DNA of 63,583 nucleotides, filler included, from Octopus bimaculoides (lineage: Eukaryota), in the NCBI RefSeq assembly GCF_001194135.2. It is 4 parts of 4 records of this genome, joined end to end, with 100 filler letters (N's around TTAATTAATTAA, not from the genome) between each part and the next. Parts side by side here need not be neighbours in the genome. Positions count along the whole stretch, not along the records: positions 25,620 to 49,950 come from NC_069001.1; positions 50,051 to 62,050 come from NC_068981.1; 2 more parts are not named here. One strand, given 5' to 3'. This document shows, in pieces, positions 1 to 63,583 of this stretch. Position numbers and translations under genes: made by a program. Numbering within the stretch: the first letter of the stretch is position 1; the number at the start of each line of letters is the position of its first letter. The notes under the pieces are model-generated. The model had not been told where the DNA came from and did not search any database. It saw only the letters and a list, made by a program, of their open reading frames with translations.

Positions 1-347
1 AAATTTGGCCCTCTAACTCCCCAAACTGCAACAACCTTGATTATTATGTGTGAGTTGCAGTTGTGCGAGAGACCAACAAAATTTGTAACACCAAAGATGA
101 ACTGAAGGCAAAGATTATGACAGCATTCACCAACTTAAACAAGGAGACCATCCAGAAGAGTTGCAGAAGATTCCGAAGTTGTCTGGAGGCCGTGGCTGAA
201 GCCAATGGCGATTTCATTGAATAAATTTACTCCTTTGTCATTTCAGACATTTTTATGTAATTTTGGTAAATGTATCTGTTAAAATGAGATGTCAATGTCA
301 TATTGATTTTTGCGGAATGTAGACGACAGTTTATTCGCCGCACCCTG
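1..347 (+). mobile_element. 3' end of a maT/DD37D-like Tc1-mariner transposon, degenerate
   Basis: 3-224 translates IWPSNSPNCNNLDYYV*VAVVRETNK...CRRFRSCLEAVAEANGDFIE* (WPxNSPDxNPLDY motif, stop at the conserved W); ends ...CACCCTG followed by TA (348-349). Confidence 0.85.
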
Positions 348-349
348 TA

Positions 350-600
350 CACACACAAACACAAAGACACACACACACACACACACATACATACGCACAA
401 GCACATACTCGCACGCTAGAGCACACACACACACGCACACTCACACACACATATGTAATTTACAATGAGAAATGTTGCAGTGAACAGGAGGGACTCCGAC
501 TGCTTCTCCTTCAATGGCGGAGTCAAATAGGGATGAGTGGCCGCCCGCGAAATCTTCGACTATGTACATACTTACATACACAGTTGCATACATACATATG

Positions 601-672
<72 letters not shown>

Positions 673-715
673 CATATATACATACACATATACACACATA
701 CATATAAGAACATGA
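350..715. repeat. (CA)n / (TA)n microsatellite tract
   Basis: Directly visible; source of the VCVC/HTHT ORFs. Confidence 0.95.
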
Positions 716-1499
716 ACAAGAAAGGTGAAAATCATATCTTTAACTGATGATTACACCCTGTATACACAACGATGTATTCTATTGCATCATATATTTAGAT
801 ATAGAAATAAGGTACAAAATGCCAGTCAAACCAACCGTGGTGTGGGCGCGTACGTATGCGTACCTGCGTGAGTTGACTTCCGTGACTTTTACTTACATAA
901 TTGTACAAGGGAAAACAATCAAGCTACAAGAATCAAGAGTTATCACCCATGATTATTTAGTTTATTCTTATTTTCATTAAGAATGTTACTCTCACGTGTT
1001 GGCTTGGTCGAGTTGTACTTCGAAGATAATCCACACGCACACACCTTTATGTACGACGGTCTAACTCAGTTTCTGTCTACCAAATGCACTCCCAAAGCAT
1101 TGCTCGATCTGGGACTATAGTAGGAGATAGTTCTCTGAGTTCCACGCTATGGAGTTGAACACGAAAACATGTAGTAGCAAAGTGAGCCATGCCTAGAAAA
1201 ATATTTTACTAAAGATCTGGTTTAGCCCTACCTTCTGAATATAGGGTCAATATTTACTAGATCCCATCTGCACATCTTTGTGCCACAAATCGTTACAATT
1301 CCCTGATGGAAAATGTTTTCCCGTTGAAGCACAAAAACTTTGATAAATTTCTCAGAAGATTTCCCTCTCAAATAGTTTGTAATGTTGTCCTCTTCGATTC
1401 GCAACATGTGTCTGTCTACAAGAAGCACCCATAGCTGCATTGAACGACTGTCTGGATGAATGCTTTTCTTTATCTTATATTCAGTTACCGGATTCTATA

Positions 1500-2380
1500 T
1501 ATAAAAAAAAATTGAAAATGTCTGAGGAATAAGTAAATTCAACACGTTGGATAAATCTCTCTCCATGACACTTATATACACGAAAGGCCATCGAAGAGGT
1601 AGTCATGGCAGCTAAATCGGCTCAAGAGGGCTCTGGCTGACAAGAGATCGTAGGTGGAATCCTTCAACAGTCGAGTACTAATTCAGTCCGTGTGGCCCCA
1701 CTCAAGTAAAGGCCACAAGCTAAGGAGCGAGCCACTGGTGATCTTGAGATATCTGCTCATAATAAGGAAGGGTAATCAACATTACAGTGGATTCGGCAGA
1801 TCTTGCAAAACTTCTAATTTACTCCTAAAGCTTCGAAATGAGACAAAGCATCACCGATGTTTATTTCACTCAGGCTTTACTGAACATGACCTCATACTAA
1901 GAAAAATACCACAAGTGATACTTCTCCCTCAGATAAAATTATTTCAGAAAATACAACCAGCACTTATTTGCTATTCAAGATAGACTCCATATTCCAACCT
2001 TTTCCAAATCACCTGCTCCATACATCATATTTCCAGCATTGGATATCACGTTTTTTTATTGCCCGTCTGCGAAGCCCTAATGTTCTTCTGGCTCATTTAG
2101 TCTCTGTACTACAAGCCCTCTGTTTTCCTCAGATCTCTAATATCTGTATAGAGCCACAATGTGGATGGAAGCATTTCTTGATTCCTTATTCAATCATTAC
2201 GCTCTATATCAAATAACACAATATAAAAAAATACTTAATAAAGAAGATAAATTCAATCCATTGGCTAAATGTCATTTTTATGACACCAGTATCTTTGGAA
2301 TGAATTCCGGTCTTTACAATACATTACCTTCAAATAACAGAGGCACCACTATTTATACTTCTCTCTGAGGAGACACAATA
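1500..2380 (-). mobile_element. Highly decayed non-LTR retrotransposon 3' region, possibly L1/Tx1-like
   Basis: Broken minus-frame peptides SAESTVMLITLP and TRLLKDSTYDLLSARALLSRF resemble, from memory, the C-terminal region of Tx1-like ORF2; many stops. Confidence 0.3.
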
Positions 2381-2410
2381 ATGGTATTCGTTATATCGAG
2401 CACATATTTC

Positions 2411-2996
2411 GGATCTTTTTTAAAACGGGGGCCACATTTTTCATTAACGAAACACTTTGAAACTTGGAACACTGGTAGAATGTGTCATATAAAACATCTT
2501 TTTCTCTTAGTCTTCTTTAAAAAAAAAGAAATCCATAAGTTATTCCATGTTAAAGTTGTCGTATTTCTGTAATTTCAACCAATCACTGACGTCCATTCAG
2601 CCGATATACATTAAGTGCCGACTACATAAACAAACGATTCTGAAACAATTAACCCTAACCTTAACCCTAACCCTAACCCTAACCCTAGGGTTAGGGTTAG
2701 GGTTAAAGCAAATTTAAAATGAAAAAATCAAATAAAACGAAGGTATGGAGATTAAATACGCTTTACATCGCTTAATCAGCCAAAGGAGTAAATATAAACA
2801 ACTGAATACTTGTCAGTGATTGGTTGAAATTATCGAAATAAGACAATTTTTTACATGAAATAAATTCGAATACAAAAATATTTTTCTGTTCTATAACACA
2901 AAATAGATAAATATACGAAGTTTGAAAGTCTTTCCGTACCAAAAACACTACGTAAAACATTAATGAAAAATGTGGCCCCCGTTTTAAAATAGATCC
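2411..2996. mobile_element. Non-autonomous MITE, Merlin-type termini
   Basis: 37-bp TIRs 2411-2447 and 2960-2996 (36/37 match, start GGATCT); 8-bp TSD CATATTTC at 2403-2410 and 2997-3004; no coding capacity. Confidence 0.85.
2650..2705. repeat. Head-to-head telomeric repeats (CCCTAA)n-(TTAGGG)n inside the MITE
   Basis: Perfect 38-bp palindrome 2668-2705 centred on CCCTAGGG. Confidence 0.95.
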
Positions 2997-4989
2997 CATA
3001 TTTCTTCTTCAGGATGGATTTCATATTTCTTTCCTAATGTCCTAATTTCCAATTTGTTTTCTAATTATGGTATCTGAAATATGTATTCCGATTTACTCGT
3101 TATATATCCGGTAGTATATATTGTCATGTTTTAATTGTTTGCCTTTGGCGCTCTAGTGCTCTGCCGGTAGATCTGATCATTAGCTGTCTATTTTCCACAC
3201 GCATTTTACATTTTAGGGATGGCTTTATGTCAACATTGATTTTACTCTGGGGATTAACTTCATTGACATTCCAGGGACTGCGGCATATAAACAGAAACTA
3301 TTATTCAACTCTGAAATAATTAGAAACATTTAAATGTTGCAAATAAGCATATGTTCAGATGTAGCCAGTAGAAACTTGTTAAAATTCATAATAAAAGTTA
3401 TATTTTCATAGAAAAAATATCCACTACATTTAAAACTCAAACAATGAGATGCAATAAATTTACTGCAACATAAATGGGAAGCAATACACAACACATGTAA
3501 ATCTAATGTATTATGTAACAGCTTTTAAAATAAGCATGGAAATCGCCATGTAGGATCAATAAATTGTAACTAAAAATTTGAAACAAAAGTTGAGGATATT
3601 GACAAGCAGAATTGCATTTCTGGTTAATATTCCAATGAAGGCTCAAATTCATAACCTTAGGGAGTGTGTATTTTCCGTTGTGATTTCTGAAAAGCTTAGA
3701 GTTTATATCATATTATCTGCCTTTATTACTGACGTTTCCAATGTAGTGTAATTGTTATTATAACTTTTGATGTTAATGATAACTCGCGATGTTTCTAATT
3801 AATTAAGATTACCCTTATATCTTTCTGGCATGCATCGTTACCATAATGATTATTGAGTAAATCGTGTCATTTAGCTTGGCATTTCAGTTGACTTTAACGA
3901 AATAACTTCTACGAATGCTTCATTGTGTTTAGTTATTACTCCTCATAGATGCCTATTTAATAATATCTTGGCTTGTATCAACTCCTCACAAATTCATATA
4001 TTTTGTCATGGTGACATATTTCTTTGCTGTTTCTGCTATAATCTCTCTACAGCCTTGTGCATTTTTTTCTCTATTAATGTATGTACCGGCGTATATTTTA
4101 TGCACCCTCCTATAAGATGAAAACCTATTCTACCAGTAAAAGGGTGGTTGGGGTAAATTAGACGATATTAAGTCTTCTTTTTTTGAGGGACAGCTTGATG
4201 TATTCACGGATAGTAAACGGCGTTGGAGAGCATAAATACGAAAGATATAGCTGAGGAAAAAGTAGCTGACATGGAAGACTGGAAGCCATCTGCATACTGG
4301 AAAAAAGGTACCCGTAACATGATAATTCAAACGGGATAAAAAAATGTTGACATTATGTCTGCGGTTCAATGCTCTGCAAACACGGTAAAAGCTGCAAAAT
4401 GTGACGCAGACAGCTGCAACGGAGACTACGAAACTGAGGCTAGCAGGGAAGGGCACAAGAGCAGTTCTGATTGTATCCGCACGCCGGAGTTAATCACCAC
4501 ACCTTACAACAGGACCTCGGACTCCATTCAGGCGGTTACGTGAAGTTACTGGAGACCGTGGTTAAATCGTAGCCGGATGAAGGTTGCTGCTGGATGCCCA
4601 TGTGTGACAGTAGCACTTGACTCCTTACCATATCTCAGAAAGTGTTAGAAGTGGTTGTTTGGGAATTACTACGACATAACCAAACCCAATTTCTGGTTTC
4701 CTTATTCTCGTGATTGTAATTCCATGAGTCGTGGTTGAGAAAGACTCTAACTGCTTTGTCTGCAACACCAAGCCGAGTTGGTGACCAAGGCCAAAGAGTT
4801 GTTCCAAGATCTTCCGACAGACATAATGCGGAATGCATGCGCCTGATTTTGGAGCCATCTTGAGGCTGAGGAGGAATCTGAGGGCAGCAACGTTGCGCAA
4901 ACTGTTATCTCCCCGCCATGATCTGCGGTTTTTAATTTTCTAAATAAAATTTTACTTTTGGACGAAATATTGTTGTTTATATTGCTGCA

Positions 4990-5410
4990 AAGTGTCAAAT
5001 TTAGCCATAACACCCTGTATACTGTGTGGAAAAGACAAATTAAGTAATCTCTTAATAATGTGGTTAGTCTACAAGAAAGCTTTAGATTCTGTCCCTCACT
5101 CATGGCTTGTAGAATCACAACACCTTACCAAACTTGCAGCTGCGATAGTGAATGTCATTCAAAGACTGACCATAACATGGCCCACACAGTTATCACTGAC
5201 GGTTACTAAAGCAGTAACTAATGTTACAAATAAAATTAAGCTATCAACAAACATATTCTAGTGGGGTGGTTTATCTGTAATGTTGTTTCTACTGGCAGTG
5301 AACCACTTGTCAGCTGTGTTAAGAAAATACCACGACTCCATGTTAGGATATGCAGAAATGAATAAAGTTAATGTCACCCAAACATTTTTGCTGATGACCT
5401 AAATTATCTA
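4990..5410 (+). mobile_element. R4/Dong-like non-LTR reverse transcriptase fragment
   Basis: WLVYKKALDSVPHSWL (cf. WIDYKKAFDSVPHSW), LSVMLFLLAVNHLS, and a frameshifted FADDLK. Confidence 0.8.
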
Positions 5411-5938
5411 TGTATATATGTATATAAAGGTAAGTATGTAGAAAGATATATATACATATAATATATCACATGTACTAATGAGTGTTTTTGTGTTACAGTA
5501 AAACAATTTTAACAATTTTCGACATTTATACACATAAATAATATATATATATATATATATATANNNNNNNNNNNNNNNNNNNNNNNNNNNNNNNNNNNNN
5601 NNNNNNNNNNNNNNNNNNNNNNNNNNNNNNNNNNNNNNNNNNNNNNNNNNNNNNNNNNNNNNNNNNNNNNNNNNNNNNNNNNNNNNNNNNNNNNNNNNNN
5701 NNNNNNNNNNNNNNNNNNNNNNNNNNNNNNNNNNNNNNNNNNNNNNNNNNNNNNNNNNNNNNNNNNNNNNNNNNNNNNNNNNNNNNNNNNNNNNNNNNNN
5801 NNNNNNNNNNNNNNNNNNNNNNNNNNNNNNNNNNNNNNNNNNNNNNNNNNNNNNNNNNNNNNNNNNNNNNNNNNNNNNNNNNNNNNNNNNNNNNNNNNNN
5901 NNNNNNNNNNNNNNNNNNNNNNNNNNNNNNNNNNNNNN

Positions 5939-5976
<38 letters not shown>

Positions 5977-6719
5977 CATACATATGCTGGTAATTAATAG
6001 AATAATAGCCTATAGAAATAAATGTTATAAGATTCGAATTACACTTAAGTGTGCATTATATGTAATGTCATAAACTTGAACTTCCTACAGAGTATTCCCA
6101 GCGTGCAGTGGAAAAGTTCAGGAAAAAGATATGACATTACATGATCGCACAATACAATACGCATTTGTCTATATTCACGTTAGTCACCATTTATTTTTCG
6201 TTTGACTATGAGGCTGTAATGTGGCTGGCTCGGTAGACACGTCTACTGGTGCCTCAGCCAGAGAAATTCATGACTACAATTATTATCATAAGATATTTTG
6301 TGAGCATAATAAATAACTTAGCTATTACCTTATCGACACCTGAGTAGAAGTAATAAAGTTCAATCTAATCAATAAGAGATTAATAATAGAAGATTGTAAG
6401 TTGCTGCTGCCATTGTAAGGCCGTTAGGTGGTCAACGAAAACCATCAACGTCAAGTTGGGACCAACAATTTTTACCTTTACACTGTCTAAGTTTTCTCTT
6501 AAACGCAACGGTATTTTGTGACATAAAATACATTTCCCTGTTTTTTTTTAAAAACAGGGATTACTTCAGCAAATTGTCTGATTTCAATACATTGATTAAA
6601 AATTTTAGTTAATGGGTTGACGATAAGATTCAATATTGATCCAAAGTTATAAGTATATATTTTCTAGAAACGTTATCAATACTGTTAGATGATTTTCGTG
6701 TGTGTGTGTACTTTAGTGA

Positions 6720-7405
6720 TGATTCTACTTCAGCTTCATCAGTCACGGACATTGAATGCACGGCTCTGATTCATGGAACTGAACAAGTGCTGGTTTCCTC
6801 TAGGAATGGAAATGTTTTCTGATTTTTCTCCTACCATAGAATTGATTCTGTACTCCTTGCGTAATTTCTCTTGCGTAATTCTTGCGTAATTCTTCTTCAT
6901 ATCTTGCGTAATTCTCTTGCGTAATTCTTCTTCATATCCATTTTGTGCTTCTTCCTTCATTTTTCCTTTCGACTCTGCTTTCAATATTCCCTCGTTCCTA
7001 ACTGACACTAGTAAGGTTTCCTTACTTTAGGTTACGTATCTCATTAGGCTCTCGGGTTCGATATGCACACAGTCTTCCCCACTTATCAGTCCTCTTCGTC
7101 CATTTGCTCTCTTCATGTATAGGCGATGAGTGTCTGCACGTAGATGATGGGAACCCTGTCTCGTTAGGACATTTCTTGACTTCCTGCCCATCTATTTTAG
7201 CTACTCCTATGTCCACTTCAGAACTCCAGTACTATACCAAACTACTGCGAATGCGCGCGAGTTTATTGCTGAAATTATGCTTCTGGTATTCAGCTTTCAA
7301 GCCAAATTTTTTCTCACTCGCCGCAGATTTTCTGTTTTTGTCCTTTCCTTCATATTGTGGTGTTTAATTCCACCTTCCTGAAGTAATCCCTTATATTTAT
7401 AGCTA
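6720..7405 (-). mobile_element. R4/Dong-like LINE, post-RT part, with local TTGCGTAATTC microduplications
   Basis: Homologous to 14950-15400 (e.g. ACTACTGCGA..TGCGCGCGAGTT in both); frameshifted. Confidence 0.8.
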
Positions 7406-7451
7406 GATTGAGGTTGAATTGCCTTCATCATCTCATCACCTGGCAAACCTA

Positions 7452-7637
7452 GGACAGACAAACGGATTAAGTCGATTATATCGACCCCAGTGCGTAACTG
7501 GTACTTATTTAATCGACCCCGAAAGGATGAAAGGCGAAGTCGACCTCGGCGGAATTCGAACTCAGAACGTAACGGCAGACGAAATACCGCTAAGCATTTC
7601 GCCCGGTGTGCTAACGTTTCTCTCAGCTCGCCGCCTT
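7452..7637 (-). mobile_element. tRNA-derived SINE inserted in the LINE
   Basis: Head GGCGGCGAGCTG, B-box GAGTTCGAATTCC, core CTTTCATCCTTTCGGGGTCGAT; 13-bp direct repeat TCATCTCATCACC at 7428-7440 and 7676-7688. Confidence 0.9.
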
Positions 7638-7689
7638 GCTTTCTGAAAGCATAGGCAAACCTGTGCTTTCTGTCCTCATCTCATCACCA

Positions 7690-9290
7690 TCGCAGCACAT
7701 TTTGAGAGTCCAAACTCCATCTTAGCATCAGACTGGACTAGGCTGGACTAGGCTGTCTAGTTCTGCTTTACGTGTGAACAACTTCATGTCGTCCATGAAC
7801 ATCAAGTGGTTCAATTTTCCCTTACCTCTTTTCAGGCCATACCTCAACCTTGTTTTCTGTAGTATTTTACTCCAGGGTATCATTTCTAGCACAAAGATCA
7901 GTGGTGACACACTGTTCCCCTGGAAGATTCCTCTCCTGAGTTTCGCCTCACCCTGCTGTCAATTCCGTTCTCCATCATTTCATTCTTTTTCGTACAGGGC
8001 ATCTCATGTTTTCTGCTACTCCATACATTTCCATTACTCTTATTATCCAAGAATATGGTATCATTTTGTATTCATTCCGTTAGTCAACCCATGCCTTGGA
8101 CAGGTTTGTGTATTTTCTTTTGCATTTTCTGATAACTAGATTGTCGATTAAGAGCTGATCCTTCGTTCCCCGGTTTCACTTTAGGCACCATTTCTGTTCA
8201 ATAGTTACCCGTCCTCTCTGTTCTAAACATCTCCTCAGTTCACAGGCCAAAGCACTTGACATTAGTTAGCGGAATACACGTTATTGGTCTAAAGTTGGAT
8301 GCAACATCTCCCTTTTCAGGATCCTTTGCGCATAACAACGTCTTCCCTTTTGTCATACAGCTGAGTACTGCGTCTTCCTCAAATACTCATCTAGCTGTTG
8401 CGCTATTCTTTCATGGATCCATTTAAGCTTTTTCCTCCAATAATCTTGGATCCCATCCGTTCCTGAACTTTTCCAGTTTGGGAATTTTCTTACCTACTCT
8501 TTTATCATTTCTGTAGTTATTTTTACGTCTTGACATTCTGTATTTCTTAACCAATCATTGATTTCATGCAGCTACTCCGCTTCACCATTACGCTCTACAG
8601 GTTGGTCTCAGATCCCTCTCCAGAACGCCCTCCTTTCCTTTGCATCTCGTTTCATTGGTGCATGTAACTGCTCATCTAGTTACTGAAACAGTTCTTCTGA
8701 TTTGCTTTAAACAATCTGTTTTGCCTGAATTATTTTGTTCTATTGTTATATCTTTCCAGTTTTACTTTGCTTCAATTCTTCCAATATCATATATCCTTTA
8801 TCTCTTATTCTGTATGTTCTTTCCAACATTATTCCTATGTTTTCGTTATGCAATTCCCCTCTTCTCCATCTATCAATTTGTCCTAAATGTCTTTTTAACT
8901 TTGTATCTCATGAATTCGTCTACGAATTCGTTTACGTTCTGTTTCTTCTAAATTTCGAGCACTCAAGAACAATGTGTCCCATTGTTTCACCATTTACACC
9001 ACACATTCTGCATTTTCCGCTCTAGATTGTTTTCCCAAGAACGTTACCAGCAGGCGGCTACAGAGAATCGAACTCTGTACCTCTCAGATACTGGCTGAGC
9101 TCCCTGTACCCGACAGAAGGCAACTATTGGCAAAGGCGCGAGAACGAACTGGCCTCTATACCCATTGGCGACACCCTTTATTTTTACATCAAGTTTAAAA
9201 ATAAATATAAGTTTTCTTTTCCTACAAAACAGAAAGTAGGAAGTAATTCTTTTGAATTTAGAACCACCTGACTCCGATGGGGTAATGAAA
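7690..9290 (-). mobile_element. R4/Dong-like LINE RT and upstream region, degenerate
   Basis: SPLIFVLEMIPWSKIL...HLMFMDDMKLF (RT motifs); continues 6720-7405 across the SINE. Confidence 0.8.
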
Positions 9291-9479
9291 GAGGGACACA
9301 ATGCAATAATATTTTCTTGGGTCTTAATGGTTTTACGTAGTAACTACAAACCTACCGATCTTCATTCGTTTGTTGATGGATTAAGAGAATAAGTGTGATA
9401 ACAGGATTCAGTAGTTTATTTGTACCAATTATTTCGAGAGTATATTGTTTAAAACAAACAGTTGTTTGAATTTGTGGAT

Positions 9480-10140
9480 ATCTTTTAGCCAGGGTCGGAA
9501 GCTTGACATGCCCGAATCAGATGATCTTTATCAATTTTGAACATAATGTTGGTTATGGCGACCATGCCTCATACGTAATAGACTAGTGGATTGATGCTAG
9601 TGAGCTAGGAGGCCATATCTCTGGGTCAACATGATCGTGGAGATTGGAATGCATACACGTTTGTCTTAGCCTTACGACACGGTGCAGAGTATTGCTGGAA
9701 GACGTTCGGTCTTCGTTGCATATTCTGTCTATCCAGGGCCTCACAGTATTCTCCCATACTTATGTATAGACAGCGCCATTAACTTTTAAGCCCTGCGAAA
9801 AAAAGGAGAGTGTTGTCATGTCCATCGTCGCCGAGGACTCCCAGATTCATCACAATTGCTGGGAACTTAGTATGCATGACTGTTGGAACCTCATTAGGGT
9901 GTCAGCATAACCATATATCGCTCCTGTGGTTTACGCTTGGTTGCAATGTAAGTTTCTTCTCACCGGAGATGAAAACCAAAGCGTTCTAGCCACTTGCTGT
10001 TTTAACTTGTTCAGCAAGCGCTTTGTATGAATTGAACGAGTCATTCTTGACATGTCCGACAAACGTATCCCTCCGCATCACATATGATTTGTACCATATG
10101 TTCTCACGCATGCTGTCCTCAGTGTGCCTTTTCATTTGAT
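9480..10140 (-). mobile_element. Decayed maT/Tc1-like transposase
   Basis: Minus-frame FSGEKKLT, VPTVMHTKFPAIVMNLGV, LKVNGAVY, RPWID, IWPPSS..INPLVYYV; multiple stops and frameshifts. Confidence 0.75.
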
Positions 10141-11101
10141 GGGTCATCTTGGTGCCTGTCATGAGTTATCTGAAAATAAAGGCGGTAAAAATAAATTAAA
10201 GCTTTTGACGTAGCTTGTATAATGTGGGCAGGATTCTGTTTTATACACACCATATAATCCCTCATAACTTCTTTATTTTGGGGAATTTTCGGAAAATTTT
10301 TCGAATACACGCTGGAATTCATACGATTATGAAAATAAGTTTAATTTTGATTTTTCACTCTTTTTTAAAAAAATCAGAATTTAAAAAAAAAACGGACAGT
10401 CCGACTTTATTGCTTAAATATCTGCAATGGACCATTGAATATGTTTATGGGGAGAAAATATTCAAAAACATCAATATATGTCAGAATGTTAAAGAAACGA
10501 GAAATTACTGGGTAGTCGATAGATGTGATAAAAAAAAAAACAACAGCTAAATAGGCCTTAAAACACACACAATCTTTTATTTATTTATTTTTTTTTTTTT
10601 TGGCTTTTGCATAATCGTAAAAAATGTATTAAAATCTCATAAAATAAAAGAGTTGTGAGAATCTGTATGGGAAGCAGAAATCGGAATTCCGCCTGCGTGT
10701 ATATATCTAACTATCTGTTTATCTATCTATCTACCTATGATATTATCCATTATATTGCGTAGATGGGTGCAAATAAATTTTAGAGGAAAACAATACTTTA
10801 TATATTTTAGACATTTATAACAGCAGTATAAGTTAAAGCGAAATGTGACAGAAGGAAGTGTTTAGTACACAGAGAATGAATGTGATTAATGATTGATGCG
10901 AATATCCATATAAGTGATTATTTAAATCAGGGTCAGAAGTAGAAGCCATTGTTTCCACGTCACTACCAGCCATAAAAGAAATCTTTTGATGTAAGCTAGT
11001 ATTTTATGGCATGTCGTTATTATCCCATTAAATTGTGGGATAGTAAAATCTGGGATTAATTAACACCGGCTGTTTATTAGTACTGGCGATGTTACGTTAG
11101 A

Positions 11102-11134
11102 TATAAATACGCATCGTTTTCGCATTCGTCATTC
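11102..11134 (+). promoter_or_regulatory. Core promoter of the Cys-rich gene: TATA box and Inr
   Basis: TATAAA 11102-11107; TCATTC Inr 11129-11134 with the A 29 nt after the TATA start; both conserved in the paralogous copy at 25034-25066. Confidence 0.7.
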
Positions 11135-11171
11135 TTTCAATTTTCTTCACCGCTTTCTCCTTTCCTTATAC
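11131..11171 (+). other. Non-coding first exon of the Cys-rich gene
   Basis: Inr to donor C|GTAAGT (11172); the same 41-nt exon and donor are conserved at 25063-25103. Confidence 0.65.
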
Positions 11172-12061
11172 GTAAGTGAACCTTTAACAATATCTTGTGA
11201 AATATTTTTATAACTGTTTTGAGTTGTAGCTCAGATCTGGTTTTAAAAACTTAATGTATTTTCCGTCTTTTCTTAAAAATTGTTGTTTAATATATAAAAT
11301 GAGAAACGCGCTTGGGTTAAATTTTTTTAGCAGTAACTTGATTTGATTTTATTGAAAAAGTAAAGACAATATAAGGTCTATGTCTAAACTAATTGTATCT
11401 TTTTATTTCCTTTCTGTATGCGTGCATTTGTATCTATCTATCTGTCTGTTTATAAATTTAAACATACGCATATACATAACTTTAGATAAAGACAAAGAGC
11501 AAAGAACATTAATCAGAAAATGAATCAATACATGTTATACTGAAACATATGTTACATGAGAAGACATTGATTGCCGCTTCGATGTTTTAAGTAAGCAATC
11601 CTCTTTTAAAATGTACAATAAGCCTGGATATGCGGGGCAATCTCCGTGAATGAAACTTTGACGTGAAAAATATCTCTAAATCTATATTAAAACGGATGTT
11701 CTTAAAAACGTATATTATACAAATATATATTCATTATCTACGGATTCTTCCACGCATATTTAAATGCTTGTACGTATTATATCTTATAGATAAATATGTG
11801 TGTGTTTGTGTGAATGTTTTTGTGTAGGCAATTGTGCGCCTGCGTGTCTGCATGGTTTGGCAAATTTTTCCCAATCCTGAAGGGGAATTTGCATGTAACC
11901 ATAAGTCCTGTGATTTCTTGAATCACAGCCCAGAGCTTTACGTTGCTGATTATTCTCACAATTAAAGAAGGGATGTAGTGTCATATTAAATAAAGAAAAA
12001 TATTTGTAAATATATCGAAATATAATTATTTAAACTTGACTGTTTAGCAGAATGTAAAGCA

Positions 12062-12098
<37 letters not shown>

Positions 12099-12577
12099 TA
12101 CATACATGGGAGCATGCACTCATATATACACGTGTATTGGTATATAGATACATATATGCATATGTAATACATATATGTGTGTGTGAGAGTGTGTGTATGC
12201 AGATAGAGTTATCTAAACACACACACATGAACGAACACATTTACACATGGACGTATGCACGTACACACACACACACACACACACACGCACCACACACACG
12301 CACATATACATGGCAACATGCACTCATATATACACGTGTATTGGTATATAGATACATATATTCAATATGTAATACATATATGTGTGTATATGCAGATAGG
12401 TATCTAAACACACACACATGAATGTACATACGTACACATGGACGTACACACGTACACACAGACACAGACACACACACACACACACACACACACTTATCTA
12501 TTTATGTTACTCCCCTTTTTCTCTAAATTAGTTACTAGTTCGATCTTTTCGAATTATATTTTTACTTTCAGATCAAT

Positions 12578-12650
12578 ATGACGCGATCCATCACTTTTTG
12601 CCTATTGGTTTTGACAGCAGTAATAGCTTTCATCCGAGAAGTTGATGCGG
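12578..12650 (+). CDS. Cys-rich secreted protein, coding exon 1 (signal peptide MTRSITFCLLVLTAVIAFIREVDA)
   Basis: Acceptor TTTTTACTTTCAG (12571), ATG 12578, hydrophobic core ending VDA, donor G|GTAAGT, phase 1. Confidence 0.85.
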
Positions 12651-12984
12651 GTAAGTTTCCAATCATAGATGAAAATACTGAATTATTAAACTTTTGAAAA
12701 TTGCCTGAGCACCAATTCTTTAATCTATTTACTCAATCACACTTTTTGCGTTATAGTTTTTCACTTAGCGATATTTGATATCCGCTACCATAACTTAGTA
12801 TACATACTTATCTGTTTTTACGTATATATGCACACGCGCGTGTGTGAGTGTATGTGTGTGTGTGTGTATATATATATATGTATTTGTACATTTCGTTTCT
12901 GCATCTGGTTGGCAAAATTCTTTGTGCAAATTCGTTCTTTTATTTTTATTTTTTGTTTTTTGTTTTGTATCTAGGTCGAGTCAT

Positions 12985-13236
12985 TATCTAATATAATTAA
13001 CACACACACTGGATCGGTTCCACTCATTTTTTGAATATCCGATTGTTTTATTTTTCTTTCTCGAAGCTCTTTCGTTGCTTCTTGCATCCTTCTCAGTGAC
13101 TATTAACCAATTCCGTAATGGAGGCAGCGTTTGTTTGTTTGTTTGTTTGTTTGTTTGTTTGTTTGTTTGTTTGAGATCATGCTGAGTGCGTGTGTGTGCG
13201 TGCCATTGTGCAGGCATGCTTGCGTATGTATGTATG

Positions 13237-13270
<34 letters not shown>

Positions 13271-13550
13271 TGTATGTATGTATGTATGTATGTATGTATT
13301 CTGCATATTTATCTGTTTGTGTATGCACCTGCTTGTGTTTGCGTATGCATGTATGAGTTCATGATATGTTTGTGTATGTATCTCTGCTTCCGTATGTGTG
13401 CGTGTTTGACTGTGTCTATGCGTATAAATTTGTGTGAGTATGCACGTGCACCTGCCGTGTATGCATGTGTGTCTATATGTGCCTTTGAGTGCGTGCGTGA
13501 GTGTGGAGCGTATGTGCGTATCTGGTCGTGTGTTTCAGTCTCTATATGAA

Positions 13551-13590
<40 letters not shown>

Positions 13591-40185: not shown

Positions 40186-40793
40186 AAGAAAAAAAATGGT
40201 TTTATTAGGAAATTTATTAAAAACGGTATCAGGCCAAATCTTATGTAATGAAATTAGCCAGTTCACAACCTGTTGTACATTCTTAAAATCAAACAGGCGT
40301 ATCATATAATATTACATATATAGGAGTGCAGGCATGGCTGTGTGGTCGGAAGCTTGCTTGCCAAACACATGGCTCTCTGTCTGGGTTCATTCCCACTGTG
40401 TGGCCCCTTTGACAAGTGACTTCTGGTATAGCGCCAAGCTGACCAAAGCCTTGTGAGGGGATGTAGTGGACAGAAAGTGAAAGAAGCCCATCANNNNNNN
40501 NNNNNNNNNNNNNNNNNNNNNNNNNNNNNNNNNNNNNNNNNNNNNNNNNNNNNNNNNNNNNNNNNNNNNNNNNNNNNNNNNNNNNNNNNNNNNNNNNNNN
40601 NNNNNNNNNNNNNNNNNNNNNNNNNNNNNNNNNNNNNNNNNNNNNNNNNNNNNNNNNNNNNNNNNNNNNNNNNNNNNNNNNNNNNNNNNNNNNNNNNNNN
40701 NNNNNNNNNNNNNNNNNNNNNNNNNNNNNNNNNNNNNNNNNNNNNNNNNNNNNNNNNNNNNNNNNNNNNNNNNNNNNNNNNNNNNNNNNNNNN

Positions 40794-40829
<36 letters not shown>

Positions 40830-40879
40830 AATCCAAACATGAACAAGCAATCAAGACAGAACTGGAAATGCACTGTGGC

Positions 40880-41235
40880 CAGCGGGATATTACAGCATCT
40901 GAGGGTCTGGTCAATACTATGAGATATAAAGGGTAAAGACCCCTCTGAGGCACAAGTCTGGGCAAGGTTGTTTACGGAAGACCAGCAGTTGCCCATGCAT
41001 ATCCAGCCTCCCAATTCCATGCCATCAACATTATCCAGGGAAAGGGGCAAAGGGGCCGATACAGCTTGTGACACCAGTGACATCGCAACTCATTTCTACA
41101 GTTGAGTGAACTGGGGCAACGTGAAATAAAGTGTCTTGCTCAAGAACACAACATGCAGCCCGGTTCAGGATTTGAACTCACCACCTCATGATTGTGAGCC
41201 TGACACTCTAACCACCAAGCCATGCACCTTCACAG
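40880..41235 (-). mobile_element. tRNA-derived SINE (second family)
   Basis: Head GTGCATGGCTTGGTGGTTAGAGTG..GAGTTCAAATCC, CTTGAGCAAGACACTT core. Confidence 0.8.
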
Positions 41236-41443
41236 AAGTTGCCCACAGGGGGTTACGGATATTTGAACACCATACCTCACAAATTCCAAGTAGTGCTCTG
41301 TACCATTAAGCTAAGCAGTTTCAATCCCGAAAGGGTGAAAGGCAAAGTCAACCTCAGCGGAATTTGAACTCAGAATATGAAGACTGACGAATTACTAGTA
41401 AGCATTTTGCGCAGCATGCTAATGATTCTGCCAGCTTACCACC

Positions 41444-41499
<56 letters not shown>

Positions 41500-42304
41500 G
41501 ATTGACGTAACTCTTCACAAAGGTAAATAGTCAAGACGAAGAGCGCGATTCGATTTTCTCTTTTTTTTTTTCCAATCATCATCATTTTTAGTAAACATAG
41601 GGTGTCTTTAATAATAATAATAATAATGACAATAATAATAATGACAATAATAATAATGACAATAATAATAATGATAATAACAATAATAATAGCATCAAAA
41701 ATAATATATACTGACAATAATAATAAAGTTCCTTAATCACCAGAGTTTGGTTTTTACTTGTAAAAAATATTTTTTCTATAAATATTATTATCATTATTAT
41801 AATAATCATTATCATTACTATTAATATTATCATTACCATTATTATTATTATTATTATTATGATTCCCATTATTAATGAAGCAATATTATAATGATAGTAA
41901 TATTTTAAAGGATCAGTTTGTTGAAAAGATAAAAACTAATTATTTTCTCGTAAATCTTGTTTCCATCAGCAGTTTGTCGCATTAAACCCAAATCTTCTAC
42001 AATTTCTCCATAAAACATCAACCATTATCCACACAATCATTCTAATTATAATCATTAATACCATCATCGTCATTCTCAGAGGATGAAGAGAGGGCACTTG
42101 CCCTAGTGGTCAGGGCAACCATGGTTTTGTGAGGCTTCAGCGAGCTGCCCTTGGAAGTCTCCATCTTTTGGAGAATTCTTCATTATTGAAATTTCTATTT
42201 GCTGTTGTTCTTTACACAAACTCCTTTATGCAAGAAATCCCACCTGTCTCACCCTCTACCATTTCCAATGGTTGCTGAAAACCTTTAGGGGTTAATAAAG
42301 AAAG

Positions 42305-42340
<36 letters not shown>

Positions 42341-42679
42341 GGTGGTGAGCTAACAGAACTGTTAGAATGTTAGATGAAGTGCTTCACAGTATTTTGTCCG
42401 TTGCTATGTTCTGAGTTCAAATTCCGCCTAGGTCGACTTTGCCCGTCATTCTTTCAGGGTAGATTAAATAAGTACCAGTTACGCACTGGGGTTGATGTAA
42501 TCGACTTAATCCCATCTCCCAAATTTGAAGCCTTGTGCTTCCAGTAGAAATTATTATTATTATTATTATTATAAGGCAGTGATCCAGCAGAGTTGTTAGT
42601 ATGTCGCACAAAATGCTGCTATTATTACTACTACTACTACTACTACTACTACTGAATGAGAGAGAAATACATGTCATGA

Positions 42680-43230
42680 AAGTGACACTGGGGGTATAAA
42701 TATATGAAGCCCAATATATTCATAAATATATGAAGCCCAATATACCCATCATAGCTACCCATCTGATAAGGGCACACCAGGCATGTGCATGCATCAGAAC
42801 CATATGTGCATGACATGGTGATTTCATATCAAGAGAAACAGCACATGACCTTGCAGGTGGGGCTCAGTTAGAATTTTCTTCAGGTCGAGTAGCCCATCCC
42901 ACTCAAACAGACCCTGAATAAGGTTTGTTTAAGGATGTTGAACAAAACACCCATGTTTCCAAAGGTGAATTATCCGAACCCCAAAGAATTCCTCTCAACA
43001 CATGGCTATGATGCTCCCCAACTACTTCTGCTCATGATCAGAGATGCACATTTCGTCAGCCACCAAGGGACATGCTCAACTGGTTAAGGTCAAACAAACT
43101 GTGATATTGAGCAGAATATTTGCTGTAGGCCATCTTTTATATAAAGACAAAAAAAATGTACATGATAACACTTCCAATCAGTTCAGATCAGAAGCCATGA
43201 AAGCCACTGCCTGGTTCTGCATCAGGGCAT
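42680..43230 (-). mobile_element. Dispersed repeat; second copy at 62151-62475 in opposite orientation
   Basis: Shared ATAATTCACCTTTGGAAA, GGCCCCACCTGCAAGGTCA, GTACCCTTATCAGA segments. Confidence 0.75.
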
Positions 43231-43801
43231 TTATCATCATTATTATTATTAGTTATATGAGTTTAGTAAGCAGTATGTGTTTCTGTTTAATGCAATCAGT
43301 CTTTGTGATGTAGAAACAGTTTCACAATACAAATTTGAAATCCTGAAAAATGGGGTTTGGAGATTAAGTTAATGTGTTTGGTTTATTTGATCAGAAGGGG
43401 ACAGATTTAAACCGAAACTCTATTCCTTTATTCCTAGATTAATGGTATATAATATATTCAATGAATGGAATACACAGAGGAGAAGACTTGAAACCTAACG
43501 ATACAAAAGCAATTAATATAGTCCGTCCTTGGTTACATATGTCTCTTTAATTAATAACACAAATAATTTGAGGGAGAAACATGAAAATAGGGATATTTTA
43601 TAAACATTATTATTGAATGTATAATTGAAATGGGAGCAAGACAATATTCAGCAGTAAAGAGTGATTTTATCTATTATATTTATATGTGATGGGCATGTAC
43701 AATATATATATATATAGACACATACATATATGCTTGTGTGTGTATATACATATATATATATATACAAACACACACAAACCTTATATATACATATGATGTA
43801 T

Positions 43802-43844
<43 letters not shown>

Positions 43845-44457
43845 CATATATATACATACACACAAACATATATATATATATATATATATATACATACACA
43901 AACATTATAGATATATACACAAACATTATATATATATATACATATGATGTATCAACATGTCTCCTGTTTATAGNNNNNNNNNNNNNNNNNNNNNNNNNNN
44001 NNNNNNNNNNNNNNNNNNNNNNNNNNNNNNNNNNNNNNNNNNNNNNNNNNNNNNNNNNNNNNNNNNNNNNNNNNNNNNNNNNNNNNNNNNNNNNNNNNNN
44101 NNNNNNNNNNNNNNNNNNNNNNNNNNNNNNNNNNNNNNNNNNNNNNNNNNNNNNNNNNNNNNNNNNNNNNNNNNNNNNNNNNNNNNNNNNNNNNNNNNNN
44201 NNNNNNNNNNNNNNNNNNNNNNNNNNNNNNNNNNNNNNNNNNNNNNNNNNNNNNNNNNNNNNNNNNNNNNNNNNNNNNNNNNNNNNNNNNNNNNNNNNNN
44301 NNNNNNNNNNNNNNNNNNNNNNNNNNNNNNNNNNNNNNNNNNNNNNNNNNNNNNNNNNNNNNNNNNNNNNNNNNNNNNNNNNNNNNNNNNNTTAGCAAAA
44401 GCATAAAACTCACAGTCCTTGAGTCACTCTGTTGCTTCCGCTAAATATTAAATACAG

Positions 44458-44506
<49 letters not shown>

Positions 44507-44722
44507 TGTATGTATGTATGTATGTATGTATGTATGTATGTATAGGTACAAGCATGGTTGTGTGGGAAGGATTTTGCTTCCCAACCATATGGTTCTGGGT
44601 TCAGTCCCACTGCAAGGTACCTTGGGCAAGTGTCTTCTACTATAGCTTCAGGCTGACCAAAGTCTTGTGAGTGAATTTGGTAGACAGAAACTGAAAGAAA
44701 GCTTGTTGTGTGTGTGTGTGCA

Positions 44723-44756
<34 letters not shown>

Positions 44757-44869
44757 CATGCATCTTTGCGTCTGTGTTATCGTCCCACCACTACTTGACA
44801 ACCAGTGTTGGTTTGTTTGTGTCCCTGTAATATAGTGGGTTCAGCAAAAGAGATCAATATATATGTAAA

Positions 44870-45430
44870 TTACAGAAGTATCGATGATAATTCAAGACCC
44901 TACAAGATCTGGGAATGTAAAGATGTAAAGCCTTCCCTTAGAGAAGCATAGGCCCACAAGGGAAGTAGAAGAGAGGATGCCTGAAAAATATCTAAAGGAA
45001 GGAATACTGAGGCAGAGCTGGGAAAACAGGGATAAGCAGGAAAGATGGCCTTGAGTCAACAACAGTGGAAGAAAGTTGTCAATGGCCTATGTTCTATAGG
45101 AAGTGAAGGGCTTAGTATGGATAGGGCAAAGGATAGAAGCCAAACTAATACAGACCACCTCTTCCCAGAGGTAAAAAGGGGTTTGTGCAGTGCCAACACA
45201 CCTACCTTTGAAAACAATATAAATTGCAGAAGTATCAATGGTAATTCAAGACCTTACAAGATCTGAAAAATTAAGGACTTCCCTTAGAGAAGCATAGGCC
45301 CACAAGGGAAGTGGAAGAGAAGATGCAGGGAAAATATCTGGAGGCAGGTAGGGCTGGGAAAACAGGGATCCAATTTAAGAGTAGTAGAAAAGACAGCCTG
45401 GAGTCAACAAAAGTTGTTGATGGTCTTTAC
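44870..45430 (+). repeat. Diverged tandem duplication (~355-bp offset) resembling RTE-like LINE 3' ends
   Basis: CTTCCCTTAGAGAAGCATAGGCCCACAAGGGAAG identical in both units. Confidence 0.75.
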
Positions 45431-45505
45431 TCAAGAGGGAGCAAAGGGGCTTCAATAAATGAACACATTATATGAGACACAAACATTATTATGTAAGGCA
45501 CAAAG

Positions 45506-45759
45506 GCAATGAGCTGGCAGAATCGTTGTCCCCTCCATGTTTAGCCCCTTGTGGGCAATAAAGAAATAAGAATTGTTAGCACGCCGGGCAAAATGCTTAG
45601 TGGTGTTTCGCTTGCCGCTATATTCTGAGTTTAAATTCCGCCATGGTCGACTTTGCCTTTCATCCTTTTGGGGTTGATGAAATATGTACCAGTTACATAC
45701 TAGGGGCCAATCTAATCAACTAGCACAAAATTTCAGGCCATGTGTCTATAGTAGAAAGG
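45506..45759 (+). mobile_element. SINE with 21-bp TSD, carrying a nested 41-bp SINE tail
   Basis: TSD ATTATTATGTAAGGCACAAAG at 45485-45505 and 45760-45780; inner insert 45528-45568 flanked by AGAATCGTT / AGAATTGTT. Confidence 0.85.
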
Positions 45760-46669
45760 ATTATTATGTAAGGCACAAAGTCTCTCTTGCCTGTGTTTGT
45801 CTTGCTACAAAATAAATTGTTTTGCTGATATTTGGTGCCATAGTAGGGCTACACTTAATTCCTTATATATAATGTAGCGAAATTCCTATGAAACCGACAG
45901 CAAACTGGAATATTCTCTGTGGATTAATGTCGATTTATGGAACAACAATAGGAACAGAATAAATTCTATAGGATGATCAGGAATTTATCTAAGAGATGTG
46001 AAACTACTTGTGTTCAGTGATTTGGAAGAGCAGATTCTTACAGACATTTCCAAATATCCTGGTGATTCCAACTCATTTATAAATGAATGGCAAGTGAGTG
46101 TTTACACATGCACAAATAGATATACACACACATATACACAAACACACACATATACACAAACACACACATATACACAAACACACACATATACACAAACACA
46201 CACATATACACAAACACACACACATATATATATACATATACAGAAAAGTGGGCATTAAAATGATAAAAAGAAATACACACACGGAGATTCATGCATACAG
46301 ACACACACACAAACACACACACAGATACATACATATACACAAATTTCTGGTGTAAACAGCAAGGAAGCTACAGAAGTACTCAATACTGGTTGGGAGCATG
46401 GAATAATGTTTCCACTAGGAATTTCTCGTTCTTCATCCTCAGACCTGAGAATGAGGAATGAGATAATCTGAATAATCTGATAATCCGATAATCCGATAAT
46501 CTGATAATCTATCTGAGATATATATCAGAGCATCAATGTCCATTGTCCATGCTGGCATGGATCGGCCAGTTCAACTAGAGCTAGCAAGCTGGGGAGCTGC
46601 ACCAGACTCCCAGAGCAACGTGAAATGAAGTAGACAGATAAAAGATAAAAGCAATGATGGTGACAGTGG

Positions 46670-46701
<32 letters not shown>

Positions 46702-47025
46702 CAATGACGACAACAATGATGATGATTATGATGATATAAAGACAATGATGACAACAATTAGAAGACTATGATTTAAAAAAAAAGACTGCTCAAAAGCACT
46801 GTGCTCTATGCATCCCAGGGATTGAAACCACAATCTTAAAATTGTGAGTGCAACACACTAATCACTGGACCATATACACACATATACATTCAGATGTACA
46901 TGTATGTATGTTGTTAGCAAATTAATATGATGCAAACACACATATACACACACACATAAGTATGTACCTATGTTGTATTGTATACATATGTTACCGATTG
47001 GCTACAGTTAATACAATTTCATATG

Positions 47026-47060
<35 letters not shown>

Positions 47061-47256
47061 ATGCTACCAATTTTACACACCTAATAAAATGTATTTCATA
47101 TTATACACACACATACACACACAGGAAAGAGAGAAAGTGTGTCTATATGCATATAAATATATATATACATACATATACATATATATACACACACACATAC
47201 ATACATAATTATATGCTACAAATTTGACACACCTAAGATGTATTATACATATAAAA

Positions 47257-47310
<54 letters not shown>

Positions 47311-47359
47311 TTACAAATGTAACATACCTAATAAGATGTATTTCATACACACATACACA

Positions 47360-47419
<60 letters not shown>

Positions 47420-50067
47420 CACACACAGGAGTACTTGTATATAACTATATGTATGTGTGTTACCAATTTAACATAGCTAATAAGATGTATTTTTATCATG
47501 GAATCCATGAAGTAATAGAATTTCGCAGAATATTATTACACCACCATAGTAGAGGATGGAACTGTTCCAAGTTCTAAGCAATGGAAGAGTCCAATTATAG
47601 TAACACTAAAATACAGAAGTATCAATAATGCCATTTTATTGATCTTTTCTCACAAAGCTCATTTTTTTTTTACTTTCTCTATTTTTTGCTAATTTTTTTG
47701 GAGTGGTTTTTTTTTGTGTGTATGTTTTCTTTCTATGCATGTCGCATAAAATGATGAAAACAGAAGTAGCAGACCAAATAACGTTGGTAGCAGACCAAAT
47801 AACGTTGGTAGCAAACAGACCGTGGAAGCAGCTAAGATGTAGGGTACCTATTTACAGCCAGGTGGACAGAGCTAGTGAAAGTTTTGTTTATGAGATCTTG
47901 TGTCTGTGACTGCCTCGTATTACAACTGTTCAAGTTGTAGAAAAAGGGTTGCGCAGTTAAGAAGCTTACTTTGTAACCATGTAGTCTAGTAGTTTTGAGT
48001 TCAATTGTACTGTGTGGTACCTTGGGCAAGTGTCTTCTATTATATCTCCGGACCAACCAGAGACTTGAAGGAATTTGGTAAACAGAGACTGTGTGGAAGC
48101 CAGATAGATAGATAGATAGATAGATGAGTGTGTGTGTGCTTTAATCCAAAATGGAGATGAACACCAATTTCTCTGAGATCAGGTTGAAAAATTGTTAAGA
48201 TATTTTAACATGAAACCAATGGTAGCCTTCATACACAAATAAATAATCTTTATCCACCAATGCTATCTTGAACACTCATAAAAGAATTTCTAGGTGCAGG
48301 CATGGCTGTGTGGTAAGAAGCTTGCTTCTCAACCACATTGTTCTGGGTTCAGTCACACTGCATGGCACCTTGGGCAAGTGTCTTCTGCTATAGCCTCAGG
48401 CCGACCAAAGCCTTGTGAGTGGATTTGGCAGATGGAGACCCGTAACTTAGCAGTTCGGCAAAAAAAACCGACAGGATAAATACTAGGCTTACAAAGAATA
48501 AACCCTGGGGTCGATTTCTTCGACTAAAAGGCGGTGCTCCAGCATGGCCGCAGTCAAATGACAAACAAATAAAAGAGTAAAAGAATCTGCAAACAAGTAA
48601 AATATTTTGCCTTTTATGCAGAGTAATCAGAGTAACCTCCGTAGATTTATTGAATTAGGTGCATATTTTGCCATAAAAGGAAAATGTTGCTATCAATTTA
48701 TTCAAGGTAGGCAATGCCTACCTTGCGTATCTAGGCAGCACGTCCCTAGTATACCTATATATATATATATATATATATATACATGCTTAATCCAGAACCA
48801 TGTGATTGGGAAGTAAACTTCCTACCATACAGCTATACCTGCACCTGTGTGTGTGAGTGTGTGTGTGTGTGTGTGTGTGCATGTGCGTGTGTGTACGTGA
48901 TTTTTGTCTCCTTCGCAACACATCACAGCAGTGATGACAATGAGAGAATGATTGATGATGACAATGGTGGTGACGATGATGGTGGAAGTGGTGGTCATGA
49001 TGATGACAAAGCTGGTGATGATGATGATGGTGGTGGTGGTGGTGGTGAGGGTAGTGGTGATGGTGATGACAGCAGTAATGGTGATGATGGTAGTGATAAT
49101 GATGATGGTGACGACGACGACAGTGGTGATAGTGATGACGGCAGAGGTAGTGGTGGTGGTGGTGGTGATGACAATAATGCTGGCTTTAGGCCATGCATTT
49201 CGTGTGGCATCTTGGAGAGTACAAATGGAATAAAAATAGCTCAACAGAGAAAGAGAGAGAGAGATAGAGAGATAGAGAGTGAGAGAGAGAGAGAGGGGGG
49301 AGAGATAGGGAGAAAGAAAGAGTAAAAGTTGGAGAGTGTGATGTGCTGGAAACTTTCTTGAATTACTATTGGACCGTTAACATTATTATTATTATTGCTG
49401 TTGTCATCATCATCATCATCATCATCCTCATCATCATCATCATTATTATTGTTGTTGCTGTTGTTGTTGATGTGATGGTGTGAAACGTTTGAAGTATTGA
49501 TCCAACTGTGTCATGTTAATGTTAAACAGAAGCACTATTGACATTTTGTTAAATTCATTTGTTTCAACTTTCTCGCAACACATTACCGAACACTCTGCAT
49601 TCTCTCTCTCCCTCTCTCCCTCTCTCTTGCTCGCTCTTCTCATCTCTTCTCTGGTGGTATTTTGGTGGCTGACTCTAAGAACAACAACAACAATAATAAT
49701 AAAAATAATAATAATAATAACAATCACATACATCTTCTCACCAACCTCAAAAAGTGTAGAAGTTTTTATGCTTAATTTTTGGGAGTTTTTTTTGGAGGTT
49801 TTTTTGGAGGTTTTTTTTTTTTAATGTTCAGAAACGGTGAATTTACCATCTTCGTTTTCCAATGTCAATGTTAGCATAATTAACGCAACACATTTCAGAA
49901 GATGTTAGTTTTCTTTTATTATTATTTTGGTTCCTTGTTTGTTTTTTGGGNNNNNNNNNNNNNNNNNNNNNNNNNNNNNNNNNNNNNNNNNNNNTTAATT
50001 AATTAANNNNNNNNNNNNNNNNNNNNNNNNNNNNNNNNNNNNNNNNNNNNTATATATATATATATAT

Positions 50068-50105
<38 letters not shown>

Positions 50106-51085
50106 GTATGTTTGCCATGGACCTGCTGAGAAAGGGGAAATAAATACACACATCCAGAATCTTATCTTACGAGATATAAAACAAACCCCCGACATTGCTA
50201 ACCACCAGATCTTAGTTTCAAATATTTCTTCAATATGAAAAGCCGACATGTTTGCCTTAGCTGCGAAAGTAATTTGTGATTGTTGGAACAAAGTGAATAT
50301 CAAGATTTTTTTCAAACTCTTGTTTTTTCTTAATACCAACCTACAACCGTACAGAGGCATACACAAATACAATATTATATACATATTACCCATATGTGGA
50401 CACGCACAGACACAAATATGTGTGTATGTATATATATATATATATATATATTTGGATTTCTGTTTGTGGCAATGCTTTTAATGTCCATATTCATGTTATA
50501 TACGGCTATGTTCGTTATTATTCATACTCATATATTTCCTTCAGTTTTAAATTAATGTGTTAGTTCGGGTTATATTATCTTTAAAACTAAATACACTCTT
50601 TCATCCCAACCACTCCAAATATTTATATACATACTCTCCGATATGACATTCCATATATGCGTGTATGTGTGTATGTGTGTGTGAGAGAGAGAGAGAGAGA
50701 AGAGTGAGACAATCAGACAGACACAGAGAGAGAGCGAGTGTATGTGTGTTTGTATGCGAGTTTATGTGTGTGTTCTTGTGTACTCGAGTCAAAATATTTA
50801 TATAATTCCTACCCATACAAACGTATATGTATACATATGTATGTGTTATGTATGTATATGTATTCGTATAAATGAAATGCACAGTATCTCAAAATACCAC
50901 CCATATTCCAAAAAATGAATTTTTCGGACATCTGCACTAGAATTTTAGAATTTCAGCAGTAATTTTGGTGACCACACACACGCGTACATAAGCATACACC
51001 TCACACAATCACGCGAACAAATATACATTTACATATATGCATAATTATTTATACATATACATGTGTATGTAAGTGTTTTTATGCC

Positions 51086-51147
<62 letters not shown>

Positions 51148-51619
51148 CTTCTGTATTTGTTTTGCAACATCCCTGATATGAAACTGTGTGTTGAAACAGA
51201 TATTGATATATTTCGGAAGAATCATATTTTTGGCAATTGAATGGACTAAACTGAACAAGAGGAGACACGTGGATCAAAAGAGTCACTGAAAAGTCTACAG
51301 GATATGTATCAAAGGACATTATATAAGAATAATAATGATCCTGAAGTGAAGACCAAGTATATAATGTATGTATTCGAAACTCCGTAGCGCTCCACTAGCA
51401 ACTATTTCTGTCTTGTATGGATAAATAACCAATCTTTCTAGGCTATTTTCTTACCAACCACATGGTTCTGGGTTCAGTTCCAGTGAGTGGATTTGGTATA
51501 TGGAAACTGGAAGCGCGGAGTAGATGAAACGGGGACAACTGAAGTAGGGGTATACTCTTTGTGTTGTATGTCTCATTTCTCTGTGTTTTTTTTTTTCTCA
51601 TTGTGTTTTTTTGGACTGT

Positions 51620-52500
51620 TTTTTTTTTGTCATCATATTGTCTCAAATGTTCATTTAGTCTCTCCGCAATGCTTCTAGATGTCTCACCTATGTATATCAT
51701 GCTCTCGTCTTTACAAGCACCTTCTATGCACCTTATGCTGTAGACTACATTTCTAGTTCTACAGTTAGTGCTAGAGTTAATCTTACAAACCATGCAGTTA
51801 TCATCGGTGCTTGTGGTATTCTCAAAGGAGTACGTCCTACATAGTTGTGATCTGATGGAGCTCACTGGCTTTTCAGCGATCTTAATGTTGAGTTTGGCCT
51901 CCTTCAGAGCTTCCCTAAATCTACAGGCTAGTTCTCCATGGGCTGTGGCCTCTACAAACATCACTCTTTGATATTTGTCGGTCTTGTACCACGTGTTCTT
52001 CCTGTTTGCTTTGTCACAAACACTTTGTATTCTATTCCAATCTTTACTTCTGTATCTAGGACAGGTACCACTGGTTTCATTACATGTAATGCTATCTAAC
52101 TTCTTTCTAGCCCACCGGTATACCCGATCCCTATCTTTTTGATCATATCCAGAGAACTGCCTGCGATGCATGAAGTTCTGTACATGTTTCTTTGTTTTAT
52201 AGGTTTTGCATATTGGGGATACGTTATTCATTATCCTAACTAAGTTTGCTATCAGTATGTTGATTTTCATGTTGTGCGACGGAGCTGAGTTCTTGTGAAC
52301 AACATATTTAGAAGCTATGATTTTCATGTAATAGGTGTGGAGGAGCAGCACTTTGTTGTTCAGTATCAAGGATAGGGAGTCTATTGTTAGGGTGTTAGGG
52401 TGCTTAGTGGAGTAATCTATAGTTAACTTGATATTTGGTGGATGGAGTTAGCTACGCGCTGGATGTTATCCATTATGCTCCTCTCGGTTTCTACATTACA
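51620..52500 (-). mobile_element. Penelope-like element fragment (RT C-terminus, Cys linker, GIY-YIG endonuclease)
   Basis: NNRLPILD (shifted frame), YMKIIASKYVVHKNSA, QFSGY, CMVC, NVVYSIRC...YIGETSRSIAERLNEH. Confidence 0.88.
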
Positions 52501-52564
52501 GTTACAAGAATTATACCTACCTATATATATATATCTATATATATATTATTTTATTTATGCGCCC

Positions 52565-52857
52565 TTTACAAGCCAAGCCAGGCTCATGAGCCCGGTTTCC
52601 CAGTTTCTATGGCGTATGTGTTCCCCCCAGCTGGACGGGACGCCAGTCCATCGCAGCGTTACTCAAGAAACAGGAAGAAAGAGTGAGAGAAAGTTGGGGC
52701 GAAAGAGTACAAAAGGGGTCGCCACCACCCCCTGCCGGTGCCTCAAAGAGCTTTAGGTGTTTTCGCTCAATAAACACACACAACGCTCAGTCTGGGAATC
52801 GAAACCACGATCCTCCGACCGCTAGTCCGCCGCCCTAACCACTGGGCCATTGCGCCT

Positions 52858-52860
<3 letters not shown>
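52565..52860 (-). mobile_element. tRNA-derived SINE (third family)
   Basis: Head TGGAGGCGCAATGGCCCAGTGGTTAGGGCGGCGGACT..GGTTTCGATTCCC. Confidence 0.85.
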
Positions 52861-52895
<35 letters not shown>

Positions 52896-53060
52896 GTATA
52901 TATATATACACATACACTAACACACAAGCTGAACCCTTCATTCAAGATCCACATAGACTTATATGTACGTCAGTATCCATGCATGTATGTGCGTCCGTAC
53001 CTGTTTATGTTAGTATGCGTGTATGTTTGCATGTGTATACATAAATACATACGTATGTAA

Positions 53061-53091
<31 letters not shown>

Positions 53092-53095
<4 letters not shown>

Positions 53096-54916
53096 GTCAT
53101 TCCATAAATAATGCGGTTTTTTCAATTGTGTGAACTAAAAGTAGGAGGAGGATGGGATAAAATACCTGCACCAACTTGCTATAAAGGCAGGCAGTAATTT
53201 TACCTTGTTCTTATTCTTACTGCAATTCTCTTGTCGTTTGAACGTTTTGCTAGTGTTTCCTGTGTCATTTGTTGAATTGTTGTATTGTTGCGGTGAGTTG
53301 AGGTTGTTTTGCAGTTGCTTTTGTTAAAAAAACTGCTTATTGCTTTGTTGAAGCAGCTTGTTTTCAATTCCCCACTGCGGGGGAGTTATTGTTATTGTTG
53401 AACTGTGCGGCTGTAAGCCAATTATGTGGGGCGTAAGCCCAAATTTTTCTGTGTTCGGCGTTTTGCCGTAAATTGTGTTTTGTAAAAACAACATCATGGA
53501 ATCGCCATTGAGTTCAATGGAGTCACCAACTCAATTAATCATTGATATGCCTGTTTTTGTAACAGGTGAAGAGAAAAAAGAATCACCGGTGGTGTCGCCA
53601 AAACTGTTAAACTTTGCCGAGGCAGCAGGAAAGAAGGAGAGAAACATCAACACGGATAAAAGTGACTTTAAAAAGTTTATGTCAATGTTAAAAAAGGAGG
53701 GGACGGAAATACAAGTAGCCCCCTCCAATAGAAACAACCGAGAAAGTAAATAGAAAAAGAATTATCAACAAAACCTATAACGTGGAGAAAAAATGAATAG
53801 ATAAAACTGAGGAAAAATTTATCGAAAAAAACATCAGACAGATATGATCGGATATAAGGTATATAACTAGAGGCAAAATATTTGGAACGGTGGAGGTGAG
53901 GTTTACATCAGAGGAGGTGGCCAGGCGGCACGCTTCTGAAATTTTGAGAACCGTAATGTCTTCCGCTTTGTCCTATCATTCGATTTCTTTATATTTTCAT
54001 ATTTTGTGAATTTTAATCTCATATTTATGTTTATAAACATTCGTTCATCTGACTCCAAATCAGATTGTGTTGTCCCCTTCTATGTTGTTCCCTTGTGGGA
54101 AATATAAAATCAACTTATTCTTAGTGCACGTTCTGAACAGTGCAGTTCGATTTTAACAGTTATTTTTCAAAGCTATAATGGAAGTGACAAAGAAGCACAT
54201 TTGGCATATTTTGCTTTATGAGTTCAATAAAGGCAACAACGCAACGGAACGTGCGAGGAATATAAATGCAGTATATGGAGATCGGACATAAGCCAGTATC
54301 AGCTGTGGTTCCAGAAATTCCGAGCCGGAAACTACGGTCTAAAAGATTAGCCTCGTCCTGAAAGTTCTGTAGGGGCTCGACGACGACGTCCTGCAAACCC
54401 TGGTGGAACAAAATTCGATCGTAACTATTGAGAAACTAGGAGAGAAGTGTAGATTTGGTCATTCAACCATTCATCGACACGTGCGTGCCATCGAAAAATA
54501 ACTATCTTTGGTTTCAAGACGAAAGGGAATTCTTCCATCAGGATAATGCTCAGTCAAATGCAGTGAGAATGACATTCGAAAGGCTGGAGCAGTTTGAATG
54601 GCAAGCGATGCCCCACCCACCATATTCGCTGGACATTGCCCCATCTAATTATCGTTTATTCTGCAGTCTTCAGAATCATTTGGACGGGAAAAAATATGAA
54701 TTCTGTAAACAAGGTCAGAACAGTAGCGGGGGAGTGTTTTGCGTCACGGACGAGTGAATTTTGCAATAGGGCTCTTGCAAGTCTCCCAGGTAGATGGAAG
54801 AGCATTGTAGAAAATGAAGGAGAGTATATTTTGGACTAAAAAAGAACTTTGTTTATCTTAATTTTGGAAAATAACAGAAGTATTTAAAAAAATGTGATAT
54901 TTATGGGATGACCCAA
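53092..54916 (+). mobile_element. Internally deleted mariner transposon with a nested insertion
   Basis: TIRs TTGGGTCAT(T/C)CCATAAATA flanked by TA; transposase relic 54178-54839 (HILLYEFNKG HTH; FHQDNA; HPPYSLDIAPSNY). Confidence 0.9.
53220..54113 (+). mobile_element. 894-bp nested non-LTR-type insertion (5' leader, ORF1-like fragment, 3' tail)
   Basis: 10-bp TSD CTTATTCTTA at 53210-53219 and 54114-54123; MESPLSSMESP.. and IRYITRGKIFGTVEVRFTSEEVARRH peptides; 3' end resembles the SINE tail. Confidence 0.75.
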
Positions 54917-54924
54917 TATATATC

Positions 54925-55218
54925 ATGGACTCTCCCGTCGTTTGACGATGTATGAGGGTCCGGCAATTTTTTGCTGAACAACCACACAGATAATTGGTTT
55001 ATAGTGATCAAATTTTCAAATAAGGTCACTCCCTCCATCAAATCATGATTGCCTGTGCAGGTGCACCATGTGCCGCATGCAAGATGACGAAACGATCGGA
55101 GAGAAACGTGAAATGAAGACCTTTGCTCAAGATCACAAAGCAACGCCCGGTCTGGGAATGGAACCCATGATCTCGTAATCATGAGTGCAACACCCCAACC
55201 ACTAAGCCATGCGCCTCA
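54925..55218 (-). mobile_element. tRNA-derived SINE
   Basis: Head TGAGGCGCATGGCTTAGTGGTTGGGGTGTTGCACTCATGAT..GGTTCCATTCCC. Confidence 0.8.
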
Positions 55219-55663
55219 TATATATATATATATATATATATANNNNNNNNNNNNNNNNNNNNNNNNNNNNNNNNNNNNNNNNNNNNNNNNNNNNNNNNNN
55301 NNNNNNNNNNNNNNNNNNNNNNNNNNNNNNNNNNNNNNNNNNNNNNNNNNNNNNNNNNNNNNNNNNNNNNNNNNNNNNNNNNNNNNNNNNNNNNNNNNNN
55401 NNNNNNNNNNNNNNNNNNNNNNNNNNNNNNNNNNNNNNNNNNNNNNNNNNNNNNNNNNNNNNNNNNNNNNNNNNNNNNNNNNNNNNNNNNNNNNNNNNNN
55501 NNNNNNNNNNNNNNNNNNNNNNNNNNNNNNNNNNNNNNNNNNNNNNNNNNNNNNNNNNNNNNNNNNNNNNNNNNNNNNNNNNNNNNNNNNNNNNNNNNNN
55601 NNNNNNNNNNNNNNNNNNNNNNNNNNNNNNNNNNNNNNNNNNNNNNNNNNNNATATATATACA

Positions 55664-55699
<36 letters not shown>

Positions 55700-55959
55700 T
55701 GTATGTATAAGTATGTGTATGAAATTGATATTTAATCTAATCTAGTATATTCCAATTACGGATAATATTTTCCTCGTATCTCGTGATTTCTAATCCTTTC
55801 ATGCAAATCCTACATTTTTATAAATTTCACTTCAGAGGGATTTATATCAGAAAATTATTTGTAACTGCAAAGAGTAACTAATTAAATATGTGTGTGTGTG
55901 TGCGAGAGAGTGTGTGTATGTATACATATATGTGTATCTGTGTGTGTGTGTGCGCGCGC

Positions 55960-55994
<35 letters not shown>

Positions 55995-55997
<3 letters not shown>

Positions 55998-56323
55998 GCA
56001 TATATGGGTACAGGACGTCACCAATAAGAAATACGAAAACAGATGAGTTCAATACGCAAACAACGAGAGAAACAAGTGGAAAACAGGACAAGTAACATAA
56101 AGAACGACCTTTCATCAGTAGTCGGCTGTCTATCTACTCCTCATTTCGAGCATTAAACTATAAATGAGGAGTAGATAGACAGCCGACAACTGATGAAGGG
56201 TCATTCCTTATGTTACTTGTCCTGTTTTCCATTTGTTTCTCTCGTTGTTTGCGTATTGAACTCATTTTTTTTCGCATTTCATGTTGTTTACTGTTGGTGA
56301 CGTCCTGTACCCATATATGCATG
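55995..56323. repeat. Foldback inverted repeat, ~155-bp arms and 15-nt loop
   Basis: Arms 55995-56146 and 56162-56323 are near reverse complements; loop CGAGCATTAAACTAT. Confidence 0.92.
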
Positions 56324-57009
56324 TATATATANNNNNNNNNNNNNNNNNNNNNNNNNNNNNNNNNNNNNNNNNNNNNNNNNNNNNNNNNNNNNNNNNNNNN
56401 NNNNNNNNNNNNNNNNNNNNNNNNNNNNNNNNNNNNNNNNNNNNNNNNNNNNNNNNNNNNNNNNNNNNNNNNNNNNNNNNNNNNNNNNNNNNNNNNNNNN
56501 NNNNNNNNNNNNNNNNNNNNNNNNNNNNNNNNNNNNNNNNNNNNNNNNNNNNNNNNNNNNNNNNNNNNNNNNNNNNNNNNNNNNNNNNNNNNNNNNNNNN
56601 NNNNNNNNNNNNNNNNNNNNNNNNNNNNNNNNNNNNNNNNNNNNNNNNNNNNNNNNNNNNNNNNNNNNNNNNNNNNNNNNNNNNNNNNNNNNNNNNNNNN
56701 NNNNNNNNNNNNNNNNNNNNNNNNNNNNNNNNNNNNNNNNNNNNNNNNNNNNNNNNNNNNNNNNNNNNNNNNNNNNNNNNNNNNNNNNNNNNNNNNNNNN
56801 NNNNNNNNNNNNNNNNNNNNNNNNNNNNNNNNNNNNNNNNNNNNNNNNNNNNNNNNNNNNNNNNNNNNNNNNNNNNNNNNNNNNNNNNNNNNNNNNNNNN
56901 NNNNNNNNNNNNNNNNNNNNNNNNNNNNNNNNNATATATATGCTTATACATATACATTTATATATTTACAAATATTTATTTTTATTATTTATTTGTTTAT
57001 TTATTTATT

Positions 57010-57067
<58 letters not shown>

Positions 57068-58597
57068 TCGAACAGAAGTTTTTGAAATTGAATGTATGTA
57101 GTAAGAATTTTAAAAAATAACGATTTATTTTTATTTCAGTTATAATATTCGTTCACAATAGCTCTGTATGACAGCAGAAAGCAAAATTTATTAAAAAAAT
57201 TAAAAAAAGTACCATTCGAAGCTAGATGGAACAACAAAGAACACTATGTGTGATGCATGTAGTTTTCACTCTGGTTAAACATTAATTAATGTTTTTGTTT
57301 TTATAACATTAATCTTTCTGTCTAGGTTATAGTAAAAAATTTTGCTTCAATATTAAGGATTTCTTGTAAAATCGGAAAACCAACCAGCATTTCATATTCC
57401 TCCGTCAAAATTCAAACATTTCTTCCTTTACATTTTATGGAACTTTCATCTTTAATTATCCTCCTATTCAACCATGGAAGATGGGTCTGTGCTTGATAGA
57501 CATCCGAATTTATTGAGGCGTAAAATCGAAGATTAATATTCAATCCATCACAATCAGCCATAAACTCAAGACTAAATTTCGATTGTAATAGATGTTCATC
57601 AAATAATATCTATATACACTTTTCTACTCTTGGTACAAGGCTTGAAATTTGGAGGGAGGGGCCAGTGGATTAGATCGACCCTCGTCGTCGTAACCGACGG
57701 AGTGCCAACCATTCACCTGATAAAAACGGTTCTGTTTGCATGATGTAATAACTCTATTCAGCAATAAAAACTCGTTTGAAACAACTGTAGTGAATGAACC
57801 AATATCTATCTATTGTTATTTATTTACATATCTATTTACATATCAACGTATAAATATATACATATACACCTAAGTATATAAACGTATATATGTATAAATG
57901 TATTAGCGCATATATATTATATAAAGTATCATATACGTGTGTTTGTATGTACATATATATGTATACATGCATATATGTATACATGTATGTGTACACGTAT
58001 AACTTTATATATGTGCGTCTGCGTATATACTTGCATACATATAGGTATGAGTAAATATTAATGGAAAACAGTTGTATATAATGGCTGATAACTCACCTCA
58101 ACACACCCTAGCCTGTTAAACAAACATTTTACTTTTTTCTTTTTCAGTTTCAGGTCACCCGGCCACACCATACACGCCCCACTTCCAAGCATATTCCTTT
58201 CCTTATAAATACATACATGCGTATTCAAGTTTCCTTTGAAATAAATGGCTTTTTATCTTTGCTGTATTTGTTGGATACATTTTTATTTTCTCAAATAATT
58301 TCAATTCGAGTTTACAAACGTGGCGTGATATGGAAGCAATATGTGATACTATCGTATATCGTGTAGTTGTTTCAGTCATTCGACTGTGGCCATGCTGGTG
58401 CAATGCCTTGAAGGATTTTAGTCGAACAAATCGAACCCAATACTTTATTATTATTATTACTATTATTTTTTTAAAGCCTTGTACTTAATCTATCGACCTC
58501 TTTTGCCGAACGGAGACGTAAACAAACCAACACTTGTCGCTAAGTGTAATAAAATTCAGAAGGCAAATATTTTTATAATATAATAGTGTATATGAAC

Positions 58598-58880
58598 GTA
58601 AAGACAGACGAAATACTGCTAAGCGTTTTGCCCGGCGTGCTAACGTTTCTTATTCCTTTATTGCCCACAAGGGGCTAAACATAGAAGGGACAAACAAGGA
58701 CAGACAAAGGAATTAAGTCGATTAAATCGACCCCAGTGCATAACTGGTACTTATTTAATCGACCCCGAAATTATGAAAGGCAAAGTCGACCTCGGCGGAA
58801 TTCGAACTCAGAATGTAAAGACAGACGAAATACCGCTAAGCATTTCACCTGGTGTGCTAACGTTTCTGCCAGCTCGCGCC
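58598..58880 (-). mobile_element. Head-to-tail SINE dimer (tail-bearing SINE abutting AGAAACGTTAGCAC)
   Basis: Junction at 58650/58651. Confidence 0.85.
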
Positions 58881-59776
58881 TTCCACCAGACGACAATAGA
58901 CGCAGAAGAAAGGCAGTTCTCTCCTACTCACTACTTCACCAGGAGCGATTCCGGAGACAGGACGGGGTAGTGAATCTACAATAAACAAGTACTATTTCTA
59001 ATGACGGTCTCCCAGTACGGCCACAGCCTCTGGTTGAAACCAGTTAGACGATACGACTGTATGTATGTATGTATGTATGTATGTATGTGTATTATAATAT
59101 TTCTGGTGTCCTTGACTTTTCACTCAAGAATTCTTATACGCAAATATATATTCGTATGCGTGCGTGTATGTATAGTGGTGGGGAGGTGAGCAGATGTAAT
59201 CTACATGTAAAAAGACATAAAGTCTTGATAGATTGGTACTTATAAAATGTTTCTTTCGCGTTTTGACAATAATTATTAATGAAAACATTTCCTCAATATT
59301 AGACAGTTCTCAGTGCAAGTGGCTTACAGCTACCCGCCAGTTTGTCACCAAAGAAATGCACCCATGGAACCCGAGAATTTAATGAAATTATTATGTTATC
59401 GCAGTTTTCTTCAGAGTAGCAATTAATTGCAGAGTACATAATTGTTTTAGTGAGATTTTTCTGATGGTTTTTGTTGTTGTTGTGTGTGTGTTTTTTTGTT
59501 TTTTTTTAGTTATAAATTGCAAATTTTCATTGATTTTAGAGTTTTTTAAAATTCTGGATTTTAGATCAGTATTTTCGCCCCAAAAAGAAGAAAAACATTA
59601 CTTTACTATAATTTTTATTTATTTATTTATTGAATCTATATGTTCGTGTTTATTAATCCATACCTTTTTTTTATGCAGTTTTATTTTATTTTAGTTTTCA
59701 TTTATTTTTCTGTTTTTTTTTTTAACATCCTTCTTTCCTGTTTGTTTCGGCACGTGAATATTTCCTTTGAAGTTAC

Positions 59777-59842
59777 CCAGAAAAATATTGGTTGCTACCG
59801 AGAGAGAAGCTTCATTTGTCATTAATGTCATATTAGATATTG
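59777..59842 (-). CDS. Candidate phase 1-1 exon (AISNMTLMTNEASLSVATNIFL), possible stalk of the EGF gene
   Basis: Acceptor TTCCTTCTTTTTTTTTAG, donor TGG|GTAACT, 66 nt open; separated from the EGF exons by an unsized join. Confidence 0.45.
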
Positions 59843-60074
59843 CTAAAAAAAAAGAAGGAATTAATCAAAAAAAAAAATAGTTAATAAGGATTCTCTTATT
59901 ACCCGGTAAAGTTTGTTATAGGTGAGTAAACGTGCAAATGCGTATATTTATGTGCACATGTGTGTACGAATATTTATGTGTATTTATGTGTGTGTAAAAG
60001 ATATGAGTTTTACTGCATGTATATCTGTACGATATTCTTAAGCTTGTGTGTAAATTAAACGTATCCTTTCATTC

Positions 60075-60955
60075 TTTTACTTGCGCCAGTCATTTTACTA
60101 CGGCCATGCTGGAGCACCGACTTTGGTCAAATCGAGCCCAGCGCTTATTCTTTGTAAGCCTAGTACTTATTCTATCGGTCTATTTTGCTGAATGCTTAGT
60201 GGTATTTCGTCTGCTGTTATGTTCTGAGTTCAAATTCCGCTGAGGTAGACTTTGCCTTTCATCCTTTCGAGGTCGATAAATTAAGTATTAGTTACGCACT
60301 GGGGTCGATGTAATCGACTTAATCCCTTTGTCTGTCCTTGTTTGTCCCCTCTATGTTTAGGCCCTTGTGGGCAATAAAGAAATAAGAATCGTTAGCACGC
60401 CGGGCAAAATGCTTAGCGGTATTTCGTCCGTCCTTACGTTCTGTGTCCAAATTCCGCCGAGGTCGACTTTGCCTTTCATCCTTTCGGGGTCAATAAATTA
60501 AATATCAGTGAAACACTGGGGTCGTTGTAATTGACTAGTCCCATCCCCGTAAATTTGTTGCCTTTCACTCTTTCGCTCTTTTAATTGTTTCAGTCATTTG
60601 ACTGCGGCCATGCTGGAGCACCACCATTAGTCGAGTAAATTGACACCAGGACTTTGTAAGCCTAGTACTTATTCTATCTATCACTTTTGCCGAACCGATA
60701 AGTTACGAGGTCGTAAACAGACCAGCGTCGTGTGTCAAGCGATGTTGGGGGCGGACAAACAGACACACAAATATACATATATATATTTATATACGACAGG
60801 CTTCTTTCAGTTTCCGTTACCAAGTCCACCCACAAAGCTTTGATTGGCCCCCATACTATAGTAGAAGACACTTGCTCAAGCTGCAACGCAGTGGGACTGA
60901 ACCAGGAACCATGTGGTTAGTTAGCAAGGTACTTACCACACTCCTGCGCCTAGAA
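60075..60955. mobile_element. Cluster of nested and adjacent SINEs
   Basis: Several SINE heads and tails; tail/AGAATCGTTAGCAC junction at 60384/60385. Confidence 0.85.
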
Positions 60956-60990
60956 AATGTTATTATTTTTATTATTGTTGTTGTTGTTGC

Positions 60991-61036
<46 letters not shown>

Positions 61037-61154
61037 TCTAAGGCTGCTAGCTGGCAGAATCGTTAGCACATTTCACGAAATGTTAGCACGCTGGTCCATG
61101 TGATCAACTCTCCCTTCCCTACTAATTCCAGGACTTGTGCCTATAGTAGAAAGG

Positions 61155-61214
<60 letters not shown>

Positions 61215-61384
61215 TTTATTGTTATTATTATTCTAGTATATGCAGCAGGCTTGACATTTTTAAAGTGCTTGTAGAGTTCATTGACCGTAGTACTTGACCG
61301 GTGCGAATTTTAAAGACCACGAAAAGATGATGATTATAATAATTCTTTCTAATCTAGTCACAATGCCCGAAATTTTTGGGGTAG

Positions 61385-61772
61385 GGACCAGTCGATTAGA
61401 TCGACCCCAGCAAGCAACTGGTACTTAATTTATCGACTCCGAAAGGATGAAAGGCGAAGTTGATCTCGGCGGAATTTGAACTTAGAACGTAAAGACAGAC
61501 GAAATACCGCTAAGTGATTCGCTCAGCGTGCTAACGTTTCTTATTTCTTTATTGCCCACAAGGGCCTAAACAGAGAAGGAACAAACAAGGACAGACAAAG
61601 GTATAAAGTCTATTACATCGACCCCAGTGCGTAACTGGTACTTATTTAATCGACCCCGAAAGGATGAAATGCAAAGTCGATCTCGGCGGAATTTGAACTC
61701 AGAACGTAACAGCAGACGAAATACCGCTAAGCATTTCGCCCGGTGTGCTAACGTTTCTGCCAGCTCGCTGCC
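61385..61772 (-). mobile_element. Head-to-tail SINE dimer
   Basis: Junction at 61541/61542, same register as 58650. Confidence 0.85.
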
Positions 61773-61964
61773 CTTTTGTAATAATGACGATGTTCATGAT
61801 GATGATGATGACGCTGATGACGATTACGACATTGATGATGAGGACGACGACGACGATGATGATGATGACGATGTTGATGACGATGCCCACAACGACGGTG
61901 ACGATGATGGTAATGATAATGGACACGATGCTGCTGCTGCTGCTGATGATGATGATGATGGTGG

Positions 61965-61996
<32 letters not shown>

Positions 61997-62784
61997 ATGG
62001 TGGTAGTGGTGGTGGTGGTGGTTGTGGTGGTGGTCGTAGTGGTGGTGGTGNNNNNNNNNNNNNNNNNNNNNNNNNNNNNNNNNNNNNNNNNNNNTTAATT
62101 AATTAANNNNNNNNNNNNNNNNNNNNNNNNNNNNNNNNNNNNNNNNNNNNTTGAATAATTCACCTTTGGAAAGATGGGTGTTTTGCTCAACATCCTTAAA
62201 TAAACCTTTATTTGAGGACCTTTTGAGTGGAATGGGCTTCTCGACCTAGAGAAAACTCTGAGTAGGCCCCACCTGCAAGGTCACGAATTGTTTATCTAGA
62301 TACAAGATCATCATGTTGCGTACATATGATTGTGATGCATGTGCCTGGTGTACCCTTATCAGACGAGTAGTNNNNNNNNNNGATGCATGTGCCTGGTGTA
62401 CCCTTATCAGACGAGTAGTCATGATGGGCATGTTGGGCTTTATACATTTGTGCTCCAGGGTCACTTTGATGGCATGCCTTGCTCTCTCACTCAGTAATAA
62501 TGATAATAAGCTTTCCTAATGTAGGCACAAGGCCAGAAATTTTAAGGGAGATTTTGAACTTAGAATGTACAGGGCCAGAAGAAAAGCTGCTAATCATTTT
62601 GTCCAACATGCTAACAATTCTGCCAGCTCACGGCCACTTGATTGATACTTCATTTTATTAATCCAAAAGGATGAAAGGCAAAATTGAACCTCAGAAGTAT
62701 TTAAATTTAGAATGTAAAGAGCAAGAAAAAAATGTCACAGAGCATTTTGTCCACTGTATTAGAATGAAAGATTTCGGCACTCAC

Positions 62785-62935
62785 CTCTTTGGTGGCATTT
62801 CCGTCCAAACCATCCTGTTGCACAACCTCTTATACAATAACCAGTTTGTTTGTCACATNNNNNNNNNNCTTATACAATAACCAGTTTGTTTGTCACATGG
62901 TTCTCTGTTTTTACATTGACCACATTTTTTAATTC
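62785..62935 (-). CDS. EGF/laminin-EGF-like repeat exon (GIKKCGQCKNREPCDKQTGYCIRGCATGWFGRKCHQR), interrupted by a false gap
   Basis: Acceptor TATATCTTCCGCAAAG, donor AG|GTGAGT; removing the 30-nt overlap duplicate and 10 N gives 111 nt, phase 1-1. Confidence 0.85.
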
Positions 62936-63538
62936 CTTTGCGGAAGATATAATAGCCAAGCGGACATGTCGTTATACGATAACGAACATCAGGTTTTACC
63001 ACAATTTTATTTACTGTAAATAATAATTAATAATATTTGTGTCAGTAATGAAAATCTACAAATTAAATATCAAAACAAACTTTATTATCAAATATTGCAG
63101 ATAATCCAAGACTTTGAACTTTGACACAGGATTTCTAACTGTTTCAAAGATGGGGATGTAATTTAGGATGTCCTGCCTGGAAATTGAAACCTTGACCCTC
63201 ACCCCATTGGTCAACTTAAAGTAGAAGGCAAGGACTTTAGCTTTTGACATTCTTTTGATGTTTTTTTCATTTACTTTGTTCCAATCATTGGGCTGTGGCC
63301 ATGCTGGGGACACTGTATGGTATTGATTGTATTGATTATCCCTAGTATATAGCTGGTATGTAATTCATTGATCTCTCAGCTGCTCAATACAATGTCAACA
63401 CTGTTGCGACTCTATCTCAGAGCATCAGGAAATATTTATTTAAAGAATACAAGGCTTTCATTCAGGACCCCTGCCATTATGTCTTCTCTCACTGCTTCAA
63501 CCAACAACAATAACAAAACCAGAGATCTGTGTACTCAC

Positions 63539-63583
63539 CTCTTCTTTTGTAACATCTTTGTCCATACCATCCTGTTGCACAAC
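63539..63583 (-). CDS. 3' part of the preceding EGF-like repeat exon (CATGWYGQRCYKRR), truncated by the window edge
   Basis: Paralogous to 62785-62826; donor AG|GTGAGT at 63538. Confidence 0.85.

Follow-up and report, generated by a model that had tools for sequence, protein, structure and literature searches.

In the genome of Octopus bimaculoides, SINE copies of one family, here called family A, have inserted independently of one another into the heads of related SINEs at one and the same nucleotide. Landings favour a short motif found widely in the genome, AGAA(A/T)C, and the SINE head is hit especially often without being the sole target. In the reading that we favour, to which we give a probability of about 0.62, the A copies were pasted one by one into older SINE heads by a LINE that itself sits at the head and whose endonuclease probably prefers that site.

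Four junctions and the elements that form them

The window, that is, the whole stretch of 63,583 nucleotides analysed here, contains four places at which the tail of a family-A SINE directly abuts the head motif of another SINE. All four were confirmed by direct reading at the positions first proposed for them, two on each strand, and they are split over two stretches of the window on either side of the spacer joint at 49951-50050 (Table 1). The family names were coined for the present analysis: family A is the SINE with the tail in question, B1 and B2 have their head and body in common with A and end in different tails, and C is an unrelated SINE. Family A has the features by which SINEs are recognised, being short (about 230 bp), non-coding, flanked by TSDs and represented by 13,102 tails. 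A and B boxes in the head can be recognised by eye against the consensus; neither ARAGORN nor Rfam returned a tRNA match for the head. In 486 loci ARAGORN made four low-threshold calls, and no hit of the SINE on a true tRNA gene was seen there. The landing had been described as lying just after the A box, a placement that has to be corrected, as the A-box consensus puts the landing base inside the A box of the SINE head. The element may also resemble the MetaSINE superfamily with its 66-bp Meta-domain after the head. A comparison with two supplements of PMC4824008 yielded no sequence match.

Table 1. Features at the four junctions and the tail-sharing LINE, in window coordinates
Feature	Position	Strand	Remark
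Junction 1, tail/head joint	45568/45569	+	sequence read directly
Junction 2, tail/head joint	58650/58651	-	sequence read directly
Junction 3, tail/head joint	60384/60385	+	sequence read directly
Junction 4, tail/head joint	61541/61542	-	sequence read directly
Junction 1 target SINE, left copy of outer TSD	45486..45505	+	same 20-mer at 45761-45780
Junction 1 target SINE, right copy of outer TSD	45761..45780	+	perfect 20-bp repeat
Junction 1 target SINE, 5' head with 9-bp inner TSD (45519-45527)	45503..45527	+	8/9 match to 45569-45577
Junction 1, 41-bp 5'-truncated family-A tail	45528..45568	+	likely insert; may be an internal deletion
Junction 1, headless right monomer	45569..45760	+	target SINE body and B-type tail
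Junction 2, left monomer	58651..58882	-	full-length family-A SINE
Junction 2, headless right monomer	58594..58650	-	57 bases remaining
Junction 3, left monomer	60191..60384	+	family-A SINE without head and first ~23 body bases
Junction 3, headless right monomer	60385..60555	+	B-type, broken tail; approximate end
Junction 4, left monomer	61542..61772	-	full-length family-A SINE
Junction 4, headless right monomer with tail	61344..61541	-	B1-type; short degenerate outer TSD; approximate ends
Internally deleted LINE of the tail-sharing group	53220..54113	+	ORF1 piece joined to 3' UTR

At junction 1 the TSD-like pair reported around the short tail is present, its 9-mers agreeing at eight of nine bases, although its value as an argument for insertion is ambiguous at this locus alone: two bases are common to its 5' joint, so that junction 1 taken by itself may be an internal deletion. 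The earlier note had overlooked the perfect 20-bp outer TSD that encloses the whole unit. Directly upstream, at 44940-45420, lie two copies of a direct repeat of ~350 bp.

Landing sites across the genome and through time

Throughout the 2.34 Gb searched, 2,729 of 13,102 exact 17-base tails directly precede the 11-base head motif, a lower bound of 20.8%. Intact heads, by comparison, number 43,672. They make up 5.4% of the seven-base motif sites, which total 811,142, and correspond to a share of about 1e-5 of the positions in the genome. The 3' flanks of the tail copies are not random, and the head motif follows them far above chance. Reading of 91 distinct copies, drawn from the first 100 places listed at the start of contig C1 and perhaps atypical, placed 35 in heads and 56 elsewhere. 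Heads account for 35 of 67 AGAA-type landings and for 75 of 5,932 AGAA sites in 430,828 bases of flanks, an enrichment of about 85-fold, with the other 32 of 67 AGAA-type landings in the read sample lying outside heads by hand count. The tail running into head sequence also appeared in loose ends of independent DNA runs (four runs, locus L411), so the joint is not an assembly artefact; an empty-site allele at L411 was seen in none of these four runs, where the alignment was swamped by repeat contigs. Near-identical copies flank assembly gaps at L123-L124, L010 and L120 and are likely assembly duplications, which calls for caution with counts.

Most copies outside heads also lie on AGAA(A/T)C. 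Landings outside SINEs have a TSD in 42 of 61 cases, with a median length of 16 bp, and the first bases of 41 such TSDs are A36 G32 A29 A36 (A/T)39 C21. Non-head SINE landings have no preference past base +6, unlike the partner LINE described below. Two fixed sites in the unrelated family C are heavily over-hit, with 256 and 265 exact junctions, and these landings carry clear TSDs and 5' microhomologies; the A copies found there do not stand apart as a separate lineage. Relative to the number of sites on offer, heads receive ~3x as many landings as the first C site (2,729/43,672 vs 256/12,986, obtained with patterns of different stringency), and both receive far more than ordinary sites. Loci L427-L486 were sampled at the two C sites. 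One A copy with a 21-bp TSD (L004) sits in a LINE remnant, which we take to be of R4/Dong type. For the B families, B1 and B2 TSDs start with an AT-rich triplet, and at L028, L160, L168 and L220 B elements have landed at the 5' end of other SINE heads or just ahead of it, so that the two SINEs form a head-to-tail pair ~220 bp apart.

A second fixed landing site within SINEs is body position +34, 33 bases further into the body, where 863 tails genome-wide directly precede the local motif. The targets belong to many SINE subfamilies, and the landers (loci L337-L366 and L397-L426) are the youngest copies. The left monomer of these dimers has a 5' part that clearly derives from the target and is about twice as diverged as the body (46/1051 vs 58/2965, p=6e-5). 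Of 46 variants of the target, 11 are duplicated within 15 bases after the site vs 3.75 on shuffling, and duplication sometimes extends 60 bases further on; sequential insertion thus shows more cleanly here than at the head. A third tail variant, differing at the closing base of the hairpin, lands mostly on AC repeats and is young (L031-L060); 67 of the first 100 listed start with ACAC, by hand count and with a pattern that hides head landings. An older landing class uses an AT-rich motif. Divergence falls from 6.1% in the AT-rich class (n=12) to 4.7% in the AGAA class (200), 2.3% on AC repeats (16) and 1.6% at +34 (36), and both body types agree (AGAA 4.7% and 4.5%; +34 2.1% and 1.4%). The landing motif shifted over time, from AT-rich to head, AC repeat and +34, following age more than lineage.

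The proposal that the SINE inserts into its own relatives at one base is supported by these data, with the qualification that its specificity is partial: the target is a short motif hit genome-wide, and sister lineages with a nearly identical tail use other landing sites, so that the interpretation first given is supported in part.

The partner LINE family

LINE-type tails directly before the head motif gave four genome matches, of which three are LINE 3' ends and one is a SINE; three of the four have non-SINE upstream sequence and two have RT homology. With one of these LINE ends as query, the five closest copies, 88-93% alike, each occupy a SINE head at the same base, and the heads belong to different subfamilies; the query copy and L499 were found through the head flank, the other three regardless of flank. 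The next relative (about 78-84%; 83% to the query) sits on a degenerate head look-alike, while the other 24 among 30 lie at different places or could not be read. By the measure of target specificity in PMC4494074, more than 20% of flanks in one sequence, all five copies at 88% or above lie on heads. This head-targeting sample consists of five copies, all decayed. In two cases, L528 and the separate LINE L530, the 5' end of the insertion could be placed, and TSD-like repeats of 15-17 bp flank each of them. Divergence of ~4-6% per copy (pairwise values halved) fits the 4.7% age of the AGAA wave.

The LINE and SINE tails are alike over their last ~45 bases and form the same small hairpin, which in the SINE alone is not significant (z=-0.64); the LINE has no homology to the SINE head, and two genome searches with 22 and 7 matches returned no LINE with the exact SINE tail. 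In L529 the zf-CCHC domain (an ORF1 zinc knuckle) scores above the cut-off, next to RVT_1 at E=6e-12 and Exo_endo_phos at E=8e-4, the last below the cut-off; in the relative L291 the endonuclease and RT domains both exceed it. The search for a partner LINE has thus been answered by an APE plus RT family of L1/Tx1 type with a similar tail, whose close copies share the landing nucleotide of the SINE. Tx1 elements carry an ORF1 zinc knuckle, as L529 does, and both the domain content and the target specificity would suit a putative place of the partner in the Tx1 clade. Among 120 listed homologues of the associated LINE protein there was no named Tx1 reference, the best named match being Argonauta hians at 61%.

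The LINE in the window is a relative of the head-targeting LINE and belongs to another family. It lies in a mariner-like remnant (53091-54400) between the copies of a 10-bp TSD (53210-53219, 54114-54123), and among its relatives, whose tail is near that of A, the coding capacity includes an APE-type endonuclease and an RT. Several related LINE copies occupy the same mariner site genome-wide, which recalls Tx1-Mar. The tail-sharing group as a whole comprises many low-copy families, each with its own recurring 3' flank (L367-L396, L504-L527). One LINE-tail search found 0/54 on heads with a pattern whose last position excludes heads; since several tail searches carry this bias, their head shares were not used. 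In B1 and B2 tails (for example at 61344-61375) the five-base loop of the A/LINE hairpin can be made out by eye with the stem reversed, and on this likeness the B elements may use the same LINE group.

Origin of the dimers and comparison with known systems

At two loci (L097, L157) a target head is followed by a 17-bp inner TSD and then a complete A copy, giving two heads, and at seven junctions the sequence passes abruptly from the target head to a point within the A body; most dimers are single-headed. The 97 right monomers comprise 60 of B1, nine of B2, nine of A and 19 unclear cases, and the left-monomer variants mirror those of free A copies. CpG decay is higher in right monomers (186/1072, 17.4%) than in left ones (119/1052, 11.3%; p=7e-5) and like that of free B1 (91/465, 19.6%; p=0.31). 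Descent of all dimers from one amplified dimeric master, the outcome that the earlier note had set against its own interpretation, is ruled out by the mixed left variants, at least three right-monomer families and this unequal CpG decay; the dimers are not one dimeric SINE family with fixed monomers of equal age. Private variants common to both halves number 16/98 in the first 20 bases vs 8.8 shuffled (p=0.004) and 57/684 beyond the TSD vs 34.4 shuffled; sharing is thus ~2x the shuffled level inside and beyond the TSD alike, and the excess beyond it could stem from conversion or from a mutation rate that varies locally. Left and right variants were also compared by a Mantel test, which was uninformative (r=-0.006) and whose positive control failed as well. 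Inserts are present in 3/30 B1 tails. Trimers or stacked insertions at one head were seen at L109, L119, L157, L189, L421 and L528, including a LINE that entered an A-hit head.

Two rival accounts would dispense with targeted insertion as the main source of dimers. Most dimers could be A-B transcripts moved as units by way of the right monomer's tail, with targeted insertions a minority; good outer TSDs around many whole dimers, the 60 of 97 right monomers from one family, equal non-CpG divergence (left 170/3936, right 201/3997; p=0.14) and a 5' part no older than the body in head-class dimers (63/1458 vs 419/10035, p=0.78) all speak for this. We nevertheless think it quite improbable, as the halves differ in CpG decay, the left variants match free A copies, there are at least three target families, inner TSDs and head-plus-jump forms occur, and LINE copies sit at the same base. 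Moreover, in eight truncated dimers that lack the head and contain no gap, the cut end is in no case marked by a clear outer TSD (best six bases), whereas the truncated monomers L029, L051 and L059 have one. Some dimers may still be unit copies. Template switching in a single event, in which the enzyme, having copied a B RNA almost as far as the 5' end, switches to an A RNA at its 3' end through four to six bases common to both, would likewise give outer TSDs and mixed partners, and has been invoked for hybrid SINEs in the part of PMC4824008 available; under it both halves should be equally old and an inner TSD should be absent, contrary to the CpG decay, the older 5' part at +34 and the double-head copies, and it leaves the same motif at ordinary genomic sites unexplained, which makes it highly improbable.

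A different rival concerns the choice of target. The address could be inherited in cis, the read-through flank of a source copy pairing with matching nicked DNA so that a weakly specific endonuclease is enough, an account that we hold to be unlikely. Copies chosen by a body marker alone (504 in the genome) lie on the +34 motif in 23 of the 28 readable among 30, two of their landings on the +34 motif fall outside SINEs and have TSDs, and the marker is linked to the site within one tail variant (p=6e-4), yet the marker is absent from 16 of 27 +34 landers. The slippage repeats in the tail are not the same in all landing classes, and 8/17 generic targets have C at base +6 vs 17% in the background (p=0.004), as in the head. 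Read-through pairing lifted the efficiency of R2Ol from 12% to 96% (PMC6530143, in the portion available), and nearly identical elephant SINEs that differ in their ends also differ in how their TSDs begin (PMC6007223, likewise in part). Against these observations stand the landers at the two family C sites, which form no lineage of their own, a LINE that hits the head without homology to it (though its own source could read through too), and the fact that landing class follows age in both body types, 7% of 200 AGAA landers being as young as +34 landers. That the read-through flank serves as an RNA guide, by which lineages with the same tail gain different addresses (own head, +34, AC repeats), is likewise doubtful. 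Pure read-through guidance was rejected as the main reading, weakened as it is by the LINE copies at the head and by the age pattern: a landing class that tracks age across lineages favours turnover of site-specific LINEs over guidance by read-through RNA, and such turnover would also explain the pattern more simply. A few bases of RNA-DNA pairing probably help, whether enzyme or RNA reads the site.

One-by-one insertion by a head-sited LINE could proceed as follows. Since a rare helper LINE whose tail resembles that of the SINE occupies this very base, its enzyme likely aims both LINE and SINE there. The LINE protein would bind the 3' hairpin common to the SINE RNA and the LINE, its endonuclease, the candidate source of landing-site specificity, would nick the target at the motif and then prime reverse transcription, and four to six bases of RNA-DNA pairing may assist the priming. 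The aim would be looser in trans, leaving about a third of SINE copies in heads and the majority of the rest on AGAA(A/T)C. The head at the end of the new cDNA resembles that of the target, so the 5' end could join the target's own head by homology; a single head would then be left, and the dimer would look seamless. The shift of the SINE to AC repeats and the +34 site would be due to LINE families from the same group that came later and preferred other sequences. The strong over-hitting of the two family C sites does not follow from this account, and the concentration of one body lineage at the +34 motif would also fit inheritance in cis.

In this light the SINE family is carried by a site-preferring LINE and at the same time serves it as a target. 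It offers a natural system, comprising thousands of events that can be dated and a succession of at least four target motifs, in which the shares of endonuclease and RNA-DNA pairing in target choice become testable, a matter relevant to LINE-based gene insertion. A probable route to scarless dimeric SINEs also emerges, and such dimers, being scarless, can be misread as a SINE family. The pattern suggests that SINE heads are safe, self-renewing targets, and the insertions may disable the promoters of rival copies. Should the address be inherited through RNA, a family that lands in itself would lock in self-targeting and form scarless dimers through homology at both ends.

The open literature held no account of this octopus system or of a SINE targeted to the head of its own family, subscription papers and Repbase lying outside its scope; for Octopus vulgaris, an annotation names 13 L1-Tx1 families with recent activity and, in the part available, has no mention of "target" or "nested" (PMC13282606). 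Context for the comparison of SINEs is given by PMC6007223, PMC4824008, PMC4758252 and PMC3747384, each in part. AfroSINE and other RTE-mobilised SINEs likewise include near-identical SINEs with different TSD starts; there, as far as the available text of PMC6007223 goes, one or two bases are tied to terminal microsatellites and the partner is an RTE, compared with five to six bases, fixed sites inside SINEs and an L1/Tx1-type partner in the octopus. Pairing of read-through RNA with the target is described for R2Ol and R1Bm in the available parts of PMC6530143, PMC6795142 and PMC6007223, and flank-aided 5' joining for R2 in work cited by PMC4494074. In these elements 3' pairing between RNA and target together with 5' homology sharpens insertion, which offers a model for the seamless octopus joints; they are autonomous, experimentally tested rDNA elements, whereas the octopus case concerns a non-autonomous SINE and is argued by inference.

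Sequence-specific Tx1 families listed in the part of PMC4494074 available include Tx1L in Tx1D, Keno in U2, and Kibi and Koshi in microsatellites. The octopus LINEs are similarly an APE-type group in which each family has its own target, such as the mariner site or other fixed motifs; unlike the listed families, the head-targeting LINE, a putative Tx1 member with a presumably site-specific enzyme, enters a SINE promoter region. The closest precedent is the crocodilian SINEU with its Tx1-Mar LINEs, which have in common a preferred site in mariner, where the SINEU preference amounts to 90%, 23% and 13% and tandem copies were read as sequential insertions (PMC4494074, same part). In both systems a SINE and a LINE of Tx1 or, in the octopus, L1/Tx1 type meet at a common preferred site in another repeat. 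Unlike SINEU, with its mariner target and snRNA head, the octopus SINE has a head that looks tRNA-like by eye (no snRNA match was found at 58400-61900 of the window) and takes the head of its own family as target, its insertions heal into seamless dimers, and several sites have been used in succession.
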